Of a stretch of 64,000 nt of DNA, positions 1 to 64,000 are shown one piece after another. Position 1 is the first letter of the stretch; every line of letters begins with the position of its first letter. The position numbers and the translations under genes were made by a program. Source of the DNA: Bacteroidales bacterium (lineage in GTDB: Bacteria; Bacteroidota; Bacteroidia; Bacteroidales; UBA12077); assembly GCA_027859205.1 (NCBI GenBank), contig JAQIBH010000018.1, forward strand, positions 404 to 64,403, in the 5' to 3' direction. A model generated the notes under the pieces. The model was not told the DNA's origin, searched no databases, and saw only the letters and a list, made by a program, of their open reading frames with translations.

Positions 1-898
1 TAATTTCGGCAGGAACACCATATGAGTTTTCAATATTTAAATTAATTATTGGAGCTTCGAAACGAATATACCCGTCAAGAGTATTTTCAAAAAAGCCAAG
101 TGGAATTTCTCCAGCTTCGCTTACCAATTCATAATCACCTATATAACCGAAAATAGCTTCGAAATTTAAATTTTCAATAGTTGCTGTAATTGCTATTTCT
201 TCACCAGCAATTATTGGAGCTCCAGAACTTATAAGTTCAACGTGAAAATCAACAGGCATAAATGCAGTATCATTGCCTGCCGAGTCTTCTAAATAGATGG
301 TATGTCCATCAAGTGCGAATGGAGTATTATAGTTAAAACCACCGCTTGCATCATCAATAACAATAGTTTGTGTGAAAGGTACATTGTTTAGTCTAATATT
401 TGGGCAAGTAATAATAATATTACCGGTATGTTGAAATTCAGAACTAATATCAAAAACCATATCTCCTTGATTTAAAATCATGCTATCTAACTTTTCGCCG
501 TTCCCAAATGTAAATGCGAATTTCTGTGTTCTGTCTAAAGCTAAAGTATCTCCGGTATTCCAACCTGGGAAACCCGGAAGAAGGGTAAAGTCAGCTTCAA
601 TAAAAAATTCAATAAAATCTTGAGAAGGAATTTCCAGTAAATCGTTAGCAGTAAATGAGAATAATGAATCTGAATATGTGATATATAATAATCCATCGGC
701 ATCCGAGCTTATAAAGCTTGAACTATCAAATTCACTAATAATATTATCAAAACTTAATGATCCATAAGCTAATGGAGTTAGTACACCTGCTCGAATCTCA
801 ATATCCGTGTCCAGATTATTAATATCGAATTCATCTCTCATACATTGTGTAAATACGACAATTATAAAGAGAGAAAATATTATTTTGAAATTTTTCAT
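1..898 (-). CDS. hypothetical lipoprotein (first 299 codons; 3' end lies beyond the window start)
   Basis: Absent from the supplied ORF track because it runs off the edge. Hand translation of the minus strand from ATG (complement of 896-898) stays open down to position 2: MKNFKIIFSLFIIVVFTQCMRDEFDINNLDTDIEIRAGVLTPLAYGSLSF... It has a hydrophobic signal peptide ending in a lipobox-like FTQC. Confidence 0.6.
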   Translation of the reverse strand, partial: MKNFKIIFSLFIIVVFTQCMRDEFDINNLDTDIEIRAGVLTPLAYGSLSFDNIISEFDSSSFISSDADGLLYITYSDSLFSFTANDLLEIPSQDFIEFFIEADFTLLPGFPGWNTGDTLALDRTQKFAFTFGNGEKLDSMILNQGDMVFDISSEFQHTGNIIITCPNIRLNNVPFTQTIVIDDASGGFNYNTPFALDGHTIYLEDSAGNDTAFMPVDFHVELISSGAPIIAGEEIAITATIENLNFEAIFGYIGDYELVSEAGEIPLGFFENTLDGYIRFEAPIINLNIENSYGVPAEI

Positions 899-920
899 AA
901 CTTTAGAGTTTAGATATTTA

Positions 921-3677
921 CTAATCTACGGAATAATTGTATAAAAAGTTATATTTTGTGCCAACAATTAAATTAAACTGATTACGAGAGTCTCCCAGAA
1001 AACCAATCGTAAAAGGAGTATTTCCTTTTAAAGGAAAGCCATCATATAAAGTTCCGTTGCTATTAAACAAGAAAATCTCATTGTTTGTTTTAGCCACAAT
1101 GCCTATTTTTCTATCATCATATGAAAAGTAATAATAAATAGGTGGAGATTCAATATTATTATCGAATTTATAATCAAAGAGTTTAGTTTTATTTTGTTTG
1201 TATACTGTTAATTTGTTTTTATCAAGAAATAAATAATCTTTAAATCCATCGGCATTAATATCGACGTATTCAAAGAAATGATTTGAAGAGTAATTCTCAA
1301 TTTGTTTTGTTTCGACAGTACCATTCAAATATATCATTCTAACCAATCCGGATGTGTCTGTTGTTACAAAATGTGGATTGACATTGTTACCCATTTCGAG
1401 AATAAATCTGTTGTTTACCGATTTAGGGAAATGATTTTTTATTATGATTCGTTCTTCGCCTCTTCGATTGAGAATATATACTCTTGATTTATCTGCAAAA
1501 ATAAGATAATCGTTTGATTTTATCCTAAAGTGTTGAATTGGAGATGTTACATAATTATCTGTTTGATCAAATTTCCATCCATTAATTAAATTTCCTTCCA
1601 AATTATACAAATAAACGTTTTTGTTTTTACAAGGAATAAAAATTCGATAATCTAGGGTTTTATCATAATCAAATATTGCTAAGCCAGCAGTAGAAGGAGA
1701 TCTTAACTTAACAGGATAACGCTCAACATAATTGCCTTTTCTGTCGATTAAATGAATTTTGCTTTTTGTACTAAATAGAAACTGAAGCTTTCCATTTTTG
1801 TAAAAATCAACCTGATGTATTTCACTATTTATTTTTTCATTCAACTGTACTTTCCATAAAATTCTACCAACTTTATTAATCAGGTAGATTTTATTATTTA
1901 AATCTTGAACAAAAATCTCATTTTCTTTTGTGTAATGATTTGTTACTAAGGCAGGCTTAAAATTTATCGAGGTATCCAAATGACTTTCCCAAACAGTAAC
2001 TGCTTCGTCTTTTACTTCAGAAATATATTGTAAATATAAATTATTGTATATCATATCATTGTTTTGCTGAAATTGAACAGCAAAAGCATGAAATTTCTTG
2101 AAACTCTCAATGTTTTTACTTAATCCGTTTTTAAGATTAGAGTTTAAAAACCCTGAAATATATTTAGGAGAACGAAACATGTTTGTATAAAAATAGAAAT
2201 TCGATTTTGAGGATAAATAATTAGAGAATTGGTCAAATTTCATATCATTATCCAAGGTTTTATGTAAAATATTCGCATGAATAAATTTGGAAACCGAATT
2301 AGCAGAATTACCAATAATTAAAAAATTATCGATAAATGTTACATATTGATTTTTAAACTCAGGAAAAATATTTCCAAAAAATGTACTAAAAACACCATCA
2401 AATGGTAATGAATAAACTTTGTATGAAGTTTCTTTATCTATTTGTATTTCGTTTATTAATTGAGAAAGATTAATTTTATTTGTTTCTGCAATTTTAGAAA
2501 TAATACCCTTTAAATTTTTTTCGGTAACACTTTTACCTTTTGTTCGCATTATAATGTAAGTATTATCTTCGAAATTATTATTTAGTTCATCTGTTACAAC
2601 AATCCCAATTTCTTCGTCTAGATTCTTAATGAAAAATTGTTCTAAATCTATGGCATATTTGTTTTTAAAGCGATCGAGCTGTAACTGATACTTGTTTATT
2701 TTACCTTCTTTTTCAAGAAATGATTTATAATCGTCAAAATATTTTTGGTTATTGCTAATTCCAAAAGAAAGAAAAAGTGAAGTATTCGATGGAAGAATAC
2801 TATTCATTTTATGACTAATAGGGCTTTGATTCAAGAATATGTTAAGATAATTATTGGAATCATCACTAAAAGTAAAACCGTTAAGCAGAACAGCGTCTTT
2901 TTTTAAATTAATATCAAGCTCAGCCCAATTACCAAAATTTGAGAATTTAGAAATTAATGAACTATATTTTGTGTCAAGTGTAAGGGATATAATTTCATTT
3001 AATTTGGGGAAATTTAAATAAACATTGGCATCTACATTTTTGCCGGCAGTTTTTCTAACCTTTACAAACCCCTCTTCATTAAGTATTGATTTTTCAGCCT
3101 CAGCTTGTCTTAATGAATTCTCAATTAGTATTGCCGATGAACTAACTGATAGTATTCCTTTGTAAAAAGAGAAATTAAATTCTTTTTTATTTGTTTTGGC
3201 GATGTATATTTTAGAATTATTGTAATCTCTACTTGAAACAGTTTTGTCTGGTGTTAAAAGTTCGGTAATTGTCTGTAGAATAAGCTTTTTGTCTCTTGCA
3301 TTCTGAAGTTCTAACATAAATAAAAAACCTAAATTTGATTTCCCAATTTTATGTGCTGAAATAATAATATTGTTATTTTTTGTTAAATTTTGAATTACAG
3401 GATTGCTATTAGAGATTTTAATGAGCTCGTTTAAATCATTATCAAAACTTTTTAAAGCAGGAAGTAATAAAAGTTCTTTCCATATTTTACTCTCTGTTCT
3501 TACTTCCGCAATTTTTTTAATAAAATCGTTACTTTCTATAATAATTGAAGCATCTGTAGGAATCATTTTATGCAAATCAAAATCGGGTAGTTGTTGTTTT
3601 TTTAAATATGTGTAACCAAAGTAGGAAGAAAGAATTACTATTAAAGATGCAACTCCAATTAGGACTTTTTTGAGCAT
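921..3677 (-). CDS. membrane-anchored hypothetical protein with C-terminal beta-propeller-like repeats
   Basis: 918-aa ORF with an N-terminal TM helix (VLIGVASLIVILSSYFGY). The C-terminal third is strand-rich and repetitive, with an FG-GAP-like Ca-binding motif (VDINADGFKDYLF). No catalytic motif recognised. Confidence 0.7.
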   Translation of the reverse strand: MLKKVLIGVASLIVILSSYFGYTYLKKQQLPDFDLHKMIPTDASIIIESNDFIKKIAEVRTESKIWKELLLLPALKSFDNDLNELIKISNSNPVIQNLTKNNNIIISAHKIGKSNLGFLFMLELQNARDKKLILQTITELLTPDKTVSSRDYNNSKIYIAKTNKKEFNFSFYKGILSVSSSAILIENSLRQAEAEKSILNEEGFVKVRKTAGKNVDANVYLNFPKLNEIISLTLDTKYSSLISKFSNFGNWAELDINLKKDAVLLNGFTFSDDSNNYLNIFLNQSPISHKMNSILPSNTSLFLSFGISNNQKYFDDYKSFLEKEGKINKYQLQLDRFKNKYAIDLEQFFIKNLDEEIGIVVTDELNNNFEDNTYIIMRTKGKSVTEKNLKGIISKIAETNKINLSQLINEIQIDKETSYKVYSLPFDGVFSTFFGNIFPEFKNQYVTFIDNFLIIGNSANSVSKFIHANILHKTLDNDMKFDQFSNYLSSKSNFYFYTNMFRSPKYISGFLNSNLKNGLSKNIESFKKFHAFAVQFQQNNDMIYNNLYLQYISEVKDEAVTVWESHLDTSINFKPALVTNHYTKENEIFVQDLNNKIYLINKVGRILWKVQLNEKINSEIHQVDFYKNGKLQFLFSTKSKIHLIDRKGNYVERYPVKLRSPSTAGLAIFDYDKTLDYRIFIPCKNKNVYLYNLEGNLINGWKFDQTDNYVTSPIQHFRIKSNDYLIFADKSRVYILNRRGEERIIIKNHFPKSVNNRFILEMGNNVNPHFVTTDTSGLVRMIYLNGTVETKQIENYSSNHFFEYVDINADGFKDYLFLDKNKLTVYKQNKTKLFDYKFDNNIESPPIYYYFSYDDRKIGIVAKTNNEIFLFNSNGTLYDGFPLKGNTPFTIGFLGDSRNQFNLIVGTKYNFLYNYSVD

Positions 3678-3877
3678 AAGCTTTTAAATCAATTATACAA
3701 TTATTCAAAAATATTAAATATAATGTTATATATAAAATTTATAAGTGAACAATCACAATTTAATAATGATTAAGCTAATTTTATTAATAAATATAAAAGA
3801 TATCTATCATTAAGGAATTTTTTTTTTCTTTAATATTGCATATATTCGAAATTTAAAAAGCATTAGTTTTAGTGATT

Positions 3878-6277
3878 ATGATTAGAAGAATTTATTTAAC
3901 CTCATTTTCCGTTTTCCTGGCTCTTTTTTCTTTTGGCCAAACACTAATATTAAAAGACGCTGAAACAAAAGATCTGGTTGCTGAAGTGGCAATATATAAT
4001 AAAGATAAAACAAAGTCAGCACTCTCAGATTCAGTCGGCAAGATTTTCCTCGATATATTCTCTGACAAGGAAATGATTTATATGCAGCATCCAGCTTATA
4101 AAAAAATAAAATTTGCAAAATCGGAACTCGAATCAAATATTTTATATATAGAGAAAAATGTAATAGAAATTGAGGAATTTGTTATTTCTGCATATCGATG
4201 GGAGCAAAATATAAATGAGATCCCCAATAAAATAACTCGTTTAAGTCAAAAGGATATTATTTTTAGTAATCCTCAAACTACTGCCGATTTATTAGCAAAT
4301 TCAAATGAAGTATTTGTACAGAAAAGTCAGTTGGGTGGAGGAAGTCCTATGATAAGAGGATTTTCTACAAACACAGTTTTACTAGTTATAGATGGTGTAC
4401 GGATGAATAATGCTATTTATCGTGAGGGCAATTTGCAAAATATAATTTCTTTAGATCCTAATGTAATTGAAAGTAGTGAAATTATATTTGGACCTGGATC
4501 GGTTACTTATGGTAGCGATGCTCTCGGAGGGGTTATGGATTTTCATACTTTAAGAGCTAAACTTTCAACAAGCGAGAGCACTAAGTTTTCAGGGAATGCG
4601 TTTACTCGATATTCATCAGCCAATAAGGAAAAAACAGGACATCTCGATTTTAATATAGCTTCAGAAAAGTGGGCGTTCTTGTCAAATATAAGTTATAGCG
4701 ATTATGATGATTTAAGAATGGGAAGCAATAATAATGATGAATACATACGATTTGAATATGTAAAGCAAGTTAATGGCACTGATTCAACAATAACGAATAG
4801 CAATCCAAATATTCAATATGAAACGGGCTATAATCAGATTAATTTAATGCAAAAAATAAGATTTAGACCATCAGATAAACTTGATGTGAACTATGCATTT
4901 CATTATTCGAAGCTTTCCGATGTGCCACGGTACGATAGACTCATTCAATATGATAATGGACTTTTGGCGTATGGCGATTGGTATTATGGACCACAAATAT
5001 GGATGATGCATAATTTAAATATGAATTATGTAAAACCAACTTGGTTTTTTGATAAATCGAATTTAACAATTGCATACCAAGATTATCAAGAAAGTCGCAA
5101 TAGCAGAAAATATCAGAGCGAAGATTTAAGTGAAAGAGTAGAAAATGTTTTTGCTTATAGTATTAATTTGGATTTTGATAAAAATCTAAAAAGAGATAAT
5201 CAGTTGTATTATGGGCTTGAGGCTGTTTATAATAAAGTAATATCAGAGGCACAGAACAGAAATATAGTAACAAATGAATTATCACCCGAATCAACTCGAT
5301 ATCCTGATGGAGATAATAAATACACAACTTTAGCAGCTTATTTAAGTTATAAAGAGAATTTTAGCGAGAAATTTACTGTAATAACAGGTATTCGAGCTAA
5401 TTATGTAAGTACATATTCTACTTTAATCGATACAACATTTTATAATCTTCCTTATAATGAAATTTCGGTTAGCAATAGTGCTTTAAATGGCTCGGTCGGG
5501 ATTGTTTATAAACCAAAGAAAACTTGGCAAATAAACATGAATTTATCTTCGGGTTTTCATGCACCAAATATTGATGATATGGCAAAAATATTTGACTCTG
5601 AGCCAGGTAATGTTGTTGTTCCTAATGAGAATTTAAATCCTGAGTATGCCTATAATATTGATTTAGGAATTTCAAAAACTTTTAAAAATATTGGATCTTT
5701 AAGTATAACAGGATTTTACACTATTTTAGAAAATGCTTTTATCCGTAGTGATTTCACGTTTAATGGTGAGGATTCAATAATTTATGATGGCGAAATGAGC
5801 AAAACCCAAGCCATTGTAAATGCTGACGGAGCTATTGTTTATGGTTTAAGTGCTGCGTTGATTTTAAATTTATCACAGAAATTAAATCTGTCATCAAAAA
5901 TTAATTGTACTTCGGGAAAAGATGATGAAGGAAACGCGTTAAGACATGTTGCTCCATTATTTGGTAGTACACGGTTAAGTTTTACTGACAAAAAGTTTAC
6001 AGCATCAGTTTTTGCAAATTATAATGGTAAAATTGACTATGAAAATCTTGCACCAAGCGAACAAAGTAAGTCATATATGTATGCTAGTGATGATAATGGA
6101 AATCCATTTTCTCCTGCATGGTGGACATTAAATTTTATGGCATCAATTAATTATAAAGAAAACATAAAAGTAAACTTTGGTATTGAAAACATTTTTGACA
6201 ATCGCTATAGACCATATTCCTCTGGAATTGTAGCTCCGGGAAGAAATCTTATAGTTGGTCTCCGATTAAATTTCTAA
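3878..6277 (+). CDS. TonB-dependent receptor
   Basis: Signal peptide and plug-domain motifs (VFVQKSQLGGGSPMIRGF, IDGVRMNNAIY, GPGSVTYGSDALGGVMDF). Long beta-barrel region ending in the typical aromatic terminus ...GLRLNF. The ORF opens at GTG 3872; ATG 3878 is preferred. Confidence 0.9.
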   Translation: MIRRIYLTSFSVFLALFSFGQTLILKDAETKDLVAEVAIYNKDKTKSALSDSVGKIFLDIFSDKEMIYMQHPAYKKIKFAKSELESNILYIEKNVIEIEEFVISAYRWEQNINEIPNKITRLSQKDIIFSNPQTTADLLANSNEVFVQKSQLGGGSPMIRGFSTNTVLLVIDGVRMNNAIYREGNLQNIISLDPNVIESSEIIFGPGSVTYGSDALGGVMDFHTLRAKLSTSESTKFSGNAFTRYSSANKEKTGHLDFNIASEKWAFLSNISYSDYDDLRMGSNNNDEYIRFEYVKQVNGTDSTITNSNPNIQYETGYNQINLMQKIRFRPSDKLDVNYAFHYSKLSDVPRYDRLIQYDNGLLAYGDWYYGPQIWMMHNLNMNYVKPTWFFDKSNLTIAYQDYQESRNSRKYQSEDLSERVENVFAYSINLDFDKNLKRDNQLYYGLEAVYNKVISEAQNRNIVTNELSPESTRYPDGDNKYTTLAAYLSYKENFSEKFTVITGIRANYVSTYSTLIDTTFYNLPYNEISVSNSALNGSVGIVYKPKKTWQINMNLSSGFHAPNIDDMAKIFDSEPGNVVVPNENLNPEYAYNIDLGISKTFKNIGSLSITGFYTILENAFIRSDFTFNGEDSIIYDGEMSKTQAIVNADGAIVYGLSAALILNLSQKLNLSSKINCTSGKDDEGNALRHVAPLFGSTRLSFTDKKFTASVFANYNGKIDYENLAPSEQSKSYMYASDDNGNPFSPAWWTLNFMASINYKENIKVNFGIENIFDNRYRPYSSGIVAPGRNLIVGLRLNF

Positions 6278-6375
6278 TATTTTTTACCTAATTCTATTTT
6301 TTTGGTTCAAAGATTGTAAAGGATTACAATAAATTGGTAAATTTATTTTTTTGAAATGAACTAATCTTTTCTAAA

Positions 6376-7437
6376 ATGAAGCATATATTAGAAGCTACAT
6401 TATTCTTTTTAACTATAAATCTATCGCTGTTTTCGCAGGGAGAATCAAATTCAAATTTAATTGATAAGGATAAAAAAATATATGAAGAAAGTGTTTTTAA
6501 TAAAGAATTTGATGAAGATGAAGATACATCTGATATAGCATGGAAACTTTATGAAAGAATTCCTGAAAAACTTCCTAACTGGGTTTTTTCTCCTATTGAT
6601 ATAAATAAATCGGATAGAATTATTGCTTGTTCAGATCCTAATATGATTAAAAAAGAAGCTTTTAAACAAGCAGTTTTAAGAGCTAAAGCAATGTTTGCTT
6701 TAATGAAATATAGTAGTGTAAGTAATATTACTGATGATTACACTAATTTAAAAGAATCGGGGAGACATGCGTTATACGCAACAAAGTTTCAAGACTTTTC
6801 TCTTGCAAAGGCTAAATTGGTGTACAATAACTCAGCAATAGTAATTATCAATACATTTTATACAAAATATAATGAGGCAATAGTTTTAATTGATCTTAAT
6901 TATAAATTAGATTCAGTCGAAAATAAAGATACACTCATTGTTAAAGGAGAACATTTACAAATATTTACAGAAAAGAATTTTAAAAATGAAAAAATTGAGT
7001 TTTTTAATTTTTCAATTCAAGATAATTTATTCAAAAACGATTCAACCGATTTTCTTGCTCAATATAACTACAGAGTAATAAATCGCGGATTCGATATTTA
7101 TTCAATTTATGGAAATAATACAATCGAGTTTAAAGAAAGAACGTATAATTACAGAACAGAGATAGATTTTGTGATGGATAGTACAAAATCTGAATTAAAT
7201 AGGTTCCGTTTAACCCGTGGTTTGTGGAATGGATATATAACTGGTGTATTAGGTAATATAACAATTCTATCAAAGCAACTTGCTAGTCATGTTAGAAATT
7301 CAAATGACAATTACATACTTAAAAATGAAGGACTAATTCGTTCCATTGCAAGAAATAATATTTCTTTTTGGTTTAGTAGTTTTGAGATGTACGAAAATCA
7401 GTTTTTTATTGATTTAAACGGACAAATTTATCAATAG
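6376..7437 (+). CDS. hypothetical secreted protein
   Basis: 353-aa ORF with an N-terminal signal-like segment (ATLFFLTINLSLFSQG). No recognisable motif. It sits in the same orientation between the TonB receptor and the Na/Pi transporter genes. Confidence 0.6.
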   Translation: MKHILEATLFFLTINLSLFSQGESNSNLIDKDKKIYEESVFNKEFDEDEDTSDIAWKLYERIPEKLPNWVFSPIDINKSDRIIACSDPNMIKKEAFKQAVLRAKAMFALMKYSSVSNITDDYTNLKESGRHALYATKFQDFSLAKAKLVYNNSAIVIINTFYTKYNEAIVLIDLNYKLDSVENKDTLIVKGEHLQIFTEKNFKNEKIEFFNFSIQDNLFKNDSTDFLAQYNYRVINRGFDIYSIYGNNTIEFKERTYNYRTEIDFVMDSTKSELNRFRLTRGLWNGYITGVLGNITILSKQLASHVRNSNDNYILKNEGLIRSIARNNISFWFSSFEMYENQFFIDLNGQIYQ

Positions 7438-7472
7438 CTTATATTTGTTTAAATAAAGCTTTTGGAATTATT

Positions 7473-9578
7473 ATGAGTCGGCCCATTTTTTCATATTATT
7501 TACTTTTAGTTTTTCTATTAATTGGGAATACTTTAAACGCTCAAAATGATAGTCTCAGAATCCCATTTCAATATAAATTAGTAAAGCCTACATCTAAAAT
7601 AATCTCGAATTTTTCTGGAGATAATCAAACACAAACAGTCGGATTAAAATCAGAAAAACCAATTCGGATATTGGTTTTGGATGAGAATAATACTCCCAGT
7701 AAAAATAAGTTGGTAAAACTTAACATAATTTCTGTTCCTAGTGGAGATGTAGAATTTAAGATTTTAGACACTTTAATTTATACCGATTCGGCAGGTATTG
7801 CACAAACATTTATTGTTTTAGGTTTGAAAGAAGGATTGTATGAAATTTCTGCTCAGTTGGTTGATTATCCTGAAAGCAATTTTCTTATTTATAAAGCTAA
7901 TGCAAGAAAATCTAATTGGGTTTTTCTTTTAGTTATTGGCTTGATTGGTGGATTGGGATTATTCCTTTTAGGAATGAATATGATGAGTGATGGAATGCAA
8001 AATGCTGCAGGCGATAAAATGCGTGGCGTTTTAAGTCATATAACAAATAATAGATTTATTGCAATAGGAGTTGGTACATTTGTTACTATGGTTATTCAGA
8101 GTAGTAGCGCAACAACAGTTATGCTAGTTAGTTTTGTATATTCAAAACTTATGAAATTCAGGCAAACAATTGGTATTATTTTAGGCGCAGGAATCGGAAC
8201 TACAATAACTGCACAGTTAATAGCATTTAAATTAACTGATTATTCCCTTTTATTAGTTGGTGTAGGATTCATAATGAATTCATTTACTAAATCTTCATAT
8301 ATTAGAAGTATAGGAAAGACAATTCTTGGCTTTGGGATACTTTTTTTTGGAATGCATATCATGTCCGAATCTATGTTTCCATTAAGATCTTTCGCACCAT
8401 TTATTGATTCCATCGTTAAACTTGAAAACCCTTTACTTGGGATTCTAATAGGCGCAATATTTACAGCATTAATTCAAAGTAGCAGTGCATTTATTGGAAT
8501 AATGATTGTTCTTGCAATGCAAGGCCTAATTAGTCTTGAAGCTTCAATACCTTTGTTATTTGGTGCAAATATTGGAACTGCTATAACCGCAATTCTGGCA
8601 AGCATAAAAACCGATCGTGAAGCAAAACAAGTTGCTTTAGCGCATACATTAATAAAAATTATTGGAGTCTTGCTTTTTTTATTTTGGATTCCTCAATTAG
8701 CCGAGATAGTTAAAATAATTTCTCCAAAAAGTACTTTACCTGATGGAGATTTAAATTCATTGGCCGCAACAGTTCCTCGCCAGATAGCTAATGCACACAC
8801 AGTTTTTAATGTTGTTTTAACATGTTTAATTCTTCCTTTTATTAATGTGTTTGGGAAATTCGTTGAAAAACTTCTTCCTGTAAAATATTTAGAAGAGCCA
8901 GTTTTAAGAACTGTTTATTTGGATTATGGAATGGTGAAAAATGCTTCTTTAGCACTAAGTTTAGCTAAAAAAGAGACCTTGAGAATGGGCAAGTTGGTAC
9001 AGAATATGACTGGCGATATTATTATTCCTTATCTGGTGAAAAAAACAGAAATAATTGAAGATATAAAGAGTAAAGAAGAAGAGGTTAATTTCTTGCGTGA
9101 TCAAATCAACGATTATATTTTAAAAATTACACGAGAAAATCTTAATGAGGAACGTGTTAATGAGTCATTTCAATTACTTTACACTGTAAAAGAGTTTGAG
9201 CAAATTGCAGATATTGTTTCTACTACAATGATTGCTAAAGCCGAAAGGTGGAGTAAAATGAATTATAAATTTTCCATTGAAGGCAAAAATGAAATTGTCA
9301 ATTATCACACAAAAACACAGAAGCAATTAAGTAGAGCGTTGGAGGTTTTGGAAAATGTTAATTTGGAGAAAGCGAAAGCAATGAAAGAAAAATATCGGCA
9401 TTATCGAAATATGGAAATTGAGCTGGAAAAACATCATTTTGAACGCTTAAAAGATGAAATTGTTGAGTCAGTATCGAGCAGTAAAACCCATATTGAATTA
9501 ATGACTTTCCTTCGAGCAATAAACGGACATGCTACTAACATTGCTCGAATATTAATAAAATGGACTGATAAGGGTTAA
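7473..9578 (+). CDS. Na/Pi cotransporter family protein (NptA/YjbB-like) with N-terminal Ig-like extension and C-terminal PhoU-like region
   Basis: Core motifs GLGLFLLGMNMMSDGMQNAAGDKMR and duplicated QSSSATT / QSSSAF. The C-terminal helical region resembles PhoU repeats. The first ~150 aa are a signal peptide plus a Big_1-like segment (GDNQTQTVGLKSEKPIRILVLDENNTP...TDSAGIAQTFIVLG). Confidence 0.85.
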   Translation: MSRPIFSYYLLLVFLLIGNTLNAQNDSLRIPFQYKLVKPTSKIISNFSGDNQTQTVGLKSEKPIRILVLDENNTPSKNKLVKLNIISVPSGDVEFKILDTLIYTDSAGIAQTFIVLGLKEGLYEISAQLVDYPESNFLIYKANARKSNWVFLLVIGLIGGLGLFLLGMNMMSDGMQNAAGDKMRGVLSHITNNRFIAIGVGTFVTMVIQSSSATTVMLVSFVYSKLMKFRQTIGIILGAGIGTTITAQLIAFKLTDYSLLLVGVGFIMNSFTKSSYIRSIGKTILGFGILFFGMHIMSESMFPLRSFAPFIDSIVKLENPLLGILIGAIFTALIQSSSAFIGIMIVLAMQGLISLEASIPLLFGANIGTAITAILASIKTDREAKQVALAHTLIKIIGVLLFLFWIPQLAEIVKIISPKSTLPDGDLNSLAATVPRQIANAHTVFNVVLTCLILPFINVFGKFVEKLLPVKYLEEPVLRTVYLDYGMVKNASLALSLAKKETLRMGKLVQNMTGDIIIPYLVKKTEIIEDIKSKEEEVNFLRDQINDYILKITRENLNEERVNESFQLLYTVKEFEQIADIVSTTMIAKAERWSKMNYKFSIEGKNEIVNYHTKTQKQLSRALEVLENVNLEKAKAMKEKYRHYRNMEIELEKHHFERLKDEIVESVSSSKTHIELMTFLRAINGHATNIARILIKWTDKG

Positions 9579-9662
9579 TAAGTATAGTCTTTAATCTGTA
9601 TTTTATCTATTCTATTCTTTAAATGGGATTCGTCTGTAATCATTATTTTTTCTATTATTTAT

Positions 9663-9688
9663 TTATTAGTATAAAAATATACTAATAA
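9663..9688. promoter_or_regulatory. perfect 11-4-11 palindrome TTATTAGTATA-AAAA-TATACTAATAA, candidate operator
   Basis: Read directly from the sequence. Both 11-nt arms are exact reverse complements. It ends 45 nt upstream of the ATG of the TrmB-family regulator gene. Confidence 0.35.
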
Positions 9689-9733
9689 ACATTGTGGTTG
9701 ATGTTGTTTATATATTAAATTTAACAAATCATT

Positions 9734-10588
9734 ATGGAAGCAAAAACACACATATTTAATAATTTAAGTGACTTAGGATTTAATTTTTTAGAATCAGAAG
9801 TTTATCTAGAATTGCTGGCAAATGAACCGATGACCGCATATAGAGTTGCCAAACAAATTAATAAACCAACGGCAAATGTTTATAAGGCAATAGATTCTTT
9901 ATCACAAAAAGGAGCTGTCCTTATTGAAGATAATAAAAACAGAAAATGTAAAGCAGTTTCTCCAGAGGAGTTTATTAATCATTTAGAGAAACTGATGTTA
10001 TCCAAAACAAGTAATTTAAAAGAACAACTTAAAGATATAGGCAAGGTGTACTATGATGAGAGAACTTACGCTATTGAATCTGTACCTCTTGTTTTTGAAC
10101 GTTTTAACTCAATGATGAGTAAATGTAAGAAGATTGCAGTAATCGATATTTTTCCTGAACCTTTAGAGAAGGTGAAAGATATTATTGAAAAGGCTATTGA
10201 ACGTGGGGTTGAAGTGCATATTCAAGTATATAAGTTAATAGAAATAAAAGGAGCAAATATAGCATACACTGAAGTTGCATCCGAAGCATTACAATATTGG
10301 CAAAGCCAGCAACTAAACTTGGTGACAGATGGAGAAGAGCATCTTTTAGCATTAATGAATAATAGTTTAAGTAAGGTTCTTCAGGCAAAGTGGAGCAATA
10401 GTTTGTATGTTTCGTGTTTATTATTGGGGGGGTTTATACGTGAGCAAGTTGTTATGAATTTGATGCAAAAAATGGACGAGCCCGATTTTGCTGATCAAGC
10501 AAGAACGATATTACAAAATCAAAAGTTTTTCTTTAATTCGAAAATACCAGGAGTGGAGTTATTATTTAAATTATATTCAAGAAGTTAA
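9734..10588 (+). CDS. TrmB-family transcriptional regulator
   Basis: N-terminal winged-helix typical of TrmB (LSDLGFNFLESEVYLELLANEPMTAYRVAKQINKPTANVYKAIDSLSQKGAV) followed by a C-terminal effector-type domain. Confidence 0.8.
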   Translation: MEAKTHIFNNLSDLGFNFLESEVYLELLANEPMTAYRVAKQINKPTANVYKAIDSLSQKGAVLIEDNKNRKCKAVSPEEFINHLEKLMLSKTSNLKEQLKDIGKVYYDERTYAIESVPLVFERFNSMMSKCKKIAVIDIFPEPLEKVKDIIEKAIERGVEVHIQVYKLIEIKGANIAYTEVASEALQYWQSQQLNLVTDGEEHLLALMNNSLSKVLQAKWSNSLYVSCLLLGGFIREQVVMNLMQKMDEPDFADQARTILQNQKFFFNSKIPGVELLFKLYSRS

Positions 10589-10594
10589 AAAAGA

Positions 10595-11344
10595 ATGATT
10601 ATGAAAAAAGTAATTAAAAAAATTAGATTAAACAATTTGACAAGTGTTGCTGTGGCAATTGGTTTAGGCATATTTGTACTATTTATTTCAAGCAAGTTAG
10701 GAACTTTTGTTACAAGTGAGATTAAAAATTATACAGACTTGAATTTCTATACTAGTAATACTGTAATGAAATTTTTCATGTTGATTTTTTCAGTAATACT
10801 TATTCTAATTGTTAACAAAGGTTCATTAAAAGATTATGGTTTTAATAAACCGGATAAACTTAAATATATTCGTTTTTTTCTGATAACATTAGGAATTCTT
10901 ATTGCAGCTTTTGTGTTAGGAAATATTTTGTTTAATGGTGTTTTAAGGCATTTATTTCCTGTAGAAAACCCAAAAGGATTTCCAAAAGTAGGATCAATAG
11001 TAGAATTGATATTAACTGTTTGGATTTGGTCAACCATATGCGAAGAAGTATTAACAAGAGGACTTATGCAGAGTTTTATGAAGTATCAAACGAATCTTAA
11101 ATTTTTGAGATTAAGCCTTCCGGTTTGGGTTTCGGGTATCTTCTTTGGTATGATGCATCTTTCGTTATTAAAAATGGATATGGATATTTGGGTTGTTTCT
11201 TTTATCGTTTTTAATACTACTACTATAGGTTTGCTTGCTGCATATTACCGAGAAAAAACAAATAGCATATATCCTGCAATTTTTATTCACTTCTTAGCAA
11301 ATGTAGTAGGGTCATTACCAGCTATAATTATGGGAGTACTATAA
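10595..11344 (+). CDS. CPBP-family intramembrane glutamic endopeptidase (CAAX protease / Abi family)
   Basis: Polytopic membrane protein with the family motifs EEVLTRG, FGMMH and HFLAN. The start lies 6 nt after the regulator stop. Confidence 0.85.
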   Translation: MIMKKVIKKIRLNNLTSVAVAIGLGIFVLFISSKLGTFVTSEIKNYTDLNFYTSNTVMKFFMLIFSVILILIVNKGSLKDYGFNKPDKLKYIRFFLITLGILIAAFVLGNILFNGVLRHLFPVENPKGFPKVGSIVELILTVWIWSTICEEVLTRGLMQSFMKYQTNLKFLRLSLPVWVSGIFFGMMHLSLLKMDMDIWVVSFIVFNTTTIGLLAAYYREKTNSIYPAIFIHFLANVVGSLPAIIMGVL

Positions 11345-11391
11345 GAATTAGAATTTTACAATGTAAAAACACAACAAAAATTAGAAACAAG

Positions 11392-12087
11392 ATGAAAAAC
11401 AAAGAAAGAATTATTTACGGATTTAGTATTACAGTAGTAATTTATGCCATAGCTCAAATTGTTAGTTTTAATTTTAAATTGAATAATGATTTTATTCACG
11501 ATGTCTTTACAACACAGACGATTTTTTTAATTCTATCTTTTCTTGCAATTTATGTTTTTAGAAAGCATTTGAGTTATAATATTTCTATGCCTAAATTTAA
11601 GAAAGTATTTAAGCCATTCGGTTTTGGAATAATAGTATTTATTGTGACTTTTTTTACAATATCGGTTGTATCGAAAGTTACAGGTGGCGAAGCAGAAGCA
11701 CATCCATTACTGTTAGAAATGACTCCTCTACAAGTTTTTATTTTTGTATTTATTTATGCAAGCATAGCAGAAGAAGTGCTGTTTAGAGGTTTTTTAATGA
11801 ATTTATTAAAGCCGTTAAATACAAAAGGAATTACTATTTTTAAAAGAAAAATTAGTCTTCCTGTAATATTAAGTGCCGTAGCATTTGGATTAGCTCATTT
11901 GATACTAATTATATCAGGAGTAGGGTTCTTTTTTCTGATAAAAATAGTATTGTTCACAACAAGTTTAGGAGTAGTAGCAGGATATTATCAAGAAAAATAT
12001 GATAATAATGCATATGCAATAATTGTTCATATGGGTGGAAATTTTATAGGTGTAGTTGCCATAACATTAATGACTTTAGTTGGATAA
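11392..12087 (+). CDS. CPBP-family intramembrane glutamic endopeptidase, second paralog
   Basis: Motifs AEEVLFRGF, FGLAHL and HMGGNF in a polytopic membrane protein. Confidence 0.85.
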   Translation: MKNKERIIYGFSITVVIYAIAQIVSFNFKLNNDFIHDVFTTQTIFLILSFLAIYVFRKHLSYNISMPKFKKVFKPFGFGIIVFIVTFFTISVVSKVTGGEAEAHPLLLEMTPLQVFIFVFIYASIAEEVLFRGFLMNLLKPLNTKGITIFKRKISLPVILSAVAFGLAHLILIISGVGFFFLIKIVLFTTSLGVVAGYYQEKYDNNAYAIIVHMGGNFIGVVAITLMTLVG

Positions 12088-12140
12088 AAAATATTTTTTT
12101 TATCGTTTGGTAATCTTTTTTACAAAGGATAGTACTGATT

Positions 12141-12185
12141 TTTGATGATAATCATTGTCAAATTTGATAATTGTTTTTGATGATT
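12141..12185 (+). promoter_or_regulatory. Fur-family-like box (TGATAATCATTGTCA at 12146-12160) within three TTTGATRAT direct repeats
   Basis: The 15-mer differs at one position from the 7-1-7 Fur core TGATAATNATTATCA. TTTGATGAT, TTTGATAAT and TTTGATGAT start at 12141, 12163 and 12176. A Bacteroidota -7-like TAGATTTG lies at 12197-12204. The site is about 260 nt upstream of zupT. Confidence 0.3.
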
Positions 12186-12421
12186 AAATCTTTTCATAGA
12201 TTTGTACTTAACATAAAATTCCTTCACAAAGAACAAAACATAATTTAAGAAACTTAGAGTTTCATATGATAATATCGCTAAACAGAAATTATTGACTAGC
12301 TGAAAAAGAGAATTCTTTTAATGATTAGTCATGAACTTTTCTAATATTTGATTGTTTGATTCAACTGTACGATTTAATATAGTTTTAGTAAATTTATACT
12401 CCATACTCTAATTTAAAAATT

Positions 12422-13237
12422 ATGTTTAATGAAACTGTTTTATTTGCTTTTGGTTTAACATTATTCGCAGGATTATCTACCGGAATAGGCAGCGCATTAG
12501 CATTTTTTACAAAAACTACAAATACAAAGTTTCTCTCTCTTTCACTAGGTTTTTCTGCAGGTGTGATGATTTATGTTTCCATGATTGAAATCTTTTTTAA
12601 AGCAAAAGATTCACTTGTGGCTGAAATGGGTGAAAAAATGGGTTCGTGGGTAACAGTTATTTCATTTTTTGGAGGAATTTTATTTATTGGTATAATCGAT
12701 AAATTAATTCCATCCATAGAAAATCCCCATGAAATTCGAATGGTTGAGGAAATGGGGGAGAAAGCTAAAAAAGAACATAAAAATAAAAAACTCATGAAAA
12801 TGGGTATGTTTACGGCTTTAGCTATTGCTATTCATAATTTACCAGAAGGTCTTGCAACATTTACCGCAGCATTAACCGATCCAAGTTTAGGTATAGCAAT
12901 TGCGGTGGCTATTGCTATTCATAATATTCCTGAAGGAATTGCAGTTTCAGTTCCAATTTATTTTGCAACCGGAGATAAAAAGAAGGCGTTTTGGTATTCT
13001 TTTTTATCGGGAGTAGCTGAGCCTGTTGGTGCTCTTATTGGATATTTAATTCTAATGCCATATTTAACACCAACACTCTTTGGAATTTTATTTGCTGCTG
13101 TAGCCGGAATAATGGTTTTTATTTCAATCGATGAACTTTTGCCGGCAGCAAGAGAATATGGTGAACATCATTTGTCTATTTATGGATTAATTTTAGGAAT
13201 GATGGTTATGGCAGTTAGTTTGTTGATGTTTATATAA
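12422..13237 (+). CDS. zupT: zinc transporter ZupT (ZIP family)
   Basis: Full-length similarity to ZupT as I recall it: duplicated HN(L/I)PEG(L/I)A motifs ([28 protein letters not shown]) and a C-terminal DELLP motif. Confidence 0.9.
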
Positions 13238-13247
13238 TGATAGAATT

Positions 13248-13440
13248 GAGATTAGGAGTAATTAGTATCAAGAAAAAAAGAATAGTTTTAATTTAATCTT
13301 CAGTTGTTTAAGAATAATAGTATTTAATATTAATTCTATTATACCTTTTTTTGAATAAGTACAATAAGTCAATATATTAAGTTTGCATTTTAAAAAATAC
13401 ACATCTAAGTCTCACTACTTGATACTAATGTCTTAAATCT
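13248..13440. repeat. imperfect inverted repeat pair flanking ~145 bp of AT-rich spacer
   Basis: GAGATTAGGAGTAATTAGTATCAAG (13248-13272) versus CTTGATACTAATGTCTTAAATCT (13418-13440). The core 12 nt ATTAGTATCAAG / CTTGATACTAAT match exactly. It lies between convergent zupT and trpS. Confidence 0.25.
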
Positions 13441-13443
13441 ATT

Positions 13444-14433
13444 TTAAAAAGGTTTAAACCCAATAATCTTTCGTGCTTCTTTAATAGTTTTTGAAGCGCT
13501 TTCACGAGCTTTTTCGGCACCTAAGTTTGCCACTTTTCTTAAATATTCATCGTTTGCTGAAATGTCTATGATTCTTTCTCTAATTGGTGAAGTGAAATTT
13601 ATAATGTCTTCAGCTAATTGCTTTTTTAAATCGCCATACCTGATTTCACAATTGCCATACTTTTCTTTAAAGAAATCAATTGTGTTTTTTTCGGAAACAA
13701 CATCCATTAAAGTAAATAAATTTTGAATTGGTTCAGGCATTTCTGAATTCATTTTTGTTGGACCGCTGTCAGTTACTGCACGCATAACTTTTTTTCGAAT
13801 ATCTTTTGGATCATCAACAAGAAAAATTCCATTTCCTTCTGATTTTCCCATTTTCCCAGTTCCGTCTAATCCGGGAATTTTTATTAATGCTTCTCCAAAA
13901 TTATAAGGTTGAGGTTCAGTAAAGTATTCAACTTTATACATGTTATTGAATCGACGCGCAAATTTTCGAGCCATTTCAAGATTTTGTTCCTGGTCTTTAC
14001 CAACAGGAACTTTTGAGGCATTATGAATAATAATGTCAGCAGCCATTAAAACAGGATAAGTTAAAAGTCCTGCGTTTACATTTTCAGGGTTTTTACGTAC
14101 TTTATCTTTAAATGATGTTGTTCGCTCGAGCTCTCCGACATAGGCATTCATGTTAAGAAGAAGATATAACTCTGCTACTTCGGGTACATCGCTTTGTAAA
14201 TATAATGTTGCAACTTCAGGATCTAAACCGCAAGCTAAATATTCAGCTAAAACTTGTTTTACACCTCCATGCAAATCTCCGGGAGTAGGATGCGTAGTTA
14301 AAGAATGATAATCTGCAATAAAGAAAAAAGAATTGTTTTCGTGTTGCATACGTATGAAATTTTTTAATGCACCAAAGTAATTTCCTAAATGTAGATTTCC
14401 AGTTGATCGTATTCCACTAACTACAGTTTCCAT
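13444..14433 (-). CDS. trpS: tryptophan--tRNA ligase
   Basis: Class I HIGH-type motif (TGNLHLGNYFGA) and KMSKS-type motif (KMGKS). Length of 329 aa is typical. Confidence 0.95.
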   Translation of the reverse strand: METVVSGIRSTGNLHLGNYFGALKNFIRMQHENNSFFFIADYHSLTTHPTPGDLHGGVKQVLAEYLACGLDPEVATLYLQSDVPEVAELYLLLNMNAYVGELERTTSFKDKVRKNPENVNAGLLTYPVLMAADIIIHNASKVPVGKDQEQNLEMARKFARRFNNMYKVEYFTEPQPYNFGEALIKIPGLDGTGKMGKSEGNGIFLVDDPKDIRKKVMRAVTDSGPTKMNSEMPEPIQNLFTLMDVVSEKNTIDFFKEKYGNCEIRYGDLKKQLAEDIINFTSPIRERIIDISANDEYLRKVANLGAEKARESASKTIKEARKIIGFKPF

Positions 14434-14566
14434 AAAATTTTATTTAATTTCTGGTTTGATTATAGTAATTTTACAAAAGTAAAAAATGTTTAGTAATTAT
14501 TATGTTTTTCGTTTAGAAACGAATATTATTAATAATTGCGTAAAGGAAGAATAAAAAATAAGTATT

Positions 14567-14800
14567 ATGGCTTTAATTAGATTTTTATTGATATTGTCAA
14601 TAATATACATTGTTATAAGATTCATCACTAGATTTGTGCTTCGATCGTTTGTAAAAAATATGCGGAACTCCGCAAATCAGCAAACTCAAAAGAATCAAAA
14701 AAAGGAGGGAGATGTAACGATAAATTCAAAACCCAATCAAGGTAAAAAGATTGATAAAAACGAGGGTGATTATGTTGATTATGAGGAATTAAAAGAATAG
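14567..14800 (+). CDS. DUF4834-like small membrane protein
   Basis: 77 aa with an N-terminal TM helix (LIRFLLILSIIYIVIRFITRF) followed by a charged tail. This pattern is typical of the Bacteroidota DUF4834 family as I recall it. Confidence 0.7.
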   Translation: MALIRFLLILSIIYIVIRFITRFVLRSFVKNMRNSANQQTQKNQKKEGDVTINSKPNQGKKIDKNEGDYVDYEELKE

Positions 14801-14861
14801 CTGATGCTGATGAAATCTAGAAATTAAATTCTAAAATTTATCATTATTGAGTCTTAAGACA

Positions 14862-15323
14862 TTAACTACTGGTATTTTCGTAAACTGAGTCGACTAATAA
14901 AATTGAATTTTTTGAAGCTTCTACAGCAAGTTGATCGCATCGCTCATTTTCTGGAATATTAGCGTGTCCCTTTACCCAGTGGAATTTTACATTATGCATT
15001 CTGTAAATTTTAAGAAATCGTATCCATAGATCAGAATTTTTCTTTTTCTTAAATCGTACTTTTTCCCAACCAAAAACCCATTTTTTATCTACTGCATCAG
15101 AAACATACTTGGAATCGGTATAAACTTCTACATCACTACCTTTTATTTTTAATGTCTCAAGAGCTACTATAACTGCTAATAATTCCATACGATTATTGGT
15201 CGTTTTTCTAAATCCTTCGGACATTTCTTTTCGGTGCTGTCCCGATTTTAATACAGCTCCATAACCCCCGGGTCCGGGATTTCCGCGAGCAGCACCATCA
15301 GTATATATTATGATATTAGACAT
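14862..15323 (-). CDS. rnhA: ribonuclease HI
   Basis: IYTDGAARGNPGPGGYG, NNRMEL, TDSKY and WVKGHANIPENERCDQLA motifs. Confidence 0.95.
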   Translation of the reverse strand: MSNIIIYTDGAARGNPGPGGYGAVLKSGQHRKEMSEGFRKTTNNRMELLAVIVALETLKIKGSDVEVYTDSKYVSDAVDKKWVFGWEKVRFKKKKNSDLWIRFLKIYRMHNVKFHWVKGHANIPENERCDQLAVEASKNSILLVDSVYENTSS

Positions 15324-15345
15324 ATGTGTAATTTAAAGTAAAAAT

Positions 15346-15378
15346 ATAAAAAAAGGGATACATATTAACGTATCCCCT
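15346..15378 (-). terminator. rho-independent terminator downstream of the S46 peptidase gene
   Basis: Stem GGGATAC (15355-15361) / GTATCCC (15370-15376). On the minus strand it is followed by a T-run (plus-strand A7 at 15348-15354). Confidence 0.6.
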
Positions 15379-15397
15379 TAATTGAAATTATATTTAG

Positions 15398-17545
15398 TTA
15401 TTTTACTATTGTCATTTCGTCGATAAGTCTGGTGGCACCGGCAAATTTATCAATAATAAATAAAGTGTATCTAACATCAACACTAATTGTTCTTTGAACT
15501 TCGGGTTCGAAAACAATATCGCCACTCATTGCTTCCCAGTTACCGTCGAAAGCAGTTCCAATAAGTTCTCCTTTGCCATTTATAACAGGGCTTCCAGAAT
15601 TTCCTCCTGTAATATCATTTGTTGATAAAAATGCAACTGGCATTTCACCGTTAGCTAATGCATACTGACCGTAATCTTTAGTATTATATAGTTCTTTAAG
15701 TTTTTCAGGAACTACAAATTCCCAGTTGCTTGGATCTTCTTTTTGCATTACTCCTTTAAGTGTTGTAATATAGTCGTAATGAACGGCATCCATTGGTTTG
15801 TAATCTAAAATAGAACCATAAGTCATACGCATAGTAAAGTTTGCATCAGGATACATAGCTTTTCCTTCGTTTTTTTCCATTGTTGCGCCAACATATAATC
15901 TGTGACCTTTATCAAAGTCAGCATTTATTGTTTCTAGTTTATTGTCCAACTCATTATCTTTTTTATTAATAGATTTTGAAGCCAAATAAACAGGGTCTTT
16001 TGCTAATTTTTTAGCAGAAGGATTTCCTAAAAATGCCCATAATTTAGTTGAATCAGTAAATATTGATTTGCCATACATCTCATCAATAAACTTAGTATAG
16101 TTGTTTTTATATTTTGTTTCGATTGTATTAAATATTTCAGGTTGATATTTTTTATCAACGTTCTCAGCAAAGAGTTTAAACATTGTTTTTGCTACTTTTT
16201 GATCTGTTGGAGCATTATAGTTTTTATAGAATTTACGAGCAGTATTCTTAAAATCCGCAACAGCATCCTTAATCATTTCTTCGTTTTCAGAAATTAAAGC
16301 GATTTCATATAAAGAAATTTTTAATGAAAAAGAAATTAATTCAGTCCCTCTTAATAATGTTTCTGAAATATATTGATTTGCATGAGTGTATTCTTTTCTT
16401 GCTTCTAAGGAAGTTTTAATTAAGTGCAAAGCATTTCCGTATTTCTCCTTTCTTGCTGGATTTTCATTTATCCATTCAGTCATTACCTTTTCTTCTTCTA
16501 TTTTTCTCTCAATAATTTTTAATTGTTTTAAGGACTTATTCATTCCAATAGAATTTTTCCAGTAGTTAGCAGAACGCGCATATTTTGATGCATATTTAAT
16601 TCTAATTGCATCATCAGCAAGCATATCTTCTAATAATAATTCTTGACGAACACCGCGAACAAAAATTCTGTTTGTATTCGTAATTCTAATAACTTCTTCA
16701 AGTTCCATTGAAGTCATATATCTATCAGTTCCTCCTGGATAACCCAAGATCATTGCAAAATCATTCTTCTCAACTCCTTTTATTGAAACAGGTAAATGAT
16801 GTTTTGGTTTGTAAGGAACATTTTCTTCTGAATATTCTGCTGGATTATTGTCTTTATCCGCATATATTCTAAATAAGGAAAAATCACCGGTATGGCGTGG
16901 CCACATCCAGTTATCGGTATCAGCACCAAATTTACCAATTGATGATGGTGGAGCTCCAACCATTCTTACATCAGTAAATTTTTCATAAACTAATAAGTAG
17001 AATTTATTTCCACCATAAAATTTTTTCACACTAGCATCGTAATGAGTTCCTTTTTCGGCTTCATCAGCTATTTGGGTTCCAATTTCCTTAGCAGCATTTT
17101 GTCTTTCTGTTTCAGTCATTTCATTTGTTAATACAGAATTAACTCGGTCAGATACATCTTCAAGACTTACTAAAAATGTAACGGCTAATCCAGGTGTTGG
17201 GACTTCTTCTTCTGATGACATTGCCCAAAATCCATCTTTTAAATAATCGGTTTCTGGCGTACTATGTTGTTGAATTGCACCATAACCACAATGATGATTT
17301 GTTAATACAAGGCCTTGATCTGAAATGACTTCTCCCGTGCATCCTCGACCAAAAATTACAATGGCATCTTTCATACTGGTTTGGTTAACGCTGTAAATCT
17401 CTTCAGCAGATAATTCACAACCCATTTCTTGCATTTTCTCAATGTTAAATTGTTTGATAAGTGACAATAACCACATACCTTCGTCCGCTGTTGCCGAAAC
17501 ATTCAGCAATAAAGCGATACTTACAATAGCTAATAGTTTTTTCAT
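15398..17545 (-). CDS. S46-family dipeptidyl-peptidase (DPP7/DPP11-like)
   Basis: Signal peptide followed by the hallmark ADEGMWL. Protease-fold motifs TNHHCG and GGNSGSPV. 715 aa. Confidence 0.9.
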   Translation of the reverse strand: MKKLLAIVSIALLLNVSATADEGMWLLSLIKQFNIEKMQEMGCELSAEEIYSVNQTSMKDAIVIFGRGCTGEVISDQGLVLTNHHCGYGAIQQHSTPETDYLKDGFWAMSSEEEVPTPGLAVTFLVSLEDVSDRVNSVLTNEMTETERQNAAKEIGTQIADEAEKGTHYDASVKKFYGGNKFYLLVYEKFTDVRMVGAPPSSIGKFGADTDNWMWPRHTGDFSLFRIYADKDNNPAEYSEENVPYKPKHHLPVSIKGVEKNDFAMILGYPGGTDRYMTSMELEEVIRITNTNRIFVRGVRQELLLEDMLADDAIRIKYASKYARSANYWKNSIGMNKSLKQLKIIERKIEEEKVMTEWINENPARKEKYGNALHLIKTSLEARKEYTHANQYISETLLRGTELISFSLKISLYEIALISENEEMIKDAVADFKNTARKFYKNYNAPTDQKVAKTMFKLFAENVDKKYQPEIFNTIETKYKNNYTKFIDEMYGKSIFTDSTKLWAFLGNPSAKKLAKDPVYLASKSINKKDNELDNKLETINADFDKGHRLYVGATMEKNEGKAMYPDANFTMRMTYGSILDYKPMDAVHYDYITTLKGVMQKEDPSNWEFVVPEKLKELYNTKDYGQYALANGEMPVAFLSTNDITGGNSGSPVINGKGELIGTAFDGNWEAMSGDIVFEPEVQRTISVDVRYTLFIIDKFAGATRLIDEMTIVK

Positions 17546-17706
17546 TTTATATTGATTTTGATTATAATTAGTTTCCCCAAATTGAACTTAAAAATTGTTA
17601 GATTGAATAATTAATGCAAAGTTTAATTTGAATCAGAAAAGATTGATTTTTAATATACCTTTGTTTCGGAATTTTGTTCAATATATAAAGATTAAATTAA
17701 CTAATT

Positions 17707-18753
17707 ATGGCAGAAAAAAAAATTGATATTCTGACTTTTTCGCTCGCCGAAATTAAAGAATTTTTAGTTAAAAAAGGGGAAAAAGCTTTTCGTGCTAAAC
17801 AAATACATGAATGGTTATGGAAAATGCCGGTGAATAGTTTCGAGGGAATGACCAATATTTCTAAAGATCTCCGGACTTTATTGAATGATAATTTTATTAT
17901 ACAGTCTGTTAAGGTGGATGATATGCAAATTAGTAAGGATAAAACCGTAAAAGTTGCGTTTAGGCTTTATGATGGTGCTTTGATTGAAGGTGTATTAATT
18001 CCTTCAGAAAACAGAGCTACAGCATGTATATCTTCGCAAGTTGGATGTAACTTAGGATGTGAGTTTTGTGCTACAGGGAAATTAGGCTTGTTAAGAAATT
18101 TAAGCCATGGTGAAATTTACCATCAGGTTGCTGAGTTAATAAAATTAGCCGGTGAAAAGTATAATTTATCATTAACTAATATTGTTTTAATGGGAATGGG
18201 AGAGCCATTATTAAATTATGACAATGTTCTTAAGGCAATGAATATGGTTTCTTCAGAAGAAGGACTTAGAATGTCTCCACAACGAATAACACTTTCTACA
18301 GTAGGTTTGCCACGAATGATAAAAAAACTTGCCGACGATAAAGTTAAATTTAATTTGGCCGTATCATTGCATTCTGCAAATGATAAAAAACGAACTGAGT
18401 TTATACCAGCTAATAAACGAAATTCATTAGATGAACTTAAAGAATCACTAATCTATTTTAATGAAAAAACTGGACAGCGTATAACTTTTGAGTATTTATT
18501 AATGGACGGAATAAATGATTCCGTAAAGGATGCTGCAGAGTTTGCTGAATATTGTAAGAGTTTTCCTGTGAAAATTAACATTATAGAATACAACTCAACA
18601 GGAGATTCACGATTTAAGAGATCATCAAATGAAAAGTTTAATGCTTTTGTTATTTTTATGAAAAGTAAAAATCTTGTTGTGAATGTTCGTCGAAGTCGAG
18701 GCATGGATATAGATGCAGCTTGTGGTCAATTAGCGGGAAAAAAAAGAGAGTAA
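17707..18753 (+). CDS. rlmN: 23S rRNA (adenine2503-C2)-methyltransferase RlmN
   Basis: Radical-SAM motif CISSQVGCNLGCEFCATG, MGMGEPLLN, and C-terminal CGQL. Confidence 0.95.
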   Translation: MAEKKIDILTFSLAEIKEFLVKKGEKAFRAKQIHEWLWKMPVNSFEGMTNISKDLRTLLNDNFIIQSVKVDDMQISKDKTVKVAFRLYDGALIEGVLIPSENRATACISSQVGCNLGCEFCATGKLGLLRNLSHGEIYHQVAELIKLAGEKYNLSLTNIVLMGMGEPLLNYDNVLKAMNMVSSEEGLRMSPQRITLSTVGLPRMIKKLADDKVKFNLAVSLHSANDKKRTEFIPANKRNSLDELKESLIYFNEKTGQRITFEYLLMDGINDSVKDAAEFAEYCKSFPVKINIIEYNSTGDSRFKRSSNEKFNAFVIFMKSKNLVVNVRRSRGMDIDAACGQLAGKKRE

Positions 18754-18760
18754 CTTTAAT

Positions 18761-18840
18761 GTCATTCCCGTGAAAACGGGAATCTCTTTTATTATAATAT
18801 TGTACAGAATAATATGAGATCTCCAATCAAGTTGGAGATG
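18761..18840. repeat. two GC-rich REP-like hairpins between convergent rlmN and rnhB
   Basis: ATTCCCG-TGAAAA-CGGGAAT (18764-18783, followed by CTCTTTTATT, so a likely rlmN terminator) and ATCTCCAA-TCAAG-TTGGAGAT (18819-18839). Both are flanked by GTCA/TGAC. Confidence 0.45.
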
Positions 18841-18873
18841 ACAAAATAAGAAGCATATCGTTATTTATATTTT

Positions 18874-19491
18874 TTAAAAATCCAAACTTAACTGATCATC
18901 TAAAAGTCTGAATGTCATTCTGTGGAATGGTGTAGTTCCATATTCTTTAATTGCTTGTCGGTGTTCTTTAGTGGGATAACCTTTGTTTTTTCCCCATTTA
19001 TATTCTGGATGTTTTTGGTGTAACTCAAGCATTATGTCATCACGATATGTTTTTGCTAATATGGACGCCGCCGCAATCGAATAATATTTTGAATCGCCCT
19101 TAACAATACATTGATGTGGTATTTTTTTATATTTTATGAACTTATTTCCATCAATAATAATATGCTGAGGATTAATTTTTAGCAAATCAAGAGCTTTGTG
19201 CATTGCCATGATTGACGCTTTTAGGATATTTGTTTCATCAATTCCTATATTATCAATAATTCCTAAAGCGTAAGCAATTGCTAATTCTTCAATCTCTTTT
19301 CGAAGTAAATATCTGTTTTTCTCGTTTATTTTTTTGGAATCGTTTAAGATTGGATGAGTAAAATTCTCCGGAAGAATTACAGCAGCAGCCACAACAGGAC
19401 CGGCAAGACATCCCCTTCCTGCTTCATCGCAGCCGGCTTCAATATAATTTTCTTTATAATAACTAAGTAATGTATTCTTAATATCACTCAT
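18874..19491 (-). CDS. rnhB: ribonuclease HII
   Basis: GCDEAGRGCLAGPVVAAAV, DSKK and GDSKYYSIAAASILAK motifs. Confidence 0.95.
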   Translation of the reverse strand: MSDIKNTLLSYYKENYIEAGCDEAGRGCLAGPVVAAAVILPENFTHPILNDSKKINEKNRYLLRKEIEELAIAYALGIIDNIGIDETNILKASIMAMHKALDLLKINPQHIIIDGNKFIKYKKIPHQCIVKGDSKYYSIAAASILAKTYRDDIMLELHQKHPEYKWGKNKGYPTKEHRQAIKEYGTTPFHRMTFRLLDDQLSLDF

Positions 19492-20611
19492 TAATTACTT
19501 TTTCTATGCTTTTCCAAAGTTTGTCGGCTGTTTTATCCCAACTAAATTTTTGTCTTTGAAGTTTCCCTTTTTCTATTAAATGATTTCTAAGATCGGAATC
19601 ATCGGATATTTTTATCATAGCATCAGCAATTGATTGAACCGAATAAGGATCAACAAACAATGCGGCATCATTGGCAATTTCGGGCATTGATGTTATATTC
19701 GAAGTTATTACTGCAGTATCACAATTCATTGCTTCTATAATTGGAATTCCAAATCCTTCAAAGTATGGTACATAAGTTAACGCAGTTGCAGCCCCATAAA
19801 GGTTTTTCAACTGATTTGGACTTTTTCTTCCTGTGAAGATTACATCATTTTTTGAACTTATATTGTTATATACCTCCTTCATATTTTTGGTTTTAAACAT
19901 TTTCTCCCCAACAATAACAAGCTTTACATTGCATTTAGTTTTAGATTTGAAAACGTCGAATGCAGAAAGGAGATTTGCAATATTTTTACGAGGGCTTAAC
20001 GCACCAACAAATATAAAGAAATCGGCACCCTTAGTATATTGTTGTTTTGTTCTTGATGTTTCTTCTATGGTGAGAGGCTTGAATATTTCATTCGAACCGT
20101 TATATACAACATCAATATTTTCTGGAGATATTTTGAATTTAGCAGCAATGTCTTGCTTCGAGTATTCTGAAACGGTTACGATTCTTTTTGCTTTTTGCGC
20201 AAAACGAGGAAAAAAATAATGATAATAGCTCCTTAGCCCAAAAGGAAAATCTTTTGGATTATGTATGAAGCTTATATCATGAATAACTGCAATGGACTTA
20301 ACGGAAGTATTTAATGACAAGAAGCCGTCTGGAGAAATAAATAAATCAGCATTAATCTGTTTTAAAATATTTGGGATTGATTTCTCAAACCAGTAATAAT
20401 ATAATACGGGATGACGCGCTTTAGGTCCAATTACGATGGGCTGAATATTATCAGCAAAAATAAATTCCTTATTATATGGTCGGTCAAAAATAAAATAGAA
20501 TTTATGTTCCGGATGATTTGTTGTAATTCTTTTCAAGGTTTCATAAGTAAACCATCCAATACCTTCTAGTTTGTTTTTAAGTAATACTCGTGTGTTAACA
20601 GCAATATTCAA
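19484..20611 (-). CDS. glycosyltransferase family 4 (GT-B fold)
   Basis: C-terminal EGFGIPIIEAM motif typical of GT4. 375 aa. Overlaps the rnhB start by 8 nt. Confidence 0.85.
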   Translation of the reverse strand: MNIAVNTRVLLKNKLEGIGWFTYETLKRITTNHPEHKFYFIFDRPYNKEFIFADNIQPIVIGPKARHPVLYYYWFEKSIPNILKQINADLFISPDGFLSLNTSVKSIAVIHDISFIHNPKDFPFGLRSYYHYFFPRFAQKAKRIVTVSEYSKQDIAAKFKISPENIDVVYNGSNEIFKPLTIEETSRTKQQYTKGADFFIFVGALSPRKNIANLLSAFDVFKSKTKCNVKLVIVGEKMFKTKNMKEVYNNISSKNDVIFTGRKSPNQLKNLYGAATALTYVPYFEGFGIPIIEAMNCDTAVITSNITSMPEIANDAALFVDPYSVQSIADAMIKISDDSDLRNHLIEKGKLQRQKFSWDKTADKLWKSIEKVINE

Positions 20612-20855
20612 AAGATTTTTTTTAAGGAATTATCAAAACTATGTAACAAAGATGCTAAAATTTGATGAACTTTAACAAATTCAATTATCAATTCTCAACC
20701 TGTGCTGAAAGAACATTTTATTAAAATAATCATAATTTAATATGTCATCAACTTAAAATTTAGAATGGGTTTCATGATATTATTTATATCTTACAACTAA
20801 ATATATTTTTTCTTTAGCTTTGTGTTTAATTAGTTAAAAAGCATTAATAAACATT

Positions 20856-22199
20856 TTGGTCCCAATACGCAAATATTTACTTAGAGATATCCATTTAAAA
20901 GAACTATTCAAAGGAAGTTCAATAGCATTTTCCTTTAAGATCTTTTCTGTACTGATTGGCTATGTGTTTTTTTATGTACTTGCAAAAAAGTTTGGTGCTA
21001 TTGGATTGGGGATATTTAATACTTGTTTTACTGTATTAATTTTAACCAGCGTTATTGCAAAATTAGGTTTAGATACAGCTTTAGTAAAGTATATTGCAGA
21101 ATATGTTGTTAAAGATAATAAACAACAAATTGGGAAACTTTATCTGGTGTCTTTGTCCTTTATTTTCATTGTTGGAGCTTTTGTTAGTTTGCTAATATAT
21201 TTTTTCTCAAAGGAACTGAGCATTTTGTTTTTTGAAAATTCTAATCAAGGACATTTATTCCGAATAATAGGGTTTACTATTGTTCCTTTTTCAATTACTC
21301 AATTAAATTCTGAATATTTCAGAGGATTTAAAAAAATAACTGCTTATTCTGTTTTGCAAAATGGCACTGTTTATTTTATTATTTTAGTGTTGATATTTCT
21401 TGCATCGCAATATTATTCTAATATAGATTTTCTTATTTATTCTTTATTTATTACTTCAGTATTTTTAATGCTATTGAGTACATTTTTTGTTTTAAAAAAT
21501 AATTTTACATTTCGATTTAATAATATAACGGATTTAAAAAATCACACAGGAATTAGTAAAAGACAATTAATTTCGGTTTCAATTCCAATGTTATTTTCAA
21601 ATTCACTTTTTTTTGTTATGACTTGGACAGATACCCTTATGTTAAGCGCTTTCCATAGCGAAGATGTTGTAGGTGTTTATAACATAGCATTAAAAATAGC
21701 ATCCTTAAATACAATAGCGTTAATTGCAATAAACAGTATTGCATCACCAAAATTTTCAGAAATATATTCATCAGAGGGAATTCGTAGATTTAAAAGAATT
21801 GTGCAACAAACAACAATAATTAGCTGGTTGGTTTCTGCACCAATTTTCGCTATAATACTGATATACCCAGAAAGTGTTTTAAAAGTTTTTGGACAAGAAT
21901 TCCTCGTTGGCAGAAATGCGCTAATCATACTTTCCATTGGGCAATTAGTTAGTGCTTTTTCGGGTTCAACTATGATTGTTTTAAATATGACAGGAAGAGA
22001 AAAGATTGGGAGAAATATTTTAATAGTAACGGCAATAATTAATATACTAATTAATTTCTTGCTGATTCCCCGTTATGGAATAATTGGAGCAGCTATAGCT
22101 ACAATGGTTTCTACTGTTTTTTGGAATCTTGTTTCGGTATTATTTATTTATAGGTCATTTGGATTTTTAACTTTCCCAACTAAACGAAAAAAAATATGA
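20856..22199 (+). CDS. oligosaccharide flippase (Wzx / polysaccharide biosynthesis protein family)
   Basis: 447-aa polytopic membrane protein with the MOP-flippase layout and a C-terminal IPRYGIIGAAIAT segment. The start codon is uncertain because the ORF opens with TTG. Confidence 0.8.
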   Translation: MVPIRKYLLRDIHLKELFKGSSIAFSFKIFSVLIGYVFFYVLAKKFGAIGLGIFNTCFTVLILTSVIAKLGLDTALVKYIAEYVVKDNKQQIGKLYLVSLSFIFIVGAFVSLLIYFFSKELSILFFENSNQGHLFRIIGFTIVPFSITQLNSEYFRGFKKITAYSVLQNGTVYFIILVLIFLASQYYSNIDFLIYSLFITSVFLMLLSTFFVLKNNFTFRFNNITDLKNHTGISKRQLISVSIPMLFSNSLFFVMTWTDTLMLSAFHSEDVVGVYNIALKIASLNTIALIAINSIASPKFSEIYSSEGIRRFKRIVQQTTIISWLVSAPIFAIILIYPESVLKVFGQEFLVGRNALIILSIGQLVSAFSGSTMIVLNMTGREKIGRNILIVTAIINILINFLLIPRYGIIGAAIATMVSTVFWNLVSVLFIYRSFGFLTFPTKRKKI

Positions 22200-22250
22200 A
22201 ATTTCCATGCAATTGTTTTGAACAAAAAAGAATAAATGAATTTACTAGAA

Positions 22251-22346
22251 TGGTTAAAGTCATGAGTAGCTGAGGTATGGAAGTTCACGAGCAGGTTTGT
22301 GCGGTGGTTTTGAGGGAGTGAGCCTACCTTGCCGGCAGGCAGGGAA
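22251..22346 (+). other. G-rich island of unknown nature (candidate structured RNA or sequence relic)
   Basis: Hand count gives 52 G+C of 96 nt in a ~30% GC background, with strong G over C on the + strand. Possible hairpins at 22286-22306 and 22323-22343. The only long ORF is an antisense 70-aa frame with no recognisable features. Confidence 0.25.
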
Positions 22347-22418
22347 CAAAAAAAGATCATTTACAGGAATGTCCAACTATAATGATAAATAATATCTTAA
22401 TTTGTGAAATTTATATAT

Positions 22419-23366
22419 ATGAAAGCGAAACCCGATTTTTTTATTGTTGGAGCTGCTAAATCCGGAACAACATCTCTTTATAATTATCTGGTACAACACC
22501 CCGAAGTTTATTTTAGTCCTATAAAAGAGCCGAATTATTTTTCTAATGATATTGATGTTTCTAAGTTTTCGTTTTTATATAAACAAAATACTTTTTTGGA
22601 TACAGAAAAGTATTTTTCAAACAAGGTTTTGCAGAATCTTTCTATAACTTTTGTGAGAAATATTAAACATTACGAGAGATTATTTGAGTTAGGAGGGAAA
22701 TTTAAAACAAGAGGTGAGAGTTCGACTTCATATCTATACAGCAAAACAGCTGCCCAAAATATATATGATTATAATCCCCAATCAAAAATAATTGTGGTTC
22801 TTAGAAATCCGATAGAAAGAGCTTTTTCACATTACAAGATGGCTTTGAGATCAGGGCATACAAAACTAAAGTTTAAAGAAGCTGTCGAAAAAGATTTAAT
22901 GGCGAAAGATAAAGCATGGGGAGTTTCAGCACTTTATATTGAATTAGGATTATATTATGATCAATTAATGAGGTATTATTCAATATTTCCGACAGATCAA
23001 ATTAAAGTTTTTTTATTTAAAGATCTTAAAAATTCCACAAATAAAGTTTTAAAAGAATGCTTTGAATTTCTGGAAGTAAATAATATAAATATCGAAGATA
23101 AAACGATTTACAATTTTGCCAAATCGCCACAAAATTTATGGCTTAACTATTTTTTTACTCGAATGGGATTGAAAAACTTCTTGAAAAGAATAGCCCCAGA
23201 GTCAATAATTAACATTATTAAAAAATCTTTTTTAAGACCGGATAGAAATATACTTAGCGAAAATGATTTTAAATTTCTTTTGAATATTTATGAGGAAGAT
23301 ATAAAAAAAACAGCCAGTTTATTAAATCAGGATTTAAGCAACTGGCGGAATTATAAAGATGTTTGA
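22419..23366 (+). CDS. sulfotransferase-domain protein
   Basis: PAPS 5'-phosphosulfate-binding loop FFIVGAAKSGTTSL and a later RNPIERAFSHY motif. The ORF opens at GTG 22404; ATG 22419 is preferred. Confidence 0.8.
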   Translation: MKAKPDFFIVGAAKSGTTSLYNYLVQHPEVYFSPIKEPNYFSNDIDVSKFSFLYKQNTFLDTEKYFSNKVLQNLSITFVRNIKHYERLFELGGKFKTRGESSTSYLYSKTAAQNIYDYNPQSKIIVVLRNPIERAFSHYKMALRSGHTKLKFKEAVEKDLMAKDKAWGVSALYIELGLYYDQLMRYYSIFPTDQIKVFLFKDLKNSTNKVLKECFEFLEVNNINIEDKTIYNFAKSPQNLWLNYFFTRMGLKNFLKRIAPESIINIIKKSFLRPDRNILSENDFKFLLNIYEEDIKKTASLLNQDLSNWRNYKDV

Positions 23367-23373
23367 TATGAAA

Positions 23374-24711
23374 TTATTTAAATTTCTTAAGAATCGTTTT
23401 AATATCTTTTAATTTTTCTTTTAATATTTCTTCATTATCGGCCTCGACTAATAATCGTAAATATGGCTCAGTATTTGAAGGCCGAACGTTAAACCACCAT
23501 TCCTTAAATTCAAAGCGATAACCATCAAAATCGAGAATTTCCATGGGCTCTTCTTCTGCAACAAAATAATCTTTTAATGCCTCCATTGCTTCTTGTTTTT
23601 CTTCAATTTTAAAATTTATTTCACCGGAATTAGCATATTTACTAATATTTGAAATAATTTCCGACATTGATTTTCCTTCTTTTTTGAATCGAGAAAGAAG
23701 ATTTAAAACAATTAATGATGCTAAAATTCCCGAATCGGAATAAAAGAATTCACGGAAGTAATAATGACCAGCTAATTCACCACCATAAATCCCGTTTATT
23801 TCTTTCAATTTTGGCGAAGCGTACGCTCTCCCAACACGCCAGGTGTGCATTTTGCCACCAAGCTTTTCAACATATTTTTTTACTGCTTTTGATGTGCGAA
23901 TATCTTCCAAAACATTGCCTTTCTCATTTTCTAAAAAATAATGTGCCATAAATCCAATGATAAGATCTGGAGAAATAAACTTGCCTTTTTCATCAACAAA
24001 CATTACACGGTCAGCGTCACCATCAAAGATAATTCCAATATCGCAAGAGTTTTCAAGAACAGCTTTCTTTAAATCAGCAACGTTTTCTTCAACTAAAGGA
24101 TTCGGTTCGTGATTTGGGAATGTACCATCAAGATCATCGTATAAATAAATAGGGCTTTTTGCTAAAAGCTTTTTAATTAAAAAGCCAGCCATACCGTTTG
24201 AGCAGTCTACGGCCATTTTTAAATTGGAGTAATCCTGCACATATGATTTTAGGAATTCAACATATTCGCTTTTTACTTTATAATCTACAATTGTCCCTTT
24301 TTTGTCCGCAATAACTATATCTTGCGTTTTGATCATTTCTAAAAGCTTGTTTAAACCAGTGTCGAAACCAACTGGCATAGCACCCGTTTTGGAAATTTTC
24401 ATTCCGTTGTACTCACGAGAATTGTGTGATGCTGTTATTTGAACAGATGCATCAAATTTATGTTTAGCCGTAATATAATATACCATTGGTGTAGTTGAAA
24501 TGCCAATGTTATAAACGTTTGCGCCACTGTCAATTATTCCTTGAGCAAGATATTGAAATATTTCATCTGATGAAATACGCACATCTCTGCCAACTAAAAC
24601 ATTGTCGGCTTGTAAAAGTTCAGGTAGAAAAAATCCAATTTTATACGCATCATCTTTGTTAAAATCTTCGTTGTAAATACCTCTAATGTCGTATGCCTTA
24701 AAAGCTTTCAT
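23374..24711 (-). CDS. phosphomannomutase / phosphoglucomutase (alpha-D-phosphohexomutase family)
   Basis: Active-site loop ITASHNSREYNGMK, metal-binding FDGDADR, and sugar-binding GGELAGH. Confidence 0.9.
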   Translation of the reverse strand: MKAFKAYDIRGIYNEDFNKDDAYKIGFFLPELLQADNVLVGRDVRISSDEIFQYLAQGIIDSGANVYNIGISTTPMVYYITAKHKFDASVQITASHNSREYNGMKISKTGAMPVGFDTGLNKLLEMIKTQDIVIADKKGTIVDYKVKSEYVEFLKSYVQDYSNLKMAVDCSNGMAGFLIKKLLAKSPIYLYDDLDGTFPNHEPNPLVEENVADLKKAVLENSCDIGIIFDGDADRVMFVDEKGKFISPDLIIGFMAHYFLENEKGNVLEDIRTSKAVKKYVEKLGGKMHTWRVGRAYASPKLKEINGIYGGELAGHYYFREFFYSDSGILASLIVLNLLSRFKKEGKSMSEIISNISKYANSGEINFKIEEKQEAMEALKDYFVAEEEPMEILDFDGYRFEFKEWWFNVRPSNTEPYLRLLVEADNEEILKEKLKDIKTILKKFK

Positions 24712-24735
24712 ATTAAAAAATAATTTAATGTAGAT

Positions 24736-24868
24736 AAAAAAAAGGCTGTCCAGAAAGCAATAATCCTATTATATTTCGACAAGCTCAATATGACAAATTG
24801 CTGAAATACAGAATGTCACACTGAGCTTGTCGAAGTGTTTTAACGAGTTTTGTTACTTTTTGGACAGC
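24736..24868 (-). terminator. composite terminator containing a nested REP-like element
   Basis: Outer stem GCTGTCCAGAAAG (24745-24757) / CTTTTTGGACAGC (24856-24868). Inner stem TTCGACAAGCTCA... (24775-24794) / ...TGAGCTTGTCGAA (24815-24834). On the minus strand the outer stem is followed by T8 (plus-strand A8 at 24736-24743). It lies downstream of the PGK-like gene. Confidence 0.55.
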
Positions 24869-24907
24869 ATTTTGTAATATTATATAATACAAAAGTGCAA
24901 TTTTTTT

Positions 24908-26194
24908 TTATTTTGTTAAAGCTTTAACGGGTTCAATTCCTAAGGTAGTTCCTTCTTGTATTGCTTTTAAAACAGCTCCTCCTCCGGTAAATATGTAATA
25001 CTTAGGACTATCTAGGGCAACAATGTATAATCCTGGCAATAATCTTTTTAATTCTTGCATAGTGTCACCACCTCCATAAAGTTTTACGGCTTCGATATTT
25101 TCGTCAATTAATTCGTCAAGAGCAATTGTGCCTTCATTAAAATGAGGTGTAAAACCCATAACAGCATTAACAAAAACTGTTCGAGCTGTTGAGAATATCT
25201 TATGGATTTTGTCTTCGTAAAAAGATTCTCTTGCAACATCTAGCACATAATTTAGTTTTGTTCCGGGCTTTAATTCATGAATATTATGTACTCGGTTTTT
25301 ACCTTTAAATTTCCCGTCGAGAGTATCCGACTCAATAATAAAAGGAAGCTCAATCAATTTTCCTGGGAACTGTTCGCTAAACTCAACAAATTTTTTAGCA
25401 TGAACAACATTTTCATCCGAAATGCCTTTTATTTCAATGCCATATTTTGCATATAAATAAGCATTATATATAACTCCTCCTAACACAAGATAATCGGCTT
25501 TTTTAATTAAGGCATAAAGAGATTCAATCTTTGTGTCAAATTTTGATCCTGCTACAACGGCAATAAACGGAGATTGGGGAGTATAAATTCTTTCAAGGTT
25601 TTCAATTTCTTTTTGCATTAAAAAACCAGCATACGAAGGCAAATACTTGTTAACACCAACCGTAGAAGCATGAGCCTGCCACGACCCAAAAGCATCATTT
25701 ACATATATATCGGCTAAGCCTGCTAGCTGATTTGCAAAACGATCCATGTCAGAACCTTTGGCTTCTTCGCCCTCAAACCATCTGGTATTTGGCAAATAAA
25801 TCCCATCTATTTTTCCTTCTTTCAATTCTCGGATTAAGTGATTTATGGATGTTTCTATTCCAATATAACCTTTTCCTTCATGAGGATAAAACTCAGGGAT
25901 TTTCATGTTGATATGTAACTTGTTTCTTAGATACTCAACAATTGGTTCAACCGAAGTATCTTTACTAATTTTGATATCTCCGGTTTTTTTATCTTTTGGG
26001 CGACCAACATGTGACATCAGAATAATTTTTCCACCTTTTGCATTAATGTGATATAAGGTTCCTATGGTTGCATCAATTCTGTATGGATCATGAATAATCC
26101 CTTTTTTTACTACATTATGATCTACACGTACTAAAACTACTTTGCCGTTTAGGTCAGCATCCTGTATTGACGGAATATTATATTTATTGAGCAT
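24908..26194 (-). CDS. divergent phosphoglycerate-kinase-family protein
   Basis: Keeps RVDHNV, HVGRPK, AGSKFDTKI, GGGDT and TGGGA blocks that are collinear with [15 protein letters not shown] becomes DAFGSWQAHAS, and WNGPxGVFE is not conserved. Confidence 0.8.
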   Translation of the reverse strand: MLNKYNIPSIQDADLNGKVVLVRVDHNVVKKGIIHDPYRIDATIGTLYHINAKGGKIILMSHVGRPKDKKTGDIKISKDTSVEPIVEYLRNKLHINMKIPEFYPHEGKGYIGIETSINHLIRELKEGKIDGIYLPNTRWFEGEEAKGSDMDRFANQLAGLADIYVNDAFGSWQAHASTVGVNKYLPSYAGFLMQKEIENLERIYTPQSPFIAVVAGSKFDTKIESLYALIKKADYLVLGGVIYNAYLYAKYGIEIKGISDENVVHAKKFVEFSEQFPGKLIELPFIIESDTLDGKFKGKNRVHNIHELKPGTKLNYVLDVARESFYEDKIHKIFSTARTVFVNAVMGFTPHFNEGTIALDELIDENIEAVKLYGGGDTMQELKRLLPGLYIVALDSPKYYIFTGGGAVLKAIQEGTTLGIEPVKALTK

Positions 26195-26198
26195 ATTA

Positions 26199-26205
26199 AC
26201 CTCCT
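26199..26205 (-). promoter_or_regulatory. canonical Shine-Dalgarno AGGAGGT 4 nt upstream of the PGK-like ATG
   Basis: The minus strand reads CTATAATAGGAGGTTAATATG. I saw no comparable SD at the other start codons I inspected in this window. Confidence 0.5.
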
Positions 26206-26332
26206 ATTATAGATTATGAAATTTGTTGTTTAAAAGGAAACACAATTTAATGCAAAATTGTTTTTATAGCAATAAAAATTATAAAAAGGATGATTCTGAA
26301 AGAGAGTTTTGGTAATTTAATTTTTAGGTTAT

Positions 26333-26451
26333 TTATATATCTTCCCTAATAGCTTTTATGCAGGCAATTCTTTGCCTTCGGTATATTCAAGTAATGCTCC
26401 ACCAGTTGAAGAGATATAGCTAATTTTATATGCAAGGTTATATTTATTCAC
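26333..26451 (-). pseudogene. relic of a PGK C-terminus (about 40 codons, premature stop and frameshift)
   Basis: The minus strand translates to [31 protein letters not shown], then with a 1-nt shift IKAIREDI*. Compare the end of the adjacent fusion gene, [39 protein letters not shown]. Confidence 0.6.
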
Positions 26452-26500
26452 AGTCTGCTCGCGCGGATTTGCTATCCGGGTGTTTAAAAATCCATAAATT

Positions 26501-28885
26501 TTAAATATCTTCTCTAATTGCCTTTAAACCGGGGAGTTCTTTTCCTTCAATATATTCTAATAGTGCACCACCAGCAGTAGAAATATAACTCATTTTATAA
26601 GCTAAACTAAATTTGTTTACTGCAGCAATAGAGTCGCCACCGCCAATTAAAGAATAGGCTCCTTTATCTGTTGCACGGGCAACAGCCATTGCAACTTTTA
26701 AAGTTCCCATTGAGAAATTCGACATTTCAAAAACACCAATTGGACCGTTCCAAAGTATTGTAGATGAGTTTTCAATTACTTCAGTAAATTGGTTGGCAGA
26801 TTTTATTCCAATATCTAATCCCATCCATCCATCTTTAATTTGATTAATTTGGCAATGCTTAATATTTGCTTTATCATTAAATTCATCTGCAATAATACAA
26901 TCTGTTGGGAAATACAGGCTTACACCATTTTTTTTAGCTTTAGTAATAATATTTTTAGCAACTTCAATATAATCATCTTCAACTAAAGAGTCCCCAATTT
27001 TACCTCCCATAGCTTTAGCAAATGTAAATGCAATTCCTCCGGCTATAATTAGATTATCAACTTTCTCTATGAGCGCGTTAATAATATGAATTTTAGTTGA
27101 AACTTTCGAACCTCCAAGTATTGCCGTAAAAGGTGCTTTTGCTTGTTTAATTATTTTGTTAATGTTGTTTACCTCGTTTTCGACTAAGTAGCCAAACATT
27201 TTATCTTCGGGGAAGAATTTAGTTATAGTATATGTAGAAGCATGTGCTCTGTGGGCTGTTCCAAATGCATTAAAAACATAAGTGTCGCCAAGTTCGGCTA
27301 ATTGTTTAGCGAAATTTTCATCGGCATTAGTTTCTTCTTTATGGAATCTTAGGTTTTCAAGCAAAAGACATTCTCCGGGCTTAAGTACCGTAGAAGCTAT
27401 AATAGCTTCTTCACCAATACAGTTACTTGCAAATTTTACTTTTTTATCAAGTGCTTTCGATAAATATGGCAATATATGTTTTAATGAAAGGTCATCGTTA
27501 ATTTTTCCTTTTGGTCTGCCTAAATGAGTTAAAAATATTACAGATCCACCTTCAGCTAAAATTTTTCGTACAGTTGGCAAGGCTGTAATTATTCTTGTAT
27601 CATCGGTAATTTCTTTGTTTTCGTTTAAAGGAACATTAAAATCAACACGCATTAGGACTTTTTTACCTTCAAAGTTATACTTGTCTATGGTTAAATTTTG
27701 TTTAATAGCTTTTATACTTGGTAGTTCTTTACCTTCAAGATATTCAAGAAGCGCACCTCCAGCTGTTGATATAAAACTTATTTTATGCGCTAAACTATAT
27801 TTGTTCACTGCAGCAATAGAATCGCCACCGCCAATTAATGAAAATGCACCTTTATCTGTAGCTCGGGCAACTGACATTGCAATTTTTAAAGTTCCCATAG
27901 AAAAACTTGGCATCTCAAAAACTCCTACTGGCCCATTCCAAAGAATTTTCTTAGAATTTTCTAATACTTCGGCAAATTTGTTTGCTGACTTAATTCCTAC
28001 GTCAAGCCCTATCCAACCATCTGGAATCTTTTTTATATTGCAATGATCTATTTTAGCATCATTTTTAAATTCATTAGCAATAATACAGTCAGTTGGCAAG
28101 TATAATTTAACATTATTCTCTTCTGCTTTTTTGATGATATGTCTTGCAAAATCTAAAAAATCGTCTTCAACCAAAGAATTTCCAATTTTACCGCCCATTG
28201 CTTTCGAAAAAGTAAATGCAATTCCTCCTGCGATAATAAGATTATCCACTTTTTCAATTAATGCTTCAATAATATGAATCTTTGAAGATACTTTTGAACC
28301 ACCGAGAACTGCAGTGAAAGGATGCAGTGGCTGATGTAAAATTTTATCGATATTTTTAATTTCGCTTTCAACCAAATAGCCAAACAAACTATCCTTTGGG
28401 AAATGTTTAGCAATAGTATAAGTTGAAGCATGTGCTCTATGTGCCGTGCCAAACGCATTATTAACATATGTATCACCAAGATTGGCTAATTTTTCGGCAA
28501 ATTCATCATCGGCATCAGTTTCTTCTATATGAAATCGCAGATTTTCAAGGAGTAATATTTCACCTGGATTTAAGTTTTTTGCTTCTCTTTCAGCTTCTTT
28601 GCCAATACAATCAGACACAAATTTAACTTTGCGATCTAAAACTTTTGTTAAATGTGGAAGTAAAATCTTGAGCGACATTTTTTCGTTAAACTTCCCTTTT
28701 GGTCTTCCAAGGTGTGTAAGTAAAATTATTGATCCTCCCTCTGCAAGAATTTTCTGAATTGTTGGAATGGCTGTAATTATTCTTGTATCATCAGTAATTT
28801 CCAGATTCTCATTCAATGGAACATTAAAGTCTACTCGTACTAATACTTTTTTTCCGGTAAAATTATAGTTGTCAATAGAATACAT
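26501..28885 (-). CDS. pgk: tandem phosphoglycerate kinase-phosphoglycerate kinase fusion protein
   Basis: 794 aa made of two complete PGK units (aa 1-397 at 27695-28885; aa 398-794 at 26504-27694). Each unit carries [39 protein letters not shown], WNGPxGVFEM, GGGDS and [10 protein letters not shown]. The junction reads ...KAIKQN|LTIDKYNF... Confidence 0.85.
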
Positions 28886-29065
28886 GATTGGAGCTTTTAT
28901 GATGATGTGTTAAAGATAGAAATATTTTTATTTATAGATAACAGAATATATTTACAATATCATTTTTGAATATTTTGATTTGGGTTTTAATTGTTATTTG
29001 TATTTTGATTATTGTTATTTTTGCATCTTAATGTATTCTACCAAATAGATATTTATTTTAGACAT

Positions 29066-30193
29066 ATGCAATTTAAAGAAGTTGTAGGACATAAAAAGAT
29101 AAAAGAAAAATTAATTCATACCATAAAAGAAAACAGGGTAAGTCATGCTCAACTTTTCTTAGGTGCTGAAGGCTCTGGTAATTTAGCTTTAGCAATTGCA
29201 TATGCTCAATATTTATCATGTGACGATAAGCAAAGCGATGATTCTTGTGGTGTTTGTCCATCATGTACAAAATTTAAAAAGTTAGTTCATCCCGATTTGC
29301 ATTTTGTTTATCCTGTGTCAACATCAAAAACGGTAAAGAAAGATCCTATAAGTGGCGATTATATTGCACAATGGCGCGAAGCAATCATCGAAAATCCGTA
29401 TATAAATCAAACTAAGTGGTATGAAATTATTGATGTAGAAAATAAACAAGGTATTATTAGCAAGAACGAAAGTTATGATATTTTAAAGAAATTGAACCTA
29501 AAAACGTTTGAATCTGAATATAAGATCATGATTATTTGGTTACCAGAAAAGATGAATGCTTTTGCTGCAAATAAATTACTAAAATTAATTGAGGAGCCAC
29601 CAGAAAAAACATTGTTTCTAATGGTATCTGAAAATACAGAACAAATATTACAAACAATACTTTCGAGAATTCAATTAATTAAAATTGCGAAGATTGATAA
29701 TGAGAGTATGCGAATAGCTCTCACCGATAAAATAGGATTGTCACCAGAAAAAGCGCAGGATATTGCTCATTTATCAAATGGCAATTATTTTAGTGCTTTG
29801 AATTTAATAAATTCGGAAGAAGAGGAGAGTTTAAATTTCGATTATTTCACTCAATTTATGCGTTTATCTTTTCAACGAAAAATTATTGAGATTATAGAGT
29901 GGGTAGACGAAATTTCCAGAATTGGAAGAGAAAAGCAAAAGAATTTTTTGGCCTATTCTATTCGGCTTATTCGGGAAAACTTCATGCTTAACATCGATAA
30001 TAGAGAATTAGTATATCTTACAAAAAAAGAATTAGATTTTTCCGAAAATTTTTCTCAATTTATTGATAAGGAAAATATATATCCGATTTATGATGCTTTG
30101 AATCGAGCACATTCCGATATAGAAATGAACGCATACAATAAAATTGTATTTTTAGATTTAGCTCTAAAAATTATAAAATTGATTAAAAAATAA
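29066..30193 (+). CDS. holB: DNA polymerase III subunit delta'
   Basis: MQFKEVVGHKKIKEKL, SHAQLFLGAEGSGNLALAIAYAQYLSC, Zn-module CGVCPSC, and SRIQ sensor motif. The track ORF opens at TTG 29012, but ATG 29066 matches the usual N-terminus. Confidence 0.85.
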   Translation: MQFKEVVGHKKIKEKLIHTIKENRVSHAQLFLGAEGSGNLALAIAYAQYLSCDDKQSDDSCGVCPSCTKFKKLVHPDLHFVYPVSTSKTVKKDPISGDYIAQWREAIIENPYINQTKWYEIIDVENKQGIISKNESYDILKKLNLKTFESEYKIMIIWLPEKMNAFAANKLLKLIEEPPEKTLFLMVSENTEQILQTILSRIQLIKIAKIDNESMRIALTDKIGLSPEKAQDIAHLSNGNYFSALNLINSEEEESLNFDYFTQFMRLSFQRKIIEIIEWVDEISRIGREKQKNFLAYSIRLIRENFMLNIDNRELVYLTKKELDFSENFSQFIDKENIYPIYDALNRAHSDIEMNAYNKIVFLDLALKIIKLIKK

Positions 30194-30280
30194 TTTTCAT
30201 TACTTTTGCTATTTGAAATATAGTTATATTTCGAGATAATGTATTGTGAGAATGATTTTGAAGCGAATAACATTTAAGTT

Positions 30281-31438
30281 ATGGAAATTAATGAAAAAGA
30301 AAATTCAGGGATTCAACCTGAACAAAATATATCTTCTTGTACTGGTTTAAATTCTGAATGTTGCTGTAAACTACAAGCCTACGATTGGTTGAAAGATATT
30401 CCAGTCTCTACTCAAAGGTCTGATATTATTGAGGTTCAGTTTAAAAATACTCGTAAAGAGTTTTTTATAAATGTAAACTCATTACGGATAAAAAAAGGAG
30501 ATATTGTAGCCGTTGAGGCATCACCCGGTCATGATATCGGAATTGTTTCGTTAACGGGAGAGTTAGTTAACTTTCAATTAAGGAAGCAAGGAATAAAGAT
30601 AGAAGGGCATGAGTTTAAAAAAGTATATCGTAAAGCAAAAGTAGCCGATCTTGAAAAGTGGCATGAGGCTACTTCGCTTGAAGATTCTACAATGCTTAAA
30701 ACCCGTAAAATAGCTTCCGATCTGAAGTTAGATATGAAGATTGGTGATGTTGAATACCAAGGAGACAAAACAAAGGCGATATTTTATTATATAGCGGATG
30801 AAAGGGTTGATTTTAGAGAGTTAATAAAGCTATTAGCAGAAAACTTTAAAATTCGTATTGAAATGCGACAGATTGGTGCTCGCCAAGAAGCTGGACGAAT
30901 TGGTGGAATTGGATCTTGCGGTAGAGAACTTTGCTGTTCAACGTTTATAACTAACTTTGTTTCTGTAACCACAAATTCGGCACGACATCAAGAGATATCC
31001 CTTAATCCTCAGAAACTTGCGGGACAATGCAGTAAATTAAAATGTTGCTTGAATTATGAATTGGATTGTTATGTAGATGCTCAAAAAGATTTTCCATCTC
31101 ATAAAATTGTGTTAGAAACAAAAAACGGACAAGCATATCATAGTAAAACAGATATTTTTCGTGGTATAATGTGGTACACTTTTGATCCTGTGCATATGGT
31201 AAATTTTACACCTGTACCGGTAAATAGAGTAAAGGAAATAATTGAATTAAATAAAAAAGGTACCAAGGTTGATGTCTTAGTAGATATTGCAAAAGTTATC
31301 AAAGAAGGACATTTAGATTTTAAAAACGAAGTAGGGCAAGATAGCTTAACACGTTTTGATGATAAGAAACCTAAAAGAAAAAAGAAAAGAAATAATAAAC
31401 GCAGAGGACCTAGAAATGAAAGAACTAAGATGTTATAG
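30281..31438 (+). CDS. ricT: PSP1-domain protein (RicT/YaaT-like)
   Basis: Cys-rich N-terminus (SSCTGLNSECCCKLQAYDWL), a PSP1 core with GSCGRELCCSTF and KLKCCLNYE, and a basic C-terminal tail. Confidence 0.85.
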   Translation: MEINEKENSGIQPEQNISSCTGLNSECCCKLQAYDWLKDIPVSTQRSDIIEVQFKNTRKEFFINVNSLRIKKGDIVAVEASPGHDIGIVSLTGELVNFQLRKQGIKIEGHEFKKVYRKAKVADLEKWHEATSLEDSTMLKTRKIASDLKLDMKIGDVEYQGDKTKAIFYYIADERVDFRELIKLLAENFKIRIEMRQIGARQEAGRIGGIGSCGRELCCSTFITNFVSVTTNSARHQEISLNPQKLAGQCSKLKCCLNYELDCYVDAQKDFPSHKIVLETKNGQAYHSKTDIFRGIMWYTFDPVHMVNFTPVPVNRVKEIIELNKKGTKVDVLVDIAKVIKEGHLDFKNEVGQDSLTRFDDKKPKRKKKRNNKRRGPRNERTKML

Positions 31439-31898
31439 TGTTTTTTTCTTTTTGGTAATTATTTCTATATTTTCTTCCTGTGATCAAAATCAGGTTTACG
31501 AAAGAAACATTGAAATAAACAATTTAAGTTGGCATAAGGATACCATCATAAAATTTCAAGTTGATATTAAAGACACGATATATCCTCATAATATATATGT
31601 GAATGTAAGAAATAGCTCAAGATATCAAATGCAAAATTTATTTCTTTTTATAACAACAAGCTCCCCGAATGGATCTGTTTTAAAGGATACTTTTGAGTGT
31701 TATTTAGCCGATGAACGAGGTAAATGGGTTGGCAGTGGCTGGGGTGATATTTATGATAATCAATTTATATATAAAAGGAATATACGGTTTCCTTTTTCCG
31801 GGGTTTATACTTTTGAGTATGTACAAGCTATGCGTGTTGAAAAATTAGAACATATTTCTGATATAGGATTAAGAATTGAAAAAGTTGAACTTCGCTAA
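31416..31898 (+). CDS. gldH: gliding motility lipoprotein GldH
   Basis: MKELRCYSVFFFLVIISIFSSCDQNQVYE gives a signal peptide plus lipobox Cys. About 160 aa mature size, located after holB and the PSP1 gene. The track ORF opens at 31356; in-frame ATG 31416 is preferred. Overlaps the PSP1 gene by 23 nt. Confidence 0.8.
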   Translation: MKELRCYSVFFFLVIISIFSSCDQNQVYERNIEINNLSWHKDTIIKFQVDIKDTIYPHNIYVNVRNSSRYQMQNLFLFITTSSPNGSVLKDTFECYLADERGKWVGSGWGDIYDNQFIYKRNIRFPFSGVYTFEYVQAMRVEKLEHISDIGLRIEKVELR

Positions 31899-31918
31899 GT
31901 GCAAAATAATCAGTAAAA

Positions 31919-32617
31919 GTGGTAAAAAATAAATTATCAAGGTTTACAGATATGGAAACCTTTAATCATGTTGTGCAGCCTCCTTTTAATGAAGTATATA
32001 AAAAGAATTACAAATTAAAAGGGAAATGGAGTAAAGATTTCTTTAGCAATAGTAACCCTGTAACTGTAGAGTTAGGATGTGGTAAAGGAGAATATACAGT
32101 TGCCTTAGCCAAACAAAATCCGAATACTAATTTTATTGGTATTGATATCAAAGGAGCAAGGATGTGGCGAGGAGCTAAAACAGCACTTGAGGATGACATA
32201 AAGAATGTTGGTTTTCTAAGAACAAGAATAGATTTTATTAATTCATTTTTTGATAATAACGAAGTTTCGGAAATATGGATTACCTTCCCCGATCCACAAC
32301 TCAAAAAATATTATAAACGATTAACTTCAACGAGATTTTTAGCTTATTATCAAAATGTTATTGTAGAGAATGGATTAATAAATCTAAAGACAGATAGCGC
32401 CGAACTTTATATTTATACTAAAAACTTAGTTGAGCTAAATAATCTGGAAATAATAATTAATACCGATGATTTGTATAACTCAGGGATTGTTGATAATATT
32501 CTTTCAATAAAAACTTTCTACGAACAGCAATTTTTAGCTCAAGGTAAACCAATACATTATTTAAGATTTAAATTGAATAAAGCAATTAAACTTGAAGAAC
32601 CAAAAGAAGAAAAATAA
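31919..32617 (+). CDS. trmB: tRNA (guanine46-N7)-methyltransferase
   Basis: VELGCGKGEYTVALAKQNPNTNFIGIDIKGARMW SAM-binding block. N-terminal VKNKLSRFTDM pattern typical of Bacteroidota TrmB. GTG start. Confidence 0.9.
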   Translation: MVKNKLSRFTDMETFNHVVQPPFNEVYKKNYKLKGKWSKDFFSNSNPVTVELGCGKGEYTVALAKQNPNTNFIGIDIKGARMWRGAKTALEDDIKNVGFLRTRIDFINSFFDNNEVSEIWITFPDPQLKKYYKRLTSTRFLAYYQNVIVENGLINLKTDSAELYIYTKNLVELNNLEIIINTDDLYNSGIVDNILSIKTFYEQQFLAQGKPIHYLRFKLNKAIKLEEPKEEK

Positions 32618-32939
32618 CGAAGGATTCTTTAGCAAAGTTTATCATGTAGCCCGTCAAATACCAAGTGGACGAGTAACAAGCTACGGCGCAATAGCAAAGT
32701 ATTTGGGATCAGCGCAATCTGCTAGAATAGTTGGTTGGGCAATGAATGACTCCCACTTTCAAAGTGAATATATTCCTGCACACAGAGTTGTAAATAGAAA
32801 TGGATTATTAACAGGAAAACAACATTTCGGCAATTCAAATACAATGAAACAACTCCTCGAAAACGAAGGAATTAAAATCGAAGATGATTCAATAATTGAT
32901 TTTGAAAAATATTTTTGGGATCCTTTAAAAGAACTTTAG
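32592..32939 (+). CDS. MGMT-family DNA-binding protein lacking the acceptor cysteine (alkyltransferase-like, ATL)
   Basis: IPSGRVTSYGAIAKYLG helix-turn-helix block. The PCHRV active-site motif reads PAHRVV (Cys to Ala). The start is uncertain (TTG) and overlaps the end of trmB. Confidence 0.75.
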   Translation: MKNQKKKNNEGFFSKVYHVARQIPSGRVTSYGAIAKYLGSAQSARIVGWAMNDSHFQSEYIPAHRVVNRNGLLTGKQHFGNSNTMKQLLENEGIKIEDDSIIDFEKYFWDPLKEL

Positions 32940-32943
32940 GAGA

Positions 32944-33026
32944 AGGTGCTAAGCGTCTATGTTTAATAGGGTTTGAAGCAATTTTTAAAACGATGTTCCA
33001 TACACAAAGAAATCCGCTTAGCACCT
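32944..33026. repeat. 12-bp perfect inverted repeat AGGTGCTAAGCG / CGCTTAGCACCT with a 59-nt spacer
   Basis: Read directly: 32944-32955 and 33015-33026. It lies just downstream of the ATL gene, inside a 300-bp intergenic region. Confidence 0.3.
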
Positions 33027-33241
33027 GGTTTTCAAAAATAATAGCTGTTTATAAAATCCAGATTAAGTATATAGTCCGATAGTCATTTAAAGTAAATATT
33101 ATTTCTTTTAAACTTCAAATAACTTCTTGATCTGCTCAGCATAATCTATGTAAAACTTCGAACTGTAAACTCAAAATTTATAACTATTTTATTATCTTTG
33201 CTACGTTAATTTAAATTAAATAAAAATAAGGATAAATAAAA

Positions 33242-34357
33242 ATGACATATTCTAAAACACAAATTTTAGAGGCCTTAAGGAATGTAAAACATCCAGAAAC
33301 TGCACAAGACATTGTAGCCATGGGAATGGTTGATGACATATGGATTGATGGCAATAAGGCAGGATTTACACTTAGCTTTAAAAAACCAACAGATCCATTT
33401 ATGAATTCAATGTCCAAGGTTTGTATTCAGGCTTTAGAACAATATTTAGGTAAGGATCTGGATTTTAATGGTAATATAAAAGTAAAATCTCCTGAAAAGA
33501 AAATTGCACCAGTAAAACGGGATTCACAATCTTTAAAAGATGTAAAAAATATTATTGCTGTAGCATCAGGTAAGGGAGGTGTTGGTAAATCAACAGTAGC
33601 AACAAATTTGGCAATTTTTCTTGCAAAAACAGGTGCTAAAGTTGGATTAATTGATGCCGATATTTTTGGACCGTCAATACCAAAAATGTTTAATATTGAA
33701 GGTGAAAGACCATTGGTTCGCAAAGTCGATGATATTGATATGATTACGCCTGTTGAAAAATATGGAGTAAAAATAGTATCGATAGGATTTTTTGTTAATC
33801 CTGAAGACGCATTGGTTTGGAGAGGAGCGATGGCAACTAGCGCTTTAAAACAATTACTACATCAAACAGAGTGGGGTAGCTTAGATTATTTGGTTGTAGA
33901 TTTACCTCCAGGAACAAGCGATATTCATTTAACTTTAGTACAGGAAACATCAGTTACAGGAGCAATAATCGTTAGCACACCTCAAGATGTGGCAATTGCT
34001 GATGCCATAAAAGGAATAAAAATGTTTACTGGAAAAAACATAAATGTACCTGTGTTGGGTATAATTGAAAATATGTCGTGGTTTACACCAGAAGAATTAC
34101 CCGATAATAAATACTATATCTTTGGCAAAGATGGATGTAAAAATCTTGCAGAAAAAGAAAATATTCCTTTACTTGGTCAAATTCCTATTGTTCAAAGAAT
34201 TCGTGAAGGAAGCGATTCTGGGAATCCGGCCGTATTAATCGAAGGCTCGGTAGTTGAAGAGGCATTTAAAAAATTGTCTGCTTCAATAATAAAAGCAATT
34301 GAGGACAGAAATATTAAACAGGAACCAACAAAAAGGGTAGAGATAAAAACTAAATAA
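33242..34357 (+). CDS. apbC: Mrp/NBP35-family Fe-S cluster carrier ATPase (ApbC)
   Basis: N-terminal DUF59-like domain, deviant Walker A ASGKGGVGKSTVATNLA, and VVDLPPGTSD. Confidence 0.9.
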   Translation: MTYSKTQILEALRNVKHPETAQDIVAMGMVDDIWIDGNKAGFTLSFKKPTDPFMNSMSKVCIQALEQYLGKDLDFNGNIKVKSPEKKIAPVKRDSQSLKDVKNIIAVASGKGGVGKSTVATNLAIFLAKTGAKVGLIDADIFGPSIPKMFNIEGERPLVRKVDDIDMITPVEKYGVKIVSIGFFVNPEDALVWRGAMATSALKQLLHQTEWGSLDYLVVDLPPGTSDIHLTLVQETSVTGAIIVSTPQDVAIADAIKGIKMFTGKNINVPVLGIIENMSWFTPEELPDNKYYIFGKDGCKNLAEKENIPLLGQIPIVQRIREGSDSGNPAVLIEGSVVEEAFKKLSASIIKAIEDRNIKQEPTKRVEIKTK

Positions 34358-34376
34358 ATAATTTAAAAATTCTAAT

Positions 34377-34622
34377 ATGGACGAAGCAATAAGACAAGAT
34401 TTTGAAAAAAGAATAAACGAATCAATTGACATGGTAAGACCTTATCTTGTAGCCGATGGTGGAGATATTAAATTTGTGGAATTAACTGATGATATGGTTG
34501 TAAAGGTAGAATTATTAGGGGCCTGTGGGTCTTGTCCTTATAGTTTACAAACCCTAAAAAATGGTGTTGAACAAGCTGTAAAAAAACAAATACCTGAAGT
34601 TAAAGAAGTAGTTTCTGCTTAA
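34377..34622 (+). CDS. NifU C-terminal-domain (Nfu-type) Fe-S scaffold protein
   Basis: DGGDIKFVEL...GACGSCPYS motif. 81 aa. Confidence 0.85.
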   Translation: MDEAIRQDFEKRINESIDMVRPYLVADGGDIKFVELTDDMVVKVELLGACGSCPYSLQTLKNGVEQAVKKQIPEVKEVVSA

Positions 34623-34655
34623 TTTAAGGAATTGTTTTAATTAACTAAATTAAAG

Positions 34656-34692
34656 AAATGGATGTTGATATTTAGCATCCATTTTCTTTTAT
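34656..34692 (+). terminator. rho-independent terminator after the Nfu-type gene
   Basis: Stem AAATGGATG (34656-34664) / CATCCATTT (34676-34684) with an 11-nt loop, followed by TCTTTTAT. Confidence 0.6.
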
Positions 34693-34817
34693 GCCATGTT
34701 CAATTAATTTACTAGTTTTATACATTCCTTTTTTCTAATAAAATTTATTTAATTATATAATATTTCAAAGAAATAAAGGTTTGAACTTATAGATTACATT
34801 AGTAAAAAAATTATTTA

Positions 34818-37523
34818 GTGAATCGAATTTTTAAATATTGTGTTTTTATCGGCATATTAATTGTTGTTAATTCAGGCTGTTCAACTAAAAAAAATACTGG
34901 ATTAACAAGATTTTATCATGGATTAACCACAAAATACAATATCCTTTTTAATGGAACTGAGAGTTATAAAGCGGGAGTTAAAAAGTATGAAGAATCATAT
35001 ATTGATGACTACTCTCAAGTGTTACCAATTTTTACTTATAGTGATGAAAATCTAGCCTCAGGTACAAAGCCGCAAATGGATCGAACTATTGAAAAATCAA
35101 CAAAATCTATTCGATTGCATTCCATCACTAAAAAACCCGATAAGAAAAAGAGTGTATTGTCTGAAAAAGATAAAGCTTTTTATAGTAAAAAAGAGTTCAA
35201 TGCCTACATAGATGATTCCTATTTAATAATGGGGAAAGCGTTTTTTTATCAAAGAGATTTTGCAAGTGCAATAAGAATATTTGATTTTATTATTAATCAA
35301 TACGACGATGAGAAAACTAAATATCTATCATATAATTGGCTAGTTCGATCCAATGTAGAAATAAAAGATTTTAGAGAGGCTCAAAATATTATTGATTTCT
35401 TAATTAGTGATATAGATTATCCGGATAAGTTAAATTATCAACTTAACCTTACTCTAGCAGATTTTTATTTGAAGCAACAAAATTTTTTAGAAGCCGAATC
35501 TTTTGTTGGCGAGGCATTAATACTTGTAAGAAAAAGAAATGATAGAAGACGCTTAACCTTTATTCTTGCACAATTAAAAGAAAAATCAGGAAAACCAAGA
35601 GAAGCCTCCCAGTTGTATGAAGATGTGATAAAAATGAACCCCGAATATGAGATGGCTTTTAATGCAAAAATAAAAAGGGCAACTCTTTTTGAGGGAGGGA
35701 AATCCAAATCTATAAAAGCAGAATTATTAGATATGCTTAAAGATGATAAAAACATCGAATATCAGGATCAGATTTATTATGCCCTTGGCGATCTGGAAAT
35801 GAAAACGAATAACATTACACAAGCCATTGAATATTATCAAAAGTCGACGAAAGTAAGTATTTCAAATACAAACCAAAAAGCATTATCGTTTCTTGCATTG
35901 GCTAATTTATTTTTTGACAGAACAGATTATACAGAATCACAAGCGTACTTCGATAGCGCTGTTACTTCGCTTGATCAAGATTTTCCTGGTTATGCAGAAC
36001 TTTCCAGAAAAAATAAGTACTTATCAAAATTAGTAAGGAATTTAAATGAAGTTGAGCTTCAGGATAGCGTTCAAATAATTGCATCACTCACCGAAGCAGA
36101 AAGATCGCAATTTATACAAAAAATTATTCAAGATCTTCGTGATAAAGAGATTGAAGAACAGGAAATGCAAAGAGCTCAAGAATTGTTGGATATGAATAAT
36201 TTAAATTCAACAAGTACCAGGTCAACTTCCTCTTTAACCCAAGGGGGGAAATGGTATTTTTATAATCCTTCAGCAAAAAGTTTTGGTCAACCAGAGTTTC
36301 AAAGACGATGGGGAAATCGTAAGCTAGAAGATAACTGGCGACGAAAAAACAAAAAAGTGGGTGGTATTGAAGAAATATCGGAAACAGAAACTCTTGAAGA
36401 CTTTTTTGATAATAAAGAAGGATTGGATAACAAGTCTGTTGAGTATTATATGGTAGATATCCCATTGACTGATTCAGCTTTGGTGGCTTCCCATTTAAAG
36501 ATTCAAACTGCATTGTTTAATGTCGGTGAAGTATACCGTAATGATTTAAAAGATTATCCACTTGCAATTGATGCATATAAAGACTTGATTCAAAGATACC
36601 CAGAAAGTGAATATAAAGTGCCGGCATATTATAGCATGTATAAAGTGTATGAGCAACAAGGAGATGTTGCACAAAAAGATATGTATAAAAATATGATTAT
36701 TAGGAATTATCCCGAATCTCAATATGCAAAAGTTTTAGTCGATCCTGATTATTTTAAGCAATTCGTACAAGAAGAAATTGAACGTAAAGAAAGTTACTCA
36801 AAAACATTAGATTTATACAACACCGGTAGTTTTTCAGATGTAATTAGCCGATGTAATCGAGCTCTTATTAAAAAAGATATTTCTGAATATACACCAAAAT
36901 ACAGATATCTTAGGGCATTAGCAATGGGCGAAGTATACGGTGTTTCCGTCTTAAAAACGGAGCTTGAGAAAGTAGCAGCAGAGTTCAAGGATGATCCTGT
37001 AGCAAAATCATCAGAAAATTTATTAGTGCTAATACAAAAACACGAGCTTAATAACATCAAAGAGTTAAACATAGCACAAAGGCCGGATACTCTTGCTGAG
37101 GGTGACGTTAAAAGTGATGAAATTGCGAAATTAACAATGGATGAAATTGAAAAGTTATATAAATACGATTCTATATCAAAACATTATTTAGCTGTTATTA
37201 TATCAAATGACGCAGACCTTAACCAGTTAAAATTTAATATTATAAACTTTAATCTCGATTTTTATATCCAAAAAAGCTACGATATCGAAAGTAAAGAGTT
37301 TAATGATTTTTTTACCATTATAACAGTTCAACAGTTTAAGAATTCAAACGCAGGCTCAGAATACTATAATAAATTTAATGCCGAGAAAGAAAGAGTTTTT
37401 ACTGATGTAAAAAGCTCCAACTATCAATTTTTTATTATTTCTGAACCTAATTTGAAGAATCTTTCCAAAGAAAAAATGGTGCGCGATTATTTGTTATTTT
37501 ATAATAAATATTATCAAAAATAA
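34818..37523 (+). CDS. sprE: T9SS TPR lipoprotein SprE/PorW
   Basis: Lipobox plus the characteristic N-terminus NSGCSTKKNTGLTRFYHGLTTKYNILFNG. TPR-like repeats throughout. 901 aa, immediately upstream of porX. GTG start. Confidence 0.8.
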   Translation: MNRIFKYCVFIGILIVVNSGCSTKKNTGLTRFYHGLTTKYNILFNGTESYKAGVKKYEESYIDDYSQVLPIFTYSDENLASGTKPQMDRTIEKSTKSIRLHSITKKPDKKKSVLSEKDKAFYSKKEFNAYIDDSYLIMGKAFFYQRDFASAIRIFDFIINQYDDEKTKYLSYNWLVRSNVEIKDFREAQNIIDFLISDIDYPDKLNYQLNLTLADFYLKQQNFLEAESFVGEALILVRKRNDRRRLTFILAQLKEKSGKPREASQLYEDVIKMNPEYEMAFNAKIKRATLFEGGKSKSIKAELLDMLKDDKNIEYQDQIYYALGDLEMKTNNITQAIEYYQKSTKVSISNTNQKALSFLALANLFFDRTDYTESQAYFDSAVTSLDQDFPGYAELSRKNKYLSKLVRNLNEVELQDSVQIIASLTEAERSQFIQKIIQDLRDKEIEEQEMQRAQELLDMNNLNSTSTRSTSSLTQGGKWYFYNPSAKSFGQPEFQRRWGNRKLEDNWRRKNKKVGGIEEISETETLEDFFDNKEGLDNKSVEYYMVDIPLTDSALVASHLKIQTALFNVGEVYRNDLKDYPLAIDAYKDLIQRYPESEYKVPAYYSMYKVYEQQGDVAQKDMYKNMIIRNYPESQYAKVLVDPDYFKQFVQEEIERKESYSKTLDLYNTGSFSDVISRCNRALIKKDISEYTPKYRYLRALAMGEVYGVSVLKTELEKVAAEFKDDPVAKSSENLLVLIQKHELNNIKELNIAQRPDTLAEGDVKSDEIAKLTMDEIEKLYKYDSISKHYLAVIISNDADLNQLKFNIINFNLDFYIQKSYDIESKEFNDFFTIITVQQFKNSNAGSEYYNKFNAEKERVFTDVKSSNYQFFIISEPNLKNLSKEKMVRDYLLFYNKYYQK

Positions 37524-37586
37524 TAATTAGAGTAAAGATCTATTTTGTGCTAAACCACCTAATTGTGTGAATTTAAAATAAACGGA

Positions 37587-39140
37587 ATGAAGAAAGTAAG
37601 TATTTTGTGGACCGACGATGAGATTGATCTTTTAAAATCACATATTCTATTTTTAGAGGCAAAGGGTTTTGAATTATTTACATCAAGTAACGGCGATGAT
37701 GCAATAGAGATGGTTAAAAAACAGGATTTTGACCTTATATTTCTTGATGAAAATATGCCGGGTTTAAGTGGCTTGCAAACCTTGACTTATATAAAAGAAA
37801 TAAAACCGGAAATTCCTGTAATAATGATTACCAAGAGCGAGGAAGAAGATATGATGGATGAAGCTATTGGATCAAAAATAGCTGATTACTTAATTAAGCC
37901 CGTAAATCCTAAACAAATTCTTCTAAGTATTAAAAAAAATATCGATACCAAAAGATTGGTGTCTGAAAAGACAATATCTCATTATCAATCAGAATTCGGA
38001 AAAATAGGGATGCAAATTTCGAATGCAAATTCATTTAATGACTGGACTGATCTGTATAAGAAGCTGGTATACTGGGAGCTAGAGTTAGAGAAAAACGAAG
38101 AAGCGGGAATGTCGGAAGTTTTTAAAATGCAAAAATCTGACGCTAATAATGGATTTGCAAGATTTATTAAAAAAAACTATGAATCATGGTTTGACGGCTC
38201 GAAAGAAAAACCAATGATGTCGCCAAATTTATTTAAAGACCGAATATTTCCGATGCTTGACCAAGGGCAAAAAGTATTTGTGTTAGTTATCGACAATTTT
38301 AGGTATGATCAGTGGAAATTAATACAACCAATAATTAGTGACAGCTTTATAGTCGAATCTGAGGAGTTGTATTGCAGTATTTTACCAACAGCTACACAAT
38401 ACGCCCGAAATGCGATATTTGCAGGATTAATGCCATATGAGATTAATAAGTTATATCCTGAATATTGGTTAAACGACGATGAAGAAGGCGGGAAAAACAT
38501 GAAAGAGGCCGAACTTTTTCAAACTCAAATTTCGCGACACAGTAAGAATTATAAATTTGCTTACGAGAAAATCAGTCATATGAAAACGGGAGATAAAATC
38601 GTTGAAAATGTTCAAGATCTCCTTAATAACGATTTAAATATATTAGTATACAATTATATTGATATGTTATCTCATGCAAGAACCGAAATTGAAATGATTC
38701 GTGAGCTAGCTAATGATGAACCAGCATATAGATCTTTAACCGTATCGTGGTTTAAGCATTCACCATTGTACGCTTTAATAAAGGAGCTGCAGCAATATAA
38801 TGTTAAAATAGTTATTACCACAGATCACGGTACGGTTAGGGTTCAGAACCCGGTAAAAGTTATTGGTGATAAAAATACATCAACAAATCTTCGATATAAA
38901 AATGGCAGAAATCTTAATTATAACCCAAAAGAAGTTTTTGAGATTCGCGATCCTCAGAAAGTGCATTTACCTAGAACAAATATAAGTTCAAGCTATATAT
39001 TTGCTTTAAATAATGATTTCTTAGCTTATCCTAATAATTATAATTACTACGTAAATTATTATAGAGATACATTTCAGCATGGTGGTGTTTCTTTAGAAGA
39101 AATGATAATTCCTTTTATAAAATTAAAACCAAATAATTAA
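37587..39140 (+). CDS. porX: T9SS response regulator PorX (receiver domain plus PglZ/alkaline-phosphatase-like domain)
   Basis: Receiver domain (ILWTDDEIDLL...DLIFLDENMPGLSG...K) fused to a PglZ-type domain (VLVIDNFRYDQW, TTDHGT). The track ORF opens at TTG 37563; ATG 37587 is preferred. Confidence 0.85.
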   Translation: MKKVSILWTDDEIDLLKSHILFLEAKGFELFTSSNGDDAIEMVKKQDFDLIFLDENMPGLSGLQTLTYIKEIKPEIPVIMITKSEEEDMMDEAIGSKIADYLIKPVNPKQILLSIKKNIDTKRLVSEKTISHYQSEFGKIGMQISNANSFNDWTDLYKKLVYWELELEKNEEAGMSEVFKMQKSDANNGFARFIKKNYESWFDGSKEKPMMSPNLFKDRIFPMLDQGQKVFVLVIDNFRYDQWKLIQPIISDSFIVESEELYCSILPTATQYARNAIFAGLMPYEINKLYPEYWLNDDEEGGKNMKEAELFQTQISRHSKNYKFAYEKISHMKTGDKIVENVQDLLNNDLNILVYNYIDMLSHARTEIEMIRELANDEPAYRSLTVSWFKHSPLYALIKELQQYNVKIVITTDHGTVRVQNPVKVIGDKNTSTNLRYKNGRNLNYNPKEVFEIRDPQKVHLPRTNISSSYIFALNNDFLAYPNNYNYYVNYYRDTFQHGGVSLEEMIIPFIKLKPNN

Positions 39141-39162
39141 AAATTTTCCTTAAATTGCATAT

Positions 39163-39579
39163 ATGGAATCATTGATCTTAAAATCTTTGTCGGATTTAAA
39201 TATTGTTGCCGATAAATTTCTTCGATTGTTGCGGGAGAAAAAGGTTTTTGCCTTTTTTGGTTCAATGGGTGTTGGGAAAACAACTTTTATTAAAGCATTA
39301 TGCAATGAATTAGGTGTTGTTGAGATTGTTACAAGTCCTACATTTGCATTAATAAACGAGTATCAAACTGGTGAGGGCGATACAATTTATCATTTCGATT
39401 TTTACAGAATTAATAAGATTGAGGAAGTATATGATTTTGGTTATGAAGATTATTTTTTCTCTGGACACTATTGTTTTATTGAATGGCCGGACAAAGTAGC
39501 TGAAATTCTTCCCGATAATGTTGTGTACGTGCAAATGCTTGAAAACGAGGATGGCTCAAGGACTATTAATATTCGTTAA
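39163..39579 (+). CDS. tsaE: tRNA t6A37 biosynthesis ATPase TsaE
   Basis: P-loop GSMGVGKTTFIKAL, SPTFALINEY and HFDFYR motifs. 138 aa. Confidence 0.9.
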   Translation: MESLILKSLSDLNIVADKFLRLLREKKVFAFFGSMGVGKTTFIKALCNELGVVEIVTSPTFALINEYQTGEGDTIYHFDFYRINKIEEVYDFGYEDYFFSGHYCFIEWPDKVAEILPDNVVYVQMLENEDGSRTINIR

Positions 39580-39686
39580 TTTTTTATTAAATAAAGATCA
39601 TTGTACAATAACTTGAAATTCTCAAGTAATTATGTAATTTTGAATGTCTTCATAAGTTTTTAATCACGGGCCAAATCACATTGTAT

Positions 39687-40910
39687 ATGGCAGATAAAAA
39701 AGAAAAATCAGGATATACTTTGGAAAGAACTGGGTTCTTACCTCAGGAAGAAATGCTTGAAATTGGTAAAAAGAAACAGAGCCTTGTAATAGGTATCCCT
39801 AAAGAAAATACTAAATATGAGAGTCGCTTAGGTTTAACTCCCGAAGCTGTCGAAATACTTGTAAATAACGGACACGAGGTTATAATCGAAAAAGGTGCAG
39901 GAATTGCAGCTAATTATACTGATACAGATTACAGCGAACATGGAGCACAAATTGTAGACAATAAAACGGATGTATTTCAGTGTGATATTATTTTGAAAAT
40001 CGCTTCTCCAACAATCAAAGAAATAGAACTTTTTAAAAATAATCAGGTTTTAATATCATCTTTGCATTTTCCTACTCAATCGGAAGAATATATCCGAAAA
40101 TTAATGCAAAAAAGAGTTACTGCAATTTCGTTCGACAGATTAAAAGATAAAGATAATTGTTATCCTGTTGTTCGATCAATGAGTGAGATAGCAGGAATAT
40201 CATCTATTTTAATTGCAGCAGAACATCTTAGTAATGATCATGGTGGTAAAGGCGTTTTACTTGGCGGATTAAGCGGAATAACACCAACCGAGGTTATTAT
40301 TTTAGGTGCAGGAACAGCTGCCGAGTATGCTGCTCAAGCTGCATTAGGATTAGGAGCATTTATAAAAGTTTTTGATTACTCAGTTTCGAAGTTAAAAAGA
40401 TTACAAACGAATCTTTCAAACCGATTATTTACTTCCATTTTTCATCCGAGAGTAATGAAAAAACATTTAAAGTCTGCAGATGTAGTTATTGGCGCAATGC
40501 ATTTGGATGATAAAGGACCACAGTTTCTTATAACAGAAGATATGGTTAAAGAAATGAAGAAAGGAGCTGTAATTGTTGATTTAAGTATTGATCATGGAGG
40601 TTGTATTGAAACTGCCGAATGTAGGAATCATTCAAATCCAGTTTATACAAAGTATGGCGTTATTCATTATTGTGTGCCTAACATTTCTTCACGTGTTGCA
40701 CGTACAGCATCAATTGCTCTAAGCAATGTGTTTAATCCTTTACTTCTGCGTATTGCTGAAGCTGGTGGTGTTCAAAGACAACTTAAAGACGATGTTGGCT
40801 TAAGACACGGTGTATATATTTATAATGGAATATTAACAAATTCAAGAATGGGTAATCACTTTGGTATTTTATCAAAAGACATTGATTTATTGATGGCTGC
40901 GTTTAGCTAG
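39687..40910 (+). CDS. ald: alanine dehydrogenase / PNT-family NAD(H)-binding protein
   Basis: AlaDH/PNT N-terminal block (ESRLGLTPEAVEILVNNGHEVIIEKGAG) and Rossmann GAGTAAEYAA. The ORF opens at TTG 39681; ATG 39687 is preferred. Confidence 0.75.
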   Translation: MADKKEKSGYTLERTGFLPQEEMLEIGKKKQSLVIGIPKENTKYESRLGLTPEAVEILVNNGHEVIIEKGAGIAANYTDTDYSEHGAQIVDNKTDVFQCDIILKIASPTIKEIELFKNNQVLISSLHFPTQSEEYIRKLMQKRVTAISFDRLKDKDNCYPVVRSMSEIAGISSILIAAEHLSNDHGGKGVLLGGLSGITPTEVIILGAGTAAEYAAQAALGLGAFIKVFDYSVSKLKRLQTNLSNRLFTSIFHPRVMKKHLKSADVVIGAMHLDDKGPQFLITEDMVKEMKKGAVIVDLSIDHGGCIETAECRNHSNPVYTKYGVIHYCVPNISSRVARTASIALSNVFNPLLLRIAEAGGVQRQLKDDVGLRHGVYIYNGILTNSRMGNHFGILSKDIDLLMAAFS

Positions 40911-43900
40911 AAAAAGGCCCTTAGTTGAAGACTACCTGTGTGTATAGTTTTAATATTTTCTGAAACACGACCATTATAAAATATATTAAGTTCAAGATAT
41001 TGTGCTAATTTCTTTTGAAACATTAAGCTCCAGGTTGCATTATTACCGGGTTTTAATCCTTGCAACATTTCATATGCAATTGAAGTATTTGGATCGGCAT
41101 TATAATTAATATCAAAATAATCTCCTTTAGCAAGCAAATTACTTTTCTTAGTTACCGAATAATTTATTTCTCCTCCAATATTATGCGAAAAACTTTTTTC
41201 TTGCGATAAAGTGTTCTTTTTGTCTGTATATAAGTATTTTAATTCAATTTTTGTTTGAAAGCCTGGCTGATATTGTATTTTAATTTCATTACTAATGTTT
41301 TTAATATTGTAGTTTTTCGAACTAAAAAATTCTGAACTATTCTTTTTATCTCCTAGCTCAAAATAGTTTTGAAGATTTACATCTTCTATGAATCTCCATC
41401 GTAACCTGATTCCATTTAGAAGTTTTTCACGCTCATCAAAGCCGTTCGAAAGTAAAATTTTATTAGTGTTTTGTTTAAAGATGTAATCTACTCCAAATTT
41501 AAAACCCGATCGGTTAAATGATAAAGTATTTCTCACGCTTTCGTTTAAACTTATAATTGAACTATCGTTCGATGTTGAGTAAAATGGGTTTAAACTGTGA
41601 GTTAAATTTTCGTCAGTTGATTTTTGATTTACTTGGTAGGCAAGACTATTTGAAAATCGTGATAATACTTTTCTAATACCTTTCTTTGATTTCCAAACTG
41701 CTTCTGGCCTTATATTTATTACTTGACTAAATTCATTTTTATAGGTTTTTATGTATTCGGTTCCGGGAGTATAAATTCTAATATAATTTGCTTGATCTTG
41801 AAACTGTGCAATCTCAAATTCATCTAATTCTGCTATTCCATTACTATTATAATCAACCCAATTATAAATTCCTTGTCCGGCAGAAACTTTAATATATGAG
41901 AATTCTCTTGTTGGTTCAAGACCCGAGCCAGCTTCATAAAATGTTAATGATGAAATAGTTCCTTTAAATAATCTAAGATTATAATTTATTCTTCCGGTTA
42001 TCGTATTTTCTTCTTTTTGCTGTATTAATGATGTGTCTTTTATTTCTAAATTTCGATAAGTAAAAATTGCTTTTAGAATACTTGATGGATTTTTTAATAA
42101 ACCAAATCCCACTTGAATATCTTCTGATCTTGAACTTTGTTTAAGATTATTCTGAATAGGAATAAAATCATCTCTAAGCTTATAGCTTATCGAATAATTG
42201 TTAATGGTAGAATCTGGATTTTCAATATAAAACCGATATGACGAAAAGCTAAAGCTATTATTTATTAAGCTATCGGTATTGTTATTTTTCCAAATGTTTT
42301 GTTCTAGTTCATTTTCAAATCCTACTTTGAATGTTTTAAATGATTTATTTAAATCAGCTAGATATCTTATAAACTGTGTATTCTTCTGCGTTGAATTGGT
42401 GTTTAGTAAACTGGAATTAAAATTAAGAGAATATCCTAACTTCGTGGCCGATGTATTAAAAAGATGTTTGTAACCTGTATATTCATTGTCACTTGTTAAT
42501 ATTTCAAATCCATAATTGCTTTGCAAGGATCTTTTGTAACGATATAATAAATTAATATTAGCAAAGTGTTCATCTTGCATTAGCGGAGCTTGTAAATTCC
42601 AATCCCTTTCGAATTCAACAGATCTAAATCTCTCTATTGGTATAAAGTTTTTATTAATAATTTGATATGCAATAGTTGATTTGAGTGAATTTTTAACCGT
42701 ATCCTTTTTTAAAATATTTTTTTGAATTCCTATTTTAAGTGCATATCCATTATTGTCGCCTGCATCTACTGTCGAAAATGTATTTAAATCGTAATTGCTT
42801 AAGGCAAATTCAAAATTGGTTTGAGTATTTTTATTAAGTTTCAGATTCCCCCCAACACTAAGCATTTGCTGTTTTTTAGGTGCAATTAATAAACGTACAG
42901 GTGCATAATTGCCTTGCGGAACGCCTGTAATTGGCGCAATCCACTCAAAAACTTTTCCGTTTGCCGAATTTTGTATTTGCACATAATTTCCTTTATTGTC
43001 TCCAACTAAACTAAAACCTAATTGATATATGGCAAGTGCCGGGTCTATTGAATATTCGTAGATCGTATAATTAGTTGTATTTATTAAAGTATCTTTTTTA
43101 GCATATAAAACATAATCATTTCTGAACTCAACACTATCAACATTAGGAACAAAAGCATTTTCAATATCATCGCCCGACACAGAAAGCAAACGTTTTTGCT
43201 CATCGGTTAAGTCTTGATTTATTTCTTGATTTTTGCTGTCTTGCTCTGAATAAATGTTTACCCAGAAATTTCCATTTTTAGTTTTTATATCATTGGCACT
43301 ATATATCATAAACCGGGCAAAGCTTCTCTCAGAGTATTCAAATTCAATAGCTATTCTAGAGTCTTTGGTAATTGGCCTGTTTGCCGTGAAAGTTATCTCT
43401 CCGGTATTGTAATCAATTATATAGTCATATTCCTTACCCCGGGTTTGAATCTTTCCATTAACATAAACTTTTTCTGTGCCTGCAAAAATTATAATATACT
43501 GTTCGTTTTCGCAGCCTGTTAATTTGTATGGTCCTTGATTCCCTTCTTGACCATTATAAGTTTTTCTGCAATATTTCCCCTTTGTAACTGCACCACTTAT
43601 AGTTGTGCTTACACTATTTGATTTGTTTTTTTTGCTTTTAATTGTAGTGGTTAATAAACCTCCTTGTGCTTTTTTATTAATATTCATAAAATATCCCGAG
43701 GGTTTATAGATTTCAAAATCTCCAGCAATTAATTTGGTTTTTTCGTTATATAATTGAATAAAAACCTTGTCGAAATCTTGAATTTGTTGCGAATTTCCAT
43801 CGGGTTGAATTGGGATGTTTTCGTCCGAAATGGCGGCTAATATGTGCATATCATCACCAATTTTTCCAGACATTTGAAAATTAAGGTTTGAGTTTATAAC

Positions 43901-44362
43901 AGCATCCTGATTATTCCCGATCGTTATTCCTCGCGCAATACTTCCTTGTTTATTTATTTGATTACTCGAAAAGAAATTGTTTTGAATTCCTGCTTGATTT
44001 GTTGTTGCTCTGGTTAAGACTGGACCAACAATAACTATTTCTTCTTTATTTCTGTTGAAATATGGTTCCGTAAAATTTACCGGAAACACTCTGTATGATA
44101 CATATATAGTAGAATTCTCTGTTAATCTTATACTGAGGAGGTTTATATTGGCCTTAGTGTAATCTATTGTATATTCTGATTTTGAGATAATTGAATTGTT
44201 TTCATCAAAAATAATTTCTGAACCAGGAACTATACTTAAAGTATCTAATTGTAACGTATCAGTAAAAGTAGAAAATGATTTAGTGCGCAGATTACTGAGA
44301 TTTTGTGTTTTCGCAGATAAACTTATTATTAATACTAATATTAAAATAAATATTTTTCGCAA
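40907..44362 (-). CDS. large putative outer-membrane beta-barrel protein, family not recognised
   Basis: 1151 aa with a signal peptide (ILILVLIISLSAKTQ), pervasive alternating-residue beta-strand pattern rich in Y/N/S, and the C-terminal aromatic signature ...LQLRAFF. The stop overlaps the ald stop by 4 nt (convergent). Confidence 0.7.
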   Translation of the reverse strand: MRKIFILILVLIISLSAKTQNLSNLRTKSFSTFTDTLQLDTLSIVPGSEIIFDENNSIISKSEYTIDYTKANINLLSIRLTENSTIYVSYRVFPVNFTEPYFNRNKEEIVIVGPVLTRATTNQAGIQNNFFSSNQINKQGSIARGITIGNNQDAVINSNLNFQMSGKIGDDMHILAAISDENIPIQPDGNSQQIQDFDKVFIQLYNEKTKLIAGDFEIYKPSGYFMNINKKAQGGLLTTTIKSKKNKSNSVSTTISGAVTKGKYCRKTYNGQEGNQGPYKLTGCENEQYIIIFAGTEKVYVNGKIQTRGKEYDYIIDYNTGEITFTANRPITKDSRIAIEFEYSERSFARFMIYSANDIKTKNGNFWVNIYSEQDSKNQEINQDLTDEQKRLLSVSGDDIENAFVPNVDSVEFRNDYVLYAKKDTLINTTNYTIYEYSIDPALAIYQLGFSLVGDNKGNYVQIQNSANGKVFEWIAPITGVPQGNYAPVRLLIAPKKQQMLSVGGNLKLNKNTQTNFEFALSNYDLNTFSTVDAGDNNGYALKIGIQKNILKKDTVKNSLKSTIAYQIINKNFIPIERFRSVEFERDWNLQAPLMQDEHFANINLLYRYKRSLQSNYGFEILTSDNEYTGYKHLFNTSATKLGYSLNFNSSLLNTNSTQKNTQFIRYLADLNKSFKTFKVGFENELEQNIWKNNNTDSLINNSFSFSSYRFYIENPDSTINNYSISYKLRDDFIPIQNNLKQSSRSEDIQVGFGLLKNPSSILKAIFTYRNLEIKDTSLIQQKEENTITGRINYNLRLFKGTISSLTFYEAGSGLEPTREFSYIKVSAGQGIYNWVDYNSNGIAELDEFEIAQFQDQANYIRIYTPGTEYIKTYKNEFSQVINIRPEAVWKSKKGIRKVLSRFSNSLAYQVNQKSTDENLTHSLNPFYSTSNDSSIISLNESVRNTLSFNRSGFKFGVDYIFKQNTNKILLSNGFDEREKLLNGIRLRWRFIEDVNLQNYFELGDKKNSSEFFSSKNYNIKNISNEIKIQYQPGFQTKIELKYLYTDKKNTLSQEKSFSHNIGGEINYSVTKKSNLLAKGDYFDINYNADPNTSIAYEMLQGLKPGNNATWSLMFQKKLAQYLELNIFYNGRVSENIKTIHTGSLQLRAFF

Positions 44363-44440
44363 GATTGTAATTTTAGTAATCTAAATATAAGCTATTAAAG
44401 AACGGAAAATAATTGGAAATGTTGAAAAATTAAGTTCAAA

Positions 44441-44480
44441 AAATTAAAAACAAAAAAGGCCTTCTTTGAAGGAAGACCTT
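44441..44480 (-). terminator. orphan minus-strand terminator-like hairpin in the OMP/waaA intergenic region
   Basis: Stem AAGGCCTTC (44456-44464) / GAAGACCTT (44472-44480), 9 bp with one mismatch. The minus strand reads the hairpin and then TTTTGTTTTTAATTTTTT. It sits ~80 nt upstream of the OMP start codon. Confidence 0.4.
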
Positions 44481-44745
44481 TGGGTTAAATTTTAGGGTTA
44501 GGGTATTAATAATTTCTTTTTGCTGGCTAAAAATAAAAAAAAACTTTATAAAACAAGCAGAATAACAATATTTATTAGCTTTTTTATTTTGAAAACTTGA
44601 TTTTAAGTTGCGCACCTTTTATTACTAGCGACTGGAAGTGCCACAAAATCAGACATGTAAAGAAACACACAAATTAATTTTAAAAAATCATACAAAAAAT
44701 AAAATTTCCCCGTTAAATTTGTCTTATTGTTAAAAATTATATTTT

Positions 44746-45984
44746 ATGAGCTTTTTATATTTGTTGGGTATAAAACTATTTCACGGATTAGTACTGTTTG
44801 CTTCTATTTTTAATGCTAAAGCAAAACTATGGATTAACGGAAGAAAGAATATTTTTGAGGATTTAAGTCAAAAAATTCAATCAGATGATAAAATTGCTTG
44901 GTTTCATTGCGCCTCATTAGGTGAATTTGAACAAGGACGTCCTTTAATTGAGGAGTTAAAACGAAAGCATACCGAATATAAAATTCTTTTAACTTTTTTT
45001 TCTCCTTCGGGTTACGAAATTCGAAAGAATTATGAAAATGCAGATTACATTTGCTATTTGCCTCTTGACACACCCAAAAATGCAAAGCAATTTTTAAATA
45101 TTGTAAATCCGCAGTTAATATTTTTTATTAAATACGAGTTTTGGTATTTCTTTTTAAGAGAGATTTGGAAACAAAAAATCCCTTTATACCTGGTTTCCGG
45201 TATTTTTAGAAGAAATCAGCGATTTTTTAAAAAACATGCAGTTCAATCCAGAAAAATGCTAACCTGGTTTACTCATTTCTTTGTTCAAAATGAAGACTCA
45301 AAGCAATTGCTTAATTCAATTAATATTCAAAATGTTTCTGTAACTGGCGATACAAGATTCGACAGGGTTTTTACAATTACTCAACAATCAAAGAAGCTGC
45401 CAATAATAGAGAAATTTGCAAAAAATAATATGGTGCTTATTGCTGGAAGCACATGGAAACCGGATGAAGAAATTATAATTAAGTTTTTTAATGAAAGCAA
45501 TAAGCAATTAAAATTAATTATTGCACCTCACGAAACACATAAAGAAAATATTAACAGAATTATTGGCTTATTCTCTGATAAGAAATTGGTAAAATGTTAT
45601 TCTGAAACTAATGAAGATGAAGTTTCTAATTATAATGTTTTAATAATTGATAGTATTGGAATTTTATCGTCAATTTATAAGTATGGTCAAATTGCATATA
45701 TAGGAGGGGGTTTTGGTAAGGGAATACATAATATTCTTGAGGCTGCTACATTTGGGATGCCAATTATTTTTGGAACTGAGTTTAGGAAATTCCAAGAAGC
45801 TATTGATTTAATAAAGCTTGGTGGAGCTGCATCTATCTCAAATTTTGAAGATTTTCAAAATGTAATTAATACTTACTTTGAAAATAACCAGAAAATTCTT
45901 CAAATGGGAAATGTATGTTCCAAGTATGTTAACGAAATGAAAGGGGCTACAAATAAGATTCTTAATGAAGTTTATGTAAAGTAA
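44746..45984 (+). CDS. waaA: 3-deoxy-D-manno-octulosonic acid (Kdo) transferase
   Basis: WFHCASLGEFEQGRPLIEELK, a hallmark N-terminal block. GT30 layout. 412 aa. Confidence 0.9.
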   Translation: MSFLYLLGIKLFHGLVLFASIFNAKAKLWINGRKNIFEDLSQKIQSDDKIAWFHCASLGEFEQGRPLIEELKRKHTEYKILLTFFSPSGYEIRKNYENADYICYLPLDTPKNAKQFLNIVNPQLIFFIKYEFWYFFLREIWKQKIPLYLVSGIFRRNQRFFKKHAVQSRKMLTWFTHFFVQNEDSKQLLNSINIQNVSVTGDTRFDRVFTITQQSKKLPIIEKFAKNNMVLIAGSTWKPDEEIIIKFFNESNKQLKLIIAPHETHKENINRIIGLFSDKKLVKCYSETNEDEVSNYNVLIIDSIGILSSIYKYGQIAYIGGGFGKGIHNILEAATFGMPIIFGTEFRKFQEAIDLIKLGGAASISNFEDFQNVINTYFENNQKILQMGNVCSKYVNEMKGATNKILNEVYVK

Positions 45985-46118
45985 TTGGTGATATATATCA
46001 TCTTTTATTGGGGATTTTTAGCAAAGTTCCTTATATTGCTACGTTTTTCGAAAAATTAAATTGTATTTATGTTTGTAGACAGGATCAAAATTTTTAAACA
46101 AGAACTATCTTCTTAGAA

Positions 46119-48146
46119 ATGAATCAACTAAGAAAAATCTATTTTTTAATTTGGATGATTTTATCAATTGTTTTATTGATCGGATTTACAAATACCAACC
46201 TGCCTATTGATAAAGAAGATCAAAAGAAACTTGAGAAGGCAAAAAAATTAAATCAAGAAGCACAAGAGCTTTATGATAAAGCAAATGTACTGTTTTCTGA
46301 AATTGCCGATTTAGACATTTCAAATCCTAAAAATGAGAAAAAAGTAAATAGTCTAAAAGAAAAAGCTCTCGATCATCAGATTAATGCATTGGAATTACAA
46401 AAAGAGGCAAATTATTTAGAGTATAATGTTTTTAATAGAATTAAGCCTGAATTAAAATCAAATTATATAAAAACACATGACTTGCCTTCGATGATTCAAT
46501 TACTCGAAGAAAGTGCTAATGAGCTATATTATAAAGCAGAACAGCTACGAAACGAAGCTTATAATACAAATAAAGATGACAAAGAGAATCGTTTTGCAAA
46601 ATTAAATGAAGCCCAGAAGTTTGAAAAGGAAGGTCTTGATAAGCAAAAAGAAATAATTGACATATACTTGGGAAAAACTGTTATTAAAGAGGATTCTCCG
46701 GAAAAAATAACACAAAACGAGAATGTTGAAATAAATGAAGACTTGTTGCAAGCATACATGGATTTTATGGAAGAAGAAGATTCTCAAACTCCAATGGAGT
46801 CTTTTAAAGAATTAATTTCATCGGATTCATTAAGCTCTTCAAATTTCAGAACTACTTGGAATGAATATTTGTACTTAGAAAAAGAAATAATTGAATCAGC
46901 GACTGTTGAACAAGATTCTATATCAGAAATTATTTCAAAAGAGCTAGCTGAACAATATAAGGAACGTGTTGAAACTGAATCTGAAGTTTATGATACAGAA
47001 GAAGAATTAACAGAAAAGGCAATTATTTATAAAATACAAATAGCAGCTGACAAAAAACCCTTGTCGCAAAATGTTTTAAGTAAAATCTATGCTGGCAAAA
47101 AGAATATTAAAATGATAAATGAGAATGGTTGGCATAAATATTCAATTGGTGATTTTAAAACTTTTTCTGAAGCCAACAAATATAGAAAACAAATTGGTGT
47201 TAGCGAAGCTTTTATCGTGGGATACAAGAACGGAATAAAAGTAGACTTATTAGCAGAAAATAAGGAACGAAAAACCTCGAATAATAAAAAAGTTAGTTCA
47301 AATTTATCCGAAGGATTAATATTTAAGATTCAGATAGCCGCAGATAAAAAGAAAATGTCAGAAAGCTCGCTGAAGAATTTATATCAAGGTTCAGAACAAA
47401 TCGATTTAATTGAAGAAGAGGGTTGGTATAAATATTCTGTAGGGAAATTTAATACATACGAAAAAGCTGCAAATTTGAAGAAAACAGTTAAAGCCAAAGG
47501 GTCTTTTGTTGTTGCTTATGATAATGGAGTTAAAATCTCGTTACATGCTGCTAAAAGCGGTAAGCTTAGCGATCGAAAAAGCAATGGGAATATAGTATTT
47601 AAAGTTCAAATTGCTGCTGACACAAAATCATTATCATCCGAATATCTTCACAAAATATATTCAGGTTATGAGAATGTTCATAAATATGAAGAAGATGGCT
47701 GGCATAAATATTCATTAGGAGAATTTGAAACTTTTGACGAAGCCAATAAGTTTAGAGCAAAAAGCGGAGTTAAAGGAGCATTTGTTATTGCATTTCAAGC
47801 TGGGGAAAAAATTAATGTTTTAGCTGCTAAAAAAATGAAGAGATATTTTGATCCAATAATAATTTCAGATTGGTTATCTAAAAACGATCAATTGATGTAT
47901 AAGGTGCAGATTGCTGCAAGCATTAGAAAAATGTCGGCAGATCAGATTAAAAATATATGTTGTATTGAATCGAATGTTTATTTAATAGAAGAAGATGGTT
48001 GGTTTAAATATTCGATAGGGAATTTTGAAAATTATCAAAATGCTGTAAAGATGAAAGAGGAATCTGGCGTTGAAGGAGCATTTATTATTGTATATAAAAA
48101 TGGCGAAAAATTAAGCTTGTCAAGAGCTTTAAATATGTTAAAATAA
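46119..48146 (+). CDS. membrane-anchored coiled-coil protein with four SPOR-like repeats
   Basis: N-terminal TM helix, ~270 aa of charged coiled-coil-like sequence, then four ~90-aa units each beginning (Y/F)K(I/V)QIAA and containing GW(H/Y/F)KYS(I/L/V)G...A(F/S)(I/V)V. Confidence 0.75.
   Translation: MNQLRKIYFLIWMILSIVLLIGFTNTNLPIDKEDQKKLEKAKKLNQEAQELYDKANVLFSEIADLDISNPKNEKKVNSLKEKALDHQINALELQKEANYLEYNVFNRIKPELKSNYIKTHDLPSMIQLLEESANELYYKAEQLRNEAYNTNKDDKENRFAKLNEAQKFEKEGLDKQKEIIDIYLGKTVIKEDSPEKITQNENVEINEDLLQAYMDFMEEEDSQTPMESFKELISSDSLSSSNFRTTWNEYLYLEKEIIESATVEQDSISEIISKELAEQYKERVETESEVYDTEEELTEKAIIYKIQIAADKKPLSQNVLSKIYAGKKNIKMINENGWHKYSIGDFKTFSEANKYRKQIGVSEAFIVGYKNGIKVDLLAENKERKTSNNKKVSSNLSEGLIFKIQIAADKKKMSESSLKNLYQGSEQIDLIEEEGWYKYSVGKFNTYEKAANLKKTVKAKGSFVVAYDNGVKISLHAAKSGKLSDRKSNGNIVFKVQIAADTKSLSSEYLHKIYSGYENVHKYEEDGWHKYSLGEFETFDEANKFRAKSGVKGAFVIAFQAGEKINVLAAKKMKRYFDPIIISDWLSKNDQLMYKVQIAASIRKMSADQIKNICCIESNVYLIEEDGWFKYSIGNFENYQNAVKMKEESGVEGAFIIVYKNGEKLSLSRALNMLK
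47020..48125 (+). repeat. four tandem ~270-300-nt coding repeats (SPOR-like units)
   Basis: The units start near 47020, 47315, 47590 and 47890. They are visible at the protein level (IYKIQIAADKK, IFKIQIAADKK, VFKVQIAADTK, MYKVQIAASIR). Confidence 0.7.
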
Positions 48147-48167
48147 AAATTATTAAAACAATATATC

Positions 48168-48944
48168 ATGAAAACAAGAGCTATTTATACCCTAAAAGTT
48201 GTTGCGCAATTATTAATCGTTGTTACGATGTTATCATCGTGTGTTTCTCAGAAAAAAGTTCAGTTAATGCAAGAAAAATCTGTTGAAGATATTTCTTCTG
48301 GATTTATGAATAATAGAAATACTGCTTATCACCTGCAACCTGGAGATCAGCTGTATGTTAACGTGCATAGTGTTGATCAAAAAACAAGTCGTTTATTCCA
48401 GACCGATTTTCCTAACCCTATGACTCCTACTTATCAGAATTTGAACAGTTTTAGAGTTGAAGAGGATGGCTATATCAATTTTTCATTTATTGATAAAGTT
48501 TATGTAAAAGGTCTTACTGTTAAAGAAGTAAATGATTTACTGCAAAAAACAGTTAACGAATATTTTAAAGAAGCAACTGTTGTTGTTAAGCTTGTTAATT
48601 ATAGAGTTTCGGTTTTAGGCGAAGTTGAAGATCCTGGAACATTTATAATAGAAAATAAACAAATTAATATACTCCAAGCCCTGGCTCAAGCCGGAGGAGC
48701 TAGAAACTTTGCTAATGTTCGAAAAGTAAAATTAGTTCGTCAAACACTTTTAGGATCTGAAATGCATTATTTAGATTTAACAGATAATGGTATTCTACAG
48801 TCTGATCAATTTTATCTTTTGCCGAACGATGTGGTATATGTTGAACCTCTGAAAAGTAAATCATTTGCATTCGACAATTTCCCTTATGCACTTATATTAT
48901 CAACCATATCAACAGCTGCATTAGTTTTTGTTTTGTTTCAATAG
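48168..48944 (+). CDS. wza: polysaccharide export outer-membrane protein (Wza family)
   Basis: Lipoprotein signal (LSSC), PES motif region YHLQPGDQLYVNV, and SVLGEVEDPGTF. Confidence 0.85.
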   Translation: MKTRAIYTLKVVAQLLIVVTMLSSCVSQKKVQLMQEKSVEDISSGFMNNRNTAYHLQPGDQLYVNVHSVDQKTSRLFQTDFPNPMTPTYQNLNSFRVEEDGYINFSFIDKVYVKGLTVKEVNDLLQKTVNEYFKEATVVVKLVNYRVSVLGEVEDPGTFIIENKQINILQALAQAGGARNFANVRKVKLVRQTLLGSEMHYLDLTDNGILQSDQFYLLPNDVVYVEPLKSKSFAFDNFPYALILSTISTAALVFVLFQ

Positions 48945-48980
48945 TGTGATTAATAAGGGTATAAACTTTGTAGTTTAATT

Positions 48981-51344
48981 ATGATTGAAAATCAAAACCT
49001 TTTCGTTGAGGAAGAATCAATTGATCTAAAAGCTTATTTATATAAGCTTTTAAGGTTTTGGTATGTATTTCCTTTCACAGTTCTTTTAAGCCTTTTTGCA
49101 TCTTATTTATATATAAAAACAACTGCTCCGGTATATCGAATCAGTTCTACTTTATTAATAAAGGAAGAAAATTCATTAATGGATCCTGATGCAATTTTGC
49201 AAAACGCAATGACGCCGTTTAGCTCAATGACTGAATATAAGATCAAAAATGAAATAGAAATATTAAATTCATATCAATTATCAAAAAAGACATTAAAAGA
49301 ACTGGATTTTTCGGTTTCATATTATGAAAAGGACAAATACAGACTTTCAGAATTATACATGTACTCCCCTTTTATTGTAAAGTTTGATTCAAGCCATGTA
49401 CAACCGGTTGGTTTAAATATTTATGTAGAAAAAATTAATGATGAGCATTGTCATATTTGGGCAGAAAGTGAAGAAGTTGGATTATATTTATATGATGTTG
49501 ATGAAATACAGCAAATCTTATTAAATTTTGAGATAGATGATACAATTCGCCTAAATGAAGATTTACAATCCGATTATTATAAGTTCAGAATAGCAGAATT
49601 AACGGAATTTGAGCTTGGGAAGATTTATTTGTTTCAATTTAGATCATTAGAATCTTTGACAGAAGAGTTTCGGTCTGTAGAAATTGAGGATATCAAATAT
49701 TCGACCGTTGTAAAAATAAAGCATGAAGCTACAAATATTTCAAAATCTGTTGATTACCTTAATAAGTTAATCGATGTTTATCTGAATCGTGGAGTAGAAA
49801 AAAAGAATAGAGTAGCTTTAAATACAATTGATTTTATTAATAGTCAAATTTATGATATAGCGGATTCTCTAAAAAGTGCCGAAAGGCGTTTGGAAGAGTA
49901 CCAATCATCACAAAAAATGATGAATATTGACTTTCAGTCACAACAAGCTTATCAAAATCTTGAAAATATTCAGACCCAAAAAGCTGAGTTACTATTAAAG
50001 CAAAAGTATTACACTTATTTGCAAGCTTACCTCGAAAAGAATAAAGAAATTCAAGAGCTGATAGCCCCTTCATCAATGGGAATTGACGATCAGCTTCTTA
50101 ACGGCCTGATCTTGGAACTTACAAATCTTTACTCCGAGAAAGTTGAAATAATGGTAAATTCTAAAAAAGATAATCCATATCTGGAGAGTATAAAGATTAA
50201 AATAGAAGGTCAAAAAAACACTCTGCGCGAAAATGTATTAAATTCAATTGACAGGGCAGAAATATCTTTAAATGATATTAATGAAAGAATCGAGAAACTT
50301 ACGCTTGAAGTACAATCTCTTCCGGAAACACAAAGAAAACTCTTTAATTACGAACGAGAATTTCAGCTACAAGATGCCTTATATACTTTTTTATTACGTA
50401 AAAAGTCCGAAATGCAAATTGCAAAGGCATCGAACCTTCCAGAGAATGAGGTTATTGATTATCCTAAGTTAGAGCAAAGAACTCCAGTATCACCTAATAA
50501 AAAAGTTGTATTTCTAATAGGTTTAATTCTTGGTTTTGGGTTTCCCGTAGTAATTATATTATTATATGATTATTTTAACGATAGAATTGTAGATTTATCC
50601 GATATTGAGAAAATTGTGGATGCACCTATTATTGGAAATATAATTCATAACAAAGAAAATACTACTTTCGTAGTTCACGAATCTCCGAATTCTATAATTT
50701 CCGAATCATTTAGGTCATTACGAACGAATTTTCAATATGTATTGGGAGAAATTAAGAGCCCCATTATAATGATTACATCAACTATGATGGAAGAAGGAAA
50801 AAGCTTTATATCTATTAATCTTGCAACAAGTTTTGCTTTATACAATAAAAAAGTATTACTATTAAGCTTCGACCTTAGAAGACCAACTGTTTCAAAATTG
50901 TTTGATTTAAATAAAAAGGAAGGTTTAAGTAATTATTTAAGTGGGAGCTGTGAAATAAAGGATATTTTAAACGAAACAGCGATCCCTAATTTGAGCCTTA
51001 TAGCTGCAGGTTCCATACCACCTAATCCATCTGAATTAATAGCTTCTGCACGCACGAAAGAACTGTTTGTCGAGCTTCGTAAAAAATTTGATTATATTAT
51101 TGTTGACACACCTCCAGTTGGAATAGTTTCAGACGCCTTGTTACTCGAAAAACATGTAGACAAAAACGTTTTTATTGTTAGGCATAATTATTCAAGAAAA
51201 AAGATGATGACACATTTATTTTCAAATCTTGAAAAAAAGAACATCCAAAATATAAATCTTATACTTAATGACATAAATTTAAAAGGAGTAGGCTATAATT
51301 ATAATTATGGATATGGTTACGGTTATGGATACGATTATAAATAA
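48981..51344 (+). CDS. wzc: polysaccharide co-polymerase / tyrosine autokinase (Wzc/GumC family)
   Basis: Wzz-type N-terminal TM and periplasmic coiled-coil, a second TM, a P-loop region (ITSTMMEEGKSFISINLA), Walker B IIVDTPPVG, and a Tyr-rich tail GYNYNYGYGYGYGYDYK. Confidence 0.85.
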   Translation: MIENQNLFVEEESIDLKAYLYKLLRFWYVFPFTVLLSLFASYLYIKTTAPVYRISSTLLIKEENSLMDPDAILQNAMTPFSSMTEYKIKNEIEILNSYQLSKKTLKELDFSVSYYEKDKYRLSELYMYSPFIVKFDSSHVQPVGLNIYVEKINDEHCHIWAESEEVGLYLYDVDEIQQILLNFEIDDTIRLNEDLQSDYYKFRIAELTEFELGKIYLFQFRSLESLTEEFRSVEIEDIKYSTVVKIKHEATNISKSVDYLNKLIDVYLNRGVEKKNRVALNTIDFINSQIYDIADSLKSAERRLEEYQSSQKMMNIDFQSQQAYQNLENIQTQKAELLLKQKYYTYLQAYLEKNKEIQELIAPSSMGIDDQLLNGLILELTNLYSEKVEIMVNSKKDNPYLESIKIKIEGQKNTLRENVLNSIDRAEISLNDINERIEKLTLEVQSLPETQRKLFNYEREFQLQDALYTFLLRKKSEMQIAKASNLPENEVIDYPKLEQRTPVSPNKKVVFLIGLILGFGFPVVIILLYDYFNDRIVDLSDIEKIVDAPIIGNIIHNKENTTFVVHESPNSIISESFRSLRTNFQYVLGEIKSPIIMITSTMMEEGKSFISINLATSFALYNKKVLLLSFDLRRPTVSKLFDLNKKEGLSNYLSGSCEIKDILNETAIPNLSLIAAGSIPPNPSELIASARTKELFVELRKKFDYIIVDTPPVGIVSDALLLEKHVDKNVFIVRHNYSRKKMMTHLFSNLEKKNIQNINLILNDINLKGVGYNYNYGYGYGYGYDYK

Positions 51345-51744
51345 TCTTAATTTTATCATTTTTCATTAGTGAAAAAGAAAATATTACTGCTTATATGTTA
51401 ATTAATTTATTAGCACTGCAAAAAAATCGCAGAAAATAATTCTGAATTTTCAGAATAAATATTCTGTACCGACAAAAATGTCCTTCTTTATATAGCATTT
51501 TACTAAATTTTATTAACAATAATAGATGGTACATTTTTTTCATTAACTTATACCCTTTGTTTAAGAGGCGTTAATCAGTGATTTAATATAAAAAGTGTGC
51601 TATTATTGTTAATATTAAGATTGCAAAAACGTTGAGATAATTTATTATTTTCAATATATTTGAAATCCTAATAAACTTTTGTTTTATTGTTTTGATAATT
51701 ACTTAATATAATTAATATAAACCCAAACCTTTAAAAACAAATCT

Positions 51745-54399
51745 ATGATGAAAATCTTTAAAATTAAATTTTTAATGTTGGCATTGATGCTTGTATCTTT
51801 CGCAGCATTTAGTCAAACGAATGTAAAAGGAGTCCTTGTTGATGCACAAAGCGGCGAAGTACTTATTGGAGCTTCTATCGTTGTTGATGGAACAACTATT
51901 GGTACAGCAACTGCTTTAGATGGAAGCTTTAATATAACAGTACCATCAGGCAGTCAAAAAATGTTATTTTCTTATGTTGGTTATATCGAAATTCTACAAG
52001 ATATAGCTGTATCAGGAGATGAAATTGATTTAGGAAAGATTATGCTGGAATCAGATGCAGTAAACATAAACGAAGTAAAAGTTGTGGCTTCTATTGCTAT
52101 TGCTAGGGAAACCCCGGTAGCAATTTCTACTATTTCACCCCAACACATTGCCGAGAAATTGGGAACAAAGGAATATCCCGAGATTTTAAAGTCAACACCT
52201 GGTGTTTACGCTACAAAACAAGGTGGCGCTTTTGGAGATTCAAGAATTAATATTCGTGGTTTTGACCAAAGAAATACTGCTACAATGATTAATGGTGTTC
52301 CAGTAAACGATATGGAAAACGGATGGGTATATTGGTCAAATTGGGCAGGATTAGCTGATGTTACTAGATCTTTACAGGTTCAAAGAGGTCTTGGAGCTTC
52401 TAAGGTTGCAGTACCTTCATTAGGAGGAACAATTAATATTTTAACAAAAACAACTGATGCTAAACAAGGAGGTAATGTATTTACATACGTAGGTCAAGAC
52501 GGTTATAATAAATATGGATTCACATTATCAACAGGATTGTCTGATAATGGTTGGGCAGCTACAATTTCTTTAGCTAAATCTGAGGGTGATGGATATGTTG
52601 ATGGTACTCAATTTGAATCTAGTTCTTATTTTGCAAATATTTCAAAGAGATTAAATGATGAGCATACTTTAGCATTTTCTATTTTTGGTGCTCCTCAATG
52701 GCATGGACAAAGAGACCGTGGATCTAAACAATCTATTGAAACTTGGCAAGAGAAAGGTATTAAGTGGAATCCAGATTGGGGTTATAAAAACGGAGAAGTT
52801 TTTTATGCGGAAAAGAATAAATATCATAAACCACAAGCAATCTTAAACCACTTCTGGTCTATGGATGAAAACACTAGTTTAATTACAGCAGTTTATGCTT
52901 CAGTTGGAACTGGTTACGGAACAGGTGGCTATGGGGATGATGGCAAATTCTATACTTATATGAGAGAAGATCAAATTGACTTTGATCGTATTGTTGACGA
53001 AAATATTGCTGCTGGAAGTGCAGGATCTGAAACTCTTTTAAGAAGTTCTAATAATAATCACCAATGGTATGGACTTTTAACTTCGTATAATAAAGATTTA
53101 GGAAATATGGATATCATGATTGGTATTGATGGTAGATATTATATTGGTGAGCACTACAGACAAGTAGAAGATCTTTTAGGTGGAGAATTTTTTCTTGAAG
53201 ATGGTGTTGATGTTAATAATTATAATAAAATTGTACACGTAGGAGATAAAATTGCGTATGCAAATGATGGTTATGTTGCTTGGCTAGGTTTATTTGCACA
53301 AGCAGAATATAGTTTAGATAAATTAAACGCCTTTGTTTCTTTATCATTATCGGATAAATCGTATAAAAGAATAGATTATTTTAATTATTTTACTGATGAT
53401 TTGATTAAAGATATAGAAGCTAGCCCTGCATTAGAACAACAGTATAGAGATGATCTTGGTAATCGTTATTTTTTAGAGGCAATGAAAGGTCAAGAAACAG
53501 ATTGGGCAAACTTCCTTGGTTACATGGTTAAAGGTGGCGCAAATTATAATTTAACTGATAAGCATAACGTATTTTTTAATGGTGGATATTTTCAGCGTCA
53601 ACCTGACTTTGATGCTGTTTACTTGAATTATATAAATGATCTTAATGAAAATGCTGAAAATGAGAAAGTAATTAGTTTTGAATTAGGATATGGTTTCCGT
53701 TCGGGTATAATTTCTGCTAATTTAAACGCTTATTATACTAAATGGATGGATAAAACATTTAGCCCATCGTATGCAGTAACAGATGCTACAACTGGAGCAA
53801 GAGAATATTTCACTGCAAATATATTAGGTATTGATGCTGGTCACATGGGTGTTGAATTAGATTTTATTGCTAAACCTACAACTAAACTAACACTAAGTGG
53901 TTTCGCCTCAATAGGTGACTGGCAATGGTTGTCTGATGTCGAAGATGTTGGTATTTATGATGATAATCAGGTATTATTAGACACAAAAAGTCTTTACTTA
54001 AAAGATGTGCATGTTGGAGATGCTGCTCAAACATCATTTGGTCTAGGATTAGATTATGAACTGCTTAAAGGATTAAAGTTTGGAGCTGACTATAATTTTT
54101 ATGATAACATTTATGCGGCTTTTGACGTAGAAGATAGAGATACTGAGTTAGCAGAAAATCCAGATTCGTGGAAATTACCATATTATAGTGTGGTTGACTT
54201 GAACTTAAGATATAATTTCAAAGTATCGGATTTAAATGCAACGTTATTTTGTAATGTTGATAATTTATTTGATACTGAGTATATTTCTGAAGCTGAAGGT
54301 GGTTTTAATGTATCGGATCCAATGGAGAGTTGGAAAAAAACCAGAGTGTTCTACGGTTGGGGACGTTCTTGGTCTGTTGGTTTAAAAATCAGATTTTAA
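51745..54399 (+). CDS. TonB-dependent receptor with N-terminal carboxypeptidase-regulatory-like domain
   Basis: Signal peptide, a CarbopepD_reg-like block (VKGVLVDAQSGEVLIGASIVVDGTTIGTATALDGSFNI), plug motifs (RINIRGFDQRNTATMINGVPVND), and barrel terminus GLKIRF. Confidence 0.9.
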   Translation: MMKIFKIKFLMLALMLVSFAAFSQTNVKGVLVDAQSGEVLIGASIVVDGTTIGTATALDGSFNITVPSGSQKMLFSYVGYIEILQDIAVSGDEIDLGKIMLESDAVNINEVKVVASIAIARETPVAISTISPQHIAEKLGTKEYPEILKSTPGVYATKQGGAFGDSRINIRGFDQRNTATMINGVPVNDMENGWVYWSNWAGLADVTRSLQVQRGLGASKVAVPSLGGTINILTKTTDAKQGGNVFTYVGQDGYNKYGFTLSTGLSDNGWAATISLAKSEGDGYVDGTQFESSSYFANISKRLNDEHTLAFSIFGAPQWHGQRDRGSKQSIETWQEKGIKWNPDWGYKNGEVFYAEKNKYHKPQAILNHFWSMDENTSLITAVYASVGTGYGTGGYGDDGKFYTYMREDQIDFDRIVDENIAAGSAGSETLLRSSNNNHQWYGLLTSYNKDLGNMDIMIGIDGRYYIGEHYRQVEDLLGGEFFLEDGVDVNNYNKIVHVGDKIAYANDGYVAWLGLFAQAEYSLDKLNAFVSLSLSDKSYKRIDYFNYFTDDLIKDIEASPALEQQYRDDLGNRYFLEAMKGQETDWANFLGYMVKGGANYNLTDKHNVFFNGGYFQRQPDFDAVYLNYINDLNENAENEKVISFELGYGFRSGIISANLNAYYTKWMDKTFSPSYAVTDATTGAREYFTANILGIDAGHMGVELDFIAKPTTKLTLSGFASIGDWQWLSDVEDVGIYDDNQVLLDTKSLYLKDVHVGDAAQTSFGLGLDYELLKGLKFGADYNFYDNIYAAFDVEDRDTELAENPDSWKLPYYSVVDLNLRYNFKVSDLNATLFCNVDNLFDTEYISEAEGGFNVSDPMESWKKTRVFYGWGRSWSVGLKIRF

Positions 54400-54420
54400 T
54401 AATTCCAAAAAGATTAAATT

Positions 54421-55689
54421 ATGAAAAAAATAAAAATATTTAATATAATCCTTGCTTTAATCTTTATGATTTCTGCATGTGATAGCACTTATGATGATAT
54501 CTATGATCAAATAGATAGCGATAAGACTGCTGATGACGCTTCTTATCTTTTTAACAGTGATAAAACAGAATCTCCAGAAATGTATACAATGCTTGCTGAA
54601 GATTATGAAATGCTAAAAGGAATCTTAGAAGACATGGGAGATGAATATGAGGATGCTGCAAGTAGCATAGGCTATGGAAGCTTTTCTGAGGATGCTGAAC
54701 CTAAAGATCTTCTTCCTTTTTTCCTTGATGAGAAATTCTTTTCCTATGCAAACGGAACTGAAATGGAAGTAACATACCAATATTATCGAGATGATAATGT
54801 TTATGTTGATGAGTTTGATGATGAAAATTATGAAGAATATGAACTGGATGATGATGACTACATTGCAATAGGTACAGAAGCTTTAGTTGAGGCAATGGAT
54901 GAGGATGACTCTACAGCTGCTCAAAGTATTATTGATAATAAGTATTTTAAATCTGGCTCGCAATATGATTTCTTACCTGGTTTTATAGAAGATAAATATG
55001 CAGGAGCGGGAGAGTACGACTATAAAAAAATAGATTATAAGTATAACTCAGGAGGTACTACCTGGGATAGAGATTATATTTGCTATTATGAATCAAATGA
55101 ATGGAATAATTTAGGTGATGCACATGATCTTGCTCCTGAGGATTATGATGCAATGGGAGATGGTTATGGAGAACCAGGGCAACACGATAGTTTTACTAGT
55201 TCCACAACTGCAAAAAAATATATTGCAGCTTTCTTAAAAGAAATATATATTGATGTAGATGAGGGTGATATGAAGCAAGTTATTTATAATTATTTCAGTT
55301 ACGATGACTATTCTACAACAAAAAGAATGGAAGAATTTGTATTCGATGGAACTGATTGGGCTGAGTATATGACAACAGTTGGTCAAGCAAGCCTGTTTAA
55401 GTTCACGGACGAAGGCTGGTTATTTGTTCCACCATTAAAATTTATTGAAACAACAGCTGCGCATACAAGAGAATATGAGTTAGTTGATGCCGATTATGAA
55501 CTGGTTGGAGATGGGAAATATCATAATTTTACACTTCCAGATGTAGATTTAATTGAAAAATTGTCAACAATTTTAAAAGCTAACTTAAATGATTTAGCTG
55601 TTGGTGATATCTTCAAAGTAACATACGTAGGATATGATGGAGGTACGAGCACATATACAATAAACTTAGAAGTACAATTAGACGAATAA
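54421..55689 (+). CDS. highly acidic surface lipoprotein, unknown family
   Basis: Lipobox LIFMISACDS. Very D/E/Y-rich. Starts 21 nt after the TonB-dependent receptor gene. No SusD-like features recognised. Confidence 0.7.
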   Translation: MKKIKIFNIILALIFMISACDSTYDDIYDQIDSDKTADDASYLFNSDKTESPEMYTMLAEDYEMLKGILEDMGDEYEDAASSIGYGSFSEDAEPKDLLPFFLDEKFFSYANGTEMEVTYQYYRDDNVYVDEFDDENYEEYELDDDDYIAIGTEALVEAMDEDDSTAAQSIIDNKYFKSGSQYDFLPGFIEDKYAGAGEYDYKKIDYKYNSGGTTWDRDYICYYESNEWNNLGDAHDLAPEDYDAMGDGYGEPGQHDSFTSSTTAKKYIAAFLKEIYIDVDEGDMKQVIYNYFSYDDYSTTKRMEEFVFDGTDWAEYMTTVGQASLFKFTDEGWLFVPPLKFIETTAAHTREYELVDADYELVGDGKYHNFTLPDVDLIEKLSTILKANLNDLAVGDIFKVTYVGYDGGTSTYTINLEVQLDE

Positions 55690-55710
55690 TATTGCTTAAT
55701 TAAGCATTAA

Positions 55711-55738
55711 AAGGGAATCATATTTGATTCCCTTTTTT
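55711..55738 (+). terminator. rho-independent terminator after the receptor-lipoprotein pair
   Basis: Perfect 10-bp stem AAGGGAATCA (55711-55720) / TGATTCCCTT (55725-55734), loop TATT, followed by TTTT. Confidence 0.7.
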
Positions 55739-55755
55739 AGTAAAATACGGAGTTT

Positions 55756-56982
55756 ATGAAGAGAGCAATTGTTTATATTAGTGTTATTTTTATTAGTTTA
55801 TCTTTTTCTTTTAGTGCACTAAAATCAGATATTGAAAGTCAGAATTACAAGCCATATGTTGTAATTCTTTCTATGGATGGATTTCGTTGGGATTATCCAG
55901 AAAAAGCAAAAACACCAAATTTAGATTATATTGAACAGATTGGTGTTAGAGCTGAGGCAAGTATTCCTTGCTTTCCAACAAAAACTTTCCCAAACCATTA
56001 TTCAATGGCGACAGGATTGTATCCTGATAATCATGGAATTGTACAAAATAGCTTTTATGCTCCAGATATTAAAAAAAGTTACTCTATTTCGAATAGAGAG
56101 GCAGTAAGAAATCCTGATTTTTATTTTGGTGAACCTATTTGGGTTACTGCGGAAAAGCAAGGTGTTAAAAGTGCATCCTATTTTTGGGTAGGTTCTGAAG
56201 CCCCACACGATAGTATTTTCCCTACTTATCATTATGATTATGATGGTTCAGTCCCTTTCGAAGAAAGGATAGAAGGAGTTATCAATTGGCTTAATTTACC
56301 TGACAGTATTAGACCTCATTTAATTATGTGGTATTTACAAGAGCCTGATGGTATTGGACATGATCTAGGGCCTAATCATCCCGAAATGATTAATATGGTT
56401 GAGTATTTAGATAGTTTGGTTGGGGTGTTTTATTATAAAATAAATGAATTAGCAATTGCAGAAAACATTAATATTATTATTACTTCGGATCATGGCATGG
56501 GAGAAATTAGTGAATATCGCGTTGTATATTTAGATAGTTTAGTTCCCAAACATTGGTGTAAACATATAGATGGAGCAAATCCCGTTTACTCAATTGAAGC
56601 TAAGGAAGAATACTACGATACAATTTTTAATATATTATCGAATACCGAGCATCTTACATTTTGGGAAAAGGATAATGTTCCGGAAAGATTACATTATGGG
56701 AAAAGTAATCGAGTAAAAGATTTCGTACTTGTAGCGGACAGCAGTTGGAGTTTATTAAAATCTTCAACTAAAAGAGCTTATTCCGGAGGAACACACGGCT
56801 ATGATAATAAAAACAAAGATATGCATGCTATTTTTTATGCATCTGGGCCTGCATTTAAAAAGGCTTATAAAAGCAAAGCAATAAATAATATTGATATTTA
56901 TCCTCTCATTTGTCGAATTCTAAATCTTAAACCGATTATTGTAGACGGAAAAATTGAAAGCACAGAAGATATGTTAAAATGA
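55756..56982 (+). CDS. ectonucleotide pyrophosphatase/phosphodiesterase (NPP, alkaline-phosphatase superfamily)
   Basis: VVILSMDGFRWDY, nucleophile region FPTKTFPNHYSMATGLYPDNHGI, YLQEPDGIGH, and TSDHGM. Confidence 0.85.
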   Translation: MKRAIVYISVIFISLSFSFSALKSDIESQNYKPYVVILSMDGFRWDYPEKAKTPNLDYIEQIGVRAEASIPCFPTKTFPNHYSMATGLYPDNHGIVQNSFYAPDIKKSYSISNREAVRNPDFYFGEPIWVTAEKQGVKSASYFWVGSEAPHDSIFPTYHYDYDGSVPFEERIEGVINWLNLPDSIRPHLIMWYLQEPDGIGHDLGPNHPEMINMVEYLDSLVGVFYYKINELAIAENINIIITSDHGMGEISEYRVVYLDSLVPKHWCKHIDGANPVYSIEAKEEYYDTIFNILSNTEHLTFWEKDNVPERLHYGKSNRVKDFVLVADSSWSLLKSSTKRAYSGGTHGYDNKNKDMHAIFYASGPAFKKAYKSKAINNIDIYPLICRILNLKPIIVDGKIESTEDMLK

Positions 56983-57044
56983 CCTAAAATAATATATTTA
57001 ATATTCTCCCTTTTCTTTATTTTGATCCTAAATCTAAAAGTAAA

Positions 57045-57074
57045 ATTCCTTTTTCTTCAAGATGAAAAAGGAAT
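57045..57074 (+). terminator. hairpin downstream of the NPP gene
   Basis: Perfect 11-bp stem ATTCCTTTTTC (57045-57055) / GAAAAAGGAAT (57064-57074) with an 8-nt loop. The downstream tail is only weakly T-rich. Confidence 0.5.
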
Positions 57075-57310
57075 CAATTTATTAAATCATAAAAGAAAAG
57101 ATGATTTTTTTAAAATTGAAAAATATTGCAAAATCTCCAAAATCTTGATTAAAAGCGTATAATAATTACTGATAAAAGTGATTAATATCTAGTTAATAAA
57201 AAAAAGCAGGTCTTAATCTCTTGCTCAAACAGTCTTTTCCCATGTTATTAACAATCGATGTGAAAACTTTAAATGAACATTATTTTCATTTGATTATTTT
57301 TTTGTTATGA

Positions 57311-57353
57311 CGCCAAAAACCTTTAACTGTAATGGTTACAGAGGTTTGCGGCG
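57311..57353 (+). other. extended imperfect hairpin in the long nrdJ upstream region
   Basis: CGCC-AA-AAACCT-TTAA-CTGTAA-TGG-TTACAG-AGGTTT-GC-GGCG. There are 16 paired positions in three helical segments and no T-tract follows. It lies ~150 nt upstream of the nrdJ ATG. Confidence 0.3.
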
Positions 57354-57504
57354 ATTAGTTAATAACTATTACAAAATGTTAATAATACAAATTAAAACCC
57401 CTTGTGAGGATATGGAACTATGATTAACTTAGCATTACTTTTTTTAAAATAGAGTTACAAACCACAATAAGATAAAAATAAACACATTATAATTTGGTTA
57501 AGAA

Positions 57505-60084
57505 ATGAGTGTAAAAGGAATGGCAACAGGTGGAAAAACAAGCAAGATATCACAAGAAAAAACAAAGCAAAGGACATTTACTTTTGATGAGGCTTTTAGT
57601 AGCTCAAAAGAATATTTTGGTGGAGATGAGCTAGCGGCGCGTGTTTGGGCTAATAAATATGCTTTAAAGGATTCTTATGGAAATTTGTTTGAAAAGAATC
57701 CTGATGAAATGCATATTAGACTTGCTAAGGAAATAGCAAGAATTGAAAAGTCTTATCCAAATTCAATGTCTGAAGAAAAGATATATGGAATTTTAAAAGA
57801 TTTTAAATATATAATACCGCAGGGTGGCCCAATGTCGGGCATTGGCAACAAATATCAGATAGCATCATTGTCAAACTGTTTTGTAATTGGTCATTCAAAT
57901 CCAGCCGATTCATATGGTGGTATTATGAAAATAGATCAAGAACAAGTGCAATTAATGAAACGCCGCGGTGGAGTAGGACATGATCTTTCACATATTCGTC
58001 CACAGGGAAGTCCTGTTTTAAATAGCGCGCTTACTTCAACAGGAGTAGTTCCATTTATGGAGAGATATTCTAATTCAACTCGTGAAGTTGCCCAAGATGG
58101 ACGAAGAGGAGCTCTTATGTTAAGTATTTCCAGTAAACATCCGGATGCCGAGAAATTTATTGATGCTAAGTTAGAATCAGGAAAAGTTACAGGAGCAAAT
58201 ATTTCTGTACGAATAGATGATGCGTTTATGCAATCGGTTGTTAATAATAAACCTTATACACAACAATATCCGATTGAATCTAATGAACCGACATTTAAAC
58301 AGGATGTTGACGCAGGTAAAATATGGGAAAAAATTGTACATAATGCATGGAAATCAGCAGAGCCTGGAATTCTTTTCTGGGATACTATAATAAACGAATC
58401 CGTAGCCGATAGTTATTCTGATGTAGGATATAAAACAGTGTCTACTAATCCATGTGGCGAGATACCTCTGTGTCCTTACGATAGTTGTAGATTAATAGCT
58501 ATAAATCTATTCAGTTATGTCGAGAACCCTTTCATGCCTGATGCAAAATTCAATTTCGAATTGTTTAAGGAACATGTTGGATATGCTCAAAGAATAATGG
58601 ATGATATTATTGATCTTGAGTTAGAAAAGATTGATGCTATTTTAAATAAGATTGAGCGTGATTCTGAAGATTATGAAATAAAAATGGTTGAAGATAAGCT
58701 TTGGAGAAATATACGCAAGAAAGCAGCGGAGGGAAGAAGAACCGGTGTTGGAATTACAGCCGAAGGAGATATGCTTGCAGCTTTAGGTTTACGTTACGGG
58801 AGTGAAATTGCAGTTGATTTTTCAGAAGAAGTTCATAAAACATTAGCTATAGCAGCGTATCGATCATCAATTGATATGGCAAAAGAGCGTGGTGCATTTG
58901 AAATTTTCGATGCTCAAAAGGAAAAGGAAAATCCGTTTATTTTAAGACTGAAAGATCAAGATGAGCAGTTATATGCAGATATGGTTCAATACGGTAGAAG
59001 AAATATTGCTTTGTTAACAATAGCTCCAACAGGAACAACAAGTTTAATGACGCAAACCACATCTGGAATTGAACCAGTGTTTATGCCTGTTTATAAAAGA
59101 AGAAGAAAAGTAAATCCAAATGATCCGGAGTCAACAATTTCTTTTATAGATGAAATTGGGGATTCATGGGAAGAATATAATGTTTTCCACCACAAATTTC
59201 TTGACTGGTTAAATATTAACGGATATAATTCGGAGGAAGTAAAAACAATGTCGGATGAAGATATTGAGACTGTTATTGAAAAGACCCCTTATTATAAAGC
59301 AACCTCCAATGATGTTGATTGGGTAAGCAAGGTTAAAATGCAAGGAAGAATTCAAAAATGGGTTGATCACTCAATAAGTGTAACAATTAATCTGCCTGCA
59401 GATGCTACAGAGGATTTAGTTGGACAGTTATATGTTACAGCATGGGAAAGTGGATGTAAAGGAGTTACTGTATATCGTGAAGGTTGTCGTTCCGGAGTAT
59501 TAATTTCAAATAAAAAAGAAAAGAAAGAGGAAGTCCTGATAAGTAAAAGACCAAAAAAATTAAAAGCGGAGATAATCAGATTTAGTAATGATGATGAAAA
59601 GTGGATTGCATTTGTTGGATTAAAAGATAATCGACCTTATGAGATTTTTACAGGCCTTGCAGATGAGGAAATGTTTCCTATTCCAAAATCAATTAAAAGA
59701 GGTGAAATTCTAAAGGTAAAAGATACAGAAGGTAGGAGTCGTTATGATTTTCAATATATCGATAAATATGGATATGAAAACACTATGGGAGGTCTGTCTC
59801 ACATGTTTCAAGAAGAATTCTGGAATTATGCAAAATTAATTTCCGGAGTATTAAGGCATGGAATGCCTATACCAGGAGTTGTTCATTTGATACAATCATT
59901 AAGATTGGACAGCGAAACAATAAATACTTGGAAAAATGGGGTAGAAAGAGCTTTGAAAAGATATATTCCAGATGGTACTAAGCCTAAAACAGGAACAAAA
60001 TGCCTGGAATGTGATTCTAATAATGTAATTTATCAGGAGGGATGTCTTATTTGTACAGATTGTGGACATTCAAAATGTGGGTAA
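57505..60084 (+). CDS. nrdJ: adenosylcobalamin-dependent (class II) ribonucleotide reductase
   Basis: TNPCGEIPL active-site loop, SNCF block, single-chain 859 aa, and a C-terminal Cys-rich tail CLECDSNNVIYQEGCLICTDCGHSKCG. Confidence 0.9.
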   Translation: MSVKGMATGGKTSKISQEKTKQRTFTFDEAFSSSKEYFGGDELAARVWANKYALKDSYGNLFEKNPDEMHIRLAKEIARIEKSYPNSMSEEKIYGILKDFKYIIPQGGPMSGIGNKYQIASLSNCFVIGHSNPADSYGGIMKIDQEQVQLMKRRGGVGHDLSHIRPQGSPVLNSALTSTGVVPFMERYSNSTREVAQDGRRGALMLSISSKHPDAEKFIDAKLESGKVTGANISVRIDDAFMQSVVNNKPYTQQYPIESNEPTFKQDVDAGKIWEKIVHNAWKSAEPGILFWDTIINESVADSYSDVGYKTVSTNPCGEIPLCPYDSCRLIAINLFSYVENPFMPDAKFNFELFKEHVGYAQRIMDDIIDLELEKIDAILNKIERDSEDYEIKMVEDKLWRNIRKKAAEGRRTGVGITAEGDMLAALGLRYGSEIAVDFSEEVHKTLAIAAYRSSIDMAKERGAFEIFDAQKEKENPFILRLKDQDEQLYADMVQYGRRNIALLTIAPTGTTSLMTQTTSGIEPVFMPVYKRRRKVNPNDPESTISFIDEIGDSWEEYNVFHHKFLDWLNINGYNSEEVKTMSDEDIETVIEKTPYYKATSNDVDWVSKVKMQGRIQKWVDHSISVTINLPADATEDLVGQLYVTAWESGCKGVTVYREGCRSGVLISNKKEKKEEVLISKRPKKLKAEIIRFSNDDEKWIAFVGLKDNRPYEIFTGLADEEMFPIPKSIKRGEILKVKDTEGRSRYDFQYIDKYGYENTMGGLSHMFQEEFWNYAKLISGVLRHGMPIPGVVHLIQSLRLDSETINTWKNGVERALKRYIPDGTKPKTGTKCLECDSNNVIYQEGCLICTDCGHSKCG

Positions 60085-60116
60085 ATAATTCTAAGAGCTT
60101 AAGTAATATTTTAATG

Positions 60117-60142
60117 AACCCGGTTATGTGCCGGGTTTTTTC
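60117..60142 (+). terminator. rho-independent terminator of nrdJ
   Basis: Stem AACCCGG (60117-60123) / CCGGGTT (60131-60137) followed by TTTTTC. Confidence 0.75.
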
Positions 60143-60249
60143 ATGTTATAAAATAGAATTCTTATAAAAGGCATTTATGAATTTCGTAAAGAAGCATTTA
60201 TACCTTATTTTTGTCTTATAAATTTATCAATTAAAAAACTTAACATATT

Positions 60250-61284
60250 ATGGCTAATAAAATGAAAGCTCTTGTAAAGTCAAAACCAGAAAGAGGTTTA
60301 TGGATGGAAGAGGTTGATATTCCGGAATTTGGAGCTAATGACATTCTTATTAAAGTTAAAAAATCAGCTATTTGTGGAACCGACTTACATATATATCGCT
60401 GGGATGAATGGTCTCAAAATACGATTAAAACACCAATGACAATTGGTCACGAATATGTAGGAACAGTTGCTGAAATGGGTGTTGGAGTAACAGGTTTTAC
60501 AATAGGCGAGCGAGTAACAGGTGAAGGGCATATTGCTTGTGGACATTGTAGAAATTGTAGACGTGGGCGTCAGCACGTGTGCGAAAATACTGTTGGAATA
60601 GGAGTAAATATAAATGGATCGTTCGCAGAGTACGTAAAAGTACCAGCTTCAAATGTTATGAAAATGAATCCTGCTATTTCCGATGATATGCTGGCAATTA
60701 TGGATCCTTTTGGGAACGCGGCTCATACTGCGCTTTCTTGGCCTTTACTAGGTGAAGATGTGCTAGTTACAGGTTCTGGTTTAATTGGCAGTATGTGTGT
60801 TGCTATAGCGAAATTTGCTGGAGCGCGTTATGTGGTTGCCACTGAAATGAATGAATATAGAATAGAGCTTGCAAAGAAAATGGGTGCTACAAGAGTAGTA
60901 AATCCTTTAAAGGAAAACCTTAGTGATGTGATTAAAGAACTTGATATGGTTGGTTTTGACATCGGATTGGAATGTTCGGGATCACCTCATGCTTTTGATG
61001 ATATGCTAAATCATATGTATAATTCGGGTAAAATATCATTGTTAGGGATATTACCTCCGAAAACAGGAATCAATTGGGATAAAGTGATTTTTAAAGGACT
61101 TACTCTGAAAGGTATTTATGGAAGAGAGATGTTTGAAACATGGTATAAAATGGAACAAATGCTCCATTCGGGTTTAGATTTAAGTCCAATTATTTCGCAC
61201 CAATTTCCAATTGAAGAATTCGAGAAAGGATTCCAAATAATGGATGAAGGAAATTGTGGAAAAGTTATATTGAACTGGGAGTAA
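60250..61284 (+). CDS. tdh: L-threonine 3-dehydrogenase
   Basis: [22 protein letters not shown], Zn-ADH motifs [14 protein letters not shown] and [10 protein letters not shown]. 344 aa. An alternative start is ATG 60262. Confidence 0.9.
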
Positions 61285-61294
61285 AATAAATAAA

Positions 61295-62830
61295 ATGGAT
61301 AATAGAAAAGTAAGAGTAAGGTTTGCACCAAGTCCGACAGGACCACTGCATATTGGAGGCGTTAGAACAGCATTGTTTAATTATCTTTTTGCAAAAAAAA
61401 ATAATGGCCAGTTTATTTTAAGAATTGAAGATACAGATCAATCTAGATATGTTGATGGAGCAGAAGATTATATTATCGCATCGTTAAAATGGTGCGGAAT
61501 AAAAATTGATGAAGGAATAGAAGAAGGGGGACCTTATGGGCCATATCGCCAGTCGGATAGAAAAGAATTATATAAAGAATTTGCTGAAAATTTAATTAAT
61601 TCGGGGAATGCATATTATGCTTTTGATACTGCTGAGGAATTGGAAGCAATGAGATTGAGATTGAAGGAAGAGAAAAGTAGTGTTCAACAATATAATGCTC
61701 TTACCAGAGATAAAATGAGGAATTCTCTGGCTTTATCTGATGAAGAAACAAAGAAACATCTAATGGATAAAGTACCTTATGTTATTAGATTTAAAATGCA
61801 GAAAAATGAAGAAGTAGTTGTTGAGGATATTATTAGGGGAACAGTAAAAGTAAATACAGATCAGTTAGATGATAAAGTATTATTTAAATCTGATGGAATG
61901 CCTACATATCATTTAGCCAATGTGGTTGATGATCATTTAATGAAAATTTCGCATGTTATTCGTGGGGAGGAATGGCTACCTTCTTTACCGCTACATGTAT
62001 TATTATATAGAGCTTTTGGTTGGGATGATTCAAAACCAGAGTTTGCTCATCTTCCATTATTATTAAAACCAAGTGGAAAAGGCAAGCTAAGTAAGAGAGA
62101 CGGCGATGCTTTAGGTTTTCCTGTATTTCCGTTAGAATGGACTGATCCAGAAACTAATGAAATATCACGAGGATATCGTGAGGACGGTTATTTCCCTGAG
62201 TCTTTCGTAAACATGTTGGCCTTGTTAGGATGGAATCCGGGTACAGAAGAAGAAATTTTTTCTTTGCGAGACCTTACTTCTGTTTTTGATTTACAGAAAG
62301 TACATAAGGCTGGTGCAAAATTTGATCACGAAAAAGCAAAATGGTTCAATCATAAATATTTAGTTGTAAAAGCTGATGAGAAATTAGCAAGAGAATACCA
62401 GCTTATTCTGAAAGAGAAAGAAATAAAAGTTGAAGATAGTTTCGTTATAAAAATTGTTAAGTTGATTAAAGAACGAGCTAATTTTGTTTCTGATTTCTGG
62501 GATCAATCTTATTTCTTTTTTCAAGCTCCACAAGAGTACGATAGAAAAGTGATAAAAAAGCGATGGAAAGAAAATACTCCAGAAATACTTTCGGAATTAA
62601 AAAAGCAATTAAAAGAGCTTGAAAACTTTGACCAGTTTAATATGGAGAAATTAATTCAGGATTTTCTCGAAGGGAAAGAATATGGAATGGGACAAGTAAT
62701 GAATCCTTTTAGATTAACTCTTGTTGGCACTGGAATTGGACCGAGTGTATTAGAAATTGCTGAATTGATTGGTAAACAAGAAACCTTAAACAGATTACAA
62801 GCTGGGATTGATAATATAAAAAGAAAATAA
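61295..62830 (+). CDS. gltX: glutamate--tRNA ligase
   Basis: RFAPSPTGPLHIGGVRTALFNY (HIGH) and KLSKR (KMSKS-type). 511 aa. Confidence 0.95.
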   Translation: MDNRKVRVRFAPSPTGPLHIGGVRTALFNYLFAKKNNGQFILRIEDTDQSRYVDGAEDYIIASLKWCGIKIDEGIEEGGPYGPYRQSDRKELYKEFAENLINSGNAYYAFDTAEELEAMRLRLKEEKSSVQQYNALTRDKMRNSLALSDEETKKHLMDKVPYVIRFKMQKNEEVVVEDIIRGTVKVNTDQLDDKVLFKSDGMPTYHLANVVDDHLMKISHVIRGEEWLPSLPLHVLLYRAFGWDDSKPEFAHLPLLLKPSGKGKLSKRDGDALGFPVFPLEWTDPETNEISRGYREDGYFPESFVNMLALLGWNPGTEEEIFSLRDLTSVFDLQKVHKAGAKFDHEKAKWFNHKYLVVKADEKLAREYQLILKEKEIKVEDSFVIKIVKLIKERANFVSDFWDQSYFFFQAPQEYDRKVIKKRWKENTPEILSELKKQLKELENFDQFNMEKLIQDFLEGKEYGMGQVMNPFRLTLVGTGIGPSVLEIAELIGKQETLNRLQAGIDNIKRK

Positions 62831-63013
62831 TCAGAGTTTGTAATTAGGTCCTCGAAGATTCTAACTCATTTGCCAATTTCTAATGAAAATGCTGTAGTAG
62901 ATGATGGGCAAAATGAAAATAAGAGATCAATGGTAGGTACTAATTCTTATATGCCACCAGTTTATGGTTGTTATTGTGCTTCGGTTGTTATAAGAGATTT
63001 AACTGAATTATAA
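62831..63013 (+). pseudogene. possible C-terminal remnant of a ThiF/TcdA-family (tRNA t6A dehydratase) gene
   Basis: An open frame with no start codon runs from the gltX stop. It ends ...NKRSMVGTNSYMPPVYGCYCASVVIRDLTEL*, which resembles the C-terminus of Bacteroidota TcdA-like proteins as I recall them. No N-terminal part is present. Confidence 0.35.
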
Positions 63014-63075
63014 TTTCTAAAAATAATTGAACTACATTTGGCGAAGATTGTTTTAATAAAGAAGACTAAAAAATA

Positions 63076-63159
63076 ATGATGAAAATAAAAATGCATAGAA
63101 ACTGTTGTTGTTGCGATTATTCGGAACGGGAAAGGTATTCTTTGTATTTAATGATATAA
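63076..63159 (+). CDS. candidate leader peptide with four consecutive Cys codons
   Basis: ATG ATG AAA ATA AAA ATG CAT AGA AAC TGT TGT TGT TGC GAT TAT ... TAA translates to MMKIKMHRNCCCCDYSERERYSLYLMI. It has an A-rich upstream context, and a -7-like TACATTTG lies at 63033-63040. Confidence 0.45.
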   Translation: MMKIKMHRNCCCCDYSERERYSLYLMI

Positions 63160-63182
63160 TTAATAATTATAGATTAATTCGA

Positions 63183-63209
63183 GCCTTTCCTTTTGGAAAG
63201 GCTTTTTTT
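63183..63209 (+). terminator. rho-independent terminator between the Cys-rich leader ORF and cysE
   Basis: Stem GCCTTTCC (63183-63190), loop TTTT, GGAAAGGC (63195-63202), then T7 (63203-63209). It ends 14 nt before the cysE ATG. Confidence 0.65.
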
Positions 63210-63223
63210 ATGTAAAAATTTTA

Positions 63224-64000
63224 ATGATGGAAGAACAAGAATTTTTGAGAAAATTGGGTATTTGTAATCAGCAATTATCAGGTAATTATCCTACAAAAGA
63301 ATTAGCACTAAAATTCCTGAATCAATTGACTAATATACTTTTCCCAGTGGATGGAGAAGTAATTTTAAGTACAGCTGAAATGGATACACAATGGAAGCAA
63401 TTAAAGCTTCTACTAATGGAATTACTTTCGCCAATTAGATCGTTTCAATCTAAATCGGAAAACGAGTTAGTAGAAGAATATTTTCGAAAAATTCCAGAAA
63501 TATATAATCAATTGAATGGAGATGCAAAAGCTATATTCGAATTTGATCCAGCAGCACATTCTTTGGAAGAAATTATTTTGGCTTATCCGGGTTTTCAGGC
63601 GATAATGACCTACCGCTTGGCACATCCTTTATATCAATTAAGAATACCAATTTTACCTCGAATGTTGTCTGAATTTGCTCACACAAATACAGGAATTGAT
63701 ATTAATCCAGGTGCAACAATTGGAAAATCATTTTTTATTGATCACGGAACAGGAATTGTAATTGGCGAAACTACCGTAATAGGAGATAATGTAAAAATTT
63801 ATCAGGGAGTAACGCTCGGGGCGTTAAATGTTCGTAAAGAAGACGCAAAGAAAAAGCGACATCCTACAATTGAAGATAATGTAATTGTGTATTCAGGAAC
63901 AACAATTCTTGGTGGGAATACAGTTATTGGGCACGATAGTGTTGTGGGTGGTAATGTGTGGTTAACTAAAAGTATAGAACCATATTCTGTGGTTAGCAAT
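63224..64000 (+). CDS. cysE: serine O-acetyltransferase (EpsC/CysE type), 3' end beyond the window
   Basis: Absent from the ORF track because it runs off the edge. Hand translation is open for 259 codons: MMEEQEFLRKLG...AYPGFQAIMTYRLAH...GIDINPGATIGKSFFIDHGTGIVIGETTVIGDNVKIYQGVTLG...RHPTIEDNVIVYSGTTILGG. This is the left-handed beta-helix hexapeptide pattern of SAT. Confidence 0.9.
   Translation, partial: MMEEQEFLRKLGICNQQLSGNYPTKELALKFLNQLTNILFPVDGEVILSTAEMDTQWKQLKLLLMELLSPIRSFQSKSENELVEEYFRKIPEIYNQLNGDAKAIFEFDPAAHSLEEIILAYPGFQAIMTYRLAHPLYQLRIPILPRMLSEFAHTNTGIDINPGATIGKSFFIDHGTGIVIGETTVIGDNVKIYQGVTLGALNVRKEDAKKKRHPTIEDNVIVYSGTTILGGNTVIGHDSVVGGNVWLTKSIEPYSVVSN

Follow-up and report, generated by a model that had tools for sequence, protein, structure and literature searches.

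Introduction

The classical leader-peptide attenuators are those of enterobacteria, namely trpL, hisL, leuL, thrL, pheL and ilvL. In the gltX-cysE-cysS region of Bacillus subtilis, control is exerted by a Cys-specific T-box antiterminator upstream of cysE-cysS, and a T-box leader RNA recognises uncharged tRNA by direct binding, with neither a leader ORF nor a ribosome taking part. Bacteroidota play important parts in gut, soil and aquatic environments. To our knowledge little has been established about how they regulate cysteine synthesis, and we know of no Shine-Dalgarno-led initiation in the group.

Leaders with Cys codons have been described outside the Bacteroidota. They were predicted in Actinobacteria, including one upstream of the Mycobacterium tuberculosis cysK1-cysE, by Seliverstov et al. 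2005 (PMC1262725), and polycysteine short ORFs on leaderless mycobacterial mRNAs (Ms5788A; Rv2334A upstream of cysK1-cysE) were subsequently reported by Canestrari et al. 2020 (bioRxiv 10.1101/834739). The action of the mycobacterial leaders is translational and has been tested experimentally, and short-ORF attenuation for cysteine was called undescribed as late as 2020 (10.1101/834739). In Rhodobacterales, Brewer et al. 2021 (PMC8632094) described the uORFC-8-2 motif, which precedes cysS and is predicted to be a ribosome-mediated attenuator. Within the Bacteroidota, leader-peptide attenuators for other amino acids are reported in Flavobacterium (PMC9723704), and the passages searched of a Flavobacterium psychrophilum transcriptome supplement mention leader peptides for ilvE and hisG and contain no match for cysE. 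Our literature search for a cysE or cysteine leader in Bacteroidota found no description, with the qualification that papers beyond the scope of the search may exist.

The cysE leader and its operon

In this study we analysed a leader at the end of a 64 kb stretch of DNA, referred to as the window. It lies upstream of cysE and consists of the following features.

63033-63040, + strand: putative promoter-like -7 box TACATTTG, of the Bacteroidota TAnnTTTG type
63076-63159, + strand: leader ORF MMKIKMHRNCCCCDYSERERYSLYLMI, 27 codons plus TAA (stop at 63157)
63089-63149, + strand: 1:2 hairpin (anti-antiterminator or pause hairpin), long and imperfect, present in the minimum free energy (MFE) fold, -20.8 kcal/mol
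63103-63114, + strand: regulatory Cys codons 10-13, TGT TGT TGT TGC, where the ribosome is proposed to stall and which form segment 1 (5' strand) of the 1:2 hairpin
63128-63136, + strand: segment 2, GGGAAAGGT, 5' strand of the antiterminator, starting 13 nt past the last Cys codon
63181-63204, + strand: intrinsic terminator hairpin (3:4), 10 pairs of which 5 are G-C, loop TTTT, -16.3 kcal/mol
63183-63191, + strand: segment 3, GCCTTTCCT, which forms the 3' strand of the antiterminator and supplies most of the terminator's 5' arm as well
63203-63209, + strand: T7 tract of the terminator, its end 14 nt from the cysE ATG
63224-64000, + strand: cysE, encoding an EpsC-type serine O-acetyltransferase and running past the end of the window

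An earlier, sequence-only reading had placed the 27-codon ORF and its Cys codons at 10-13, and on recheck all of these coordinates were correct. It had also called Cys rare in the proteins of the window, which was borne out, Cys making up 0.56% of the residues of its 39 long ORFs; a run of four TGY codons occurs once in the 64 kb, in the leader. The 8-bp terminator core given at 63183-63202 sits inside the 10-pair stem found by our scan, and both the T7 tract and its 14-nt spacing were correctly described. The other frames of the TGY repeat were considered and rejected as a Leu or Val reading: in the window a TAG at 63096 closes the Leu frame, which lacks an ATG.

The cysE ATG is at 63224-63226, directly followed by a second ATG. 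The full CysE protein has 280 residues and is 100% identical to a database entry (P0001); it scores 163 bits against the EpsC model NF041874 (cut-off 150). On L161, an identical copy of the contig, cysE is directly followed by a gene that scores 396 bits against the cysK model TIGR01139 (cut-off 351). Serine is converted to cysteine in two dedicated steps, catalysed by EpsC-type serine acetyltransferase and CysK.

Comparison with described systems

Like the enterobacterial attenuators, the leader has four segments forming mutually exclusive 1:2, 2:3 and 3:4 helices, and an intrinsic terminator placed just before the first gene of the pathway for the amino acid that is presumably sensed. It differs from them in that this amino acid would be cysteine, the genes controlled would be cysE-cysK and the host is a low-G+C member of the Bacteroidota.

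The mycobacterial system shares with it an upstream short ORF, consecutive Cys codons, a role, here predicted, for Cys-tRNA sensing and a cysK-cysE operon among the targets; it also occupies several loci per genome, and Cys-run leaders are likewise found before cysK and a homocysteine-synthase-like gene in other Bacteroidales. However, the mycobacterial ORF is on leaderless mRNA and has its Cys tract at the C-terminal end, whereas in the window leader the Cys tract occupies a central position in the ORF, and the promoter-like box, which is conserved and ends 35 nt before the ATG, suggests a 5' UTR and so argues against a leaderless transcript. The output elements are also distinct, this being an intrinsic terminator in the window, whereas in mycobacteria the Cys tract pairs with the downstream ribosome-binding region and no terminator is involved. 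The resemblance to uORFC-8-2, compared here by description, lies in tandem Cys codons within the first stem and in a terminal U-run which in uORFC-8-2 is consistent with an intrinsic terminator. That motif contains a pair of Cys codons, at about positions 14-15, precedes cysS and is confined to one alpha-proteobacterial order, as against four Cys codons at positions 10-13 with cysE downstream. The B. subtilis T-box is similar in providing a conditional terminator between gltX and cysE with readthrough on uncharged tRNA-Cys; the T-box covariance model gave no match at E up to 10 in 62700-63400, nor at its gathering score anywhere in the window.

A search against Rfam, proposed with the sequence-only reading, recognised no family. 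Around the leader (62700-63400, E up to 10) the best match was Phe_leader, whose 23.3 bits fall short of its gathering score of 55, and such sub-threshold matches covered the terminator hairpin alone; no family reached its gathering score anywhere in the window, and the leader thus resembles none of the Rfam leader families (Trp_leader, His_leader, Leu_leader, Thr_leader, Phe_leader) in sequence or by covariance model. The earlier remark that no described Cys leader-peptide attenuator for cysE was known was too broad as worded, Cys leaders being known in Actinobacteria and before cysS in Rhodobacterales; for cysE of Bacteroidota our search found none.

Conservation among close relatives

A scan of genome contigs gave no CysE more than 62% identical among the matches listed, and closer relatives were therefore obtained through a protein database and contig look-ups; the genome and metagenome scans covered up to 80 loci each. 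Conservation of a Cys-run short ORF and a terminator upstream of cysE orthologues had been set beforehand as the check on the attenuator reading. In all 13 closer relatives studied (CysE 61-81% identical) the ORF is retained, the Cys run starts after 9-10 codons, and antiterminator box and terminator are both present. In the 13-sequence alignment (A1) the column of the leader ATG is invariant or nearly so, and TTGTTG is invariant. Segment 2 begins 12-14 nt past the Cys run throughout the clade of the window. The leader, its Cys run and its terminator stay with cysE also in relatives where the genes further upstream differ, being tatD-thiF or genes for Por-tail proteins. A homologous leader is present in Bacteroidales bacterium CF (CP006772.1), a cultivable carrier, at 2843-2981 of L050. 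The covariance model of the clade, R1, found no second copy within the window; against other lineages it gave weak matches (E 2e-4 to 0.6), which are compatible with either shared ancestry or convergence.

Alternative RNA helices

Of the three helices the terminator shows the strongest conservation, with 99.2% of cells paired across the 13 relatives and compensatory changes at three pairs. Where a true terminator T-run was detected, in ten members of the clade, the distance from it to the cysE ATG is 10-23 nt; L164, L172 and L081, in which the scan stopped at an earlier T-run, were left out of this count.

Segment 3 belongs to both the terminator and the antiterminator, and for this reason the two are mutually exclusive. 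The antiterminator helix (63128-63136 with 63183-63191) consists of 7 Watson-Crick and 2 G-U pairs at -9.9 kcal/mol, with the complementary boxes GGAAAGG at 63129-63135 and CCTTTCC at 63184-63190. The pairing of these boxes, already proposed from the sequence, holds in the relatives: the one variable position shows G-C, A-U or G-U and never an A-C clash, and the core helix is 93.3% paired over the 13 sequences. As a duplex, the strands of the window (those of L161 are identical) reach -11.8 kcal/mol (z = -3.7), a value attained by none of 200 shuffles. A column-shuffle control was mostly non-significant, the observed percentage paired being reached, for example, by 104 of 500 shuffles, and support for the antiterminator comes instead from slid controls, per-locus shuffles and the constant spacing to the Cys run. 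The comparison of fold energies suggested with the sequence-only reading makes the antiterminator the weaker of the two (-9.9 against -16.3 kcal/mol), and its loop is closed over about 46 nt.

The same reading had seen no clear pause hairpin, and in this it was mistaken, since the MFE fold contains the 1:2 hairpin. In it the Cys codons and their flanks pair with 63125-63149, the GGGAAAGG segment included, so that the partner of the Cys tract takes in segment 2 (63125-63136) with GGAAAGG. Across the 13 sequences 84.6% of cells of this hairpin are paired, compared with 44-63% in slid controls, and when the pre-terminator transcripts were folded independently, 12 of 13 showed segment 2 paired with the Cys run. 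RNAalifold, applied to the alignment of the 13 leaders, predicted the terminator alone and recovered neither the antiterminator nor the 1:2 hairpin; these two were evaluated as named structures, by slid controls and by per-sequence folds. The fold of the whole leader has an energy of -40.2 kcal/mol (z = -4.9), equalled by none of 200 shuffles.

Cys-run leaders in other lineages

[quoted passage not shown] Codon runs for the other 19 amino acids were not enriched upstream of cysE, Cys being alone among the 20. The Cys frame is also favoured across loci, since an ATG short ORF accompanies 29 of 32 TGY runs in this frame as opposed to 3 of 32 and 8 of 32 in the other two. The occurrence of four Cys codons ahead of cysteine-making genes is not a matter of chance.

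Analogous Cys-run leaders occur in Bacteroidota and Calditrichota, in no fewer than eight lineages that are unrelated in sequence. The Cys run begins after 8-12 codons in 22 of the 29 leaders, and in nearly all other lineages that have a terminator the antiterminator strand starts 9-14 nt past the run, a spacing of about one ribosome edge. A strong terminator (-12.7 kcal/mol or stronger) is present in 24 of the 29, mostly 15-32 nt before cysE, and the antiterminator duplex outperforms shuffles at p<0.05 in 17 of these 24 loci. In other Bacteroidales, cysK (L011) and a homocysteine-synthase-like gene (L031) are preceded by tandem Cys/Met-run leaders that also have terminators. Some Cys leaders are arranged in tandem and some have mixed Met and Cys codons.

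It could be argued that the ORF senses Cys-tRNA but acts on the translation of cysE or the stability of its mRNA rather than on termination. The mycobacterial short ORFs, which free a sequestered ribosome-binding site (10.1101/834739), provide a precedent for such an action, and no terminator was recognisable in five of the 29 Cys-run leaders (L018, L019, L023, L028 and L158, mostly from Calditrichota). Other output mechanisms therefore probably exist in some lineages. For the window itself we regard a translational or stability mechanism as improbable. A canonical G+C-rich hairpin with a T-run is present there, as in the 24 leaders with a terminator, and no other helix is conserved as strongly; the Cys tract, moreover, pairs with segment 2 and not with the cysE start region, which lies outside every predicted helix, 14 nt past the T-tract.

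The leader peptides differ completely between lineages, and what is kept is the Cys run together with its spacing from the ATG and from the antiterminator strand, as is to be expected of a codon sensor. This bears on the suggestion that the ORF encodes a functional Cys-rich micro-protein, or marks an independent small RNA gene with an unconditional terminator, and that cysE is transcribed from another promoter. The ORF and terminator of a small gene would indeed look alike, and certain residues that follow the Cys run (D-Y/F-S, R/G, Y) do recur among members of the close clade. These residues, however, overlap nucleotides of the 1:2 and 2:3 helices, and across lineages the peptides are unrelated except for the Cys run and its spacings. 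In addition, the association is specific to genes of cysteine and sulfur amino acids, and the 10-23 nt between the T-tract and cysE in the ten clade members leave no room for a promoter. A separate small gene is in our opinion very improbable here, and attenuation remains the preferred interpretation of the leader.

The promoter-like box and the upstream region

The box TAnnTTTG, which we take to be the sigma-A -7 element of Bacteroidota, had been put forward only tentatively, and it proved to be conserved: TAnnTTT[G/A] is found in 13 of 14 clade members, at 19-47 nt before the ATG of the leader. By its position, TACATTTG would imply that transcription starts a few nucleotides downstream, giving a 5' UTR of perhaps 25-35 nt. 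The 14 nt that separate the T-tract from the cysE ATG contain no TAnnTTTG motif, and cysE would thus be transcribed solely by readthrough of the hairpin.

A further explanation is that the hairpin is merely the terminator of the upstream unit, comprising gltX and a 47-codon ORF, and that the Cys run is coincidental. The gltX gene is on the same strand as the hairpin and ends at 62830, and a scan of the + strand between gltX and cysE found no terminator-like site besides the leader hairpin. Against this, the hairpin lies about 350 nt past the gltX stop with the conserved promoter-like box in between, the leader remains with cysE where the upstream genes are different, and the census of cysE upstream regions excludes chance. 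The 47-codon ORF (62870-63013), considered as a conserved small protein, is instead what remains of a TcdA/ThiF-family gene, namely its last 42 codons, the gene being intact in relatives; as a gene relic it is not part of the element. It is therefore extremely improbable that the hairpin serves gltX.

A proposed model for attenuation of cysE-cysK

Taken with the conserved ORF, the Cys run, the terminator, antiterminator and 1:2 hairpin and the cysE-cysK operon that follows, the earlier suggestion of cysteine attenuation is supported, and we conclude that the leader is very probably a classical ribosome-mediated transcription attenuator of cysE-cysK that senses the charging of tRNA-Cys. From the arrangement of the DNA we infer a transcription start, translation of the leader ORF, stalling and a response to cysteine, which may be combined as follows. 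Transcription would start past the TACATTTG box and a ribosome would initiate the leader ORF at 63076. Given ample Cys-tRNA, this ribosome would pass the four Cys codons and reach the stop codon (63157); behind it segments 1 and 2 would re-pair, or segment 2 would be covered as segment 3 emerges, and in either case segment 3 would pair with segment 4, so that the hairpin and U7 would cause RNA polymerase to terminate 14 nt before cysE. When Cys-tRNA is scarce the ribosome would stall at codons 10-13, covering segment 1 and about 12 nt beyond it. The GGGAAAGGT strand, 13 nt past the Cys run, would stay free to pair with the emerging GCCTTTCC; the terminator would be blocked and transcription would continue into cysE-cysK. 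With no ribosome on the leader, 1:2 and 3:4 would both form, leading to termination.

Implications

The mechanism proposed here is a known one, and the understanding of attenuation itself is unchanged by it; what appears to be new, no earlier description having been found, is its use for the cysteine biosynthesis operon cysE-cysK in Bacteroidota. If true, classical attenuation would be extended to cysteine biosynthesis genes. It would also have practical consequences for annotation, showing that gene callers misannotate the leader region by extending cysE starts across the terminator and leaving the leader ORFs uncalled, and the element would offer a compact cysteine-responsive switch for the engineering of Bacteroidota.

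Considering the lineages together, it seems somewhat likely that Cys leaders with intrinsic terminators represent an undescribed and repeatedly evolved layer of sulfur amino-acid control in Bacteroidota and Calditrichota, and the first examples of classical attenuation by transcription termination in cysteine biosynthesis. The reach of such a layer would include cysE-cysK, cysK alone and a homocysteine-synthase-like gene. If this is so, these bacteria may possess a regulon read by the ribosome that is analogous to the mycobacterial Cys ribulon, though distinct from it in mechanism.

The leader region of cysE

The region upstream of cysE-cysK very probably acts as a ribosome-mediated transcription attenuator that senses the charging of tRNA-Cys. 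Its parts are as follows.

63033-63040, + strand: promoter-like box TACATTTG
63076-63159, + strand: leader ORF, encoding MMKIKMHRNCCCCDYSERERYSLYLMI
63089-63149: long, imperfect 1:2 hairpin, -20.8 kcal/mol (MFE fold)
63103-63114, + strand: Cys codons TGT TGT TGT TGC, inside the leader ORF (segment 1)
63129-63135 and 63184-63190, + strand: complementary boxes GGAAAGG and CCTTTCC
63128-63136 with 63183-63191: antiterminator 2:3, seven Watson-Crick and two G-U pairs
63181-63204, + strand: terminator stem 3:4, ten pairs, five of them G-C, loop TTTT (terminator scan)
63203-63209, + strand: T7 run of the terminator

A sequence-only reading of this DNA had placed the leader ORF, its Cys codons, the complementary boxes and the promoter-like box at these same positions and had seen a terminator ahead of cysE, and that observation is confirmed. 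Cysteine is, as it had remarked, rare in the proteins of the window (0.56% of the residues of 39 long ORFs; 30.7% G+C), and the only run of four TGT or TGC codons in the whole 64 kb lies inside the leader. In the MFE fold of the leader (-40.2 kcal/mol, z = -4.9 against shuffles) the Cys codons pair with 63125-63136, the GGGAAAGG segment, which can alternatively pair with the 5' arm of the terminator, the two pairings being mutually exclusive. The energies of terminator and antiterminator, whose comparison had been proposed as a check, are -16.3 and -9.9 kcal/mol. No clear pause hairpin had been seen in that reading; the MFE fold has one, at 63089-63149, so that with antiterminator and terminator all three helices of a classical attenuator (1:2, 2:3 and 3:4) are present.

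Only one other short ORF of the window combines a run of one amino acid with a terminator-like hairpin, namely MLDTLYLLLINLPVPPDLSTK with LLL (15412-15477, - strand), and this is probably a chance occurrence.

The downstream operon and its neighbourhood

The ORF downstream of the leader starts at the ATG at 63224, 14 nt past the T-run, and its product is 100% identical to the database protein P0001 (280 aa), which passes the NCBIfam model for EpsC-type serine O-acetyltransferases (163 bits against a cut-off of 150). On L161, an identical copy of the contig, the next gene is cysK (396 bits against 351), and thus the element precedes cysE-cysK, whose products carry out the two steps dedicated to making cysteine from serine. 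No promoter motif was seen in the 14 nt of window sequence between the T-tract and the cysE ATG, so that cysE would be transcribed only by readthrough of the hairpin. It might be argued that the hairpin is instead the terminator of gltX and the Cys run a coincidence; this is contradicted by the relatives, in which the upstream genes differ and yet the leader stays with cysE.

The public metagenome record annotates a 47-codon ORF between gltX and the leader (62870-63013, + strand) as a gene. Its product matches residues 198-239 of an intact 239-aa TcdA/ThiF-family protein on L165, from a relative, at 74% identity, and the ORF is what remains of the final ~42 codons of such a gene. In several relatives the order is gltX-tatD-thiF/tcdA-[leader]-cysE, so that tatD and the greater part of the tcdA-like gene have apparently been lost in the window genome. 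A DUF4180 gene of ~120 aa lies between cysE and cysK in most close relatives (L164-L169, L173) and is absent from the window's contig, L163, L170, L171 and L172. Public annotation lists none of the leader ORFs, and in two relatives the start of cysE is placed too far upstream, across the terminator or leader (L169, 2001-2897, 298 aa; L173, 1501-2373, 290 aa; against about 278-280 aa). The element itself is the cause of these annotation errors, which are systematic.

Conservation in close relatives

Among the matches listed from a scan of species-representative genomes no CysE was more than 62% identical; relatives at 65-84% identity were present in the protein database. The close set consisted of the DNA of eleven relatives (65-81% identity) and two from a metagenome scan. 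The short ORF with a Cys run followed by a terminator, whose conservation upstream of cysE the earlier reading had put forward for checking, is kept in all 13. Each has an ATG-started leader ORF of 24-28 codons, 3-5 Cys codons starting at codon 10 or 11 (one reads CCWCCC), a purine-rich box 12-14 nt after the Cys run, and a hairpin with a T-run, which ends 10-23 nt before cysE where the true terminator T-run was caught. In 13 of 14 relatives the leader ATG is preceded, at a distance of 19-47 nt, by a TAnnTTTG box, which we take to be the Bacteroidota -7 promoter consensus.

In an alignment of 13 leader sequences the terminator is 99.2% paired, with compensatory changes at three pairs (four sequences have C-G in place of U-A, for example). 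For the antiterminator core the figure is 93.3%, and the variable position of this core is G-C, A-U or G-U and never A-C. Pairing in the 1:2 hairpin reaches 84.6%, compared with 44-63% for slid partners. RNAalifold alone recovered the terminator from this alignment and neither the antiterminator nor the 1:2 helix, and a column-shuffle control of the antiterminator was not significant on most measures. Folding each pre-terminator transcript alone gave, for 12 of 13, a pairing of segment 2 with the run of Cys codons. The one that did not, L172 (about 1838-1920), has its Cys run interrupted by a Trp codon, TGT TGT TGG TGT TGT TGT.

A census of cysE upstream regions

The comparison covered 152 distinct regions upstream of cysE, taken from 80 listed genome loci, 80 listed metagenome loci and look-ups; an ATG-started ORF no longer than 60 codons counted as a leader if it had three or more consecutive Cys. 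Such leaders were present in 29 regions, against none on the reverse strand and 0.2 in mononucleotide shuffles; runs of at least four Cys numbered 17 on the forward strand and none on the reverse strand or in shuffles. No other amino acid showed a comparable excess on the forward strand of these regions, the smaller excesses of Val and Leu being consistent with out-of-frame readings of TGY repeats (TGT or TGC). The Cys frame holds an ATG-started short ORF in 29 of 32 TGY runs, and the other frames in 3 and 8 of 32.

The carriers include Bacteroidales, Chitinophagales, Saprospiraceae, other Bacteroidota and Calditrichota. Their peptides, of which MTIHSHACTCCCAAQPALGGYVC, MKFNRTYFQACCCCCPLPRKGISATCGYEAVS and MINKLFCCACCCTP are examples, share nothing between lineages beyond the Cys run, which fits a sensor of codons rather than a peptide with a function of its own. 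Were the ORF a functional Cys-rich micro-protein, or the region a stand-alone small RNA, it would be left unexplained why conservation is limited to the Cys run and its spacings, why there is no room for a cysE promoter, and why the element is specific for cysteine genes.

In 22 of the 29 leaders 8-12 codons precede the Cys run. Terminators of -12.7 kcal/mol or stronger are present in 24, in most cases 15-32 nt ahead of cysE. In nearly all of these 24 the strand that pairs with the terminator 5' arm begins 9-14 nt past the Cys run, and in 17 the antiterminator duplex is better than shuffles (p<0.05). Judged from ribosome footprints in general, a spacing of ~13 nt would roughly match the reach of the 3' edge of a ribosome that has stalled at the last Cys codon.

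In five loci (L018, L023 and L028, of Calditrichota, L019 and L158) no intrinsic terminator is recognisable between the short ORF, with 3-7 Cys codons, and cysE. Output there may differ, for example by being translational or Rho-dependent. An output through translation or mRNA stability, as in mycobacteria, is possible for these few leaders and unlikely for the element described here, because the output element conserved there is a terminator of canonical type and the start of cysE is free of structure.

Proposed mechanism and comparison with known systems

The comparative evidence supports interpretation of the element as an attenuator. Given the predicted transcription start and translation of the leader, plentiful Cys-tRNA would let the ribosome clear the leader, helix 3:4 would form and transcription would stop before cysE. 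When Cys-tRNA is scarce the ribosome would stall at codons 10-13 and mask segment 1, segment 2 would then capture segment 3, and the expected physiological response would be transcription running on into cysE-cysK.

This mechanism and layout are those of the enterobacterial trp, his, leu, thr, phe and ilv leaders. No Rfam family reached its gathering score anywhere in the window (1-64000, both strands), and the element scores as a member of none of the Rfam leader families. Cys-codon leaders as such are not new: they have been predicted, without terminators, before actinobacterial cys operons (Seliverstov et al. 2005, PMC1262725), polycysteine leaderless short ORFs attenuate translation in mycobacteria, one being listed upstream of M. 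tuberculosis cysK1-cysE (Canestrari et al. 2020, 10.1101/834739), and a terminator-type Cys upstream ORF has been predicted before Rhodobacterales cysS (Brewer et al. 2021, PMC8632094). In the mycobacterial class the Cys tract pairs with the ribosome-binding site and there is no terminator, and on that defining feature, which was tested, our element differs; from the Rhodobacterales motif it differs in gene, codon number and taxon. A Flavobacterium psychrophilum transcriptome paper describes leader-peptide attenuators for ilvE and hisG, and a search of its supplement found no mention of cysE. For no gene of Bacteroidota, cysE and cysK included, did we find a Cys leader described in the literature searched, and to that extent the novelty suggested by the sequence-only reading stands for cysE in this phylum.

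A covariance model of the close relatives' leaders picked up, weakly, a different leader ORF, MKMAQVYFNNFFNFFNMN, in which Asn and Phe codons are frequent and which is accompanied by a GGAAGG box and a terminator, in Crocinitomicaceae-type loci (L039, 3789-3911; L126, 3345-3458; L128, 2236-2349; L038, 4861-4952). It precedes asnA (442 bits against a cut-off of 293) and then a prephenate-dehydratase-like gene, and this putative attenuator may sense two amino acids. Two other Bacteroidales loci have leaders in tandem, with many Met and Cys codons and each with its own hairpin and T-run terminator: MHSKAQDILNTSINTMMCCCMGI then MKVKSTLASHSPHAANSCCCPLNLQSRIGYTMLC on L011 (about 2040-2440, - strand), upstream of a small membrane ORF (136 aa) and cysK (403 bits against 351), and MYIKASVILNASNNAMMCCCMCV then MAFQTSITNPLFHMCMCCCMILRMRNG on L031 (about 290-665, - strand), upstream of a homocysteine-synthase/O-acetylhomoserine-sulfhydrylase-like gene. 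These suggest that several sulfur amino-acid genes of the phylum are under Cys-codon leader control, and that a wider set of Cys/Met leader-controlled genes exists in Bacteroidales. The mechanism itself is an ordinary one; the amino acid, the operon and the phylum are, as far as we could find, new for attenuation of this kind.
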